Source: Candidatus Woesearchaeota archaeon
Lineage (GTDB): Archaea; Nanobdellota; Nanobdellia; Woesearchaeales; ARS49
Direction of reading: 5' to 3'
Assembly (NCBI GenBank): GCA_019323135.1
Contig: JAHWHT010000001.1
Location: 1 to 44,806, forward strand
Length of the DNA stretch: 44,806 bases
Part shown: positions 1 through 44,806 of the stretch, piece after piece
How positions within the stretch are numbered: the first letter of the stretch is position 1
Layout of the letters: every line of letters starts with the position of its first letter
Notes under the pieces: model-generated
What the model was told of the DNA's origin: nothing
Seen by the model: the letters and a program-made list of their open reading frames with translations, nothing else
Database searches by the model: none
Position numbers and translations under genes: made by a program

Positions 1-188
1 GTCTTAGAAGCATCGATTCTTGAAGTTAGAAGCCATTTTCTTCCAGTAATACCTTTATACTTTTTTTTATCAAAAACCACTGCAAAAGTCTGCTTTTTTA
101 ATCTTAACTTTCCGAATAATTGCGAAAGCGTATCATTAATATCTGCCTTAACATACGTAGTTTTCATGAGATCTTTAGCACTAACCAT
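1..188 (-). CDS. CBS-domain-like protein, N-terminal fragment (gene continues beyond window start)
   Basis: ATG at 188-186 preceded by AGGTGAT. Translation is MVSAKDLMKTTYVKADINDTLSQLFGKLRLKKQTFAVVFDKKKYKGITGRKWLL..., which looks CBS-like. Absent from the ORF track because there is no stop in the window. Confidence 0.35.
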   Translation of the reverse strand, partial: MVSAKDLMKTTYVKADINDTLSQLFGKLRLKKQTFAVVFDKKKYKGITGRKWLLTSRIDASK

Positions 189-298
189 GAATATCACCTT
201 TTTTAGTATTAATCTTGGTTATAATATAGTATATTTTAAATGTTTCTATTAGTTTTCACGCCAATACATTTATATATCTGTATATATCTTAAAATAAC

Positions 299-2911
299 AT
301 GGACGGGTATTATCAAAAAGGTGAAAAAGAGATATTTGAAGAACTAAAGACTTCTGAAAAAGGACTTTCTCAAACAGAGGCAGAAGCAAGATTACAACGC
401 TATGGACCGAATGAAATAACAGAATCAGATAAGATACATCCGCTGCAAATATTTGCGCGGCAGTTCAAGAGTCCACTGGTTTGGGTATTAATAGCAGCAA
501 TGATTATATCATTTGCAGTGAAAGAGTACACAGACTTCTATGTAATACTCGCAATTGTAATACTTAACGCGATTCTAGGATTTATTCAGGAATACAAAGC
601 AGAAACAGCAATAGCATCGCTAAAGAAAATGATATCACTAAAAGCAATAGTGATAAGAAACGGAATGCAGAAAGAAATACCTGCATCACAGTTAGTTCCA
701 GGAGATATAATAGTACTTCACACTGGAGAAAAAGTAGCAGCAGATGCAAGAATAATAGAATCAATAAACATTCAGACACAGGAAGCAAGCCTGACAGGAG
801 AATCATCGCCTGTACAGAAGAAAACAGGAACATTCAAGAGAGAAGAATCTGTTGCAGACCGAGTGAATATGGTCTTTAATGGAACAATAATCACAAAAGG
901 ACGAGGAAAAGCAGTAGTGACAAGAACAGGAATACTGACAGAGATAGGAAAGATAGCAAAACTAATCAAAGAGACAAAACCAGCACCAACACCACTGCAA
1001 AAAAAGCTCACACACTTATCTGGATTTCTAGGCATAACTATAATCGCAATAGCACTATTAATATTTGGGCTAGGTGTGCTGCGCGGAAATGATACATTTA
1101 CAATGTTTTTTGCAGCAATTGCATTAGCAGTTGCAGCAATACCAGAAGGACTGCCTGCAGTTGTGACAGTTTCTTTAGCAATGGGAGTCAAAAAACTAGC
1201 AAAACACAATGCTCTTGTAAGACGACTGCCAAGCGTAGAGACTCTAGGAGCATGCACTGTCATCTGTTCTGATAAAACAGGAACATTAACACACAATGAG
1301 ATGACTGTGAAAAAAATATATGCAAATGATGAAATAGTGAGCGTGTCAGGCTCAGGATATGACTCAGAAGGAAGATTCACAAAAAGCCCGCACAGATTCC
1401 AGGAATTATTAATGGCAGGATTATTGAATAATGATGCTCAGCTCAAAAAAGAAAACAAAACCTGGAGTATAATAGGGGATCCAACAGAAGCAGCATTGCT
1501 AGTGAGTGCAAAAAAAGCAGGAATAGACATAGACCAGATGCGACTCAAGTGCAAAAGAGTGGCTGAAATAGAATTCTCATCAGAAAGAAAATTAATGACT
1601 ACAGTAAACAAAGTAGGGCAAAAAAACATAGCATATGCAAAAGGAGCTCCAGAGATAGTGCTAAACGCGTGCAATAGAGCACTAATAGACGGAAGAGTCA
1701 TCAGATTATCTAAAACAGCAAAAGAAAAAATCCTTGAGGTCAATGAAGAATTTGCAAAAAGTGCTCTAAGAGTGCTTGGCTTTGCATACAAAGAGACAGG
1801 AGAGCACATATCAACAGAGAGCACTGAAAAAGATATGATATTCTTGGGTCTGCAAGGATTGATAGACCCTCCACGGCCAGAAGTAAAAGATGCAATCAAA
1901 AAATGCGAAACAGCAGGAATAAAGGTAATAATGATAACAGGGGACCACAAAGCAACTGCAATGGCAATAGCAAGACAGATTGGCATGAAAGGGAAAGCAG
2001 TTACTGGAATGGATTTAGACAAGCTGGATAACTTTGATGAAATTGTAGAAGACATCGTGGTTTATGCACGGGTAAATCCTACTCATAAATTGAAAATAAT
2101 AGAGGCTCTGAAGAAAAAAGGCCACATCGTAGCAATGACTGGCGATGGAGTAAATGATGCTCCTGCACTGAAAAAATCAGACATAGGCATTGCAATGGGA
2201 ATAACTGGAACAGACGTTGCAAAAGAAGCAAGTGACATGATACTAGCAGATGATAACTTTGCATCAATTGTGAATGCTGTTGAGGAAGGAAGAACTATAT
2301 TTGATAATATTAAAAAGTTTGTTGAATACCTGCTCTCCAGCAATATGGGCGAAGTCTTGACAATATTTATCGCAGTCCTGCTTAAGATGCCGCTGCCATT
2401 GGTTGCAATACAAATACTCTGGATTAACTTGGTTACAGATGGAGCACCAGCACTTTCATTAAGCGCAGACCCAGCAGAACCAAAACTTATGAAACGGCCT
2501 CCTCGCAAAGTTGAAGAAAAAATAGTCAACAAAAGAAGAGGAACAATGATACTTCTCATTGGTACAATTATGATGCTGGGAACTTTAGGAGTTTTCCAGT
2601 GGTACAGCCCTGAAACAAACACAATATATGCGCACACAATGGCATTCACAACACTGATGCTATTCCAGATGTTTAACGTCGTGAATATGAGATCAGAAGA
2701 TTATTCTATATTTGGATTAAAATTGAACAAATGGTTGATTGGGGCAATAATATTATCTGTTGGCCTGCAAGTTGCAGTAATCAATCTGCCATTCTTAAAT
2801 GAAATATTCCGCACAGTTCCACTAAAACTAACAGACTGGCTAGTTGCAATAGCAATCAGCTCATCAGTGTTAATATTTGGAGAAGCAGTAAAGCTATTCA
2901 AGAAAGTATAA
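299..2911 (+). CDS. P-type (type IIA, SERCA-like) Ca2+-transporting ATPase
   Basis: 870 aa. Contains DKTGTLT (phospho-Asp), PEGLPAV (TM4 ion site) and the TGDGVNDAPALK hinge. Multi-TM C-terminal half. Confidence 0.9.
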   Translation: MDGYYQKGEKEIFEELKTSEKGLSQTEAEARLQRYGPNEITESDKIHPLQIFARQFKSPLVWVLIAAMIISFAVKEYTDFYVILAIVILNAILGFIQEYKAETAIASLKKMISLKAIVIRNGMQKEIPASQLVPGDIIVLHTGEKVAADARIIESINIQTQEASLTGESSPVQKKTGTFKREESVADRVNMVFNGTIITKGRGKAVVTRTGILTEIGKIAKLIKETKPAPTPLQKKLTHLSGFLGITIIAIALLIFGLGVLRGNDTFTMFFAAIALAVAAIPEGLPAVVTVSLAMGVKKLAKHNALVRRLPSVETLGACTVICSDKTGTLTHNEMTVKKIYANDEIVSVSGSGYDSEGRFTKSPHRFQELLMAGLLNNDAQLKKENKTWSIIGDPTEAALLVSAKKAGIDIDQMRLKCKRVAEIEFSSERKLMTTVNKVGQKNIAYAKGAPEIVLNACNRALIDGRVIRLSKTAKEKILEVNEEFAKSALRVLGFAYKETGEHISTESTEKDMIFLGLQGLIDPPRPEVKDAIKKCETAGIKVIMITGDHKATAMAIARQIGMKGKAVTGMDLDKLDNFDEIVEDIVVYARVNPTHKLKIIEALKKKGHIVAMTGDGVNDAPALKKSDIGIAMGITGTDVAKEASDMILADDNFASIVNAVEEGRTIFDNIKKFVEYLLSSNMGEVLTIFIAVLLKMPLPLVAIQILWINLVTDGAPALSLSADPAEPKLMKRPPRKVEEKIVNKRRGTMILLIGTIMMLGTLGVFQWYSPETNTIYAHTMAFTTLMLFQMFNVVNMRSEDYSIFGLKLNKWLIGAIILSVGLQVAVINLPFLNEIFRTVPLKLTDWLVAIAISSSVLIFGEAVKLFKKV

Positions 2912-2912
2912 A

Positions 2913-3878
2913 ATGATACTAGAACTAGGGGCACAGTTTGCACAGGCAAATCCTATTATATTCTATGGTATTGCATGTATTCTTAGTTTAGTGATTGTCT
3001 TAAAATCTTCTGACTTAGCAATATATGGAATATCTAATTATGCTAAAAAATTAGGGATATCCCACTACTTAATAGGATTCTTAGTAGTTGCAGTAGGTAC
3101 TTCTCTTCCTGAATTAGTTGCCGCAGTTACAGGAGCATTTGCAAACCAGACAGAACTTGTTTTAGGAACAGTTATTGGCTCTAACATAAGTGACTTGACA
3201 TTAGTGCTGGGAATAATGGTATTGGTTGGAAGAAAAATCAAGATAGAGCACCCTATTGTTGGAAAAACCTTTTTCATGACACTCATGCTTGTTGCACTGC
3301 CATTGATATTAGTATCTGACGGAGCATTGACAAGACCAGATGGCTTTATTTTACTGGCAGGTTTTGCAGCATATGTAGCAAGCTTGTGGATAAAAGAAGG
3401 GAAAATGGGCCATATGAAGGAAACTGTCCATCTTAAACATTTATGGAGAGACGGATTAATCTTTGCAGGAGCAATAGTAGCATTATTAGTGGGCGCAAGA
3501 ATATTGATATACTCTTCATCACAGATAGCAGCAATAGCAGGAATCTCTCCTTATGTTATTGGTTTAACATTGATTGCACTAGGAACATCTTTACCAGAAG
3601 TAATGGTTGAGGTGAAATCAATATTGCAAGGAATCAGTAGTTTAGCATTTGGGGATTTAATTGGTTCAATTGTCGCTAATTCTACATTGGTTTTAGGACT
3701 TGTTGCATTAATTAACCCTATTGCCCTAGACCCTTGGACAATCGGACTGGCATCTGCATTCATGATGGGAACGCTTTTGTTAAGTCTTTACTTCATGACC
3801 AAGAAAACAATAACCTGGAGACATGGAATACTTCTAGTCAGCATATATGCAGTGTTTTTTGTGATGCAGTTTATTTAA
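2913..3878 (+). CDS. CaCA-family Na+/Ca2+ exchanger (YrbG-like)
   Basis: 321 aa, starting 1 nt after the ATPase stop. Two alpha-repeat motifs (GTSLPELVAAV and GTSLPEVMVEV). Polytopic membrane protein. Confidence 0.85.
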   Translation: MILELGAQFAQANPIIFYGIACILSLVIVLKSSDLAIYGISNYAKKLGISHYLIGFLVVAVGTSLPELVAAVTGAFANQTELVLGTVIGSNISDLTLVLGIMVLVGRKIKIEHPIVGKTFFMTLMLVALPLILVSDGALTRPDGFILLAGFAAYVASLWIKEGKMGHMKETVHLKHLWRDGLIFAGAIVALLVGARILIYSSSQIAAIAGISPYVIGLTLIALGTSLPEVMVEVKSILQGISSLAFGDLIGSIVANSTLVLGLVALINPIALDPWTIGLASAFMMGTLLLSLYFMTKKTITWRHGILLVSIYAVFFVMQFI

Positions 3879-3961
3879 TCACTAACTGGTGTCAGTTTAC
3901 ACGAAGCTTTTTAAAGTATCCTCAGTTCTTTCCCCTGTAAGAATTATAGTGGGGGATACTA

Positions 3962-5587
3962 ATGAAGAAACCAGGAATTATCAAGACTACACTTACCGGA
4001 CTATTACTGACAGCACTAGCAACACTATCAAGTTGTGTTGAGAAAGAAACAGAATATGTTGATGTACATCACTGGCAGACACCAGTAGCAGATATCGAAG
4101 CAATTTCTGATGACGGCGATTTTACTGCACTAGAAGTTCGGGAAAAAGATGACTGGGAAGTCTACGTATTCAACATGCAGACAGGAACAGCAACAAACAT
4201 ATCCAATGACCCAATAAACAGCGATAAAACTGTTGGTTTTGCAGGACATCATTTAATCACGCTTTCTGAAAACCCACAAGACATAGAAAATATTAAAATA
4301 TATGATGTAGAAACAGGTCTGCTTACATTTGAATCAGATGCGTATAGCTGGATAGGTCAAGAAATAATTCCGTATGGTGCAGGCACAAAAGTCTTGATGA
4401 ATCTAGACGACGGCACTGGCGCAAATATCTTTACCCACACACTCGGAGAAAATACTCTAGAAAAATTAATCACAGGTTCTGCTTACAGCTATATTGAGAA
4501 AGCCTCAGAAGACAAAAGCTTAATTTTTATTGAACATGACAGTCCAAGCGGACCTACCATGTCAATCTTTAGACCTGCGGATGGTTCAATAACGCCAGTT
4601 TTAAATCTTTCAAATCATGATGTGCGCCACATATCAAAAAACAATAAAACAGCAGTTATGGTAAATTGGAATTATCCAAACTCAGATCTAAAAACATTAG
4701 ACATTGATACAAACACAGTAAACTTAGTAAACCTGCCTACAGGAAAAAGATATGATTTTGTGTATGACATATCTGAAAATGGTGAAACTGCAATGGTTAT
4801 GCTGCAAGATACTGCGACAGACAATAGAGAATGGTACTGTCTTGACACTGCAACACAGACACTAGACTTTATAACAGATGCAGAAGTTGGAGCTGCAATC
4901 TATGACCCGCAATCAATTTCAGCAGACGGTACAATAACTGCTTTTAGAGATTGGAGCAGTCCGGAAATAAGGTTGTTCAATGCAGACACAGATGAATTTT
5001 ATGACCCATTTAACGCAATAACTCACACAGGCTCTAGTATACTCGGTTTTACCTCAGACGGCAAAGCAGTACTGGATTACAGCACAAATGTCGGATGGTA
5101 TGGAATAAGCAATCTTGTTTTACATGACCCTGCAACAAAGACAAACACGCCTATAGAAGACAGCAACTTTAGCAACAGATGGACTGCAGAAATGCTTCCG
5201 GGCAATCAGCACCTAGCAAGAGACGCAGAAGAGATAGCAACAGGCTGGGAAGTTGTGATTCTAGAAGACTTACTTAATGCAACTAAGAAAATCATACAAT
5301 TGCCAGGATTAGATGCGAACTATGTAGACCATTCCCCAGACGGCTCAACAGTATACATTGAAAGCAGAAGCAATATGCCTAATTTGTTTGCATATGACTT
5401 GGCTACTGAAGCAGTAACGCAGATAACCAATAACACAGATGAGTCTGTTAATGGCTTCAGGATAGAAAAGCATTCTGCAGATGGCCAGAGCTTGATATTC
5501 AGAGAATACAATTGGAATGGAACAGAAACATACAAACAATTGGACTTTGATACTGGCGACATAAAAATAGTTGCATACGAAGATTAA
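3962..5587 (+). CDS. Secreted lipoprotein with PD40/TolB-like beta-propeller repeats
   Basis: Signal peptide plus lipobox LSSC. Recurrent blade motifs: SDDGDFTA, SENGETAM, SADGTITA, TSDGKAVL, SPDGSTVY, SADGQSLI. Confidence 0.6.
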   Translation: MKKPGIIKTTLTGLLLTALATLSSCVEKETEYVDVHHWQTPVADIEAISDDGDFTALEVREKDDWEVYVFNMQTGTATNISNDPINSDKTVGFAGHHLITLSENPQDIENIKIYDVETGLLTFESDAYSWIGQEIIPYGAGTKVLMNLDDGTGANIFTHTLGENTLEKLITGSAYSYIEKASEDKSLIFIEHDSPSGPTMSIFRPADGSITPVLNLSNHDVRHISKNNKTAVMVNWNYPNSDLKTLDIDTNTVNLVNLPTGKRYDFVYDISENGETAMVMLQDTATDNREWYCLDTATQTLDFITDAEVGAAIYDPQSISADGTITAFRDWSSPEIRLFNADTDEFYDPFNAITHTGSSILGFTSDGKAVLDYSTNVGWYGISNLVLHDPATKTNTPIEDSNFSNRWTAEMLPGNQHLARDAEEIATGWEVVILEDLLNATKKIIQLPGLDANYVDHSPDGSTVYIESRSNMPNLFAYDLATEAVTQITNNTDESVNGFRIEKHSADGQSLIFREYNWNGTETYKQLDFDTGDIKIVAYED

Positions 5588-5639
5588 TTTTTTTTCTTCT
5601 TATTTTTGTCATTAATTTTAAAAAGAATCACCTATTAGA

Positions 5640-6065
5640 TTGGATTTTATGGGGATTGAGAAATTTGTGCCTCGCACAGAGGAATTAGAAAGTATTGAAG
5701 TAATTGAAGGAGTTATTGTGGCAGTTTATCCGCATAGCACTAATCCTGTTCTAGTGCAGCTTGATGGATACAACCATAAAAGCGAGATTCCTAAATATAG
5801 TTTTGCATGCTCAAGCGATGATCTTGATGAAGTCACTGGCGGAAGAAAAATAAAATATTACAGATGGACAACTAAAAAAGGATTGCATGGAGAGCTGATA
5901 GATCTTCTTCCAGAGCCAAAAAATACATTTGACTATGAAGATGGAGATACAGAAGTAGCGAAAGGGTTATATGCAAAAGACATACAAGAATTTAAAGAAG
6001 ATGCAGAATTAGAAAAATCTATTGATGAAGCAATAGACCAAATAGATGACTTAAAACAAGATTAA
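5640..6065 (+). CDS. Hypothetical acidic protein
   Basis: 141-aa ORF (TTG start; alternative ATG at 5649). No motif recognised. Acidic C-terminal tail. Confidence 0.45.
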   Translation: MDFMGIEKFVPRTEELESIEVIEGVIVAVYPHSTNPVLVQLDGYNHKSEIPKYSFACSSDDLDEVTGGRKIKYYRWTTKKGLHGELIDLLPEPKNTFDYEDGDTEVAKGLYAKDIQEFKEDAELEKSIDEAIDQIDDLKQD

Positions 6066-6961
6066 TACTCTTCTGCTTCCCAGAATCTTGCTTTTGTAAT
6101 CATTTCCCATTCTTTGACAACAATCTTCTGGATTTCGACAATTTGTTCTTCTGTTAAGTGCTTGAATCTGCCCTGCATCTTTAATGCGTCTCTGACAGGA
6201 GTCATCTGAGGTGTGTGGCTGATTGTGAATTTCTTTTTCTCAATTTCATAGAGAGGCCACATGCCTGATTCAACCATCATTTTTCCTGCTTTTAGTGTTT
6301 CATTAGGTTTTACCAACCAGCCTGGTTCGCAGGGAGCTAATAAATCAATAAAGACAGAACCTTCAACTTTAGCAGCCTTTCTTAATTTCTTGATAAAATC
6401 AAAAGGATATGAAACACAAGCAGTTGCACAGTACTCTGCACCACCCATTGCCATCATCTTTGCCATGTTTTTTCTTGGCAAAAGATTTCCTTTAGGGGGC
6501 GGAGTTGTTGTTGTGCGGGCATACTGTTCTGTAGCAGAAGAACACTGATGACCTGTGTTAGCAAACTGACAATTGTTATAGCAAATGTAAATTATTTTTT
6601 CATTACGGTGAATCATTCCACTCAAAGACTGCAGACCAATATCATAAGTAGCACCATCACCTGCATAGACAACAACATGAGTGTCTTTGTCTTTCTTAAG
6701 TGCTTTTAGACCCATTAATATTCCTGCAGAGACTGCACCGCCATTTTCAATAGCGCCGTGAACCCACGGGATTCTATAGGGGGTAAAAGGCCAGGTAGCT
6801 GTTAGAGTCATGCAGCCAGAAGAGTTAACCATTATGACATTCTTTCCAAGAGCAATGAGCATCAATCTAATACCAAGAATAGGATTACAGCCAGAGCAAG
6901 CAAAAGTCCCGCCAGTAATCAAATGAGGTTTTTTCATCTCTTCCTTAATATTAAAATCCAT
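6062..6961 (-). CDS. porB: 2-oxoacid (pyruvate/ketoisovalerate-type):ferredoxin oxidoreductase, beta subunit (TPP-binding)
   Basis: 299 aa. TPP motif GDGATYDIGLQSLSG and N-terminal Cys cluster CSGC. Last gene of the gamma-delta-alpha-beta order. Confidence 0.88.
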   Translation of the reverse strand: MDFNIKEEMKKPHLITGGTFACSGCNPILGIRLMLIALGKNVIMVNSSGCMTLTATWPFTPYRIPWVHGAIENGGAVSAGILMGLKALKKDKDTHVVVYAGDGATYDIGLQSLSGMIHRNEKIIYICYNNCQFANTGHQCSSATEQYARTTTTPPPKGNLLPRKNMAKMMAMGGAEYCATACVSYPFDFIKKLRKAAKVEGSVFIDLLAPCEPGWLVKPNETLKAGKMMVESGMWPLYEIEKKKFTISHTPQMTPVRDALKMQGRFKHLTEEQIVEIQKIVVKEWEMITKARFWEAEEY

Positions 6962-7037
6962 CTTTATTGTCCTCTATATGCAAAAAGGATTTTGATACTC
7001 AAAAAATTCGCTTTTGAATTTTTTGTGGTATTAAAAT

Positions 7038-8177
7038 CTACATCTGCCATTTTCTATCATCTGCTTTAGTTTTCATAATATCATTTAAAATTTCAATATA
7101 ATCCTCTTCTGAAACAAAATTGCCACCAAGACCCTGAACATAATCTGAAATAATCTTTTTAGTTCCATAGAGAGCCATCTTAATCTCTGGATACAAAATG
7201 CCGCCCATTCCTGGACAGATATTCTGGTCAACAACTGCAATCTTATTTACTTTTTCAAGAGCTTTTCTTAACTGTGCTTCTGGGAAAGGCCTGAACAATC
7301 TAATTCTTAGCAATCCTACTTTTTTCCCTTTTTCTCTCATAGTATCAACAGCAGCTCTTGCAATAGTTGCATTAGCACCAATCATTACAATAACTGCGTC
7401 AGCATCTTTAACTTTGTATTCATCAAGAAAATCATATTTTCTTCCAGTGAGCTTGGCCCATTCTTTGTGAACTTTGTCAATAACAGTAAAAGAATCCAGC
7501 ATTGCAGTGTGCAGCTGCTGCCTATATCGCATGTAATCCAGACCCATTGCAGGAATACCTAGAGTCATCGGCTTTTTTACATCTAATCTAATCTCTAATT
7601 CAGGGTGAGGCAGAAACTTATCAACTAATTTCTGTTCAGGAATATCAACTTCAGTTCTTGTGTAGGAATGAACAAAACCATCCATGTTAACAATCACTGG
7701 CAAAAGAATTTTGGGATTTTCAGAAACTTTATAGCCCATTATCACGCTGTCTAAAACCTCTTGATTAGTCTCGCAGATAAACATAATCCAGCCAGCATCA
7801 CGCATAGCTAAAGTATCATTATGATCTGGCCATAAACCAATCGGGGCAGATATACACCTTGAGACTGTTGTCATGACCATCGGAGTTCTGCAGCCAGAGA
7901 TTATCGGAAGAATCTCATGCATTAATAATAATCCTTGTGAAGAAGTTGCTGTAAAAGTCCTTGCACCTGTCATAGAAGAGCCTAAACAAGCAGAGGCAGC
8001 ACTGTGTTCTGATTCAAGCACAACAAACTCTCCTTTGAATTCGCCTTTTGCATTCCATTCAGCAATAGTCTCGATTATTTCAGTAGTTGGAGTGATAGGG
8101 AAACAAGGGACACACTGCACTTTAGCTCTTCTAGCTCCCCAGGCAGCACACTTGTTTCCGTCAATAATATCAATCAT
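7038..8177 (-). CDS. porA: 2-oxoacid:ferredoxin oxidoreductase, alpha subunit
   Basis: 379 aa. N-terminus GNKCAAWGARRAKVQCVPCFPITPTTEI is typical of POR/VOR alpha subunits. Confidence 0.88.
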   Translation of the reverse strand: MIDIIDGNKCAAWGARRAKVQCVPCFPITPTTEIIETIAEWNAKGEFKGEFVVLESEHSAASACLGSSMTGARTFTATSSQGLLLMHEILPIISGCRTPMVMTTVSRCISAPIGLWPDHNDTLAMRDAGWIMFICETNQEVLDSVIMGYKVSENPKILLPVIVNMDGFVHSYTRTEVDIPEQKLVDKFLPHPELEIRLDVKKPMTLGIPAMGLDYMRYRQQLHTAMLDSFTVIDKVHKEWAKLTGRKYDFLDEYKVKDADAVIVMIGANATIARAAVDTMREKGKKVGLLRIRLFRPFPEAQLRKALEKVNKIAVVDQNICPGMGGILYPEIKMALYGTKKIISDYVQGLGGNFVSEEDYIEILNDIMKTKADDRKWQM

Positions 8178-8183
8178 TCTTTA

Positions 8184-8480
8184 TTAGCCTCTTTCTTTTT
8201 TTACAGTTATGCACTTAACAGGACAAATCTCGACACACAATAAACAGCCTTTGCAGACTTTTCCATCACAGACAGGAAAACCTTTTTTGTCTACTGAATA
8301 AGCAGCATCAGGACAGTGTAACCAGCATAGGCCGCACTTAATACATTTTTCATAATCAATAACCGGCTTAAACACACGCCAATTAGCTCGCTCAACTAAT
8401 TTCTGTTTTTCAACAGCATAAGGAATACCTTTTTTCCCAAGATTCTTGAATTCCTTTTCTTTGATTAACTTGCTCAACAT
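8184..8480 (-). CDS. porD: 2-oxoacid:ferredoxin oxidoreductase, delta subunit (2x[4Fe-4S] ferredoxin)
   Basis: 98 aa. Cys clusters CIKCGLCWLHCP and CKGCLLCVEICP. Confidence 0.85.
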   Translation of the reverse strand: MLSKLIKEKEFKNLGKKGIPYAVEKQKLVERANWRVFKPVIDYEKCIKCGLCWLHCPDAAYSVDKKGFPVCDGKVCKGCLLCVEICPVKCITVKKERG

Positions 8481-9004
8481 ACCACCTTATCATAACATAT
8501 TTTTGCTGCCTCTAAATTTTTCTTGACAGCTTCTGGATGTTTTAATCCTAATTCGATTCCAACTGCTTTTTTCAGATGCTTGAAATCAATTTCTGGAAAA
8601 ATCTTAACAAACGCACCTAGTAAAGCAATATTTGGAACGTTTCTGCCAAGAATCTCCATTGCAACGCCAGTAGCATCTGCTCTGCAATACTCAACATCTA
8701 ATTTCAAATCTTTAGCAGTGTTGATTAACTCTTTTGTTGTCTTTTTTCTGCCCTGAAGATGACAGGCCAGTTCTAAAGTGTCATCAAGAACAAGTATGTA
8801 ATCTGGATTCCAGACATAACCTCTAGTGTTGATTTTATTTTTGTTTATCCTGACAAAACTAGTTACAGGCGCACCTCTTCTCTCTGCACCGTATAGAGCA
8901 AAGTCTTGAGTTACATAACCTGCAAGATATGCTGCTCTTGCTAGAATCTGGGCAGCTTTTTTAACACCCTGCCCGCCTCTTCCATGAATCCTGATTGAAA
9001 TCAT
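8474..9004 (-). CDS. porG: 2-oxoacid:ferredoxin oxidoreductase, gamma subunit
   Basis: 176 aa. IRIHGRGGQGVKKAAQILA...YGAERRGAP is typical of the gamma subunit. Overlaps porD. Confidence 0.85.
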   Translation of the reverse strand: MISIRIHGRGGQGVKKAAQILARAAYLAGYVTQDFALYGAERRGAPVTSFVRINKNKINTRGYVWNPDYILVLDDTLELACHLQGRKKTTKELINTAKDLKLDVEYCRADATGVAMEILGRNVPNIALLGAFVKIFPEIDFKHLKKAVGIELGLKHPEAVKKNLEAAKICYDKVVC

Positions 9005-10161
9005 TTCTTATATCTCTTTAGCCAAGGCTCTAGTCTGCCTAATGCTTTTTGTATTAATTTATAATCTGTTGCAAAAGAAAATCTAACATGACCTTCGCCA
9101 CTTGGACCAAAGTCAATACCTGGAACAGCAGCAACTTTTGCTTCTGTAATCATTTTTTTAACAAACCTCTTACTACTATTGTCAAAAGACTTAATATTTC
9201 CAAAAGCATAGAATGCGCCTTTAGGCATTGGACAACTTATGCCTAATTCATTTAATCTTGGAACAATTAACTTTCTTCTTCTGTCATATTCTTTTTTCAT
9301 TTGATTGACGTGTTTGTCGCCCATCTTCAGAGCCTTTATGCCTACTAATTGCGACATTGTAGGTGCGCAGACAGTTGAAAAAATGTGTGTTTTTTTCAGA
9401 GCATTAGCTAATTCTTGATTACAGACAGCATAACCTAATCTGTATCCGCACATTGCATAAGATTTTGAAAACGTCTGAAACGTAACTGCATAATCCTCCA
9501 TACCATTAAAAGATGCAATAGAGTGATGCTTTGCTTTATCATATAATATCTTTTCATAAGCTTCATCTGAAAAAATGTATAAATCATTTTCTACTGCAAT
9601 ATCTGCAAGCTCTTCTAATATTTTTTTGCTTAGGACATTGCCAGTTGGATTTGATGGAGAATTGATTAACAAGACTTTTGTTTTCTTTTTGTTTATCAGT
9701 TTTTTTACTTCATCTGGATTTACAGAGTAATCATCTTCTTCTCTTAGTTTGACAAATCTAGGATTTGCATTGAACATTTCACAAGTAGGGAGAAACCCCA
9801 TGTATCCAGGATCTGGAAGAATAATCTGCTCAGAAACATCTAAACAACAAGCAGTTGCAAGCATTAATGCTTCTTGAGAACCGCAGGTCACAACAACATT
9901 ATCCGGAGATGCTTTGATTTTGTTGTCTTTTTTTAGTTTTTTTACAATAGCTTCTCTTAATTCTCTTAATCCGCCTGCAGGAGAGTAGTGATTAACTAAG
10001 TGCGCAACTTTTTTTGTGTGCGCAACTATCTCTTTGTGTGCAGGAAAGTCTGGCTCGCCAGGACCTAGTGAGATTATCTCTGGGTGTTCGACTGCTATTT
10101 CAATTAATTTTTCAATCTCTAAATCTGGAAGCTCTTGCTCTCTTTCTGATAACTCAACCAT
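9001..10161 (-). CDS. Class I/II PLP-dependent aminotransferase (aspartate/aromatic type)
   Basis: 386 aa. SFSKSYAMCGYRLGY (PLP Lys) and NSPSNPTG. 4-nt overlap with porG. Confidence 0.88.
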   Translation of the reverse strand: MVELSEREQELPDLEIEKLIEIAVEHPEIISLGPGEPDFPAHKEIVAHTKKVAHLVNHYSPAGGLRELREAIVKKLKKDNKIKASPDNVVVTCGSQEALMLATACCLDVSEQIILPDPGYMGFLPTCEMFNANPRFVKLREEDDYSVNPDEVKKLINKKKTKVLLINSPSNPTGNVLSKKILEELADIAVENDLYIFSDEAYEKILYDKAKHHSIASFNGMEDYAVTFQTFSKSYAMCGYRLGYAVCNQELANALKKTHIFSTVCAPTMSQLVGIKALKMGDKHVNQMKKEYDRRRKLIVPRLNELGISCPMPKGAFYAFGNIKSFDNSSKRFVKKMITEAKVAAVPGIDFGPSGEGHVRFSFATDYKLIQKALGRLEPWLKRYKK

Positions 10162-10247
10162 GTTTTTAAAATACCCTCTAGTGATTTATATACCATACTT
10201 TACTAAAACGTTATAATAAAGTTTGTTGTCATCAAATAGTGAAATAA

Positions 10248-10958
10248 TTATTTCTTAGCGTTCTGCCACATGAATTCAAAATAGTTTTTGTAGGCTTTTG
10301 CTGCGGCTGCGTTTTCTATGATTATTGCTTCTGGAATATCTGTCCAGATGATTAAAGCAATCTTATCTCCATAAATATTTGTTACGACCGGGCTCTCTAC
10401 TTTTGCAGGAACATAACGAGTCTGCCGAGGATTAGAAGTATTTGTTCCCCTGCCTTGTCTCACAAGCTCTCTAACAAAAATCTTTTTTTCTTTAAGCTGC
10501 CTGATAAACTGAGGCTGATAATCTGGCAAAAATTCTTCAAGCTGATCTTCTTTTCCAAAAACACAATTATTATCACCAGTCCGAATTATGTCCTGAAAAA
10601 CCGCCTTGACACCTTTTATTCCCTTGAAAAGCCTAACCTGGCCTTTTACTTTGACAGCTTTATGCCTTGCCTGCAGTTCTGGAAGTATTGATTTGATATC
10701 TTCTTCCTGTTCTCTAAGATATTCTAGTAATCTTTTAGGTCCTGTTGCCTGGAACCATTTTACTTTACCAATCATGACATAACTTAGAAGACCTTTTTCC
10801 TGAAGAGTCTTTATTGCATTATAACAGGATGAACGATCCATTCCTGTGATTTTTGCAACAGTTCCTGCCTTGCTAGAGCCATGATCATTCAGAGCCAGAT
10901 ATACTTTGATTTCATTCGGACTAAAGCCGAGTTTTTCTAGTGCTCTTTCGGGATTCAT
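10248..10958 (-). CDS. TrmB-family transcriptional regulator
   Basis: 236 aa. N-terminal wHTH (LGFSPNEIKVYLALNDHGSSKAGTVAKITGMDRSSCYNAIKTLQEKGLL) plus a C-terminal sensor-like domain. Confidence 0.8.
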   Translation of the reverse strand: MNPERALEKLGFSPNEIKVYLALNDHGSSKAGTVAKITGMDRSSCYNAIKTLQEKGLLSYVMIGKVKWFQATGPKRLLEYLREQEEDIKSILPELQARHKAVKVKGQVRLFKGIKGVKAVFQDIIRTGDNNCVFGKEDQLEEFLPDYQPQFIRQLKEKKIFVRELVRQGRGTNTSNPRQTRYVPAKVESPVVTNIYGDKIALIIWTDIPEAIIIENAAAAKAYKNYFEFMWQNAKK

Positions 10959-10994
10959 GGTTTTTAATATAAACTGATGACTTATATAAATGTA

Positions 10995-11012
10995 TTGTAG
11001 AAATTTCTACAA
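10995..11012. promoter_or_regulatory. Perfect 18-bp palindrome TTGTAGAAATTTCTACAA in the divergent promoter region; candidate TrmB operator
   Basis: Perfect dyad located between TATA-like tatataaa (10983-10990) and tttaaata (about 11018-11026). Lies 37 nt upstream of the TrmB start codon on the other strand. Confidence 0.4.
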
Positions 11013-11035
11013 CAAGGGTTTAAATACTGTTTAAA

Positions 11036-11263
11036 TTGGCAAAAAACAGAATGAAAATCGACATACTAGACAAAATGTATATTGTAGGCGAGCTAAAACA
11101 GAGAGGAATAATTGTCCAACTAGATGACCTAGACCCGTTAAAAGACGAACTTACGCCATTTGCAAAAGCAAGACTTGCAGATAAACAGCAGAATGGCGGA
11201 ATACCTGAAAAAGAACTGCCATATGCTCAAACTATGGCAAAATACTTTGGAATAGACAATTAA
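11036..11263 (+). CDS. Hypothetical small protein
   Basis: 75-aa ORF (TTG; alternative ATG at 11051). No recognised motif. Confidence 0.4.
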   Translation: MAKNRMKIDILDKMYIVGELKQRGIIVQLDDLDPLKDELTPFAKARLADKQQNGGIPEKELPYAQTMAKYFGIDN

Positions 11264-11313
11264 ACAAGATACCACAAAATTAATAAAGCCTGCTTCAACC
11301 CTTTTTATCTACA

Positions 11314-12615
11314 ATGGCAGATAAAAAAGAATATGCGGATTTAGAGGGGATGAGGTTTCACAAGAATGCTTGCGTATTAACTAATACTAAACTATATTCT
11401 CCAGATCATGCGGCAATGAGCGGATTATGCGCTAACTGTATCATGTGCGGAATGTGCGAAGTGGGTGCAAAGGCAAAGTCTGGAAGGACACTATTTCCAG
11501 CACCATTTGGGACAGCACAATTTGGAGCAGAGAAAAAACTTGCAAACATGGAAGATTTGCAAATCATGCCAGAATTATACGGCGAAGGACATTTCTTTAC
11601 AAATGTAAAATCAGAGACTACACTAGGAGGATTCAATGTAACAGTTCCTTTAGTGATTGCAGGAATGGGTTCTACTAAAGTTGCCAGCGATAAAAATGAT
11701 GAATTAACAATCGGAGCTGCAAAAGCAGGAATACCTAGAGTATTAGGAGAGAATTATTACATTACATTTGGTGAAGAGAAAGTAAGAGAGACGATTGCAT
11801 TGTATAAGAAACACCAAAAAGAAGGATATGGCGGATTTATTGTACAAATAAATGCAAATGAGCATAAATTAGGACTGCCAAAACTTGCAGCAGAATTTGG
11901 AGCAGATGCAATTGAATTTAAACTTGGCCAGGGCGCTAAACAAGGAATGGGCGGAGAAATCCAATTTGAAGGAGAAGAGATGGCTGAGAAATACAGAAAC
12001 GCAGGATACGAAGTCATCAAAAAAGAAAACGGAAAATATGAAAGACACGCATTTCCAGGAAGTTTATCAAGTGAATCATTAAGAGAGACGCTCAAAGAGT
12101 ATGCAAGTTATGGAAAACCGCTCTGGATAAAAACAGGGATGGGACTGGGCATAATAAAACTCATTGAGGAGTTGGATAAAATAAAACAAGAAGAGAACAT
12201 TCCAATAATGTGCCTGACAATAGACGGATTTGGGGGCGGAACTGGAATGAGCCCATGGCTAGTTATGAATGAAATGAACATGCCATCTGGAGCACTATTT
12301 GCAGCACTAAAGAAAAGACCATCATTTGATATATTCTTAGCAGGCGGATATGCAACAGGATTTGATGTAGCCAAAGCAATGATGCTAGGAGCAGATGGAG
12401 TTGCAATGGGAAGACCGTTCTTGATAGCATCAAGACAGCCAGACGGAATAGAAAAATTCTGCAAAGCACTAAATGAAGAATTAAGAATGGTTGCAGTCAC
12501 CCAGAAAGTTGACGATGTGACTAAAATAGTCGGCAAAAGAAAAGCGCTATTTGCTTTATCAAAAGAAGCAAAGAACATGTTTGGAATAACGACAGAGCCG
12601 AAGGATGTTTTGTAA
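11314..12615 (+). CDS. Glutamate synthase-related FMN-binding protein (GltB FMN-domain family) with N-terminal Cys cluster
   Basis: 433 aa. CANCIMCGMCEVG Cys cluster and the IDGFGGGTGMSPW motif of the GltB FMN domain. Confidence 0.78.
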   Translation: MADKKEYADLEGMRFHKNACVLTNTKLYSPDHAAMSGLCANCIMCGMCEVGAKAKSGRTLFPAPFGTAQFGAEKKLANMEDLQIMPELYGEGHFFTNVKSETTLGGFNVTVPLVIAGMGSTKVASDKNDELTIGAAKAGIPRVLGENYYITFGEEKVRETIALYKKHQKEGYGGFIVQINANEHKLGLPKLAAEFGADAIEFKLGQGAKQGMGGEIQFEGEEMAEKYRNAGYEVIKKENGKYERHAFPGSLSSESLRETLKEYASYGKPLWIKTGMGLGIIKLIEELDKIKQEENIPIMCLTIDGFGGGTGMSPWLVMNEMNMPSGALFAALKKRPSFDIFLAGGYATGFDVAKAMMLGADGVAMGRPFLIASRQPDGIEKFCKALNEELRMVAVTQKVDDVTKIVGKRKALFALSKEAKNMFGITTEPKDVL

Positions 12616-12656
12616 GCAAAAGGTTAATATAACACCTTTTCTTCTTTCTTCTTAAA

Positions 12657-13397
12657 ATGGTGGCGAGATATTTAATATTATTAGTATGCTTAATAGCAGT
12701 CATAACAGGATGCACTGCCAAAGAGCAGCAAGAGAGCAAATATACGCAGATTAAAGAAAATATTTTCGCCTGCAACTCTGCGTTTAATACTTGGGACGGC
12801 AAGACACACACAATATGCTATGATTCTGCAGGGGCAAAATTATTTGATGAGCCTTATGATGTTCTAAGCGAACTTGGTTTTTCAAAAGAAAAATCAGAAA
12901 AACTTGAAAAAGAATTTAAACAAGGATGTTTTAATGAAGCAAAGTTCAAAGACCTGCCGCCAAGCATCATAACAGAAGCAATTCTTAAGACAAAACTGTT
13001 CAAAGACAAAACAATCTGCGAAAATATAGACAAAAGCACATACTTTTGGAAACATATCAACCACACCTACACTTATTCTATAAAGCACACTGGAGCAGGA
13101 GGCAATTTCAGAGGATACACCTGGTCACTGGAAGTGAAGCCATACACAACTGAAGGAATTGATGCTGAACAGTATCCCTTCTTGACCTGCGAATCCTTCT
13201 CTGCAAATAAAATGCATGCATGGAACCTTGAAATTGAAAAAGAAGATAATATACTAAAAATAACTGCAGATAATATCCGGCCAACAGAAGCAGAAGACCT
13301 TAATGCAGAAGAAATGAACAATATTGCCAAAAACTTCACAGACTGCAGTAGTAAATATGATTATTACAGACTTTCTAAAGAAAATACATATAACTAA
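12657..13397 (+). CDS. Hypothetical lipoprotein
   Basis: 246 aa. Signal peptide with lipobox ITGC. Confidence 0.5.
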   Translation: MVARYLILLVCLIAVITGCTAKEQQESKYTQIKENIFACNSAFNTWDGKTHTICYDSAGAKLFDEPYDVLSELGFSKEKSEKLEKEFKQGCFNEAKFKDLPPSIITEAILKTKLFKDKTICENIDKSTYFWKHINHTYTYSIKHTGAGGNFRGYTWSLEVKPYTTEGIDAEQYPFLTCESFSANKMHAWNLEIEKEDNILKITADNIRPTEAEDLNAEEMNNIAKNFTDCSSKYDYYRLSKENTYN

Positions 13398-13439
13398 ATC
13401 AAAAAGTTAATATATCAAATACTACTCTTTCTTATTAAA

Positions 13440-14195
13440 ATGGGTGATAAAAAGCCAGTACTAGGAATTGTATCTTTTACATGTGATCAAGGGTGTCAGT
13501 TTACTATACTTTTTATTGAGAAGTTATTTCAGGTTCTTAGCAAGTTTGATGTTCAATACTTCCATCTTTTGAAGGAGAAGAACAGAAAAGCGAAGTTTGA
13601 TGTTTGTTTTGTTGAGGGCGCTGTTTCATCAAAGAAAGAAGTGCAGAAGCTGAAAGAGATACGGAAGAAAAGCAAGATTCTTGTTGCTTTGGGAGCATGT
13701 GCGTGTCATGGCGGAGTTCCTGCAATGCGGAACTTCATAGAGAACAAGGAATTAGAGAAGTATGTATATAATCAAGGGATGCTAAAAGGCTCTATTCCTG
13801 CAGCTGCAATCGGAGAATATGTAAAAGTTGACTATTACATGTATGGATGCCCAATAATCAAGGAAGAATTTGTTAATTTTCTAAATCAGTTTTTGAAAGG
13901 CAAAATAATGAAAGAGTTTGACGGGCCTGTCTGCGCAGAGTGCCCAAGAAGAGGTACGCCAGAATGCTTTTTAAGACAGAAAAAAGTTTGTCTAGGACCT
14001 GTGACACACGGCGGATGCTCTGCAGTGTGCACAAAATCAAATTTTGAGTGTATGGGATGCAGAGGACCAAGACCAAAAACAGATTATGAAGCAGAAATAA
14101 AACTGTTCAAGTCATTTGGAATATCTGAAAAAGAAATAATGGAAAAACTGAATATGTTTAAAAATATAGAAGATGGCAAGAAAAATAAACCTTAA
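13440..14195 (+). CDS. [NiFe]-hydrogenase small subunit (group 3-type, HydD/MvhG-like)
   Basis: 251 aa. N-terminal FTCDQGCQF, GACACHGG, and a C-terminal Cys-rich FeS region (CAECPRRGTPEC...GGCSAVC...CMGCRGP). Overlaps the large-subunit gene. Confidence 0.8.
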   Translation: MGDKKPVLGIVSFTCDQGCQFTILFIEKLFQVLSKFDVQYFHLLKEKNRKAKFDVCFVEGAVSSKKEVQKLKEIRKKSKILVALGACACHGGVPAMRNFIENKELEKYVYNQGMLKGSIPAAAIGEYVKVDYYMYGCPIIKEEFVNFLNQFLKGKIMKEFDGPVCAECPRRGTPECFLRQKKVCLGPVTHGGCSAVCTKSNFECMGCRGPRPKTDYEAEIKLFKSFGISEKEIMEKLNMFKNIEDGKKNKP

Positions 14196-15456
14196 TCACA
14201 TAACAAAAATAGAAGGACACGCCAAATTACACATAAAAATAGTAAAAGGCGAAGTCAAAAAAGTAGAACTTAAAATATTTGAGGGCTCAAGATATTTTGA
14301 AGGAATTTTGAAAAATAAAAAATACAATGATATTAACCATATTGCTTCAAGAATCTGCGGAATATGCTCTCCTGTTCACGGAATTACATCTGTACAAGCA
14401 ACTGAGAAAGCAATGGGAGTAAAAGTTTCTAAACAAACACAAATTTTGAGAGAATTATTGAATATCGGCGGAACAATACAGAGCCATGTATTACATCTTT
14501 ATTTCTTGACATTACCAGATTATACTGGATTTCCAAACGCAGTGCAGATGGCGCAAAAGCATCCTGAAAAAGTCAAGAGAGCACTTAAGATAAAACAGCT
14601 AGGAAACGAACTTGTTCGAGTAATTGGCGGAAGAGATATACATCCTTTTACTTTAACACCTGGCGGATTTGTGGCAATACCAAAAAAAGAAGAGCTTCAG
14701 AAATTATTAGCAGATGCAAAAGCATGCTTAACAGATGCAAAGAAAACAGCAGAGTTATTCTGCGGATTAAAGTATCCTGATTTCACACGAGAGACAAAAC
14801 ACTATGCTTTGAAGGCAAAGAAAGGATGCTACTGGTGTCCTGAAGACACAATAACCTGTACTGGCGGCAAAGAATGCATTGCTGTAACAGATTATGAGCA
14901 GTATTTCAAGGAATTTTTCAAGCCAGGCTCAACATCAGAGTTTGCAAAAGCAGATCACGGAAGTTACATGGTAGGGGCATGGTCAAGAATACTAAATAAT
15001 TATGATGAGTTGACAAAAGAAGGCAAAGATATGTGCAGATGTATACTTCCTCGAAAGGATAATCCGTTCATGAACAACCCTGCGCAGGCAATAGAAATAT
15101 ATGAAGGAATCAGAAGAGTGATTGATGTTCTTGAAAACACTGAATTTAAGCCGGAAAAACCTGTTGTTGTCAAAACAAAAGCAGGAACTGGAATTGGGGC
15201 AAGTGAAGCACCAAGAGGGATTGTGTTTCATAAGTATATGTATGACAAAGACGGCTTTACAACGTTTATTAACATAACCACACCAACAACACAGAATCTT
15301 CAGAATCTGGAAGATGATATCAAACACTTCTTGCCAAAAATACTAGATCAACCAAAAGCAGAGATACAATTAGAGATTGAGAAGCTCATTAGAGCATATG
15401 ATCCTTGTATTAGCTGTGCAACACATTTTCTGGAAATAATTTGGGAAAAGTCGTAG
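14173..15456 (+). CDS. [NiFe]-hydrogenase large (catalytic) subunit, group 3-like
   Basis: 427 aa. KIEGH, N-terminal ligand motif RICGICSPVH and C-terminal DPCISCATH. A 9-aa tail follows the His, consistent with endopeptidase processing. Confidence 0.9.
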   Translation: MARKINLNHITKIEGHAKLHIKIVKGEVKKVELKIFEGSRYFEGILKNKKYNDINHIASRICGICSPVHGITSVQATEKAMGVKVSKQTQILRELLNIGGTIQSHVLHLYFLTLPDYTGFPNAVQMAQKHPEKVKRALKIKQLGNELVRVIGGRDIHPFTLTPGGFVAIPKKEELQKLLADAKACLTDAKKTAELFCGLKYPDFTRETKHYALKAKKGCYWCPEDTITCTGGKECIAVTDYEQYFKEFFKPGSTSEFAKADHGSYMVGAWSRILNNYDELTKEGKDMCRCILPRKDNPFMNNPAQAIEIYEGIRRVIDVLENTEFKPEKPVVVKTKAGTGIGASEAPRGIVFHKYMYDKDGFTTFINITTPTTQNLQNLEDDIKHFLPKILDQPKAEIQLEIEKLIRAYDPCISCATHFLEIIWEKS

Positions 15457-15524
15457 ACTTTTTGCAAATTCTTCTGAATTCACAGAATTCAGAAATAATT
15501 TGGGAATAAAAAAAAGAAAAAAAA

Positions 15525-16097
15525 TTAAATTCTTTTTGCAAATCTTTCAAGCTGGAATGCGTACCAGATGCAGGTCAGGCCTCCTAATACCATTAATCCG
15601 CCTACTAAGTAGATGAATACTATGGCAGAGAAAACTGGCTGTGCAAAGTACAGTACTCCCAACAAAATCAATACAACTGCGCCGATAAACATGGACCAGT
15701 TCTTGAACTCAATTGTTGCAAGAATCTGAAGTATTCCCAGCACAATCAATGCAATACCAATCATCAACAAAATCGTTATTTCTGCAATTGCTGTGAAGAA
15801 CACTGGCTTGAACAAAGCAACCAGACCTACAAACACTCCTAAAAGGCCCTGCAGTAACAGCATGCCCCAATTCTTTAGCTTTGAATGATACTTAATCGCA
15901 AACACTGTTGAGAAAGTTCCGTCAATCAATAGATATAATCCCCATATCCAAATCAAAAGACTTGTTGTTTCCAGAGGGCGCCATAAGAACAAAAGCCCTA
16001 ATACAAGAAAAGCAACTCCTCTTAAAAGAAGCATCCACCAAGCAGTCTTGATAAGCTTGCCGAGCTTCTTAACATCACTCTTTTTCAAAATAATCAC
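15525..16097 (-). CDS. HdeD/DUF308-family membrane protein
   Basis: 190 aa, 6 TM. Repeated G-x-L-x-I/L-x-x-G pattern typical of DUF308. Confidence 0.65.
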   Translation of the reverse strand: MIILKKSDVKKLGKLIKTAWWMLLLRGVAFLVLGLLFLWRPLETTSLLIWIWGLYLLIDGTFSTVFAIKYHSKLKNWGMLLLQGLLGVFVGLVALFKPVFFTAIAEITILLMIGIALIVLGILQILATIEFKNWSMFIGAVVLILLGVLYFAQPVFSAIVFIYLVGGLMVLGGLTCIWYAFQLERFAKRI

Positions 16098-16141
16098 CTC
16101 TAGGTTTTTTAATATAAAAAAGAAAAAAGAGTATATAAAAG

Positions 16142-16663
16142 TTACTTAATTTCTTCGAACTTATCCTTTGGAGCGCTGCAAACAGGACAGATATCTGGAA
16201 TTTCATCACCAACAAAAGTGTATCCGCAGACAGGGCAGACATGATAATTAGTTGGCTCTAAATCCTTTTTCTCTTTTATTGCCTTTAATGCTTTTTCATA
16301 CTCTCTTTCATGAATCTTTTCAGCAGCAATAGCCCACTTGAAGGTTCTGATTGCCTCATTATCCTCAGTCTCTTCTGCCTCATTGATAAACCGCGGATAC
16401 ATCTTCTCTGCCTCATACTTCTCACCCTCAAAAGCGTCAACAAGATTCTCTTCTGTGGTTTTTATTCCCTTCATGACACTCAAGTGATTCCTTGCGTGCG
16501 CAGTCTCAGAAGCAGCAGCAGCCCTGAACAATCTTGCAATCTGCTTCCTGCCTTCCATCTCTGCCTTGTCAGCAAAAAACAAGTATTTCCTGTTTGCCTG
16601 GCTTTCTCCTGCAAAAGCCTCCTGAAGATTTTCTTTAGTTGTCATATTTACCTCCTGATTCAA
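16142..16663 (-). CDS. rbr: Rubrerythrin
   Basis: 173 aa. Ferritin-like ExxH pairs plus a C-terminal rubredoxin CPVCGY...CPVCSAPKDKF. Confidence 0.9.
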   Translation of the reverse strand: MNQEVNMTTKENLQEAFAGESQANRKYLFFADKAEMEGRKQIARLFRAAAASETAHARNHLSVMKGIKTTEENLVDAFEGEKYEAEKMYPRFINEAEETEDNEAIRTFKWAIAAEKIHEREYEKALKAIKEKKDLEPTNYHVCPVCGYTFVGDEIPDICPVCSAPKDKFEEIK

Positions 16664-17025
16664 TCTTTTTTAATTTCATTTATAAGTTTTATGATGCTTT
16701 GCTTTATTGACTCTATATTTCCTTTCATAGGAATTCCAATAATTGTGACATTATTTATCTCGCCGATTGTTTTTCTCAACTTAATCTCTGTTCCTAAATC
16801 AAAATCATGCATAGAGACTGGGTGAAAGTCCTTTATTTTATCTAAAGGAATCAATCTTACTTCATCAAGATTCTTTACAACATCAAGGATGATTATATCT
16901 CCCTTGATTCCTTCAAGAGAATCGCATTTGATAAATTCAACACCATCAACTGTTATTTCATCTGCAAGCTTTTTTGCAAGAGAATCCTCTTCAACAAACT
17001 CATTTCCAAAACAAAGTATTTTCAT
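16660..17025 (-). CDS. Hydrogenase maturation endopeptidase (HycI/FrhD-like)
   Basis: 121 aa. CFGNEFVEEDSLA, IIILDVV and SMHDFDL match the Asp/Glu-Asp-His metal-site layout. Sits in the hyp operon. Confidence 0.7.
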   Translation of the reverse strand: MKILCFGNEFVEEDSLAKKLADEITVDGVEFIKCDSLEGIKGDIIILDVVKNLDEVRLIPLDKIKDFHPVSMHDFDLGTEIKLRKTIGEINNVTIIGIPMKGNIESIKQSIIKLINEIKKD

Positions 17026-17486
17026 TTTAAATTTTCTTTAATTTTTTCTGACGCAAATCCTAAATGAACAGAAATTTTATCTCCTATCTTAGCATCCTTA
17101 AACCATTTGCCTGAAAACTTTCTGCAATCACCATTGCACTTAATTTCATAAACAGGACTGCCCTGCCCATCGTCACTTACGGATTCAACAACACCAACAA
17201 AAACATGACAGTCTTTTTTAGCATATGTGTTATGATGCTCAAGCCAAAATCTGCGCACAGCATCTGGAGAAGCCTCATCAAGATTTTTGGATTTGATAAA
17301 CTTCTTGTATTCAGGCATTGCATTGACAAAAGTTTTTTCAATCAAATCCCATCCTGGAACAACTCCTTCTTCTCTATATTTAACAAGTGTTTCATAAACG
17401 TTTTTTGGAACACGAGGATTATTTTTTAAAAAAGAAAGGCATTGGCGCGCATACTTAAAAAAAACTTCTTCAGGAGTCTCATTCAT
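17022..17486 (-). CDS. Hypothetical protein with C-terminal HypC/HupF-like domain
   Basis: Trimmed to MNETPEE (154 aa); the longer track ORF would overlap hypC by 80 nt. C-terminal CHVFVGVV...IGDKISVHLGFASEKI parallels HypC MCLAIPGKIV...VGDYVLVNAGFVMEKI. Confidence 0.5.
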   Translation of the reverse strand: MNETPEEVFFKYARQCLSFLKNNPRVPKNVYETLVKYREEGVVPGWDLIEKTFVNAMPEYKKFIKSKNLDEASPDAVRRFWLEHHNTYAKKDCHVFVGVVESVSDDGQGSPVYEIKCNGDCRKFSGKWFKDAKIGDKISVHLGFASEKIKENLK

Positions 17487-17700
17487 TTTTTCTTCCAACA
17501 TTTTTCCACGCTTTAATTGACTGCAGTGCCTGTTCTTCTGGAATTTTCTCCATAACAAACCCTGCGTTCACCAATACATAATCCCCCACACTTAAATCAT
17601 CTATCAAAGACACACTGGCTTTTCTAATCTCGCCAGAGTAATCAATTACTGCCGTGTCTTTATCAATTTTCACAATCTTTCCAGGAATTGCTAAACACAT
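17479..17700 (-). CDS. hypC: Hydrogenase assembly chaperone HypC
   Basis: 73 aa. N-terminal MCLAIPGKIV and VGDYVLVNAGF. Confidence 0.85.
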   Translation of the reverse strand: MCLAIPGKIVKIDKDTAVIDYSGEIRKASVSLIDDLSVGDYVLVNAGFVMEKIPEEQALQSIKAWKNVGRKNE

Positions 17701-18023
17701 TATTCCACCACAACATCTTTCAAAACAATCTCTTCCCCTGAAATAATCTTAAAAGGAATTTTTCCGCACTGCGGACACTCAAATAAAGTAAGGTCATGAG
17801 CTTTTTCTAAGATTTTAGGTTTGCCTCTGTAACCGCACTTGCACTCAACAAGCGCAGGAACTTCAATAACCTCAACTTCCCAATCAACCATCTCTTCTAA
17901 TTTAGCCTTCATTTCTTTAGCAGGCAGATGGCCAAGATCACCTACTTCAACAACAATCTTCTTAACAATACCTTGTTCTTTGGCTTTGTCAATAATCCCC
18001 TGAGCAATAAACCCTTCATGCAT
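17700..18023 (-). CDS. hypA: Hydrogenase nickel-insertion protein HypA
   Basis: 107 aa. N-terminal MHE and a Zn ribbon CKCGY...CPQCG. Confidence 0.85.
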   Translation of the reverse strand: MHEGFIAQGIIDKAKEQGIVKKIVVEVGDLGHLPAKEMKAKLEEMVDWEVEVIEVPALVECKCGYRGKPKILEKAHDLTLFECPQCGKIPFKIISGEEIVLKDVVVE

Positions 18024-18166
18024 GACACAAAAGAGTACGCGATTGTTTATAAATCTTTTCTAGAACTAATTTAAATAGAAAGGTTTTTAAATACTAAAGA
18101 GGTATTTAAATAAAAAAAGAGTTTTTGCTGAGAGTCATATTTTGGTAAAAATTTGAGGTGATGTTA

Positions 18167-18352
18167 ATGGCTAAAAAAAGAAAAAAGGCAAAGAAAAAAA
18201 CAAAGAGATCTAAACCTAAATTAAAATTCAAGCCAAGACCAATATCTTGCGATAGATCAACATGTGTTCCTGAAGTAAAGTTAGCTATTTGGGGAATAAT
18301 CGCAATTGTTTTGATAATAGTTCTTGTGATGTACTTCACTGGATTGTTATAA
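18167..18352 (+). CDS. Small Lys-rich single-TM protein
   Basis: GAGGTG lies 6 nt upstream of ATG 18167. MAKKRKKAKKKTKRSKPKLKFK... followed by a C-terminal TM helix. The antisense 103-aa ORF is judged spurious. Confidence 0.4.
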   Translation: MAKKRKKAKKKTKRSKPKLKFKPRPISCDRSTCVPEVKLAIWGIIAIVLIIVLVMYFTGLL

Positions 18353-18361
18353 ATACAGAAC

Positions 18362-18496
18362 ATGGCTAAAAAAAAAGATATTTTTCTTATTTTTATAATT
18401 TTAATTATAATAATCATTATAGCATGGATAATTGCAAACCTTGACTTTCTATTCCCAACACCTGCAGCAAAAACAATAGTTGCAGCACTAGCATGA
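18362..18496 (+). CDS. Small (44 aa) single-TM protein
   Basis: MAKKKDIFLIFIILIIIIIIAWII...; its stop overlaps the next start (ATGA). Below the ORF-track size cutoff. Confidence 0.35.
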   Translation: MAKKKDIFLIFIILIIIIIIAWIIANLDFLFPTPAAKTIVAALA

Positions 18497-19284
18497 AAGA
18501 AACAGACTGGCTAAAACAAGCGTGCAGAATAGCATACGCAAACAAAGGAATGTTTTTGCTAAGCTGTGCTCTAGATATAATATTGCTTTTAGTGTATGGT
18601 TTTGTGACAGCACCAATATATGCTAAACTACTGGCACACATAAATGTAATCGGCAGTTATGCTGGAACTGCTGTGCAAGAGGCAACCAGATACAGCAAAG
18701 GATTTGCATCAGTGCTTTTGCATGAAAGCATAAAACCATACTTATACGATATGATACTGCTTTTGCTATTATTAGCAGTAACAGTGTATCTGATATACTG
18801 TATTTTTCAGGCTCTCAACTGGAAGATTGCACTGCAGTTAACTGGCAAAAAAATAAGTTATCTGGATTATCTTAAGAAATTCCTAGTTATCAACATAATC
18901 TGGTTTATAATATTCATACTATACTACTTGCTGGTTCTGGCAGTAGATGTAAGAACAGTGCTTATAACAACAATTACGCAGGCAGAACCATCCAGTGTTC
19001 TAAACATAATACTGACATTCTACTTGATATTATTAGCGTATTTTGCAGCAATATCCTATGCAACCCTAAGTGTCAAGAAAAGCTGGCAAACAGGAACCAA
19101 AAAAATAAAACAATTGTTTCCATCAATATTAATGATTGCTGCGTATGTCTTATTACTAAACATAATAACAGGACTTCTAATAACCTATAATCCAATACTT
19201 GGACTGATTTTAGGAGCAATACTGTTAATACCTGCCTTTACGATTGGAAGAATTTATATATCATTGATAATCAACAAGATGTAA
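18493..19284 (+). CDS. Hypothetical polytopic membrane protein
   Basis: 263 aa, about 6 TM segments. Translationally coupled to its neighbours. Confidence 0.5.
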   Translation: MKETDWLKQACRIAYANKGMFLLSCALDIILLLVYGFVTAPIYAKLLAHINVIGSYAGTAVQEATRYSKGFASVLLHESIKPYLYDMILLLLLLAVTVYLIYCIFQALNWKIALQLTGKKISYLDYLKKFLVINIIWFIIFILYYLLVLAVDVRTVLITTITQAEPSSVLNIILTFYLILLAYFAAISYATLSVKKSWQTGTKKIKQLFPSILMIAAYVLLLNIITGLLITYNPILGLILGAILLIPAFTIGRIYISLIINKM

Positions 19285-19285
19285 A

Positions 19286-20041
19286 ATGTGGGTTCATAAT
19301 CTAAATCCAATACTGCTTTCACTAGGACCTCTAGAGATAAGATGGTATGGTCTAATGTATGTTCTGAGTTTTATTATTGTGTATATTTACGCAAGAGCTG
19401 CGGTCAAGCATAAGAAACTGAATCTTTCTCTAAAAGAACTGGATGACTTGATGATATGGCTTGTTGCAGCACTGATTATTGGTGCACGGCTATTTGAGGT
19501 GGTGTTTTACAATCATTCTTATTATTTAGCAAATCCTTCAGAGATTATTGCAATATGGCACGGCGGATTAAGCTTTCATGGCGGATTAGTTGGGGTTCTT
19601 ATTGCAGGATATGTTTTTTCAAAGAAAAAGAAAGTAAATTTCCTGCAACTTTGCGATGTTTTTGTTGTTCCGCTTGCTTTAGCACAGGCACTTGGGAGGA
19701 TTGGAAATTTTATCAATGGAGAATTGTATGGAAGGATAACTTCATTGCCTTGGGGAGTAAAGTTTTCTTCTGCAGAAGGGTTCAGACATCCTTCACAACT
19801 GTATGAAGCTGCTTATGATGTATTGATATTTGGATTCTTGTTCTTCCAGAGAAACAAGAAAAAACCGCACGGCTATTTTGTGGCTTGGTTCTTGATGCTT
19901 TATCCATTCTTTAGATTCTTGACAGAATTTGTTCGCGAACCAGAAGTGATGATAGGTCCGCTTACTATGGGACAGTGCCTGAATATTCCTATGTTTATTT
20001 TAGGAGTTTATTTGCTTTACAGAATAAAAAAGCTTAAATAA
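19286..20041 (+). CDS. lgt: Prolipoprotein diacylglyceryl transferase (bacterial-type Lgt)
   Basis: 251 aa. Lgt signature blocks WYGLMY, WHGGLSFHGGLVG, GRIGNFINGELYGR and RHPSQLYE. Confidence 0.85.
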   Translation: MWVHNLNPILLSLGPLEIRWYGLMYVLSFIIVYIYARAAVKHKKLNLSLKELDDLMIWLVAALIIGARLFEVVFYNHSYYLANPSEIIAIWHGGLSFHGGLVGVLIAGYVFSKKKKVNFLQLCDVFVVPLALAQALGRIGNFINGELYGRITSLPWGVKFSSAEGFRHPSQLYEAAYDVLIFGFLFFQRNKKKPHGYFVAWFLMLYPFFRFLTEFVREPEVMIGPLTMGQCLNIPMFILGVYLLYRIKKLK

Positions 20042-20063
20042 TTCCGATTCTACTGCACATAAT

Positions 20064-20411
20064 ATGAAAGCGATAAACCTTATAGCAATACTAAGTCTAT
20101 TACTTTTGGTAATAGCATGCGTTCCAACAGCAGAAGAATTAGCAGGCGTGAATAAAACCAACAAAACAGAAGAAATAGCAGAGCCAGTAGTGGAAGTGAA
20201 ACAAGAAATAACAGTTGTAACTTCTGTGCCTGAAAACAAAACAGAAATACCTGATGCAGTAATAGACGAGAAGCAAGAAAATACAACAAATAAGACAAAT
20301 GCGATAACCGGAGTTGCAACACCGCCGCAGATAGCAGGCAAAACAATTGTATACACTGGCGGCGCAGTAGAGATGGGCGAAGGAGAAAAAGCAAATATAA
20401 TAATACAATAG
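20064..20411 (+). CDS. Small lipoprotein rich in N-x-T sequons
   Basis: 115 aa. Lipobox VIAC. Several NKT/NTT sequons. Confidence 0.5.
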   Translation: MKAINLIAILSLLLLVIACVPTAEELAGVNKTNKTEEIAEPVVEVKQEITVVTSVPENKTEIPDAVIDEKQENTTNKTNAITGVATPPQIAGKTIVYTGGAVEMGEGEKANIIIQ

Positions 20412-20418
20412 GTGAAAA

Positions 20419-21327
20419 ATGGCAGTCTATGATACAATAATAATCGGCGCAGGACCTGCAGGCCTAAGCGCTGCAATATACGCTGCAAGACAAAAAATAA
20501 ATTTCATAGTTCTAACAGGAGATATTGGCGGACAGACACTGTGGAGCACAGAGGTAGAGAATTATCTAGGATTTCACCTTATGACCGGAGAGCAATTGGT
20601 GGAGAAGTTTGAGGAGCACATGAAAGATTACAAAATAGATGTGCGCAAGCAAGAGCCTGCAGAAACAGTAACTAAAAAGGCAAAAACATTTGAGATTAAG
20701 ACAGCAAAAGGAAAATACGAAACAAAAACAATCATAATCGCATCTGGGAAAAAACCAAGAAAACTAAATGTTCCTGGAGAGAAAGAGCTGGAAGGTAAAG
20801 GCGTAACATACTGTGCAACATGCGATGCTCCTTTGTATAAAGGAAAGACAGTTGCAATTATTGGAGGAGGCAATTCTGCAATAGAGGCAGCAATGATACT
20901 GGATAAATACGCTAAAAAAATGCATATGTTGACTGTAGATAAAGAAATCAAAGGCGAACCAGTCCTGCTTGATAAGATTAGCAAGATGAAGAATCTGCAG
21001 CACATCCCAAATGCAACAACTACTGCTGTTAAAGGAACTAAGTTTGTAACAGAACTAGAGTATGAACAAGACGGCAAGAAAAATAATCTAAAATTAGACG
21101 GAGTGTTTGTGGAGATAGGTCTAATTCCTAATACAAAATTCATTGACTTTGTGAAAAAGAATGAAAAAGGCGAGATAATCACTGACAAAGAAATGAGGGC
21201 AGATGTTCCAGGAGTGTTTGCAGCAGGAGATGTTAATGACGGAGAAGAAAAACAGATTATTGTTGCTGCTGGCGAAGGATGTGTTGCTTTATTGAATGCA
21301 GTGAGATATATACAGAAGTTGAAATAA
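20419..21327 (+). CDS. trxB: Thioredoxin-disulfide reductase
   Basis: 302 aa. FAD motif GAGPAGLSAAIYAAR, redox CATC, and GGGNSAIEAA. Confidence 0.9.
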   Translation: MAVYDTIIIGAGPAGLSAAIYAARQKINFIVLTGDIGGQTLWSTEVENYLGFHLMTGEQLVEKFEEHMKDYKIDVRKQEPAETVTKKAKTFEIKTAKGKYETKTIIIASGKKPRKLNVPGEKELEGKGVTYCATCDAPLYKGKTVAIIGGGNSAIEAAMILDKYAKKMHMLTVDKEIKGEPVLLDKISKMKNLQHIPNATTTAVKGTKFVTELEYEQDGKKNNLKLDGVFVEIGLIPNTKFIDFVKKNEKGEIITDKEMRADVPGVFAAGDVNDGEEKQIIVAAGEGCVALLNAVRYIQKLK

Positions 21328-21329
21328 AC

Positions 21330-21767
21330 TTATTTTTTTCTATATCCTTTTATTTTCAGGCACTCGTCTGCTAAAAAAGGGCCATAACACTGAATCTTCT
21401 TTTTTGCAGTCTTAAGTATTGTTTTAGGGTCAATATTCAATTTTTTCCAGACATGCCTACCATCCCAGCCATATACTACGCCTGCAGCTTCTCCCCAAAC
21501 AATTGCAGAAGCACACATAGCACAGGGTATCTGAGTAGAATATATCCAGCAACCTCTTAAACTGTAACTTTTTTTGGCGCGGCAGTATTTTTTAATCGCA
21601 TTTATTTCACCATGAGCAGTAGGATCTTGGTTTATTACTACTGTAGAAATTGCTTTTGAAACAATTTTATCGCCCTTAATAATGAAACAACCAGTTCTCA
21701 TTTTTCCTGGTTTTTTACGAGTATACTCAATCAATTCACGCATAACTTTCTCACAGGGGTGTTTCAT
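21330..21767 (-). CDS. CMP/dCMP-type zinc deaminase family protein
   Basis: 145 aa. HGEINA...PCAMC zinc motif. Confidence 0.78.
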   Translation of the reverse strand: MKHPCEKVMRELIEYTRKKPGKMRTGCFIIKGDKIVSKAISTVVINQDPTAHGEINAIKKYCRAKKSYSLRGCWIYSTQIPCAMCASAIVWGEAAGVVYGWDGRHVWKKLNIDPKTILKTAKKKIQCYGPFLADECLKIKGYRKK

Positions 21768-21895
21768 TTTAGATTAAATTTGATTTAAAGTATATAAATA
21801 TGTCGAACATAAAAACATTTCAAAAATGATAGAAAAGTATATAAATAAGTTCTTTTTAAAAGAGCATACCAAAGACCAAAGGGGGATATTATTAA

Positions 21896-22114
21896 ATGGC
21901 TGTAAAACGAAGTACAACCATTCCTAAAGCGCCGCTTGCAAGAATAATGACGCAAGCAGGAGCTCAAAGGATAAGTTCAGAAGCATTAGACGTTCTTGTT
22001 GAGATTATTGAGGACAAAGCAGTAGAGATAGCTACGCAAGCAGTAAAGATATCAAAACATGCAGGCAGAAAAACAATAAATGACGGCGATATTAAGCTGG
22101 CTGTAAGAAAGTAA
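21896..22114 (+). CDS. Archaeal histone (HMf family)
   Basis: 72 aa. PKAPLARIMTQAGAQRISSEALDVLVEIIEDKAVEIATQAVKISKHAGRKTINDGDIKLA is a typical histone fold. Confidence 0.9.
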   Translation: MAVKRSTTIPKAPLARIMTQAGAQRISSEALDVLVEIIEDKAVEIATQAVKISKHAGRKTINDGDIKLAVRK

Positions 22115-22122
22115 TGCTATTT

Positions 22123-22228
22123 GTATGTGCATAGCGCGCTTCGTTCGGATTCTGATATTTCTTTTGTTCCAGATTTGTTTTGAATCGCAGCGTATGTTAT
22201 AGAACTTCGCTAGGTGCTATGCACATAC
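22123..22228. other. 106-nt element closed by a perfect 13-bp stem, between convergent histone and GNAT genes
   Basis: GTATGTGCATAGC (22123-22135) pairs with GCTATGCACATAC (22216-22228). The interior is relatively GC-rich. Confidence 0.4.
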
Positions 22229-22230
22229 GA

Positions 22231-22650
22231 CTAATTTCTCTTCATATAAATTATTTTATCCCAATTAAACAATCTTGCAAAAAAGTTATATGGTTCTGCA
22301 CGAATACTCAATTGCCAAGGCGGCTTTGATATTTTCTTAAAACCAAACCTCTTGTAATATTTACCTAACGGCGCAAGACAGATAAGATACAACGGGCCGG
22401 AATCTTTCAGAACATAATTCAGTAAATTAGCCATATACCCTCTGCCACGATATGCTTTTTTTGTGATAACCACGCCGAGTTCTTGAATACTGCCTAGATC
22501 CTTGATACAACACAAAGAAATAAACTTGCCTTTATCATAAAGCATGTATGCTTTTGCATTAATAACAATAGCCAGAGTATCCATCCATTCTGTGACAATA
22601 AGCTTAATTGCCTTGCCAGAATGGCACACGCGAGTCTCAAAAACCTTCAT
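22231..22650 (-). CDS. GNAT-family N-acetyltransferase
   Basis: 139 aa. Motif A-like VVITKKAYRGRGYMANLL. Confidence 0.7.
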   Translation of the reverse strand: MKVFETRVCHSGKAIKLIVTEWMDTLAIVINAKAYMLYDKGKFISLCCIKDLGSIQELGVVITKKAYRGRGYMANLLNYVLKDSGPLYLICLAPLGKYYKRFGFKKISKPPWQLSIRAEPYNFFARLFNWDKIIYMKRN

Positions 22651-22671
22651 AATAGCCTAAAAAGCAGAAAG

Positions 22672-22680
22672 TATATAAAT
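22672..22680 (+). promoter_or_regulatory. TATA box (aaagTATATAAAT) for tRNA-Ala(GGC)
   Basis: Lies 24 nt upstream of the tRNA 5' end. The same aaagtatataaata box occurs twice upstream of the histone/deaminase pair (about 21800 and 21838). Confidence 0.5.
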
Positions 22681-22703
22681 AAAATTCGGTATTTTTAGCC
22701 TTG

Positions 22704-22867
22704 TGGGCTGGTAGTTCAATCCGGTAGAACGCTCGGCTGGCAGCCGAGAGGCTGCGGGTTCAAATGTGAGGGACTGCACCCTACACGTACTGGCGTACGG
22801 TCAGACGCGAGGTCTGATGGGACTCAGTCGATAATGTGATCCCTCCCTGAAAGTCCCGCCCAGTCCA
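22704..22867 (+). tRNA. tRNA-Ala(GGC) with a 90-nt intron in the T-loop (59/60)
   Basis: Full cloverleaf by hand: acceptor GGGCTGG/CCAGTCC with G3:U70, anticodon loop CTGGCAG (GGC at 22738-22740). T-stem GCGGG...CCCGC is interrupted after TTCAAA. Confidence 0.85.
22764..22853 (+). repeat. Structured T-loop intron, copy 1 of a conserved ~90-nt element
   Basis: hBHBh' geometry. T-stem, then the 3' bulge AGT, the 4-bp helix TTCA/TGAA, the 5' bulge AAT, and the inner helix GTGAGGGA/TCCCTCC. About 88% identical to 39444-39532. Confidence 0.8.
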
Positions 22868-22927
22868 TACCTTAATCAGCGATACCTTTTTAAAGGATAA
22901 GTGCTCAATAGTACATAGGGGGAAACA

Positions 22928-23566
22928 ATGGTTAAAGCTATATTATTCGACTTTTGGGGAACATTAGTAGAAAATGGCACTTATTCTCCTTTGAGACAGA
23001 CATACAATATTCTTAGAGTAAGGATGCGATTTTCTGATTTTGTCATTAAAACAGAACAGGTACTTATGACAAAACCATATTCAGACCAAACACAGGCATT
23101 TACAGAAGTGTGCAAAGCACTAAACGTAGAACCCCGAGATTTTATAATCGACAAATTAATTGGGGTGTGGAACAAAAACAAATTACTAGCAAATCTATAC
23201 CCTGAAACAATAAAAGTTCTTGAGAAATTAAAAAAAGAAGGATATAAATTAGCAATAGTATCAAACTGCCCAAACAATTCAGCAGAATCAGTAATAGAAA
23301 AATTTGATTTGGGTCAGTACTTTGACGCAATAGTGCTGAGCTGGGAAACAGGATATCTCAAGACAGACAAAGAACTGTTTGAAACCGCACTAAACCAACT
23401 AAAGGTCAAAAAAGAAGATGCAATAATGGTTGGCGATAGCATACCAACTGACGTAGACGGCGCAAAAAACGCTGGAATAAAACCAATTCTAGTAGACAGA
23501 AGAGACTCAAGAGAATACCCTGACAAAATTTCTGATTTGACAGGATTAAATGAAGTTTTAAAATGA
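22928..23566 (+). CDS. HAD-superfamily hydrolase
   Basis: 212 aa. Motif I LFDFWGTL, motif II SN, motif IV GDSIPTDVDGA. Confidence 0.8.
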   Translation: MVKAILFDFWGTLVENGTYSPLRQTYNILRVRMRFSDFVIKTEQVLMTKPYSDQTQAFTEVCKALNVEPRDFIIDKLIGVWNKNKLLANLYPETIKVLEKLKKEGYKLAIVSNCPNNSAESVIEKFDLGQYFDAIVLSWETGYLKTDKELFETALNQLKVKKEDAIMVGDSIPTDVDGAKNAGIKPILVDRRDSREYPDKISDLTGLNEVLK

Positions 23567-23630
23567 AAATTCCAAAAACAATATATTTAGTTGAAATTTT
23601 CAATGTTCCAAATAGAGGTATTTGAAACAA

Positions 23631-24425
23631 ATGAAAAAAGAGATAAGCTTCAAAAACAGCAAGGGGCAAACACTCAGAGGGGATCTTTATGTTCCTGAGG
23701 AAAAGTATAAATTAAAATATCCTGCAGTTATTGTTTGTCATGGCCTTGCAGGCAACAAGGATGCGAAAAACAAAGTAGACCTTGCAGAAGAATTGTTCAA
23801 AAACGGATTTCTTGTACTAAAATTTGATTTTCATGGTCATGGAAAAAGCGAAGGAGAGTTTCATGACATTAATTTAACGCAGGAGATTGATGATGCAAAA
23901 TCAGCAATAACTGCTCTTTATTCTTTGAGAGAGGTTGACAAGAAAAATTTAGGTCTTGTTGGGCACTCATTTGGAGGCGCAGTAACAATTATGATGGCTG
24001 CAACAGATAGTCGAGTGAAGAGCGCAGTATCAATAGCAGGCGTAATAGACATGATTAGACCGCTTAATAATTATGCAGGCACAAAAAGAGTAAAAAAATG
24101 GAAAGAGCTGGACAAGATTGAAGTCGAGCCAGGAATGAGCCTGAAATACTCTTTTATTGAAGATTTTAATAAATATGATATTCTTAGTTATGCCAAAAAA
24201 ATCAAGATTCCTTTTCTAGTTATTAATGGAACAAAAGACTATTCTGTTGGCATGAATCAAGCAAAAGCGATTGCAACAGCAGCAAGAGCACAATTAGTTA
24301 CTGTTAACGAAGATCATAACTTTGGACGAGAATCAATAACCGCAGCAGTAAACTGGTTTAATAAAACATTGAGGCAGCGCAGAATCAAAGACTCTGCTGG
24401 CCTCAAATTAAAAAATTTGAGGTGA
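23631..24425 (+). CDS. Alpha/beta hydrolase (dienelactone hydrolase/esterase-like)
   Basis: Nucleophile elbow GHSFGG. ATG 23631 is preferred over TTG 23622 (AGAGGT upstream). Confidence 0.72.
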   Translation: MKKEISFKNSKGQTLRGDLYVPEEKYKLKYPAVIVCHGLAGNKDAKNKVDLAEELFKNGFLVLKFDFHGHGKSEGEFHDINLTQEIDDAKSAITALYSLREVDKKNLGLVGHSFGGAVTIMMAATDSRVKSAVSIAGVIDMIRPLNNYAGTKRVKKWKELDKIEVEPGMSLKYSFIEDFNKYDILSYAKKIKIPFLVINGTKDYSVGMNQAKAIATAARAQLVTVNEDHNFGRESITAAVNWFNKTLRQRRIKDSAGLKLKNLR

Positions 24426-24841
24426 GTTTAGTGGAAGACTGTATATTCTGTAAAATTGTAAAAGGCGAGATTCCTTGCTCAAAAATATATGAAGACGATA
24501 AAATACTTGCATTTCTGGACATAAATCCCGTGCACAAAGGACACACACTAGTGATTCCAAAAGAGCATTATGAAGGAATAGTAGACATGCCAGATGACAC
24601 ATTAGGAGAACTTGCAAAAGTTGCTAAAAAAATCTCAAAAGCAGTTAAGAAAGCAACAGACGTTGATGGATTCAATATAATCCAAAATAATGGCGTTGAT
24701 GCAGGACAAGACGTATTTCACTTTCATCTTCACATAATACCTAGATTAAAAGGAGACGGATTAGGAAGATGGCCACACCAGAAATTCCCAGAAGAAGAGA
24801 TGAAAGAGATACAAGAAGCCATAATAAAGTCTATAGAATAA
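24422..24841 (+). CDS. HIT-family (histidine triad) nucleotide hydrolase
   Basis: 139 aa. Zn-like CIFC and the HFHLHIIP triad. Confidence 0.85.
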   Translation: MSLVEDCIFCKIVKGEIPCSKIYEDDKILAFLDINPVHKGHTLVIPKEHYEGIVDMPDDTLGELAKVAKKISKAVKKATDVDGFNIIQNNGVDAGQDVFHFHLHIIPRLKGDGLGRWPHQKFPEEEMKEIQEAIIKSIE

Positions 24842-24844
24842 TAA

Positions 24845-24854
24845 CTTTTAAAAA
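24845..24854 (+). promoter_or_regulatory. TATA box (aaCTTTTAAAAA) for tRNA-Met
   Basis: Lies 26 nt upstream of the tRNA 5' end. Same box as at 25550, 39111 and 39315. Confidence 0.5.
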
Positions 24855-24879
24855 GGCCCTCTAATTTTAATGTCTTAAT

Positions 24880-25044
24880 GGCGGCGTAGCTTAGCCTGGT
24901 ATAGTACTGCGCTCATGAATGCTTTTCTTGAGCGATGAGGCAGATGCCTATGATTAAGAAAGCAGTGCAACGCAGGGGTCCCGTGTTCAAATGTGTTCGA
25001 GAGGATTCAACTCCCTTCGGTCGTTGAAAGTCACGGCGCCGCCA
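24880..25044 (+). tRNA. tRNA(CAT) (elongator Met-like; G1:C72) with two introns
   Basis: Acceptor GGCGGCG/CGCCGCC. Anticodon CAT at 24914-24916. A ~52-nt insertion lies in or next to the anticodon loop (about 24918-24969; junction unresolved to +/-2 nt). A 39-nt T-loop intron sits at 24992-25030 with the same TTCA/TGAA plus AAT/AGT bulge geometry. Confidence 0.72.
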
Positions 25045-25056
25045 CTATTTTTAAAA

Positions 25057-25545
25057 ATGAGCTACTACATAATCATCAGAGGACCATTAGGTGTTGGCAA
25101 GTCTACAGTAGCTAAAAAGCTAGCAAAACAGTTGAACGCAGAATATATATCAATAGACGAGCTTCTAAAAAATCAAAAATTAGATGTAATTGAGGGAGAA
25201 TGCATACCTTTGAAAAATTTCATAAAAGTGATTGATACTGTACTGCCTGAAGTAAAAAAACATCTAAAAAACAAAATTGTGGTTTTTGACGGCAATTTTT
25301 ATCATAAAGAGCAAATCGATTATCTTGTTAGACACCTAGACACGCCGAATTATGCTTTTACATTAACTGCACCAATACACGTTTGCTTGGAAAGAGACAC
25401 TGCACGAGAAAAAACTCTTGGAGAAGAAGCCGCAAAAGCAGTGCACAATCTGGTCATGAGAGTTGATTACGGAACTCAAATCAAGACAGAAGGAAAGACT
25501 GCAGATGATGTAGTCAAAGAAATTCTCTTTAACCTTCCAAAATAA
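25057..25545 (+). CDS. P-loop NTPase/kinase-like protein
   Basis: Trimmed to MSYYIIIRGPLGVGKST (Walker A); the longer track ORF starts inside the tRNA gene. Confidence 0.6.
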   Translation: MSYYIIIRGPLGVGKSTVAKKLAKQLNAEYISIDELLKNQKLDVIEGECIPLKNFIKVIDTVLPEVKKHLKNKIVVFDGNFYHKEQIDYLVRHLDTPNYAFTLTAPIHVCLERDTAREKTLGEEAAKAVHNLVMRVDYGTQIKTEGKTADDVVKEILFNLPK

Positions 25546-25549
25546 GTAA

Positions 25550-25560
25550 CTTTTAAAAAC
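25550..25560 (+). promoter_or_regulatory. TATA box (aaCTTTTAAAAAC) for tRNA-Ser
   Basis: Lies 25 nt upstream of the tRNA 5' end. Confidence 0.5.
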
Positions 25561-25584
25561 ACTCACATGTTTTCATACTTCTAT

Positions 25585-25756
25585 GCCACCGTGGCACAAC
25601 CTGGTACTGCGCAGGCCTGGAACAACCGGTTACGCTCCGTTGATGCGCAAAGTGCGACATTCGCTTCGCGAAGTCCCGCGCGCTCACTTCGTGAGCACTT
25701 GGTTGAAGAAAGCCTGTTTCCTTCGGGATATCCCGGTTCAAATCCGGGCGGTGGCG
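25585..25756 (+). tRNA. tRNA-Ser(GGA) with an ~88-nt anticodon-loop intron
   Basis: Acceptor GCCACCG/CGGTGGC and a 3-bp D-stem. Anticodon stem CAGGC/GCCTG, loop CTGGAA|intron|A (GGA at 25619-25621; intron about 25623-25710). Long variable arm TCC-TTCG-GGA. T-arm CCCGG TTCAAAT CCGGG. Confidence 0.78.
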
Positions 25757-25828
25757 TATTCTATATAGCGCAGTGTTGTTTGCTAAATTTAGAAAGCTTT
25801 AAATACTCGCAAACACAGTACTATAGTA

Positions 25829-26845
25829 ATGCAAACTATACAAATAAGGCTAACAAAAGAATTAGTAAATAAGTCCCAAAAACTAGTGGATAGAGGACTT
25901 TATTCAAACAAATCAGAAGTTTTTAGAGATGCAATCAGAAGACTTACATTTAATGAAGAACTCACTCTGGATAATAAAAGAAATTTTAACATAATTTTTA
26001 CAGCAGATTTGCATGGAAATGTACAACAATATAACAAGTTATTTCAAAAAGCGTATTCTGATTGTACCGACGCAATTATAATCGGAGGAGACATTGCACC
26101 TAAAGACCCAAAAAATAGAACAATAAAAGGTCAAAAAACATTTCTTGAAAAAGAATTATTTCCTCGCATAAAAGAATTTAATAATAATAACAAAAAAAGA
26201 CAACACTCTTGTCCAATTTATATTATGCTAGGAAACGATGATTATAGATCCAATATTCCACTTCTAAAAAAGAATGAGAAAACAATAGGTTTTATACCAA
26301 TTCATAATAAATGCATTAAATTACATGAAGATTTTAAAATTGCAGGGTATTCTTATGTGCCATTAACACCTTTTGTTCATAAGGATTGGGAAAAATTGGA
26401 TCTTTCTGATGAAACAGAAACAAAATTGCGTAAAGATATCCGACTTAATGGAAATAAAGCACGAGGCAATGGTTTTGTTGATGTTAAATTCAATTTAAAA
26501 TGTAGAAAATCTACAATTGAAAAAGATTTAAAAAAATTATTGCGCAGTTCAAGTGAAAAAATTCTTTTGGTTTCTCATGCGCCCCCACATAATACCGTTC
26601 TCGATATGATTAATGCTTATACTCACGTAGGTAGTGCGGCAATAAGAAAATTAATTGAAGAAAAACAACCATTCATGACACTCCATGGTCACATCCATGA
26701 GACTGTAGATGTTTCAGGAAATTTCAAATCCACGATAGGCAAAACAATTTCAGTATGTTCAGGAAATGATCATAGATATGATTCTCTTGCCATAATAAAA
26801 TTCAATCTATATAATCCTGAAAAAGCTATCCGAGAACTTATTTGA
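25829..26845 (+). CDS. Ribbon-helix-helix (CopG-like) domain fused to calcineurin-like metallophosphoesterase
   Basis: 338 aa. The N-terminal MQTIQIRLTKELVNKSQKLVDRGLYSNKSEVFRDAIRRL is an RHH. Metallophosphoesterase (MPE) motifs DLHGN, GGDIAP, GNDD, SHAPPH and HGHIHE follow. Confidence 0.7.
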   Translation: MQTIQIRLTKELVNKSQKLVDRGLYSNKSEVFRDAIRRLTFNEELTLDNKRNFNIIFTADLHGNVQQYNKLFQKAYSDCTDAIIIGGDIAPKDPKNRTIKGQKTFLEKELFPRIKEFNNNNKKRQHSCPIYIMLGNDDYRSNIPLLKKNEKTIGFIPIHNKCIKLHEDFKIAGYSYVPLTPFVHKDWEKLDLSDETETKLRKDIRLNGNKARGNGFVDVKFNLKCRKSTIEKDLKKLLRSSSEKILLVSHAPPHNTVLDMINAYTHVGSAAIRKLIEEKQPFMTLHGHIHETVDVSGNFKSTIGKTISVCSGNDHRYDSLAIIKFNLYNPEKAIRELI

Positions 26846-27596
26846 CCTTTGAGATGTAGAAATCAGTTTTGTCTTCTATTTCTTTTTTTGCATCGGGACT
26901 TAACTTATCCTTTTTTGCAATTGTATTTAGTATATTCATTCTATTCAAGTCTAGAGTACCATATAAACGCATGGATTCGTCACAAAGATTTCTAATTACC
27001 GTATACCACAATTTATCTATTTTTCCAGCTATGTATCCATTTCTTTCGTGCAAAATATGGGGCTTACAAAGAAGTTTGTCTCTGTGAATCCCTATAAAAT
27101 ATCTATCATTATTAATGAAAGAAATTGGAACTATTGTTCTTACGCCAGATAATTCATTAAGTTGTATGTTCTTAATCCTATAATCATAAGTATTTCCTTC
27201 AAATCCTTTTAATTTATAAATTGCGTCTTTGGGAGTCTTACGATACACCCGCATATCTGCGACAAAACACTTACTGATTATATCGAAAGCATCACCAGTT
27301 ATAACATGAATGCTAATAGGAACACCATCAGATACTCTCTTAATACAATAACCTTCAAAGAAACGATTCTGAAGTGCTTCTTTTTCAGTATCATCATCAA
27401 CGATATTGTCCAGAGTTTCCTTAATATCCTCAACTACAACAACCAGATCAACGTCTGATTCTTTTGTAACATGTAAATTTGGTGCGTACGCAACTGAACC
27501 TGCTAAAATTGCACCTAAAGAGAAGTCTCTATATCTGTTTAATTCTTCTTCGGCTAAAATCAGCCTCTTTTTTGTCTCTTTAACTGGGTCTGCCAT
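26838..27596 (-). CDS. Pol-beta-superfamily nucleotidyltransferase domain protein
   Basis: GSVAYAPNLHVTKESDVDLVVVV (G-S...D-x-D). Start set at MADPVKE because tttataaatat sits about 20 nt upstream (alternative start 27650). Its 3' end overlaps the convergent gene by 8 nt. Confidence 0.6.
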   Translation of the reverse strand: MADPVKETKKRLILAEEELNRYRDFSLGAILAGSVAYAPNLHVTKESDVDLVVVVEDIKETLDNIVDDDTEKEALQNRFFEGYCIKRVSDGVPISIHVITGDAFDIISKCFVADMRVYRKTPKDAIYKLKGFEGNTYDYRIKNIQLNELSGVRTIVPISFINNDRYFIGIHRDKLLCKPHILHERNGYIAGKIDKLWYTVIRNLCDESMRLYGTLDLNRMNILNTIAKKDKLSPDAKKEIEDKTDFYISKVK

Positions 27597-27709
27597 TTTA
27601 TTAATAATAGTGTTTTTATATTTATAAAGCTTTTGGTTTGTAACCACCATTTAGTGGCAAATGCATTGAGACAATAACCTTTAAATAAACGCAACATTAG
27701 TTTATTCTC

Positions 27710-28384
27710 ATGAAACTAGGAGCATTATTCTCAGGAGGGAAAGACAGCACTTATGCTATTTACAAATCTATGAAAGAGCATGAAGTGGTTTGTTTGATAG
27801 CAATTAAATCATTGAATCCTGAATCTTATATGTTTCATGTTCCTGCTTTTGAGCATATTGAGAAACAAGCAGAGGCACTAGGAATACCATTAATTCTTGT
27901 TGAGACAAAAGGTGTAAAGGAAGAAGAACTAAAAGACCTGCAGAAAACAATTGAGCAAGCAAAAGAAAAATATGCTATTGAGGGAATTATAACGGGAGCG
28001 GTTGCGTCTACTTATCAAGCTTCAAGAGTACAGAGAATATGCAGTACTTTAGGACTATGGCAGTTCAATCCTCTTTGGCAGATAAATCAGATGGAACTCT
28101 TGAAAGATTTAATCAAAGATAAATTTGAAGTCGTAATAACAGGAATTGCAGCATATCCATTAGAAGAAACATGGCTGGGAAGAAAATTAGATGAAAATGC
28201 ATTGAAAGACATGAAAGAACTTGAAGAAAAATACAAAATCAATGTCGCGGGAGAGGGTGGAGAGTTTGAGACAATGGTTGTTAATTCTCCAATACATAAG
28301 AAAAAAATAGAGATGATTGAAACAAAAAAAGAATATGCAAACAATCAAGGAACATTAATAATCAAAAAGGTAGAACTAAAATGA
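27710..28384 (+). CDS. dph6: Diphthine-ammonia ligase (Dph6/MJ0570-family ATP pyrophosphatase)
   Basis: 224 aa. PP-loop ALFSGGKDS and GEGGEFET. Confidence 0.8.
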   Translation: MKLGALFSGGKDSTYAIYKSMKEHEVVCLIAIKSLNPESYMFHVPAFEHIEKQAEALGIPLILVETKGVKEEELKDLQKTIEQAKEKYAIEGIITGAVASTYQASRVQRICSTLGLWQFNPLWQINQMELLKDLIKDKFEVVITGIAAYPLEETWLGRKLDENALKDMKELEEKYKINVAGEGGEFETMVVNSPIHKKKIEMIETKKEYANNQGTLIIKKVELK

Positions 28385-28905
28385 TATTAGTGATTGACAC
28401 CTGCAAATACCATCTTCATTCTTCTGAATTTGTAAAGCCTATAACAGATCTTATTGATGATTTTACAATAAAGCATTTTACCAAACTGAAAAAAGAAGAT
28501 ATTGAAAAAGCAGACAAAATAATAATATCCGGAACCGCACTAAAAGACAACGAAGCAAGAAAACATCCTGAAAAATTCCAATGGATAAAAGACTTTGAAA
28601 AACCGCTTTTAGGAATCTGCATGGGAATGCAATTGATAGGACAGATACATGGCGCAGAAACGTATGAATGCCAAGAAATAGGCCCAACAGAAATAATAAT
28701 GAAAGAAAACTGTCTTGGGATAGAACAAAATAAATTTGAAGCATATAAACTCCATGATTTTGCAGTCAAGCTACCTGCAGGATTCCAAGAAATAGCAAAA
28801 AGCAACAAATGCGCACAAATAATCAAAAAAGGCAATACCGTCGGCATCTTATTCCATCCAGAAGTAATGAACAAACACATAATCGCATATTTTATAAATC
28901 AATAA
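28381..28905 (+). CDS. Class I glutamine amidotransferase (GuaA-subunit-A-like)
   Basis: 174 aa. Nucleophile elbow LGICMGMQL and the His-Glu pair in ILFHPEV. ATGA overlap with dph6. Confidence 0.75.
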   Translation: MILVIDTCKYHLHSSEFVKPITDLIDDFTIKHFTKLKKEDIEKADKIIISGTALKDNEARKHPEKFQWIKDFEKPLLGICMGMQLIGQIHGAETYECQEIGPTEIIMKENCLGIEQNKFEAYKLHDFAVKLPAGFQEIAKSNKCAQIIKKGNTVGILFHPEVMNKHIIAYFINQ

Positions 28906-28921
28906 ACAATTCCATAAAAAA

Positions 28922-29785
28922 ATGGCACGAAAGAAAAAAACAGGCATAATACATTATACTGGAACAGCAATCATATACACGAGCAAAGGAGTAATGTATT
29001 TCTTGAAAGGATTATACACTGTATTAGATGGTGTGGGATCTGCAATATTATTCACAAGCAAAAAAGTAAATGAAAAAAGAACAAAAATACAAAAAACTAA
29101 AAAAAAGACAAAAACAGCAATAAAAAAACCAAAAACAAAAGCAAAATATGCCGGACTGCAGGACGTAAAGCCAATAAAAGGAACAGCAAAAACATTTGAA
29201 AACTTTTTTCACAAATCAGAAAGCACAATCGGAATAATTCTCGGCGCAAGAGGAACAGGAAAAAGCGCAATAGGAATGAAACTATTAGAAAACATACATG
29301 CAAAAACAAAAAAACAAGTCTATGCAATCGGATTCAATGCAAAAGACATACCAAACTGGATAAATGCAGTTGAAAGCACAGAAGAAATAGAGAATGACTC
29401 AGTTGTATTGATTGACGAAAGCGGAATAAGCTTTAGCTCAAGAAAATCCATGTCAGATGCGAATCAAGTATTATCATCTTTACTTTTAGTTGCAAGACAC
29501 AAGAACTTAAGCATACTATTCATAACACAAAACAGCTCAAACCTAGAAGTCAATGTATTAAGACAAGCAGACTTCTTAGTAATGAAGCCTTCTTCTCTTA
29601 TGCAAAAAGACTTTGAAAGGAAAAAAATCAAACAAGTGTATGAATCTGTACAAAAGCATTTTGAAGAATTAAAAGAAACAACAGGACTCACATACATACA
29701 CTCCGACAAATACCAAGGATTTGCAACAAATGAACTGCCTTCATTCTGGACAACAAAAATAAGCAAAGCATTTAAAGAGAAATAA
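28922..29785 (+). CDS. Zot-like (zonular occludens toxin/phage pI-type) P-loop ATPase with N-terminal membrane segment
   Basis: 287 aa. Walker A GARGTGKS, Walker B VVLIDESG, and VARHKNLSILFITQN (RH...TQ block typical of the Zot family). Hydrophobic N-terminus followed by a Lys-rich linker. Confidence 0.55.
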   Translation: MARKKKTGIIHYTGTAIIYTSKGVMYFLKGLYTVLDGVGSAILFTSKKVNEKRTKIQKTKKKTKTAIKKPKTKAKYAGLQDVKPIKGTAKTFENFFHKSESTIGIILGARGTGKSAIGMKLLENIHAKTKKQVYAIGFNAKDIPNWINAVESTEEIENDSVVLIDESGISFSSRKSMSDANQVLSSLLLVARHKNLSILFITQNSSNLEVNVLRQADFLVMKPSSLMQKDFERKKIKQVYESVQKHFEELKETTGLTYIHSDKYQGFATNELPSFWTTKISKAFKEK

Positions 29786-29809
29786 ACTTCGCAAAAAAGA
29801 GGTGCCGCA

Positions 29810-29959
29810 GTGATAAACACAGAAGATGTCCAGAAAAACAAGAAACTTATTGATTACGAAGACTTAAGAGATATAGTGATTGCAAATGCAGTCAAGAAAA
29901 TGCGAGACAATAAAAAAATAAAAGAAAAAGAGCAGGATAGGCTCTTAGTTGAATTCTAA
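29810..29959 (+). CDS. Possible 49-aa charged protein
   Basis: GTG start 6 nt after AGAGGTG. VINTEDVQKNKKLIDYEDLRDIVIANAVKKMRDNKKIKEKEQDRLLVEF. Overlaps the convergent gene end by 15 nt. Confidence 0.25.
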   Translation: MINTEDVQKNKKLIDYEDLRDIVIANAVKKMRDNKKIKEKEQDRLLVEF

Positions 29960-30211
29960 TATTGCTGTACACTTATTCTTTTCACAAGAACAATGACCGC
30001 CGCAGTCTAGTGTTCCAGGAGCACAATTTAAAGTACATGCAACATTATTGCAATTAGGTGCCTGATCCCTTGATACGCAGCCAGTTGCGTGACAGCAAGC
30101 AGAGGGAACACAGTCCGCATCTGCATTGCAAAACCCCGATGCATAGGAGGGAGGTTTAACCACGCAACCAGTTACTGCCAGTAAAATAAAAAATAAAAAT
30201 ATTGTTTTCAT
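29945..30211 (-). CDS. Small Cys-rich lipoprotein (12 Cys after the lipobox)
   Basis: 88 aa. Lipobox VTGC, then 12 Cys in about 65 residues. 4-nt overlap with the upstream beta-propeller gene. Confidence 0.6.
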   Translation of the reverse strand: MKTIFLFFILLAVTGCVVKPPSYASGFCNADADCVPSACCHATGCVSRDQAPNCNNVACTLNCAPGTLDCGGHCSCEKNKCTAILEFN

Positions 30212-32193
30212 CTCATCATCACTACTTCATCTTCGTAGTATGGTCTGCCGTACTGATTTTCTTCGTAAGGAAGATCTAGTGCTTTCAGACGCTTTAGGCT
30301 GTCAAGATTATTCAGCTGCAGTCTCTTGTTTGAGAATGTGTACAAGATATCCTCAATGTAGAGTATCCGCTTTATTGAGCCAGAATCTCTTGAGAAATAA
30401 TGACCTGCTTTCTTGAAAACAGAATCATCGTCATAATGCGTTACCTTGCCTCGAAGATTAAAACCATCTTCTAGAGTAAGGTCATACACATAAGCGCCCT
30501 GGAAAACAAAGTCTCCCATCTGATTCTTTTCAGCACCTTCTGGAAGTTCTGCCACGATTATAGGAATCGCCAGCATATTCTTCTCCTTATCAAACAAGAA
30601 AGCCTTGTGATTTGTTGCAGCAATAGATTCTGTGCCTCTATCACCAATAACTTCCTTATACAGTTCAATAGGGTGTGCGACATCAGATACGTCAAACACT
30701 GCAAGCTTTACTCCTTGAATAGCTGTGAAGTAAACAGCGTTTTCTGTGTGAATCTTGTCTGCATCAATACTTGCATCAACTTCTTTACCAATACCAATCA
30801 CATGATTCTCGTCATATGGATGAAGGTATTCAGAGTAACCTGGAATTTTCAGCTTACCAAGAATCTCTGGTTCTCTTGGATTAGACAAGTCAACAACAAA
30901 CAGAGGATCAACATGCCTAAACGTAATTAAATATGCTCTGTCTCCCATAAATCTTACTGCGTAGATTGACTCGCCTGGAGCAATCTTTTCAATTTTGCCA
31001 ATTGTCTCTAAATCAGAATCTAAAACATAAATATTGTTTGTTGAGGTATCCTTGTTATTTGCATAGCCCTCTATGGTTGTAGCAATCCTGAAATTATTCT
31101 TGTGCTCGTCCATGGAGAACTGATTCAAAATCTTTCCAGGAACTTGGTCACTAGTGATAAAACGGATTTTGCCATTGTTTAGCGCAAACTTACTGATAGA
31201 GGTCTTTTGGTCTTTACCCCAAGTTGACTGTGCAATATACAAATTATCCTGAGATGAATAAATATTCTGTCCATTGCCTGCAATAACTTCTTTCTCAACA
31301 TCTGCATTTTCGTCTGTCATAGACATTGCAGCAACTGTGATGAAATTACTTGCGTGTAATGGTGGAATGTAACTAACATCTTCACATGCAACAATAGGTG
31401 CAAACTCTTTAGAATCCTCGCTGTATAATGGAGTTATGCATCCGCGAGGCTCTGGTCCAAAGTTAGGGTATGAATTAACCACAAAATAAACATCAGAACC
31501 AATCTTTCTAGATGAAACATAACTGCCTTCAATTTCAACAGTCCTAAGAACATCAGGATCTTTTTTGTCAGCAATAGTAAACAACTTAGCAGAAACCACG
31601 CCAACATGCCTTGGTCCTGGCCAGATATCTGGAGCAATCATCTTTGCTCCTGCTGCAGACATTGGTTCTGGATATGGTTTTATATTATCATGAGATGAAG
31701 AACCAAACATCAACAGCCTGTCTCCTTGAATGAATAATTCATTAGGATTAAAATCCTTGAATTCAGTAACAGAAATCAATTCTGCATCTTCAGCAGGGTA
31801 TGCTCTTGCAACATATAATTTATTGCCAGAGACAGCGTAGATATAATCACCATCTGTCTTGATTATGTCTGCTTCATCAACACCCTCTACCTGAATGTTT
31901 GTTTCTGAATAGTCTCTTTGAGCGCCAGAATCTGCCGTTGGTACTGCAGAGGTCTTTACCATTGCCTCAGCCACCATCATATCGCCACCAAACGTTCTCC
32001 ACATATTGCCTTGGCCGCTTTTCTGAGCCTCTTCAAAAGCATCAATTAATTTATCACAAGAATTAAACTTCTCTAACTTAGAACTGGTTGTAGGAAGAAT
32101 GTCGTCTGGCTTTACAGGCAGTTCATTACATGCTGCCAAAGCAACTAACAAAATTAACATTCCAACAATAATCATTGATTTTTTATTATTCAT
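30208..32193 (-). CDS. Secreted lipoprotein of the 'beta-propeller domain' family (PF09826-like)
   Basis: 661 aa. Lipobox LAAC. YSETNIQVEGVDEADIIKTDGDYIYAV is the characteristic N-terminal block of this family (recalled from memory, not searched). Confidence 0.65.
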   Translation of the reverse strand: MNNKKSMIIVGMLILLVALAACNELPVKPDDILPTTSSKLEKFNSCDKLIDAFEEAQKSGQGNMWRTFGGDMMVAEAMVKTSAVPTADSGAQRDYSETNIQVEGVDEADIIKTDGDYIYAVSGNKLYVARAYPAEDAELISVTEFKDFNPNELFIQGDRLLMFGSSSHDNIKPYPEPMSAAGAKMIAPDIWPGPRHVGVVSAKLFTIADKKDPDVLRTVEIEGSYVSSRKIGSDVYFVVNSYPNFGPEPRGCITPLYSEDSKEFAPIVACEDVSYIPPLHASNFITVAAMSMTDENADVEKEVIAGNGQNIYSSQDNLYIAQSTWGKDQKTSISKFALNNGKIRFITSDQVPGKILNQFSMDEHKNNFRIATTIEGYANNKDTSTNNIYVLDSDLETIGKIEKIAPGESIYAVRFMGDRAYLITFRHVDPLFVVDLSNPREPEILGKLKIPGYSEYLHPYDENHVIGIGKEVDASIDADKIHTENAVYFTAIQGVKLAVFDVSDVAHPIELYKEVIGDRGTESIAATNHKAFLFDKEKNMLAIPIIVAELPEGAEKNQMGDFVFQGAYVYDLTLEDGFNLRGKVTHYDDDSVFKKAGHYFSRDSGSIKRILYIEDILYTFSNKRLQLNNLDSLKRLKALDLPYEENQYGRPYYEDEVVMMR

Positions 32194-32250
32194 AAATATC
32201 GTCCTCCAATGCTTGATATTATGGTAGAAAGATAAGCATATATAAATACC

Positions 32251-32913
32251 TTATTTTTTCTTAAGGGATTTGCCTAACTTGCTTCTTCTATAGAAGTAGA
32301 TTGCAAGTATGAATAAGATTACTGTTAATGCTACAAGGCCAATAAAAACATAGGGAAAAGGCTTTACTACCTCTGTAACTACTGGTGCCGCTTGATTGAT
32401 TGCTTCTGGAACTGCTCTTGCAGATGTTGGAACTATTTCTGCTTGAAGTGTTGTTGCTACTGCTTCTTCTGCAGAATCCATAGCAACTTGAACAGCTGCT
32501 TCTTGTGCTGCAAATGTTTCTGGCATTTTTGCAAACATAGCACCACCTTTTGCACCCATAACAATCGGAGCGCTATAATATTTTGCTGCACTGAATGCAG
32601 TACCTACTGCAGATAAAACAAAAAATCCAAGAACAATCCATAATCGTTTTCTTTCAGGATCAAGAACACATTTTGATTTTTCTGTGAGAGAATAATAAAT
32701 CCATTTACGTCCTTCTTCATGTCTTTTGACAAGACCTGCACTTGCTAATGCACTCAAGTGCTCTTTAATCGTCGGGACAGATACACCAAGCACAGCAGAA
32801 AGTTCAGACTGAGTGTGTCTTCTCTTGTCAAGAGTCTTGAGTATCTTAACTCTTGTTCCTGTTGCTAATGCTTTGAAAGTTTCTTGATCCAAAACAATCT
32901 TAGGTTCGTCCAT
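32251..32913 (-). CDS. Membrane-tethered ArsR/SmtB-like wHTH regulator
   Basis: 220 aa. wHTH TRVKILKTLDKRRHTQSELSAVLGVSVPTIKEHLSALASAGLVKR, then two TM helices flanking an Ala/Val-rich segment. Confidence 0.7.
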   Translation of the reverse strand: MDEPKIVLDQETFKALATGTRVKILKTLDKRRHTQSELSAVLGVSVPTIKEHLSALASAGLVKRHEEGRKWIYYSLTEKSKCVLDPERKRLWIVLGFFVLSAVGTAFSAAKYYSAPIVMGAKGGAMFAKMPETFAAQEAAVQVAMDSAEEAVATTLQAEIVPTSARAVPEAINQAAPVVTEVVKPFPYVFIGLVALTVILFILAIYFYRRSKLGKSLKKK

Positions 32914-33205
32914 AATAACTAAGAAACAGTTTTTGTTTATTAAATTTAGGTTTTATTAAGGTAAAAGACTAAAAAAAGGAGCGAACTAGAGGGAAAAACC
33001 TCGTAATTGCGAGAAGAAAACTCGACTTTGGCTGGTGGGAGAACAAGGCACGCCCTCTTGTCCGTGAAAAGAATTGATTATAATTTGCATGTTCCACCCC
33101 TTTTTAAATCAATAAATAAAGGTCTAGTATTTAAACATTGTTTCTCACTCCAGACTAAAAACGAAAAGTTTTTATATGCTCATTATAAAGGAATAGAGTA
33201 AAGAG

Positions 33206-33568
33206 GTGAATATATTGGAAAACCCAAAACAAATCATCGTTGTTCTAATGGGAATCGTTCTAGTAGTAGCGATCTCTGGATTCATAATAGGCATGAACAC
33301 ACAAGCCACTGGACAATTCACTTATGCCGGCGGCAGTAATGTAGCGTATTCTGGAGGGTTTATACAGTATAGCTATCCTCAAGAACCGTGTGAATACATA
33401 CCTTGTGCAAACAACAAACAAGCAATATTTATGCAGACAATAGGCGGAACAAGCCCATGGCAAACCCAAGCACAATCAGTACTGTGCTACTGCCCAGAAA
33501 ACCCACAAAAAGTTTTCACAGTTCCAATGGTACAACAAATACCATCACAAGGAGTATATATCAAATAA
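33206..33568 (+). CDS. Small secreted/anchored Cys-motif protein, paralog 1
   Basis: 120 aa (GTG start; TTG 33215 is an alternative). N-terminal TM. C-x4-C-x26-C-x-C-P-E. Confidence 0.6.
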   Translation: MNILENPKQIIVVLMGIVLVVAISGFIIGMNTQATGQFTYAGGSNVAYSGGFIQYSYPQEPCEYIPCANNKQAIFMQTIGGTSPWQTQAQSVLCYCPENPQKVFTVPMVQQIPSQGVYIK

Positions 33569-33582
33569 AAAAGGTGAAACAA

Positions 33583-33885
33583 ATGGAAACCAAACCAATA
33601 ATGGCACTATCTGTAATCGCTCTACTTGCAATTGCAGGACTAGTCTTATTCATAAATAGCGAAACAACAGGAATGATATCTGGACAACAGACAGCATATG
33701 GCTGGGTGTATGGACAATATCCTAGATTTGACCAAAATCCATGCGAAGCAGTGCTAACATGCCCTGACGGCGGAATCGCACTACCTGTAGCAATGACAAA
33801 ATACACAAACCAAGTTTACTGCCAGTGCCCAGAACATGCAGTCCCATATTACAAAGCACCTGCTTACGTAAAAATAAAAAACTAA
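33583..33885 (+). CDS. Small secreted/anchored Cys-motif protein, paralog 2
   Basis: 100 aa from METKPIM (AAGGTGA RBS upstream); the longer track ORF overlaps paralog 1. C-x5-C-x19-C-x-C-P-E. Confidence 0.65.
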   Translation: METKPIMALSVIALLAIAGLVLFINSETTGMISGQQTAYGWVYGQYPRFDQNPCEAVLTCPDGGIALPVAMTKYTNQVYCQCPEHAVPYYKAPAYVKIKN

Positions 33886-33886
33886 A

Positions 33887-34183
33887 ATGGAGACAAAAAA
33901 CGCAACAATAATTGTTTTATTAGTTATTGCAATTTTTGCAATAATCGGCCTAGTACTGTTCTTTAAAACAAGTTCTCAAGGCGCAGTAACATATCAGCAA
34001 TTAATCCATAGAGATAACGCAGTCTATCTAGATTATTACAATGTATGCTCAAGAGGTCCTTGCGGAGATCAAGCAACACAGATTGGTCATGTCCAACCAG
34101 GAGAACCAAACTTTCTTGGCAATGCATTATGCGAATGCCCAGATGGACGCAGATTCCAGATAGACTACCATAAACCATACTAA
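33887..34183 (+). CDS. Small secreted/anchored Cys-motif protein, paralog 3
   Basis: 98 aa. METKNATIIVLLV TM. C-x4-C-x22-C-x-C-P-D. Confidence 0.65.
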   Translation: METKNATIIVLLVIAIFAIIGLVLFFKTSSQGAVTYQQLIHRDNAVYLDYYNVCSRGPCGDQATQIGHVQPGEPNFLGNALCECPDGRRFQIDYHKPY

Positions 34184-34184
34184 A

Positions 34185-34469
34185 ATGGACAAAGAACAGA
34201 AAAGACTAGCATTAATTATTCTAGATGTTGTAGCGATACTTGCAATACTCAGTGTAGTGTTGATGGATGATTTATCCAGAGGATATGAAAAAAGCGAATT
34301 TCAGAAGCTAGTTACTGGTGGAACACAGTGGTCTGAGCAAGACGTGTGCGGAGCAGTAAAATGCGCTGGAACAATAAGAGCCAGATTCATAGGCCATGAC
34401 CAGAAAGGATATACATTATGCAAATGCCCAGATGGGGCTGCTTATTCTATAAACAAACTTACTGGATAG
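34185..34469 (+). CDS. Small secreted/anchored Cys-motif protein, paralog 4
   Basis: 94 aa. N-terminal TM. C-x4-C-x18-C-x-C-P-D. Confidence 0.6.
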   Translation: MDKEQKRLALIILDVVAILAILSVVLMDDLSRGYEKSEFQKLVTGGTQWSEQDVCGAVKCAGTIRARFIGHDQKGYTLCKCPDGAAYSINKLTG

Positions 34470-34606
34470 CAGTACTGCGCTACGTTACGCTGCTAAACTC
34501 GAGTGTTATCCAGATTTATCAGACCAGACATACCAAAACGAGAACTTCGCAGGCAGTACCGCCATTGCCCGAAACTGTTTTAAAGCAGTGGTGATTCTAA
34601 AAATTC

Positions 34607-35272
34607 ATGTTAACAGAACTGCCTGAAAAAGCAAAAGAAGTGCTGAAGAAAGAGAAAATCACAGAGCTAAGACCTGCGCAAGAAAAAGCAATTAAAGCAG
34701 GATTGTTTAAGGGAAAGAATCTTTTGATATGCACGCCAACTGCATCAGGAAAAACACTGATAGCAGAAATGGCAGCAGCAAAAAACATTCTTGAAGGCAA
34801 AGGGAAAACAATCTATATTGTTCCTTTGGTTGCATTAGCAACAGAGAAATACAAAGAGTTCAAGAGAAAATACGAACACTTGTTTAAAATCGCATTAAGT
34901 ATCGGAGATTATGACCGTTCTGAAACACAACTAATTGACGCAGACCTGATAATCTGCACTGCAGAGAAATTAGATAGTTTAATACGACATCATTCTCCTT
35001 GGCTAAAGTTTGTTAGCTTGGTTGTGGTTGATGAAATACATTTAATGAATGATGTTAGCAGAGGACCAACACTAGAAATAATAATCACAGTCTTGAAAAA
35101 AGTTCTTCCTAACATACAGATAATAGGATTATCTGCAACAATAGGTAATCCTGGTGAGTTAGCAGAGTGGCTTAATGCAGAACTAGTTCTTGATACATGG
35201 AGACCTGTTCCTTTGAAAAAAGGAGTTTATTTACAGGGAGAAGTTGAATTTGAAGAAAAGAAAAAAAATTAA
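34607..35272 (+). pseudogene. Hel308/Ski2-like helicase, first RecA domain only (truncated or split gene)
   Basis: 221 aa. Q-motif region RPAQ, Walker A CTPTASGKT, DEIH, SAT and WRPVPL, then a stop. No RecA2, winged-helix or ratchet domains follow. Confidence 0.6.
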
Positions 35273-35793
35273 AGTTCTTTCTCAGTTAAGTTAAGATGAT
35301 CCTGCTCAACTTGAATCAAGGCCTCGAAGATATCTTTAACTCTCTGTTCTGTTGCTTCTTCAAAGAACTTTTTGTAGTGAGCAATAGCATCAGTCTCTAA
35401 CTCTTTTGTCTTGTTTAGAGATTCTGTCTTGTCTTCTGTGCAGAGATCCTTTATGAACTCAATCTCACAGCCAGGATCTTTTCCTAACAATTTGCCCAAT
35501 AGTTCTGCGTGCTCTAGCTCGACTTTGCTCAAAGCTTTCATCATGCCAACAATGAACTCGTCTTTAGAGCGCTTGCGCATGCACTGATAAATCTTTGCTG
35601 CGTTTACTTCAAGATTGTAAGCAAATTCTACATTCTTCTTAGAAATCTCACTTAGTTCAGGAACTTCTGGCTCTTTATACTCTTTAGCATCAACAAGCCA
35701 TTTTACTTCTGCACCACAAAAAGGACAGTGAGTTGGTTTAGAATTACCTACATACGCTTCTCCACATATTTTACATCTAAATACTTGTACCAT
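35269..35793 (-). CDS. Rubrerythrin-family protein with N-terminal rubredoxin-like ribbon ('reverse' order)
   Basis: 174 aa. CKICGE...CPFCGA, then a ferritin-like domain with ELEHAE and VEQDH. Confidence 0.75.
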   Translation of the reverse strand: MVQVFRCKICGEAYVGNSKPTHCPFCGAEVKWLVDAKEYKEPEVPELSEISKKNVEFAYNLEVNAAKIYQCMRKRSKDEFIVGMMKALSKVELEHAELLGKLLGKDPGCEIEFIKDLCTEDKTESLNKTKELETDAIAHYKKFFEEATEQRVKDIFEALIQVEQDHLNLTEKEL

Positions 35794-35833
35794 TTATATC
35801 TCCCTCCAAAATTTAAAAAGAAAAGAAAAAAAA

Positions 35834-36154
35834 TTAAATTTTTATTTTCTTTGCATACTTGCCGATTATTGGCAATGGCTTTTCTTTTCCTGAAAATGAA
35901 TTAATTATTCCTAATATAGTCATAATCAACATCAAAATCCACCAAACAGGCAGTAAAGCCCAACCAATTATTGGTATAAATGCAAGGATAATCCATCCGA
36001 TAATGTATACGATAAACAGAACCAAAGACTGTTTTGCGTGATACATTGCAAACTTATTATCCTTCTTTGCCAAAAGCACAATCAAGAAACCAATTATGCT
36101 TAACAAATAAGCCAGAAATGCAAATATTTTACCTTCTTCTATTTCTTTAGTCAT
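35834..36154 (-). CDS. DUF4870-like small membrane protein
   Basis: 106 aa, 3 TM. LAKKDNKFAMYHAKQSL block. Confidence 0.55.
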   Translation of the reverse strand: MTKEIEEGKIFAFLAYLLSIIGFLIVLLAKKDNKFAMYHAKQSLVLFIVYIIGWIILAFIPIIGWALLPVWWILMLIMTILGIINSFSGKEKPLPIIGKYAKKIKI

Positions 36155-36209
36155 TAATATCTACCCCCTTAATAGATAGAAAAATTGAGTAAATCATTTA
36201 TAAACTTTT

Positions 36210-37577
36210 CTAAAATAATGAAGCAAGAAGCTTTTCCTTGTCAAAAGGCTCTAAATCAGGATACTCCTGACCCATGCCCAAGTATAGAATAGGTTTTTTT
36301 GTAACATAAGAGACACTGATAGCCGCCCCTCCTTTCTCATCCACATCTGCTTTTGAGAGAATTATACCATTAATTCCAACAGCTTCATCAAACTTCTGTG
36401 CCTGCTCTGTACAGTCATTGCCTGTAATGCTCTCTCCAACAAAAATGATTAAGTCTGGCTTAGATACTCTTACAATCTTTTTCATCTCTTCAACCAGATT
36501 TTGGTCAGAGTGAAGTCTTCCAGCAGTATCAATCAAAACAACATCTTTCATCTTAGCTTCTGCATGCTTAACAGCATCAAAAGCTACAGCCGCAGCATCA
36601 GAACCATAATCATGCTTAATGAGTTTTACTCCTAGTTTATCTGCATGCAATTGCAATTGATCTATTGCCGCAGCTCGGAATGTATCTGCAGCAGCCATGA
36701 CCACAGATAAATTGTTCTGCAGAAACATGTGAGCAACTTTTGCTATTGAAGTTGTCTTTCCAGAACCATTGATTCCAACAAAACAAATAACCAATGGCTT
36801 TTTCTCTTTTGCTTTAGCAAGCAAATCAATCTGCTCAACATCAAACAATTCGCTGATAGAGTTTTTCAGAGAATTAATGACAACTTCTTCTACTTTTCCT
36901 CTAGGAACAGGATTTTCTGTAAGTTCTTTCTTTAAATCTGCTTTTATTTTCTCAATAACCTCAACAGCGACGTTATTTTCAAGCATAGCAAGCTCTAAAT
37001 CCCAGAACAATTCTTCAAACTGAGATTCAGAAACCTTTTTAGTGGTAATTTTTTCAGTGATAAATGAAAAGAAGCCTTTTTTCTTTGGTTTTTCCTCAAC
37101 CTTTGGCTTTTCTTTTACTTCTGGTTTTGGTTCTGGCTTTTTTTCAGCTTTAGGTTTTGAAATTTCTTTTGGTTTTTCTTCAACTTTAACTTCTTTCTTT
37201 TCCTCAACCTTTGGTTCTTCGATAAGTTCAGGAATCTCTTCTTCGATTTCTTCTTTAACTTCCTCAACTTTTGGTTCTTTTTTGATTTCAGGAACAGGTT
37301 CTTTTACTTCTTCAACTTTTTCTTCCTTTACTTTTTCTTCCTTTACTTTTTCTTCCTTTACTTTTTCTACTTTCTCTTTTTTTACTTCTTCAACCTTTTC
37401 TTCGACAACTTCTTCTTTAACTTCTTCAACTTTAGGGGTTTCTTTGACTTCTTCGACTTTAGGCTCTTCAACTACTTCTTTCTTGACTTCGACTACTTCT
37501 TCAGGAGCCTCTTCTTCAACCTTCTTGGTAAATTTATCAAGAGCGCCTTTTATCTTCTTTTTAAGAAAGCCAAACAT
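36210..37577 (-). CDS. ftsY: Signal recognition particle receptor FtsY with long Glu/Lys/Val-rich repetitive N-terminal domain
   Basis: 455 aa. GINGSGKTT, DTAGR and SKADVD GTPase motifs. The N-terminal ~170 aa are EEVKE/KVEE repeats. Confidence 0.9.
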   Translation of the reverse strand: MFGFLKKKIKGALDKFTKKVEEEAPEEVVEVKKEVVEEPKVEEVKETPKVEEVKEEVVEEKVEEVKKEKVEKVKEEKVKEEKVKEEKVEEVKEPVPEIKKEPKVEEVKEEIEEEIPELIEEPKVEEKKEVKVEEKPKEISKPKAEKKPEPKPEVKEKPKVEEKPKKKGFFSFITEKITTKKVSESQFEELFWDLELAMLENNVAVEVIEKIKADLKKELTENPVPRGKVEEVVINSLKNSISELFDVEQIDLLAKAKEKKPLVICFVGINGSGKTTSIAKVAHMFLQNNLSVVMAAADTFRAAAIDQLQLHADKLGVKLIKHDYGSDAAAVAFDAVKHAEAKMKDVVLIDTAGRLHSDQNLVEEMKKIVRVSKPDLIIFVGESITGNDCTEQAQKFDEAVGINGIILSKADVDEKGGAAISVSYVTKKPILYLGMGQEYPDLEPFDKEKLLASLF

Positions 37578-37581
37578 GTTT

Positions 37582-37998
37582 TTATTCTCCCTTCATCATA
37601 CCCATCTGCATGCCTTGAAACTTGCCTGCAAACTCTGTGAATTTTTCAGTCAGTTCTTTTTTTACTTTTGCAATCTCTTTAACCTGCTGCTTAAGCATTT
37701 CCTGCACTTCAGGGATAGTCTTTGTAACAGTTGTGTTGCTTCCAACATTAACAACTAATTCCTTGTTATCCTGTAATTTTGCCTTGACAAAAATACCAGA
37801 ACTCAAAGGAACAAGAACATCTGTGCCAACTTCAACCTTAGACATGTTTTCAAGAGCGTCAATAACAAACTCTATCTCCATAGACTGCTGCTCTACAGAA
37901 TTCAACTGCTGCTGCATCTGCTGTAATTGAGAGTTAAGCATCTGCATCTCCATCTGTTTTTGCTGCATTGATTGCGCGTTATCTTCTGTTTTAGCCAT
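37582..37998 (-). CDS. pfdA: Prefoldin alpha subunit
   Basis: 138 aa. Coiled-coil ends and the central VLVPLSSGIFVKAKLQDNKELVVNVGSN block. The conserved pfdA-ftsY adjacency is present. Confidence 0.8.
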   Translation of the reverse strand: MAKTEDNAQSMQQKQMEMQMLNSQLQQMQQQLNSVEQQSMEIEFVIDALENMSKVEVGTDVLVPLSSGIFVKAKLQDNKELVVNVGSNTTVTKTIPEVQEMLKQQVKEIAKVKKELTEKFTEFAGKFQGMQMGMMKGE

Positions 37999-38002
37999 AA
38001 TA

Positions 38003-38170
38003 TCACTCCAATTTCTTCAATAAATTCTCTAGGAAATGTTTATATTCATGTTCTCCCTTTAAAAAAGTTAGGGACATACCCACAAATAAAGCCTTTTGCT
38101 GTTTCTTTAGCTTGCCTAATTCTTCCTTAACAATTGTTTTCAAATAATCTTTTTCATCTTTTGTTAACAT
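38003..38170 (-). CDS. Hypothetical 55-aa protein
   Basis: Trimmed to MLTKDEKDYL (GAGGTGG RBS); the longer track ORF overlaps the scpA 3' end. Confidence 0.4.
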   Translation of the reverse strand: MLTKDEKDYLKTIVKEELGKLKKQQKALFVGMSLTFLKGEHEYKHFLENLLKKLE

Positions 38171-38189
38171 ATTATCCACCTCAAAAAAT

Positions 38190-38951
38190 TTAATCCTGAA
38201 TATTTTCAGATTCCTGCTCAGATTCATCTTTTAATTGAACCTGAATCTCGCCAAAATGTCCTTGCTGCTCTAAATGCACTTTGTTTTCATTAAACAAATG
38301 CAAAAGAGGAATAAAAGTATAAACATGATCTTTTCTCGTATCAGAAGGAACGAGCTTGCTAAAAGGAATGTGATTCTTTTCTTTGTTTAACTTAAAAAAA
38401 CCAAGAATCCTCGAATAAACACCTTTTATTGCGTCAGTGATATCAAATTTTCTCTCAGGCACAGAGACATTGGATTCTCTTATCGAATTAAAAACTCTTC
38501 TTTTCTTGACCTCAAGAGCCTGTTCCAGCGCACTAACCAAATCATAAACAGAAACTTTTCTTTTTCTTGGCTGAGGAGTTCTAGGCATTAATTCAATTCC
38601 TTCATATATTGCACGTTCTTCTCCGCGCTTTAACTCTGCTGCAAGATCGTCATAAAATTCATCTTCATCAACATCTGTTGAAGCAAGCAATCTGTCAAAC
38701 TCATTCAAGTCATCGCCAACCAAACGCTTTGATTTAATCTTAAGCAGCATTGCTGCAGCCAAAAGAACTTTTCCACTGACTTTCAAATCCATTTCTTTAA
38801 ACTTTTTTAATCTTTCAATATATTTTTTTGTAAGCGTAGAAACATTAACATCCCATGGATCCATCTCTTCTTTTCTGATAAGATCATAAATAATAGCCTT
38901 CCAACTAATCTCATTATCCTCCACAAGCATCTGAAAAAGCTTATCTTCCAT
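38190..38951 (-). CDS. scpA: Segregation and condensation protein A (kleisin)
   Basis: EEMDPWDVNVSTLTKKYIERL and overall ScpA-like layout. Start set at MEDKLFQ because the upstream 45 nt contain tttatata. The alternative start is 38996. Confidence 0.75.
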   Translation of the reverse strand: MEDKLFQMLVEDNEISWKAIIYDLIRKEEMDPWDVNVSTLTKKYIERLKKFKEMDLKVSGKVLLAAAMLLKIKSKRLVGDDLNEFDRLLASTDVDEDEFYDDLAAELKRGEERAIYEGIELMPRTPQPRKRKVSVYDLVSALEQALEVKKRRVFNSIRESNVSVPERKFDITDAIKGVYSRILGFFKLNKEKNHIPFSKLVPSDTRKDHVYTFIPLLHLFNENKVHLEQQGHFGEIQVQLKDESEQESENIQD

Positions 38952-39110
38952 AGAATCAATTATTGATAAATAGTATATAAAGTATTTGCTATTCATAACA
39001 GTAAACCTGTTAAACTAGCCTTTAGAAAAGGCTAGAATCCAAAGAGGCACGACACTAAGTCGTGCAGGCGAACTACATCATAACAAAGATAGTTCGCAGT
39101 AACAGTAAAC

Positions 39111-39120
39111 CTTTTAAATT
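39111..39120 (+). promoter_or_regulatory. TATA box (aaaCCTTTTAAATT) for the tRNA-Val/tRNA-Gly dicistron
   Basis: Lies 24 nt upstream of tRNA-Val. tRNA-Gly follows after 10 nt with no box of its own. Confidence 0.5.
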
Positions 39121-39143
39121 GCTAGTTATTTCAACAAAGACAT

Positions 39144-39216
39144 GGGCCCATGGTCTAGTGGTTATGACAACACCCTTACAAGGTGTGGATCCCCGGTTCG
39201 AATCCGGGTGGGCCCA
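39144..39216 (+). tRNA. tRNA-Val(TAC)
   Basis: Acceptor GGGCCCA/TGGGCCC. Anticodon stem ACACC/GGTGT, loop CTTACAA (TAC at 39177-39179). T-arm CCCGG TTCGAAT CCGGG. Confidence 0.9.
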
Positions 39217-39226
39217 TTCCTGTTTT

Positions 39227-39297
39227 GCGCCAGTGGTTGAATGGTACAATACGACGTTGCCAACGTTGTGGCTCGGGTTCGATTCCCGGCTGGCGCA
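39227..39297 (+). tRNA. tRNA-Gly(GCC)
   Basis: Acceptor GCGCCAG/CTGGCGC. Anticodon loop TTGCCAA (GCC at 39259-39261). T-arm TCGGG TTCGATT CCCGG. Confidence 0.9.
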
Positions 39298-39314
39298 TAT
39301 CAATTCTTTAGAAA

Positions 39315-39324
39315 CTTTTAAAAA
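39315..39324 (+). promoter_or_regulatory. TATA box (aaaCTTTTAAAAA) for tRNA-Ile
   Basis: Lies 27 nt upstream of the tRNA 5' end. Confidence 0.5.
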
Positions 39325-39350
39325 CCATTCAGAGTTTTCTACTGTTAGGC

Positions 39351-39546
39351 GGGCCCGTAGCTCAGCTTGGTTAGAGCGCTGGTCTTATATGACCACGTTT
39401 TAAACACAACTCGTCTAAGCGAGCCAGAGGTCCTGGGTTCAAACGTAAGGGACTGCACCCTATACGTACTGGCGTACGGTCAGACAAAAAGTCTGACGGG
39501 ACTCAGTCGATAATGTGATCCCTTACTGAAAGTCCCAGCGGGCCCA
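39351..39546 (+). tRNA. tRNA-Ile(TAT) with two introns (32 nt at 37/38; 89 nt at 59/60)
   Basis: Acceptor GGGCCCG/CGGGCCC. Anticodon stem CTGGT/GCCAG, anticodon TAT at 39386-39388. The canonical intron (39390-39421) has a BHB: CTTA/TAAG helix with bulges TAT and CGA. The T-loop intron is at 39444-39532. Confidence 0.85.
39444..39532 (+). repeat. Structured T-loop intron, copy 2 of the conserved ~90-nt element
   Basis: Near-identical to 22764-22853. Perfect inner helix GTAAGGGA/TCCCTTAC. Internal hairpins CGTAC-TGGC-GTACG and GTCAGAC-AAAAA-GTCTGAC. Confidence 0.8.
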
Positions 39547-39596
39547 CTTTTTTCCCAAAACCTTTAAAAACACATTCAAACTTTGTTCAAAATACG

Positions 39597-39663
39597 GGCA
39601 AATGAATTTTGCTGACGCTTAATTCATTAACAACGCGCCGTGCAGCAGTCCAGTGAACTTTTT
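39597..39663 (+). ncRNA. Candidate small RNA or truncated tRNA gene: tRNA-Glu-type leader hairpin plus 24-nt tRNA-5'-like segment plus T-run
   Basis: TATA-like cctttaaaaac at 39561-39571. Hairpin AATGAATT-ttgctgacgctt-AATTCATT at 39601-39628. GCGCCGTGCAGCAGTCCAGTGAAC at 39635-39658, then TTTTT. Confidence 0.35.
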
Positions 39664-39698
39664 AGAAAAGTTCAATCAAAAAAGCCTACAAACGGACA

Positions 39699-39726
39699 AA
39701 GGGTTTTCGCTGACGCTCAAACCCTT
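39699..39726 (+). other. 5'-leader hairpin of tRNA-Glu with conserved loop GCTGACGC
   Basis: AAGGGTTT-tcgctgacgctc-AAACCCTT, ending 7 nt before the tRNA. It covaries with the hairpin at 39601-39628. Confidence 0.5.
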
Positions 39727-39733
39727 AACATAC

Positions 39734-39808
39734 GCTCCTGTGGTGTAGTCCGGCCAATCATCGCGCACTTTCGATGCGTGGACCGGGGTTCGAATCCCCG
39801 CGGGAGCA
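39734..39808 (+). tRNA. tRNA-Glu(TTC)
   Basis: Acceptor GCTCCTG/CGGGAGC. Anticodon loop CTTTCGA (TTC at 39770-39772). T-arm CGGGG TTCGAAT CCCCG. Confidence 0.9.
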
Positions 39809-39928
39809 TTTATATTAACAAAAGACTTTTAAACTACCTACAAATTCAAACAAGCAAACAATGAAAAGAAGTTCAAGATTTAGAAAATCAAAGATTTTCT
39901 AATCTCGAACTTCGGAAATAATTAAAAA

Positions 39929-40042
39929 ATGAAGCGAAGTTCAAGACGTTGGAAAAAGAAAGGACAGATGCGCTGGAAGTGGCAGAGAAAGCGTATGAAA
40001 AAAGACAAGAGAAAGCGAGCTCAGCGAGCTGGTAAGAAATAA
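39929..40042 (+). CDS. rpl41e: Ribosomal protein eL41 (L41e)
   Basis: 37 aa, MKRSSRRWKKKGQMRWKWQRKRMKKDKRKRAQRAGKK. Matches the archaeal L41e pattern KRSSRRWKKKG-MRWKW. Below the ORF-track size cutoff. Confidence 0.8.
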   Translation: MKRSSRRWKKKGQMRWKWQRKRMKKDKRKRAQRAGKK

Positions 40043-40190
40043 ACTTTTTCTTCTTTATACCAAACTGTACAGCACAAATTGTATAAGACAATACTTTTTA
40101 CTGAGAATAAATTTTATGATATTATGATTTTAAGCAACATAAAATCAAAAAACACGATGGTTGCGTTTTTAGTATACTACAAACGCAACA

Positions 40191-40198
40191 TTTATAAA
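40191..40198 (+). promoter_or_regulatory. Candidate rRNA operon TATA box (aacaTTTATAAAtc)
   Basis: Strong TATA-like box about 210 nt upstream of the 16S. Preceded by the 9-bp hairpin GTTGCGTTT...AAACGCAAC (40160-40189). Confidence 0.4.
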
Positions 40199-40402
40199 TC
40201 AACACCAAATTCTACGTCTTATTCGTGAATCATCTCCAATAGAAAGTCGGTAAATTTTCCGGCACAACTTCTATCCTCGGGAAAGCTGAGGAACACAAGA
40301 AATCATCCTTAAACATGAGTGTCAAAACCAACGTTTTGTACACGAAAGAGAGAGCAGCTCAAGTCAATTTCAAATAAAATAATCGGCCGTATATGGTTTA
40401 CA

Positions 40403-41983
<1,581 letters not shown>

Positions 41984-42043
41984 ATTTTTTTTTTCAACTC
42001 GAAATTATTTGAACTGCTCTCTTCTTTTTTATAATCCAATACC

Positions 42044-42117
42044 GGGCCCGTAGCTCAACCTGGTAGAGCGCTGCCCTTGCAAGGCGGAGGCTTCGGGTTC
42101 GAATCCCGACGGGTCCA
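42044..42117 (+). tRNA. tRNA-Ala(TGC) in the 16S-23S spacer
   Basis: Acceptor GGGCCCG/CGGGTCC with G3:U70. Anticodon loop CTTGCAA (TGC at 42078-42080). T-arm TCGGG TTCGAAT CCCGA. Confidence 0.9.
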
Positions 42118-42269
42118 TTTACACTTGGACCCAAAAATCACGTTTACCAATTCATTAACAAATTACTCTTGAACTAAACACTCAAGGGTGAAAGGACGAG
42201 GGAATCAACTTCATTTTTCCTTATGATACCGTGCATAGACCAAAAATATTGGCCATCTGAAAAAGAAAA

Positions 42270-44806
42270 ATTCTTTTAGGTGGATCTTACGCTATCAGGT
42301 GGAGGACTAGGTTCTAGACGCTGATGAAGGACGTGGCTAACTGCGTTAAGCCTCGGCGAAGTGTATGCAACTTTTGAACCGAGGATTTCTGAATAGGACT
42401 TCCTCTTAGAATCCGAAAGGATGGGGAACGCAGGGAATTGAAACATCTTAGTACCTGCAGGAAAAGAAATCAATGAGATTTGGTTAGTAAGAGCGACTGA
42501 AAACCAATCAAGGCAAACTGAATGAGCACTCGAGAGGGTGTTCGTATGTGGTGTTTGGACCATTCACTAAATTTCCTAACTTGGAAACTCAAAGTCTCTT
42601 GGAACAGAGCGCCGTAGAGGGTGAAAGCCCCGTAGAGGCAACTAAGAAGGAAACGAGTGGTCTCCAGAGTACTGCTCCCTGGATACGGAGTGGGAATATG
42701 GGTGCCATCAACATCCAACCTTAAATACGTCTAGAGTCCGATAGAGTAATAGTACCGTGAGGGAAAGTTGAAAAGAACCCTTGACAGGGAGTTAAAAGAA
42801 CCTGAAACCTGATAGTTATGGAATGGCAGTGCACTACGGTGTTCTGTCGTGCGTTTTGAATAACGTGCCAGGGAGTTTACCTGAGTGGCAAGCATAACTC
42901 GAAAAGAGGGATGCCTAGCGAAAGCAACAAGCGCGCAAGCAATGAGGCGCGGGGTCTGAAAGGGCCTGAAGTCACTCGGGTCATACCCGAAACCGTTCGA
43001 TCTAGCCCTGGATAAGGTGAAGTGAGGGTAATACCTCGTGGAGGCCTGAAGAGGTGCTACATGCATGTGTTCTTCTAATCTGGGGCTAGGGGTGAAAAGC
43101 CAATCGAGAACGGTGATAGCTGGTTCCTATCGAAGTTGGCGTTAGTCAAGTCTCGAGCGAGATGGCGGTTGTTGTAGAGCTACGGATTGGAGATTTAGGG
43201 GGAGAAATCCTTCGGTTTCCTGTCCAACTCCGAAGGCAATCGCGTTGTAGACCTCGGGAGACGGGGTGCCGGGGTAAGCTTGGCATCCGAGAGGGGAACA
43301 ACCCTGACTATGGTTAAGGTCCCTAAAACTGGTTAAGTGTTAAAGGGTGAAGGGCGTCCGTGCCCAGAGACAGCGGGGAGGTTGGCTTAGAAGCAGCCAT
43401 CCTTTAAAAAGTGCGTAACAGCTTACCTGTCAAGGACACGGGTCCTTAAAATTGACGGGGCTAAACCAGTTACCGATACCATAGACAACATACCAATGTT
43501 GTGATAGATAGGCGTTCTGCCTGGGCAGAAGCTTCCTTGAGAAAGGGAGTGGACCGGGTAGAAATGAAAATCCTGGCGGTAGTAGGATCTTAGCAGAGTG
43601 AGAATCTCTGCCACTGAAAGGGCAAGGGTTCCTTGGCAATGTAGGTCAGCCAAGGGTAAGTCGGTCCTAACTGAACTCCTAAGTGGAGTCTGTGAGGAAA
43701 GGGAAACAGGTTAATATTCCTGTACTGTTTGAGTATGCGTGGCAACACAAGTCCTATAACTGACACTTTCGGCTAGGCGAGCGTAGATTATCGTCTGCGT
43801 TAACCAGGATAAATCAAGGGAGTATCATTATGATGAGAACTTGATTAAACCTGGGAATAGTAGTCTTATGGACTATCTCGCTAATGCCCGGAGTCCGTGA
43901 AAAAGGGATAGGAACAAATCTCAAATATCCGTACCCAGAACCAGCACTGGTGCCCCTAGGTGAGAAGCCTAAAGTGTGAAGGATTAATCTGGATGAGGGA
44001 ATTCGGCAATTTGGCCCCGTGTCTTCGGTATAAGGGGTCCCTGCTCTGGTAGTCGTATGATTGCCAAAGCAGGGCGCAGTGACTAGGGGGGTCCGACTGT
44101 TTAACAAAAACACAACCTTCTGCTAAACCGTAAGGTCTTGTACAGAAGGTGACGTCTGCCCAGTGGCGGTATCCGAAACTCCTTTTCAAGGGAGCTAAGG
44201 ACCGCTAAACGGCGGGAGTAACTATAACTCTCTTAAGGTAGCGTAATGCCTTGTCGTTTGATTGACGACGTGCATGAAGGGCGTAACGAGATCCCCAGTG
44301 TCCCCACCCAGAATCCTCCGAACACACCATTCTGGTGCAGAGGCCAGAGATCTCCAGTGGGAAGTGAAGACCCCGTGGAACTTTACTGTAGCTTGTTGTT
44401 GTGATGTGAGCTTTGTTGTATAGAGTATGTGGGAGCTGTTTGAGGGTTTAGTCGTCAGGTTAAACCTAAGGCACAAGTGTAACACCACACTTCAAAACTT
44501 ACATCGCTCACTTTCTTCGGAAAGGACACCTGCAGGCGGACAGTTCGGCTGGGGCGGCACGCTGTTGAAAAAATATCAATAGCGCCCAAAGGTTGACTCA
44601 TTCCGGTCAGAAATCGGAAGTAGAGTGCAAGGGCAAAAGTCAGCCTAACTGGATTCTTAAACTGACGGAATCCAAGGACGAAAGTCAGGCCTAGCGAACC
44701 TCAATGTCCTCCTTGATGGGGGCTTGGGATGACCGAAAAGTTACCCCGGGGGTAACAGAGTTGTCGCGCCCGAGAGTTCATATCGACGGCGCGGCTTGCT
44801 ACATCG
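42270..44806 (+). rRNA. rrl: 23S rRNA, 5' ~2.5 kb (truncated by window end; 5' end approximate)
   Basis: GGTGGAT...GATGAAGGACGTGG near the start. Conserved blocks GACTGTTTAACAAAAACACA, CTCTTAAGGTAGCGTAATGCCTTGTCG, AAGACCCCGTGGAACTTTACTG and CATATCGACGG. Spacing is similar to standard 23S, so no large insertion is seen in this part. Confidence 0.88.

What the first reader, a model, noticed from the sequence alone, without database searches (positions are those of the whole stretch)
22764..22853. Conserved ~90-nt structured intron inserted at the same T-loop site (59/60) of two different tRNAs
tRNA-Ala(GGC) and tRNA-Ile(TAT) (39444-39532) are 16.7 kb apart. Both carry near-identical introns of 90 and 89 nt at the same T-loop position.

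Both show an exact hBHBh' splice motif:
- The T-stem as outer helix.
- A 3-nt bulge AGT.
- A 4-bp helix TTCA/TGAA.
- A 3-nt bulge AAT or AAC.
- An inner helix.

The differences between the copies are structured:
- The inner helix has a compensatory change (G-C in Ala versus A-T in Ile).
- A mismatch in Ala (T.C) is a T-A pair in Ile.
- The internal hairpin TCAGAC-N5-GTCTGA keeps its stem while its loop is fully replaced (GCGAG versus AAAAA).

This pattern suggests either recent intron transposition between tRNA genes or an intron-derived RNA under structural selection. Such an RNA might be a stable circular intron or a guide RNA. The element is too small to encode a protein.
Basis: partly seen in the sequence, partly recalled or inferred. 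Interest (0 to 1): 0.7.

Follow-up and report, generated by a model that had tools for sequence, protein, structure and literature searches.

The report
Mobile T-loop introns in Woesearchaeota tRNAs
Two tRNA genes of an uncultured DPANN archaeon carry near-identical 89-base protein-spliced introns at the same T-loop position; they belong to an undescribed structured intron family found in at least seven kinds of tRNA gene, a new example of a known archaeal phenomenon rather than a new kind of element.

Summary
tRNA-Ala(GGC) (22705-22867) and tRNA-Ile(UAU) (39351-39546) each carry an 89-nt intron between tRNA positions 59 and 60 (22765-22853 and 39444-39532). The copies are 88.8% identical. Each sits in a strict 3-4-3 bulge-helix-bulge (BHB) motif built from the T-stem and T-loop. 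Removing them in silico gives clean cloverleaf tRNAs.

The window is a whole contig of a Candidatus Woesearchaeota MAG. The Ala locus is base-identical in six independent assemblies, so it is not an assembly artefact.

The same intron family occurs at 59/60 in Pro(UGG), Ala(UGC), Gly(CCC) and a Ser-like gene of related genomes. A diverged copy sits in the orthologous Ala(GGC) gene of another MAG. Nine base pairs show compensatory changes, while one hairpin (CGUAC-UGGC-GUACG) never varies.

About 40% of tRNA genes in this clade carry a 59/60 intron. Orthologous genes carry the long form, a short form, an unrelated family, or no intron. Copies in different tRNAs are far more alike (89-98%) than orthologous copies (66%). 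This fits intron transposition or homogenisation, as described for Thermoproteales.

Introns at 59/60 are already known in the DPANN archaeon ARMAN-2. Whether the conserved core has a function is untested. Verdict: new member of a known kind, moderate interest.

The parts
22705..22867 (+). tRNA-Ala(GGC) gene. Exons are 22705-22764 and 22854-22867, including discriminator A. It has the G3:U70 pair.
   Evidence: Sequence read. Acceptor and T-stem pairing found by the scan. ARAGORN calls tRNA-Ala(ggc) after in-silico splicing.
22765..22853 (+). 89-nt BHB intron at tRNA position 59/60 (family A, long form).
   Evidence: Covariance model R1 scores it 122.8 bits. It is identical in six independent assemblies.
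22759..22765 (+). 5' half of the BHB motif. T-loop bases UUCA (22759-22762) form the 4-bp central helix. The 3-nt bulge AAU is 22763-22765. Cleavage is inferred between 22764 and 22765.
   Evidence: Fold. Pair counts. T-loop base 57 covaries with the intron base across 24 introns.
22848..22854 (+). 3' half of the BHB motif. UGAA (22848-22851) pairs with the T-loop UUCA. The 3-nt bulge AGU is 22852-22854. Cleavage is inferred between 22853 and 22854.
22766..22778 (+). 5' strand of the inner helix P1 (GUGAGGGA) and its extension (UGCA). It pairs with 22835-22847.
   Evidence: RNAalifold consensus. Three pairs in this helix show compensatory changes.
22835..22847 (+). 3' strand of P1 and its extension (UGUG-A-UCCCUCCC).
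22786..22799 (+). Hairpin P3, CGUAC-UGGC-GUACG. Its stem-loop is identical in 8 of the 9 family-A copies, including the diverged orthologue L025. The ninth, L006, has one change, in the closing pair.
   Evidence: The L025 copy was reached through a neighbouring protein, so it is free of DNA-seed bias.
22800..22818 (+). Hairpin P4, GUCAGAC-loop-GUCUGAU. The stem is kept through three compensatory pairs. The loop varies in sequence and length (5-14 nt).
39351..39546 (+). tRNA-Ile(UAU) gene with two introns: a canonical 37/38 intron at about 39390-39421 (32 nt) and the T-loop intron.
39444..39532 (+). 89-nt BHB intron at 59/60 (family A). It is 88.8% identical to the Ala copy. P3 is 39465-39478 and P4 is 39479-39497.
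24880..25044 (+). tRNA-Met(CAT) gene. It has a 52-nt canonical intron (about 24918-24969) and a 39-nt 59/60 intron (24992-25030) of a different sequence family in the same BHB frame. It shows that 59/60 is a general intron site in this genome.
   Evidence: Weak R1 hit. Sequence. Scan. ARAGORN call after splicing.

Best explanation
These are protein-spliced archaeal tRNA introns of the bulge-helix-bulge (BHB) type. They sit between tRNA positions 59 and 60 and belong to one sequence family, which I call family A.

How splicing is expected to work:
- In the precursor tRNA the T-stem is the outer helix.
- T-loop bases U54-U55-C56-R57 pair with the intron's 3' YGAA to form the 4-bp central helix.
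- A58, A59 and the first intron base form one 3-nt bulge. The last two intron bases and U60 form the other.
- The intron's own stem P1 is the inner helix.
- The splicing endonuclease EndA should cut after the second base of each bulge.
- An RtcB-type ligase should then join A59 to U60 and probably circularise the intron.
- Only after splicing can the 7-nt T-loop form.

Architecture. The long form is P1 plus an apical module of about 58-65 nt with two hairpins: P3, which is invariant, and P4, whose stem is conserved and whose loop is free to vary. Short forms keep P1 and the BHB motif but lack the module.

Evolution. The family moves between, or is homogenised among, tRNA genes of a Woesearchaeota lineage. 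It always lands at the same site, because every tRNA offers the same T-arm sequence that the intron's 3' end pairs with.

What is shown and what is inferred:
- Shown from sequence: the motif, the restored tRNAs, the covariation, the multi-gene and multi-genome distribution, and the turnover at orthologous loci.
- Inferred from known archaeal tRNA splicing: cleavage by EndA, ligation and circularisation.
- Unknown: the route of movement, whether reverse splicing plus reverse transcription or DNA-level gene conversion.
For: The splice motif:
- Both window copies fold into a strict 3-4-3 BHB motif.
- The structure is 97.7% paired across nine copies. Nine pairs show compensatory changes, and 0 of 500 shuffles reach this. 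Sliding the 3' partners by 1-3 columns drops pairing to 26-43%.
- Across 24 introns at 59/60 (23, plus the L022 copy), T-loop base 57 (A or G) is matched by the intron base (U or C) in 17 of 18 and 6 of 6 cases.
- In-silico splicing gives tRNA-Ala(ggc), tRNA-Ile(tat) and tRNA-Met(cat) in ARAGORN.

Distribution of family A at 59/60:
- Found in Ala(GGC), Ile(UAU), Pro(UGG), Ala(UGC), Gly(CCC) and a Ser-like gene.
- A diverged copy sits in the orthologous Ala(GGC) gene of GCA_014729555.1.

Similarity pattern:
- Copies in different tRNAs are 88.8-97.8% identical. The orthologous Ala(GGC) copies are 65.6% identical.
- Similarity between copies stops at the splice sites; the T-stems differ.

Turnover at orthologous loci:
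- tRNA-Ile(UAU) exons are identical in the window, L005 and L018. The 59/60 intron is family A in the first two and an unrelated 35-nt intron in L018. It is a 33-nt mini in L019.
- tRNA-Ala(GGC) carries family A (window, L025), a 30-nt mini sharing the 5' UGUGAGGG (L024), no T-loop intron (L026) or an unrelated 74-nt intron (L028).
- That 74-nt intron is 88% identical to the 59/60 intron of tRNA-Val in the same assembly. This is a second, independent case of one family in two tRNAs of one genome.

Frequency: about 19 of 49 tRNA genes in loci reached through protein neighbours, plus the window, carry a 59/60 intron.

Precedent:
- A 59/60 intron of the DPANN archaeon ARMAN-2 is cleaved in vitro by its EndA (PMC3239211).
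- Similar introns in different tRNA species are the basis of the 'intron transposition' proposal for Thermoproteales (PMC4090602 and PMC4033280, citing Fujishima et al. 2010).
Against: - No RNA data, so splicing at these sites is inferred.
- No EndA or RtcB gene lies in the window or in any fetched locus (and the gene tables). The enzyme type is therefore unknown.
- Most family-A copies were found with exact 20-21-nt seeds. This inflates the apparent conservation of those two stretches.
- The relatedness of some host genomes (L001, L002, L006, L007) to the window genome could not be measured. Part of the paralogue-versus-orthologue contrast could simply reflect that L025 is the most distant genome.
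- Strong purifying selection on a functional RNA could also keep paralogous copies alike without recent movement.
Confidence: 0.8

Rival explanations
1. The conserved core of the intron is a functional RNA. It could be a stable, probably circular, small RNA released from several precursor tRNAs, or a cis-acting element that controls folding or processing of the precursor. On this view purifying selection, not recent movement, explains why the copies are so alike. This is not exclusive of mobility.
For: - Between the orthologous Ala(GGC) copies (65.6% identical overall), hairpin P3 (14 of 14) and both strands of the P1 extension (5 of 5 each) are unchanged.
- In the same comparison the P4 stem is rewritten through three compensatory pairs.
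- Between L001 and L002 the canonical intron of the same tRNA-Pro gene is unalignable, while the T-loop intron differs at 2 of 89 positions.
- Variation is concentrated in the P4 loop and the 3' single-stranded stretch. That stretch is partly deleted in L006.
Against: - No Rfam match even at E up to 10.
- No conserved C/D boxes.
- No perfect antisense match of 11 nt or more in the window, rRNAs included.
- The module is dispensable. Orthologous and paralogous genes work with short 59/60 introns that lack it, or with no intron.
- P3 has no covariation, so only its sequence, not its structure, is supported.
- The invariance of P3 rests on one seed-independent copy.
Confidence: 0.3
2. The long form arose at the DNA level. 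A small mobile element of about 58 nt inserted into the apical loop of a pre-existing short hairpin intron. The direct repeat GGGACU on both sides of the module would be a target-site duplication.
For: - GGGACT occurs at alignment columns 17-22 and 75-80, flanking the module.
- Short introns with homologous P1 stems exist at the same site (L019, L024).
- L022 also keeps the P1 extension, with only CCAAAA where the module would be.
Against: - The module was never seen outside a 59/60 intron. Model R1 was run on about 310 kb of related DNA, and two seed scans of viral contigs gave only chance hits.
- All long copies share the same flanks, so the whole intron, not the module, is the unit that spreads.
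- The repeat is degenerate in L025 and L001. Both of its halves lie in predicted helices, which could explain the resemblance.
- The short forms have different end points, which fits independent deletions better.
Confidence: 0.12
3. The introns are old and inherited vertically in each tRNA gene, with no movement between genes.
For: The orthologous Ala(GGC) genes of the window and L025 both carry family A. At least that copy may therefore be old.
Against: - Copies in different tRNAs are 89-98% identical against 66% for the orthologous pair.
- Orthologous genes with identical exons carry unrelated introns or none.
- Window tRNA-Ala(UGC), Val and Glu lack the intron that their orthologues carry.
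Confidence: 0.07
4. The feature is an artefact or a pair of pseudogenes: an assembly duplication, or dead tRNA genes carrying junk insertions.
For: None found. Standard tRNA finders do miss both genes.
Against: - The locus is identical in six independent assemblies.
- Exons are fully conserved across genomes while the introns change.
- The identity elements are intact, and the spliced products are clean cloverleaf tRNAs.
- The intron's 3' end changes to match the host T-loop (UUCG with CGAA).
Confidence: 0.02

Closest known systems
Paralogous ('transposed') BHB introns of Thermoproteales tRNA genes (Fujishima et al. 2010, as summarised in PMC4090602 and PMC4033280)
   Same: - Protein-spliced BHB introns.
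- Very similar intron sequences at the same position in tRNA genes of different specificity.
- Interpreted as intron transposition and recent intron gain.
   Different: - The host is a DPANN (Woesearchaeota) lineage, not a crenarchaeote.
- One site (59/60) dominates.
- The family is long (89-96 nt), with a two-hairpin core supported by covariation and short derivatives that lack it.
- Closely related genomes show replacement by other families at the same site.
59/60 T-loop introns of Candidatus Micrarchaeum (ARMAN-2): pre-tRNA-Cys(GCA) and pre-tRNA-Pro(GGG) (PMC3239211)
   Same: - A DPANN archaeon, the same intron position, and a BHB motif built on the T-arm.
- The tRNA-Cys intron was cleaved in vitro by the organism's EndA.
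- ARMAN-2 also uses tRNA-Ile(UAU).
   Different: - The ARMAN-2 tRNA-Cys intron is 13 nt with a relaxed motif.
- No conserved multi-gene family or structured core is mentioned in the passages of PMC3239211 that I read.
- The EndA type of the present lineage is unknown.
Box C/D guide RNA inside the tRNA-Trp intron of Euryarchaeota
   Same: A roughly 100-nt BHB intron that carries a functional small RNA released by tRNA splicing.
   Different: - No conserved C or D boxes and no guide complementarity were found here.
- The intron is in the T-loop, not the anticodon loop.
- It is present in many tRNA genes rather than one.
tRNA gene disruption in a natural Caldiarchaeum population (PMC3293823)
   Same: - Differences in intron content at one tRNA locus among close relatives.
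- tRNA fragments lying nearby (compare locus L007).
- Read as snapshots of intron gain.
   Different: There a 1.8-kb element with a recombinase gene is implicated. No such element or recombinase was seen next to the loci examined here.
Metazoan tRNA intronic circular RNAs, tricRNAs (PMC4536317)
   Same: Excised tRNA introns that persist as stable circles. This is a model for what the long intron might become.
   Different: They are eukaryotic and sit at the canonical position. Nothing here shows that the intron persists.

Membership tests
Archaeal BHB (EndA-spliced) tRNA intron | Two 3-nt bulges on opposite strands, separated by a 4-bp helix and flanked by helices, at the exon-intron junctions | tested here: met
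   - Minimum-free-energy folds.
- Pair counts with shuffle and slide controls.
- Covariation of T-loop base 57 with the intron base in 23 of 24 introns at 59/60.
Archaeal BHB (EndA-spliced) tRNA intron | Removing the intron at the bulge sites restores a standard tRNA | tested here: met
   ARAGORN calls tRNA-Ala(ggc), Ile(tat) and Met(cat) after in-silico splicing. The T-loop becomes UUCAAAU.
Archaeal BHB (EndA-spliced) tRNA intron | The host encodes a splicing endonuclease able to act at non-canonical positions, and an RtcB-type ligase | tested here: inconclusive
   No EndA or RtcB domain was found among 40 window ORFs scanned with Pfam or in the gene tables of the fetched loci. The rest of the genome could not be searched.
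Archaeal BHB (EndA-spliced) tRNA intron | Spliced junction and excised intron observed in RNA | not testable with these tools
Paralogous ('transposed') tRNA intron group in the sense of Fujishima et al. 2010 | Closely similar introns at the same position in tRNA genes of different specificity | tested here: met
   Family A occurs at 59/60 in Ala(GGC), Ile(UAU), Pro(UGG), Ala(UGC), Gly(CCC) and a Ser-like gene. A second family occurs in Ala(GGC) and Val(UAC) of one assembly.
Paralogous ('transposed') tRNA intron group in the sense of Fujishima et al. 2010 | Intron relationships disagree with host-gene relationships, and presence or absence differs at orthologous loci | tested here: met
   Identity matrix. 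Orthologous Ile and Ala(GGC) loci compared. Host phylogeny was only roughly gauged, from 16S, 23S and neighbour-protein identities.
Intron-encoded box C/D guide RNA | Conserved C (RUGAUGA) and D (CUGA) boxes with a k-turn | tested here: not met
   - No box is conserved across the alignment.
- The 3' CUGA is only the complement of the T-loop. It becomes UCGA or GAGA in L004 and L006.
- No Rfam C/D family matches at E up to 10.
Intron-encoded box C/D guide RNA | A guide stretch complementary to rRNA or tRNA | tested here: not met
   No perfect complement of 11 nt or more to the 16S, the 23S or any plus-strand sequence of the window. G-U pairs and gapped matches were not tried.
Self-splicing (group I or II) or homing-endonuclease intron | A ribozyme core or an endonuclease ORF | tested here: not met
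   The intron is 89 nt, has no ORF and has no Rfam match.

The most novel reading that the evidence does not exclude
The invariant core (hairpin P3 CGUAC-UGGC-GUACG, the P1 extension, and the P4 stem kept by compensatory changes) is a functional RNA module. It would be either a stable circular small RNA made from many precursor tRNAs, or the recognition element that lets the excised intron re-insert into other T-loops. The second would give the first sequence handle on how archaeal BHB introns move.
Probability: 0.25. Interest if true: 0.75.

Novelty: new member of a known kind. Interest (0 to 1): 0.45.

Why it matters
How archaeal tRNA genes gain protein-spliced introns is unresolved. [quoted passage not shown] This Woesearchaeota clade supplies such snapshots. 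Genomes with about 96% 16S identity and identical tRNA exons carry a long intron, a short intron, an unrelated intron or none at the same T-loop site. At least two intron families have each spread to several tRNA genes.

There is also a practical point. These introns hide tRNA genes from standard finders. ARAGORN and Rfam missed 4 of the 9 tRNA genes in this window. This may bear on the 'missing' tRNAs reported for Woesearchaeales genomes (bioRxiv 10.64898/2026.05.13.725050).

If the conserved core proves functional, it would be a new intron-borne RNA.

Tried and rejected
- Rfam. Gathering thresholds on the whole window, then E up to 10 on the locus and E up to 5 on 1-40400. Nothing matches the intron; only partial tRNA hits appear.
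- Box C/D reading. Rejected because no box is conserved across copies.
- Antisense guide. No perfect complement of 11 nt or more in the window.
- Further family-A copies in the window. None found by pattern with 3 mismatches or by covariance model with filters off. That search instead revealed the unrelated 39-nt intron of tRNA-Met.
- Viral origin. Two scans of viral contigs gave only chance hits in unrelated coding DNA.
- EndA type.
- MFE pairing of ACUGG with CUCAGU inside the core. Rejected because that 3' stretch changes in L004 and is deleted in L006. The RNAalifold three-way model fits all copies.
- Alternative pairing of the second GGGA with the 3' strand of P1 (a possible switch). By eye on the alignment it is not kept in L025, so I dropped it.
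- Fujishima et al. 2010 could not be read. It is cited only through reviews.

Limits of the searches:
- The single genome-collection scan and the single metagenome scan used exact 21-nt and 20-nt seeds, so diverged copies were missed.
- The metagenome scan also failed to return one JGI contig that does hold the seed (compare), so it is not exhaustive.

Full report
**What is there**

The window is a complete 44,806-bp contig of a 'Candidatus Woesearchaeota archaeon' MAG. The best ScpA match is 100% identical, carries that NCBI name, and comes from a contig of exactly 44,806 bp. The window holds an archaeal 16S-tRNA-Ala(UGC)-23S operon and ordinary housekeeping genes.

At 22705-22867 lies a tRNA-Ala(GGC) gene with the G3:U70 pair. 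At 39351-39546 lies a tRNA-Ile(UAU) gene with a 32-nt canonical intron. Each gene is interrupted in the T-loop by an 89-nt insert, at 22765-22853 and 39444-39532. The two inserts align without gaps and are 88.8% identical. ARAGORN and Rfam miss both genes. After the inserts are removed in silico, ARAGORN calls clean tRNA-Ala(ggc) and tRNA-Ile(tat).

Starting at 22764 would leave a 6-nt T-loop.

**The splice motif**

Folding each T-arm with its insert gives a strict 3-4-3 BHB motif:
- The T-stem is the outer helix.
- T-loop UUCA pairs with the intron's 3' UGAA.
- The bulges are AAU or AAC on the 5' side and AGU on the 3' side.
- An 8-bp inner helix follows.

Across 24 introns at 59/60:
- All six genes with G at T-loop position 57 have CGAA at the intron's 3' end.
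- Seventeen of the eighteen genes with A at position 57 have UGAA.

The helix is therefore kept by covariation between exon and intron.

**It is a family**

One exact 21-nt seed in the species-representative genomes found the same intron in tRNA-Pro(UGG) of another Woesearchaeota MAG and of a contig binned as Methanosarcinales. One 20-nt seed in JGI metagenomes found it in:
- tRNA-Ile(UAU);
- tRNA-Ala(UGC), inside a 16S-23S spacer;
- tRNA-Gly(CCC);
- a Ser-like gene.

I then reached orthologous loci through neighbouring proteins, which avoids seed bias. This found a diverged 94-nt copy in the orthologous tRNA-Ala(GGC) of GCA_014729555.1.

The nine distinct copies support this structure:
- P1, the inner helix, plus a 4-bp extension.
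- A weak 3-bp P2.
- Hairpin P3 (CGUAC-UGGC-GUACG).
- Hairpin P4, a 7-bp stem with a loop of 5-14 nt.

The structure is 97.7% paired. Nine pairs show compensatory changes, and 0 of 500 shuffles reach this. Sliding the 3' partners drops pairing to 26-43%. P1 and P4 have three compensatory pairs each. P3 has no compensatory changes, so only its sequence is supported. P2 is weak.

No Rfam family matches the intron.

**Not an artefact**

The Ala locus with its intron is base-identical in six independent assemblies. Two short-read contigs end at the same point inside the intron, as expected for a repeated sequence.

**The wider picture**

Position 59/60 is a general intron site in this clade.
- The window itself has a third case. 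tRNA-Met(CAT) at 24880-25044 has a 39-nt 59/60 intron of unrelated sequence.
- In loci reached through protein neighbours, plus the window, about 19 of 49 tRNA genes carry a 59/60 intron of 16-96 nt.
- Several short ones share family A's P1 and splice motif but have a small loop in place of the core module. Examples are UGUAAGGGAC-AAAACA-GUCUCUAACUGAAAG in L019 and UGUGAGGGGC-UUCAA-GCCCUUUAUUGAAAG in L024.
- The L022 intron also keeps the P1 extension.

**Turnover**

tRNA-Ile(UAU) exons are identical in the window, L005 and L018. These organisms share about 96-99% 16S identity. The 59/60 intron nevertheless differs:
- family A in the window and L005;
- an unrelated 35-nt intron in L018;
- a 33-nt mini in L019;
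- a further family in L020.

The orthologous tRNA-Ala(GGC) gene carries:
- family A in the window and L025;
- a mini in L024;
- no T-loop intron in L026, which instead appears to have inserts in the D-loop and anticodon loop (by eye);
- an unrelated 74-nt intron in L028.

That 74-nt intron is 88% identical to the 59/60 intron of tRNA-Val in the same assembly. Window tRNA-Val, tRNA-Glu and tRNA-Ala(UGC) lack T-loop introns that their orthologues carry.

Family-A copies in different tRNAs are 88.8-97.8% identical, whereas the orthologous Ala(GGC) pair is 65.6% identical. Similarity between copies ends at the splice sites.

Together these results point to movement or homogenisation of whole introns among T-loops, with frequent loss and shortening.

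**How it most likely works**

Established archaeal tRNA splicing gives the inferred mechanism. EndA cuts after the second base of each bulge. An RtcB-type ligase joins A59 to U60 and circularises the intron. The T-loop can form only afterwards.

The site specificity has a simple basis. The intron's 3' YGAA pairs with the near-universal U54-U55-C56-R57, so any tRNA can present a valid motif. The route of spread is unknown.

**Is the core functional?**

Points for:
- In the seed-independent L025 copy, P3 (14 of 14) and both strands of the P1 extension (5 of 5 each) are unchanged, while the P4 stem is rewritten by compensatory changes.
- In L001 versus L002, the canonical intron of the same gene has diverged beyond alignment, while the T-loop intron differs at 2 of 89 positions.

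Points against:
- The module is dispensable in orthologous and paralogous genes.
- There are no C/D boxes, no antisense target in the window and no RNA evidence.

I rate a function for the excised RNA or its core at about 0.25-0.3.

**Comparison with what is known**

- Introns at 59/60 with BHB motifs are described in the DPANN archaeon ARMAN-2, and one was cleaved in vitro by its EndA (PMC3239211).
- Similar introns in different tRNA species are the basis of the intron-transposition proposal for Thermoproteales (PMC4090602 and PMC4033280, citing Fujishima et al. 2010).
- Heavy tRNA gene disruption in DPANN lineages, and failure to predict full tRNA sets in some newly sequenced DPANN genomes, is noted in PMC5829648, which sampled one Woesearchaeota genome.
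- Full-text searches turned up no description of this family, or of a T-loop intron hotspot in Woesearchaeota.

**Verdict**

It is a new intron family of a known kind, with useful evolutionary snapshots and an unexplained conserved core.

**Limits**

- Seed bias affects eight of the nine copies.
- Host phylogeny was gauged only roughly.
- The EndA type is unknown.
- There are no transcript data.

Noticed in passing
window 41134-41243: The 16S rRNA gene carries a 110-nt insert in a BHB-like frame (UUAG/CUAA helix, bulges AUA and UUA, inner helix UCGAGUAA/UUACUCGA). It splits the universal sequence GGATTAGAT|ACCCGAGTAGTCC, which to my knowledge is the binding site of the common 806R amplicon primer. 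Standard V4 amplicon surveys might therefore miss this organism. Relatives differ in this region (L008).
   Followed up: partly
window 24880-25044: tRNA-Met(CAT) has two introns: a 52-nt canonical one and a 39-nt 59/60 intron of a different family (UGUGUUCGAGAGG...GUUGAAAG). Similar introns sit in tRNA-Ile of L018 and L020 and tRNA-Val of L018-L020. ARAGORN and Rfam miss the gene, and an ORF call (24991-25545) overlaps it.
   Followed up: yes
window 25585-25756: tRNA-Ser(GGA) has an 88-nt intron at the canonical position. Standard finders miss it, and a spurious 101-aa ORF (25567-25872) overlaps it.
   Followed up: partly
window 39351-39546: The genome uses tRNA-Ile with anticodon UAU. To my knowledge this is unusual in Archaea. 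ARMAN-2 has it too (PMC3239211). From my own knowledge, it suggests AUA is decoded without the agmatidine system. I did not look for the tiaS gene.
   Followed up: no
L007, minus strand 3205-2844: A 17-nt 5' fragment of a tRNA-Ser gene (GCCGCCGTGGCACAACC) has its own promoter-like box. It is followed by an intact tRNA-Ser(UGA), and then by a 3' piece made of a 10-bp hairpin, a T-arm with the family-A intron, and an acceptor strand complementary to the 5' fragment. This may be a nested, split or decayed gene. It resembles the fragment pattern reported for Caldiarchaeum (PMC3293823).
   Followed up: partly
L028 590-679 and L021 802-963 (both from GCA_038884515.1): A second, unrelated long 59/60 intron family (74 nt, 88% identical) sits in tRNA-Ala(GGC) and tRNA-Val(UAC) of one MAG. 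Its GGTTAACCGTTTACCGT-like motif also recurs in an intergenic stretch upstream in L021. Short ACGTC-type repeats follow the Ala gene in L028.
   Followed up: partly
L020 (15378-13788 and 4922-1029, minus strand): One 15.6-kb contig holds two tRNA-Val, Gly, Ile, Glu clusters. The paralogous Ile and Val genes carry different 59/60 introns (31 versus 39 nt, and 33 versus 16 nt).
   Followed up: partly
L016 and L017, position 1: Two independent Logan contigs both begin at the same base inside the Ala intron (TGCACCC...). This is the pattern expected when an assembler breaks at a repeated sequence.
   Followed up: no
L013 (JGI Ga0180431_10012684): This JGI contig contains the 20-nt seed used for the metagenome scan, yet the scan did not return it. 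That collection scan is therefore not exhaustive.
   Followed up: no
L025 11951-12712; L018 3319-3783; L019 1152-1613; L022 2972-3436: A free-standing LAGLIDADG-type ORF lies near the tRNA region in L025. Genes with the 23S_rRNA_IVP domain lie next to the rRNA operons of three relatives. These hint at further insertions in the rRNA genes.
   Followed up: no
L002 (CAZXEZ010000076.1): A 4.8-kb contig binned as 'uncultured Methanosarcinales' carries the Woesearchaeota-type tRNA-Pro with the family-A intron. A neighbouring protein is 88.5% identical to that of the Woesearchaeota MAG L001. The contig is probably mis-binned.
   Followed up: partly

Follow-up and report, generated by a model that had tools for sequence, protein, structure and literature searches.

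What do four tandem genes for small four-Cys proteins, divergent from a gene for a membrane-tethered regulator, contribute to a woesearchaeal cell, and are their products diversifying exported effectors or parts of one structure? This question is raised by a stretch of 44,806 nucleotides, referred to as the window, which is archaeal and whose relatives are Woesearchaeota MAGs. The genes concerned are as follows.

32251..32913, minus strand: REG, membrane-tethered ArsR-type winged helix-turn-helix (wHTH) regulator, 220 aa, matching HTH_5/ArsR and HTH_metalloreg
33215..33568, plus strand: P1-type four-Cys protein, 117 aa, TTG start (GTG 33206 in the ORF list)
33583-33885, plus strand: P2-type four-Cys protein ('ETTGMISGQQ' type), 100 aa; orthologues P0004 and P0007
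33887-34183, plus strand: P3-type four-Cys protein ('VTYQQLIHRD' type), 98 aa; orthologues P0003, P0006, P0008, P0015, P0016 and P0020
34185-34469, plus strand: P4-type four-Cys protein, 94 aa, last cassette gene in all cases
34607..35272, plus strand: DEADN, 221 aa, first RecA-like domain only (N-terminal third) of a Hel308/Hjm-type helicase

ORF positions re-read from the sequence confirmed the tandem plus-strand arrangement of P1-P4 (117, 100, 98 and 94 aa), and the spacers of 14, 1 and 1 nt between P1/P2, P2/P3 and P3/P4 that the initial annotation had listed agree with both coordinates and sequence. Of its length range of 94-120 aa, only the upper end needs correction, since P1 most likely starts at TTG 33215 (117 aa) rather than GTG 33206 (120 aa): a GAGGTGA Shine-Dalgarno lies 5 nt upstream of this TTG, and orthologous loci carry a TTG or ATG at the matching position. 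P2 starts 14 nt past the P1 stop with an AGGTGA Shine-Dalgarno of its own, and the single nucleotide between the P2 stop and the P3 start indicates translational coupling; junctions of 1 nt or overlapping genes recur in loci L001 and L002. At the level of sequence, these comparisons establish P1-P4 as genuine genes, translationally coupled within a single operon that is conserved among Woesearchaeota-type DPANN archaea.

All four proteins carry a hydrophobic segment of 19 residues at positions ~6-26 (Kyte-Doolittle means 2.95-3.49), in keeping with the signal-anchor helix first proposed for each of them, and all four carry the signature C-x4/5-C ... C-x-C-P-[DE]. In P1, the signal-anchor helix occupies residues 7-25, with a 'TGQFTYAGG..IQYSYP' motif and C59/C64/C91/C93-P94. 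Besides the four Cys and the Pro, the only invariant columns across P1-P4 are M1, E2, A19, I20 and A70, and pairwise identity between P1 and the other three paralogues is 23-28%. The Cys pattern proved conserved among homologues: 30 of them show no substitution at any of the four Cys or at the Pro, and a library profile search gave 98 matches, all with the N-terminal hydrophobic segment, of which 86 keep the Cys pattern, 73 of these 86 with the Pro after C-x-C. An exhaustive profile search yielded ~86 clusters, all of roughly 90-130 aa and of common architecture. The family had initially not been recognised, and it is indeed assigned neither to pilins nor to metal-binding domains, with no match for P1-P4 in Pfam, NCBIfam, PHROGs, PADLOC, PDB sequences or Foldseek (no structural relative; nothing at E<0.27).

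The AF2 model of P1 (pLDDT 75) consists of a helix (4-30) and a small beta domain (pLDDT 84-94) in which the Cys are positioned on a turn and a strand; the disulfides themselves are presumed. The model of P4 (pLDDT 68) shows a continuous 41-residue helix (3-43). In the models, a low-confidence linker follows the helix, which is not packed on the sheet. The C-terminal domains of P1-P3 contain 6.5-18% charged residues (KRDE) and 49-60% S/T/Q/N/Y/G/P, compared with 22-40% charged residues for the cytoplasmic proteins that the window encodes; when the whole family is pooled, the domains have 18.8% KRDE and 46% STQNYGP, and the net charge is +0.76 for the N-flank versus -0.01 for the C-flank. An exported location is plausible on these grounds. 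With a net positive charge of only about one on the N-terminal flanks, the topology call is not strong, and many of the proteins lack a small residue at -3 relative to the 'TG' motif, which makes cleavage by signal peptidase I uncertain. Furthermore, the organisms come from anaerobic sediment and extracellular disulfides are therefore not guaranteed.

REG is composed of a wHTH domain (~10-85), TM1 (~91-113), an Ala/Val-rich extracytoplasmic loop (~114-185), TM2 (~186-208) and a basic C-terminal tail, which is the layout originally described for the divergent ArsR-like protein, and it scores 45 bits against HTH_5/ArsR (cut-off 22) and 61.7 bits against NCBIfam HTH_metalloreg (cut-off 55). Orthologues of 50-80% identity adjoin the cassette in divergent orientation in most loci. 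The cassette occurs without an adjacent REG in L010, L024, L033 and L036, so that REG is dispensable for the cassette in some lineages, an aspect that the initial annotation had missed. In Sulfolobus, ArnR and ArnR1 are membrane-bound one-component HTH regulators in which, as in REG, an N-terminal HTH domain is tethered by two TM helices; their gene adjoins the cell-surface-structure genes whose promoters they control, and a membrane-proximal stimulus has been proposed (PMC6396743). The likeness is one of architecture: REG has an ArsR/HTH_5-type wHTH, comprises only 220 aa without HAMP or sensor domain, and has TM helices that flank a ~70-aa external loop, whereas those of ArnR lie together at the C-terminus; nor are its putative neighbouring targets pilins or archaellins.

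Membership of REG in the ArsR/SmtB metalloregulator family raises the question of whether the cysteines bind a metal (Zn, Fe or Cu) or act as a redox-active dithiol pair instead of forming structural disulfides, the cassette being then an envelope metal-handling or thiol-redox/oxidative-stress module. The invariant Cys4 and Pro would fit, as they recall the Cys-Pro ends of ferredoxin and rubredoxin motifs, and rubrerythrin, a SIMPL/YggE-type protein and, in L034, DoxX/MauE are among the recurrent neighbours. However, the REG sequence lacks the ArsR/SmtB metal-binding motifs (no Cys in alpha3, no alpha5 Asp/His/Glu site, a single Cys located after the wing), and we know of no knuckle geometry corresponding to the C-x4-5-C / C-x-C spacing. 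The low-charge, Tyr/Gln/Thr-rich domains rather resemble structural exoproteins, simple metal binding needs no 4-8 distinct paralogues, and the neighbours belong to a broad synteny block. A Cys4 metal site in place of disulfides is unlikely, and so is a module of this kind as a whole.

P4 has a TM helix (L..IILD.VAI.AIL...L..D) that is more conserved than its ectodomain, with an invariant Asp (invariant columns L8, I11, I12, L13, D14, V16, A17, I18, A20, I21, L22, L26 and D29) and a conserved juxtamembrane segment, DDLSRGYEKSEFQKL, directly after it. This type reads [KR]-L-[AS] / [FLMY]-I-I-L-D, so that cleavage after Ala or Ser would put the Asp at +5, and its modelled 41-residue helix would suit a divergent type-IV-pilin-like (minor-pilin- or pseudopilin-like) subunit, in which an assembly helix carries a disulfide beta head and the acidic residue of P4 acts as Glu5 in a short fibre. 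Indeed, minor-pilin and pseudopilin operons (bacterial GspH-I-J-K and FimU-PilV-W-X, archaeal EpdA-C), which the cassette resembles in architecture and gene set, likewise encode tandem, co-translated small proteins in fixed order, here in sets of 4-8, with an N-terminal hydrophobic helix, a small beta-rich and often disulfide-stabilised head, and one member with a conserved acidic residue in the helix; ArnR moreover offers a precedent for a membrane-tethered HTH regulator diverging from a pilin/archaellin operon. Yet the FlaFind-type class III motif [KRDE][GA][ALIFQMVED][ILMVTAS]x3 occurs in only 5/86 family members, neither Pfam class III signal-peptide or pilin models nor the Foldseek results include a match to a pilin, and no gene for a prepilin peptidase, a PilB/ArlI assembly ATPase or a PilC/ArlJ platform protein is found close to the cassette, whether in the window or at any locus examined. 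The predicted linker, in place of a helix packed on the head, also argues against a pilin, which makes this origin quite improbable.

The region between REG and the cassette, initially reported as 290 nt of intergenic DNA, has about that length (292-301 nt) but is not empty, as it holds a putative conserved structured RNA and three promoters.

32944->32936, minus strand: REG promoter TATA, TTTAATAAA, 22 nt from the ATG, read from the sequence
32971..33105, minus strand: conserved structured small RNA (sRNA), ~135 nt, predicted ends
33128..33148, minus strand: promoter A (sRNA), TATA TTTAAATA at 33135->33128 preceded by an A-rich BRE, GAAACAATG
33162..33209, plus strand: promoter B and cassette leader with BRE, TATA, inverted repeats and Shine-Dalgarno
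33162-33168, plus strand: promoter B BRE, CGAAAAG
33169-33176, plus strand: promoter B TATA, TTTTTATA
33203-33209, plus strand: cassette Shine-Dalgarno, GAGGTGA

The REG mRNA is probably leaderless. No other DNA of the locus, the flanking genes included, is as conserved as this spacer, a feature overlooked at first together with the RNA that it appears to encode. The predicted sRNA begins with AAAAAGGGGUGG and comprises sRNA helix P1 (11-12 bp, 33064->33053 paired with 32993->32982), sRNA helix P2 (7 bp, GCCUUGU / ACGAGGU), an invariant, CU-rich internal loop of 18 nt, UCUCCCACCAGCCAAAGU, and sRNA helix P3, a CGAG/CUCG hairpin with a conserved UUCUU and extra stems specific to lineages; a U7 run follows helix P1 in the window. 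RNAalifold independently recovers the three helices, and four of the seven pairs of helix P2 vary between U-A and U·G with none broken. In 15/15 distinct loci, a consensus TATA (TTTAWATA / TTTATAAR) precedes the A(n)GGGGUGG start by 20-23 nt, the intervening sequence differing between lineages despite this constant distance. The element matches no Rfam family, is present as one copy per locus, always beside the cassette, and is confined to one subclade; it is absent from L033, and the regulator-cassette spacer of L034, of only ~104 nt, is too short for it. Since the sRNA and REG are each absent from some loci, neither is essential to the cassette.

The same element always lies 5' of the cassette on the plus strand, where an invariant CCACCCC-T5-7 run, a typical archaeal terminator signal, always comes after it and where the 12-bp closing stem also forms, with identical compensatory changes. 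It could thus be read as a cis-regulatory leader (riboswitch-like aptamer plus oligo-U terminator) or as a DNA-level operator array. However, A·C and C·A mismatches of the plus strand become G·U on the minus strand, where 98.5% of pair cells are standard, with compensatory change at 3 pairs, compared with 85.4% in the best plus-strand structure; helix P2 exists on the minus strand only, and in 15/15 distinct sequences the minus-strand fold is the more stable. The fixed spacing of the BRE/TATA suggests that minus-strand transcription begins at the 'terminator' sequence, and the cassette has a separate BRE/TATA downstream of the element, whose retention in the REG-less L010 and L024 and tolerance of hairpin insertions speak against a pure operator. 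Both the leader and the operator array are rather unlikely, and the element is better taken as a previously unnoticed, highly conserved candidate sRNA beside the cassette.

The promoter B block is invariant within the lineage of the window, and two inverted repeats overlapping its TATA, TAAAAAC-N5-GTTTTTA and TTTATA-N7-TATAAA, are candidate operators; divergent lineages keep the BRE/TATA core, CGAAAGGTTTWTATA, but have a different palindrome, TATACT-N3-AGTATA. As for the sRNA loop, it pairs with the cassette translation-initiation regions at -4 to -8 kcal/mol, among the weakest values in the window and without good complementarity. Its unpaired motifs recall the UCCC/C-rich-loop trans-acting sRNAs of the staphylococcal RsaE/RoxS class, whose CU/C-rich motifs are able to pair with G-rich ribosome-binding sites, and an RNA gene beside a transcription-factor gene, divergent from the regulated operon, is also found in the OxyS-oxyR and GcvB-gcvA pairs. 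Those RNAs are bacterial and share no homology with the woesearchaeal one, which is a long rod with an asymmetric internal loop; it also matches the ribosome-binding sites of its own neighbours poorly.

Around the cassette, two minus-strand genes upstream encode a 14-Cys lipobox protein and a lipobox Beta_propel protein, the surface lipoproteins noted earlier, and DEADN follows the cassette directly and on its strand at every locus apart from the exceptions given below, usually 12-25 nt after P4 (Pfam DEAD, 2.5e-34; PHROG 6819 'Holliday junction branch migration helicase', profile positions 8-218 of 645, 1.8e-63; dN/dS 0.04-0.08). In these genomes synteny extends over the entire neighbourhood (ScpA, prefoldin, FtsY, MamF-like, DEADN), which makes adjacency alone weak evidence of functional linkage. 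The proximity of DEADN, the short, weakly positive N-flanks and the weak Foldseek neighbours with SH3- or Tudor-like, nucleic-acid-binding folds (Cren7, eIF5A N-domain, Tudor; E 0.3-3) would suit an N-out/C-in topology, with cytoplasmic, membrane-tethered zinc-binding Cys4 modules joining DEADN and/or the sRNA in a nucleic-acid-handling complex. This is very unlikely, as the domain composition differs from that of cytoplasmic proteins of the same genome, the Foldseek matches are not significant, DEADN is separated from the cassette by a PIN toxin pair in L036 and by ~3 kb in L024 and is missing at L035 (a second cassette), and the sRNA is confined to a subclade.

Each paralogue type has 1:1 orthologues in fixed gene order at all loci examined (>20). 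Among the 30+ loci mapped, most cassettes have four genes, those of L006, L024 and L032 have five, and those of L010 and L011 eight; enlarged cassettes retain the first type and the last three, the order P1 ... P2, P3, P4 being maintained in the eight-gene L010. The orthologue dN/dS of the cassette genes is 0.075-0.29, with no gene-level sign of positive selection, which indicates purifying selection; with the own orthologues of each type and their fixed order, it marks paralogue divergence as an ancient subfunctionalisation, as expected of distinct subunits. Homologue comparison thereby establishes that the cassette encodes four paralogue types of an undescribed family, each of them ancient and conserved in its own right. 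The initial annotation had favoured diversifying, toxin- or bacteriocin-like paralogues, a proposal which these values do not support. Rapidly diversifying secreted effectors (toxins, bacteriocins or host-interaction factors), sensed by a membrane-linked ArsR-type regulator next to genes for small exported Cys proteins as in B. subtilis sdpABC/sdpRI, might be expected of proteins that are small, apparently exported, Cys-stabilised and of low paralogue identity in DPANN archaea, which are episymbionts and for which surface effectors are plausible, but are hardly credible here given the selection regime, the integral-membrane P4, the absence of immunity-like or processing genes nearby and of SdpA/B/I homologues, PADLOC or PHROGs matches and viral contigs (among those searched) with the module, the housekeeping synteny in which the locus is embedded, a REG that is itself membrane-integral whereas SdpR is soluble and sequestered by SdpI, and a REG score against the NCBIfam SdpR subfamily of 49.7 bits, below the cut-off of 100.

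We thus tentatively consider, with a probability of about 40%, that P1-P4 are subunits of a membrane-anchored extracytoplasmic hetero-complex with P4 as its base and with REG/sRNA-linked control. Each protein would insert N-in/C-out through its N-terminal helix and expose a beta-rich, low-charge mini-domain of 60-90 aa outside the cell, clamped by the four invariant Cys (C-x4-5-C on a short turn, C-x-C-P on a beta strand), most likely as two disulfides. Transcription would start from the BRE/TATA promoter overlapped by the inverted repeats, with the divergent REG as the likely regulator in most lineages, whose external loop could report envelope status by a logic matching that of ArnR. In one subclade, the sRNA would be transcribed back-to-back with the cassette promoter. 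It exposes two unpaired stretches rich in C and U (UCUCCC, UUCUU), probably shares the control of the cassette, and may target purine-rich (Shine-Dalgarno-like) sequences in trans. P4, through its conserved TM helix, invariant intramembrane Asp and juxtamembrane helix, would form the membrane base, and P1-P3 and the extra paralogues of the 5-8-gene cassettes, with the 'TG' motif just past the helix and possibly cleaved, the distal parts. As all four types are invariably produced as a set, in fixed order and from overlapping or 1-nt-spaced stop-start junctions, they are read as conserved, subunit-like paralogues, rather than diversifying toxins, that may build one hetero-oligomeric envelope or surface complex.

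The four consecutive genes P1 to P4 (the cassette) are confirmed as head-to-tail open reading frames on the plus strand, separated by the spacers of 14, 1 and 1 nt that the initial annotation had given them. Only the length attributed to the first protein has to be revised: the place of its reading frame stands, and its start is most likely the TTG at 33215 (117 aa) rather than position 33206, since a GAGGTGA Shine-Dalgarno sequence lies 5 nt upstream and a TTG or ATG is present there in all orthologous loci. The features of the locus are listed below; the RNA helices P1 to P3 share only their names with the proteins.

29945-30211, minus strand: 14-Cys lipobox protein, 88 aa, overlapping the Beta_propel gene by 4 nt
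30208-32193, minus strand: lipobox Beta_propel (PF09826) protein, 661 aa
32251-32913, minus strand: regulator, a two-TM ArsR-type wHTH protein
about 33105 to about 32971, minus strand: putative structured RNA, with a U7 tract after helix P1
33135 to 33128, minus strand: TATA box of promoter A (sRNA)
33162-33168, plus strand: BRE of promoter B (cassette), CGAAAAG
33169-33176, plus strand: TATA box of promoter B, TTTTTATA
33206/33215-33568, plus strand: P1
33583-33885, plus strand: P2
33887-34183, plus strand: P3
34185-34469, plus strand: P4
34607-35272, plus strand: DEADN, a Hel308/Hjm N-terminal-domain gene

All four proteins have the N-terminal helix and the C-x4-5-C ... C-x-C-P-[DE] signature previously described for them, with a 19-residue hydrophobic core near the N-terminus of each; outside this core and the Cys signature, P1 is only 23-28% identical to P2-P4. 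The claim that the family is undescribed is upheld. For P1-P4, no match was obtained in Pfam, NCBIfam, PHROGs or PADLOC, nor among PDB sequences searched with a 30-sequence profile of the family. AlphaFold2 models of P1 (pLDDT 75, with 84-94 in the beta domain) and P4 (pLDDT 68) display a helix connected to a small sheet through a linker of low confidence, and a Foldseek search of both against the PDB returned nothing below E=0.27 and no pilin, the weak neighbours being generic SH3- or Tudor-like barrels.

Homologs are numerous. A profile of the four paralogs matched 26 proteins in a word-indexed search, and an exhaustive HMMER search of 1.84 billion representatives gave 78 matches at E<=1e-3. 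Among the 98 sequences (median length 100 aa) collected after removal of two artefacts, 86 retain the four-Cys pattern, C-x-C is followed by a Pro in 73, and a hydrophobic segment is present near the N-terminus of every one; the named members are all annotated "hypothetical protein". Two matches were discarded as spurious, namely P0027 (997 aa, 11 matching repeats), a low-complexity tandem repeat devoid of C-x-C-P, and P0029 (6897 aa), in which only the hydrophobic segment matches. Further, more divergent four-Cys members, some of 160-200 aa, occur outside the main cassette in several of the related loci (L001-L036), and none was found elsewhere in the window:

L001, 3274-3594 and 3633-4217, minus strand: extra four-Cys members
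L004, 725-991 and 1043-1651, minus strand: extra four-Cys members
L008, 2385-2705, and L017, 82-660: extra four-Cys members

Similarly, a second cluster of three four-Cys genes (L035, 5162-6273) is found elsewhere in the genome that also contains L011.

The window itself is archaeal, as its 16S-tRNA(Ala)-23S operon matches archaeal rRNA models; its G+C content is about 36%. The named relatives of the locus all come from "Candidatus Woesearchaeota" MAGs, with differing labels in three cases (two Methanosarcinales and one Aenigmarchaeota). L007 (CAZXEZ010000080.1) and L011/L035 (CAYGYR01...) carry the label 'uncultured Methanosarcinales archaeon', with an organization and an RNA nearly identical to those of the Woesearchaeota MAG loci, and this label probably reflects mislabelling or mis-binning.

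The 26 close homologs sort cleanly into four groups, one for each gene of the window, and the order of the genes is identical in every locus with sufficient flanking sequence. The cassette comprises five genes in L006, L024, L032, L033 and L036, six in L034 and eight in L010 and L011, the extra genes of L010 lying after the P1 type and before the P2-P3-P4 types. Gene junctions are overlapping or 1-nt-spaced throughout, which implies translational coupling. Using the Nei-Gojobori method on the window and five related loci, dN/dS amounts to 0.075-0.29 for P1-P4, 0.08-0.18 for the regulator and 0.04-0.08 for the very slowly evolving DEADN; dS is 0.56-1.1 in the closest pair, the other pairs being close to saturation. 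P1-P4 thus evolve faster than the neighboring genes, yet under clear purifying selection. This bears directly on the proposal that they are diversifying, toxin- or host-interaction-like effectors. Their strong divergence from one another had suggested it, but one-to-one orthologs in a fixed order, and a dN/dS among orthologs that is purifying and not elevated, do not support it; furthermore, no immunity, processing or export partner gene was found near the cassette in the loci examined. By these sequence comparisons, the paralogs are conserved subunit-like types, not diversifying copies.

Where these subunits would reside can be predicted from their composition. In the C-terminal domains of P1-P3, charged residues account for only 6.5-18% and S/T/Q/N/Y/G/P for 49-60%, as compared with 22-40% charged residues in the cytoplasmic proteins of the window, and the family-wide net charge is +0.76 in the N-flank versus -0.01 in the C-flank. 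Low-charge domains together with a more positive N-flank favor an N-in/C-out insertion, which would place the Cys domain outside the cell. A [TSQ]G dipeptide located at most 14 residues after the helix in 56 of 86 members may mark a cleavage site, this prediction being uncertain because the residue at -3 is often large. P4-type proteins stand apart from the other types in that conservation is highest in their TM helix, which has an invariant L..IILD.VAI.AIL...L..D pattern that includes an intramembrane Asp and is followed by a conserved helical juxtamembrane segment. Such conservation is the hallmark of a specific intramembrane contact, and we read P4 as the putative membrane base of a hetero-complex of which P1-P3 would form the distal parts.

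Taken together, anatomy and conservation lead us to propose, with a probability of roughly 40%, that P1-P4 are subunits of a membrane-anchored extracytoplasmic complex placed under a membrane-tethered wHTH protein, with a novel structured sRNA alongside in one subclade. Minor-pilin operons are the closest functional analogy that we can name for such a cassette. Class III signal peptides, as recognized by FlaFind-type searches, have a charged residue followed by G/A at -2/-1 right before the hydrophobic stretch; the corresponding expression, [KRDE][GA][ALIFQMVED][ILMVTAS]{3}, is matched by only 5 of 86 family members and by none of the four window proteins. Pfam class III and pilin models do not match P1-P4 either, and genes for a prepilin peptidase or a PilB/PilC-type ATPase/platform are absent among the called genes within 6-8 kb in nine loci, as well as in the window over the 7 kb that precede the cassette. 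In the pilin fold, a long helix at the N-terminus packs onto an anti-parallel sheet; the P1 and P4 models have a helix and a small sheet with the low-confidence linker between them. With neither the motif, nor a profile or Foldseek match, nor the accessory genes nearby, a pilin-like identity is improbable. A zinc-ribbon or rubredoxin-like Cys4 domain would require two CxxC(-like) knuckles in place of the C-x4-5-C and C-x-C spacing seen here, and no corresponding profile or structure was matched in Pfam, NCBIfam, PDB sequences or Foldseek. A viral origin is dismissed, as neither an exact 20-mer of the RNA nor a P4 profile is present in IMG/VR, and no viral or defence link of the cassette was found with PADLOC, PHROGs or IMG/VR.

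The divergent regulator (220 aa) is an ArsR-like wHTH protein as previously suggested (Pfam HTH_5, 45.0 versus a cut-off of 22 bits; NCBIfam HTH_metalloreg NF033788, 61.7 versus 55 bits), and its two hydrophobic helices flank an Ala/Val-rich segment of about 70 residues. Inspection of the sequence revealed none of the ArsR/SmtB metal ligands, neither the alpha3/alpha3N Cys motif nor the alpha5 Asp/His/Glu site: the recognition-helix region (HTQSELSAVLGVSVPTIKEHL) is devoid of Cys, the sole Cys sits after the wing, and a TM helix takes the place of alpha5. No NCBIfam equivalog model reaches its cut-off. By architectural analogy only, a cytoplasmic HTH with two TM helices encoded beside surface-protein genes recalls ArnR/ArnR1 of Sulfolobus, which are bound to the membrane and activate the promoters of the archaellum and of pili (PMC6396743). 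Unlike these proteins (PMC6396743), the regulator has no counterpart of their HAMP/sensor region; no HAMP or other domain was detected between residues 85 and 91, TM1 following directly after the wing. In most loci, the distant L006, L032 and L034 among them, the gene (50-80% identity) divergently adjoins the cassette; it is absent beside the cassette in L010, L024, L033 and L036, which makes the regulator an accessory rather than an obligate component. Its own TATA box lies 22 nt from the ATG, and its mRNA is therefore probably leaderless.

Between the regulator and P1, the alignment of related loci reveals a spacer that is more conserved than the surrounding coding DNA. Stretches of 60-70 nt are shared unchanged by loci in which the P1 proteins are about 55% identical and synonymous sites are saturated, and an exact 20-mer from the conserved block occurs once each in eight GTDB species genomes. 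Overall, the element is present in 20 loci, always directly beside a cassette of the four-Cys family, the 5- and 8-gene versions included. A coding function is ruled out by frame-breaking indels of 1-16 nt in orthologous loci, most of which are not multiples of three, and the 64-aa ORF at 33007-33201 was rejected on this ground.

The putative RNA is placed on the minus strand on the basis of folding stability, pairing, helix P2, RNAalifold and promoter geometry. All 15 distinct sequences are more stable on this strand (summed MFE of -515.7 versus -458.0 kcal/mol) and share one common architecture; standard pairs make up 98.5% of 336 pair cells, as against 85.4% in the plus-strand model, whose A·C and C·A mismatches become G·U pairs. 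Helix P2 (GCCUUGU/ACRRGGU) can be formed by the minus strand alone; none of the seven pairs is broken, and four of them vary between U-A and U·G. Three pairs of helix P1 display compensatory double changes, and RNAalifold finds the same three helices unprompted. Plus-strand models (a three-way junction, then helix P1 with a hairpin) were dropped, mismatch pattern, MFE and promoter geometry all favoring the minus strand. The predicted shape is a rod of about 135 nt made of helix P1 (11-12 bp), helix P2 (7 bp), an internal loop of 18 invariant nucleotides (UCUCCCACCAGCCAAAGU) and the P3 hairpin (CGAG/CUCG), which carries a conserved UUCUU and lineage-specific extra stems (GAC/GUC, GAUAC/GUAUC) and whose helix is replaced in L032. 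Pairing of the 5' GGGGUGG with the CCCACC of the loop, as a pseudoknot, would comprise only 5 bp and is not kept in L003.

The element matches no known RNA family of Rfam 15, riboswitches included. At the gathering threshold nothing is matched in the intergenic region, and at E<=10 the matches are at chance level only (at most 19 bits, for a gathering score of 80); inspection revealed neither an ACA box after helix P1 nor C/D boxes; SRP RNA, 4.5S-like RNA, RNase P, 5S, H/ACA, C/D and tRNA-like identities are devoid of Rfam support or defining boxes. A covariance model run with filters off did not find the RNA in L033, and the regulator-cassette spacer of L034 is only about 104 nt long, which restricts the RNA to one subclade. 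Metagenome contigs aligned to the spacer added no informative variants, and none of the RNA sequencing runs searched contains the locus, which is present as DNA in four runs (X1-X4). The sequence of the RNA suggests that its two unpaired CU-rich motifs could pair with purine-rich, SD-like sequences. RNAduplex comparisons with 49 translation-initiation regions of the window showed no preference for the cassette genes, the best matches being unrelated genes with a GGGAGA-type Shine-Dalgarno, a signal too noisy to use.

In 15 of 15 distinct loci, the A(n)GGGGUGG start on the minus strand is preceded, at a distance of 20-23 nt, by a consensus archaeal TATA box (TTTAWATA or TTTATAAR), itself preceded by an A-rich BRE, and the sequence between this TATA box and the invariant start differs among lineages. 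Promoters A and B point away from each other at a distance of about 40 bp. The TATA box of promoter B is overlapped by inverted repeats (TAAAAAC-N5-GTTTTTA and TTTATA-N7-TATAAA), and divergent lineages retain the BRE/TATA cores with another palindrome, TATACT-N3-AGTATA; these repeats are candidate operators. The stretch that separates the sRNA 3' end from the TATA box of the regulator also contains a conserved motif resembling a direct repeat, TTAGGnTTTnnTWRAGG (32948-32962, plus strand, and equivalents), in which TTAGG and TAAGG are spaced by about one helical turn; it may be an autoregulatory site or a terminator context.

On the other side of the cassette and on the same strand, a gene of 214-221 aa, DEADN, always follows, as seen in the window and in L001-L004, L006-L013, L033, L034 and L036. 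It corresponds to the first RecA-like domain only of Hel308/Hjm (profile positions 8-218 of 645, E 1.8e-63), not to the full architecture of about 650-750 aa with two RecA-like, winged-helix, ratchet and HhH domains. Pfam detects DEAD/ResIII alone and no Helicase_C, and no Helicase_C partner was found nearby; a split helicase was rejected, the ORF after DEADN in L003 being an unrelated lipoprotein. Since a MamF-like, FtsY, prefoldin and ScpA neighborhood is also kept across loci, the most divergent ones included, synteny and function are inseparable as explanations for the adjacency of DEADN to the cassette. In L036, a PIN-domain toxin gene and a small upstream ORF (7272-7896, minus strand; Aenigmarchaeota-labelled MAG), a probable toxin-antitoxin pair, are inserted between the two. 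The spacer between P4 and DEADN (34470-34606) measures 137 nt in the window, L014 and L016, 151 nt in L017 and usually 12-25 nt elsewhere, the longer spacer of the window resulting from a small insertion. The inserted segment measures about 100 nt, has ends that form an imperfect inverted repeat (CAGTACTGCG ... CGCAGGCAGTAC), carries the stop codon of P4 and has displaced its ancestral C-terminal tail; other P4 orthologs end in GSPETVLNQD, and a relic of the tail (CCCGAAACTGTTTTAAA) is still present out of frame and conserved as DNA.

Upstream of the regulator are found the 14-Cys lipoprotein, kept near the cassette in most loci (66-77% identity), together with either the Beta_propel lipoprotein (the situation in the window) or a SIMPL protein, which replaces it in many loci; the genes further upstream in the window are housekeeping. 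Among other observations, a P-loop NTPase of 287 aa (28922-29785, plus strand), syntenic in L001 and L002, scores 24.9 against a cut-off of 20.3 bits with Pfam Zot (zonular occludens toxin / phage pI-like). FtsY (36210-37577, minus strand) has a repetitive N-terminal extension of about 190 residues, extremely rich in Lys/Glu/Val/Pro, and its total length varies from 391 to 599 aa among loci.

DPANN archaea such as Woesearchaeota are abundant, uncultivated and reliant on cell-cell contact, and their surface proteins are mostly unannotated. A more ambitious and, to us, unlikely reading would make of the locus a hitherto unrecognized DPANN-specific envelope module, in which a surface hetero-oligomer of four to eight distinct disulfide-knotted mini-subunits on a conserved membrane base, possibly part of the host-contact apparatus of these episymbionts, would be combined with a controlling membrane-tethered wHTH sensor and with a new class of archaeal regulatory RNA, transcribed divergently from the operon and coupling envelope status to the translation of other genes. 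To our knowledge, few regulatory RNAs have been described in DPANN archaea, and the present one has a core that is invariant across lineages with saturated synonymous sites and no Rfam counterpart; if it acts on ribosome-binding sites, it would make sRNA-mediated control accessible to study in archaea with reduced genomes. The locus also serves as a corrective, as strongly divergent tandem paralogs need not be diversifying effectors. The four-Cys family comprises about 86 clusters at 50% identity, is recognizable by a signature that is both simple and diagnostic, and keeps its several subunit genes in a fixed order; it can now be followed across genomes and targeted by proteomics or cryo-ET.
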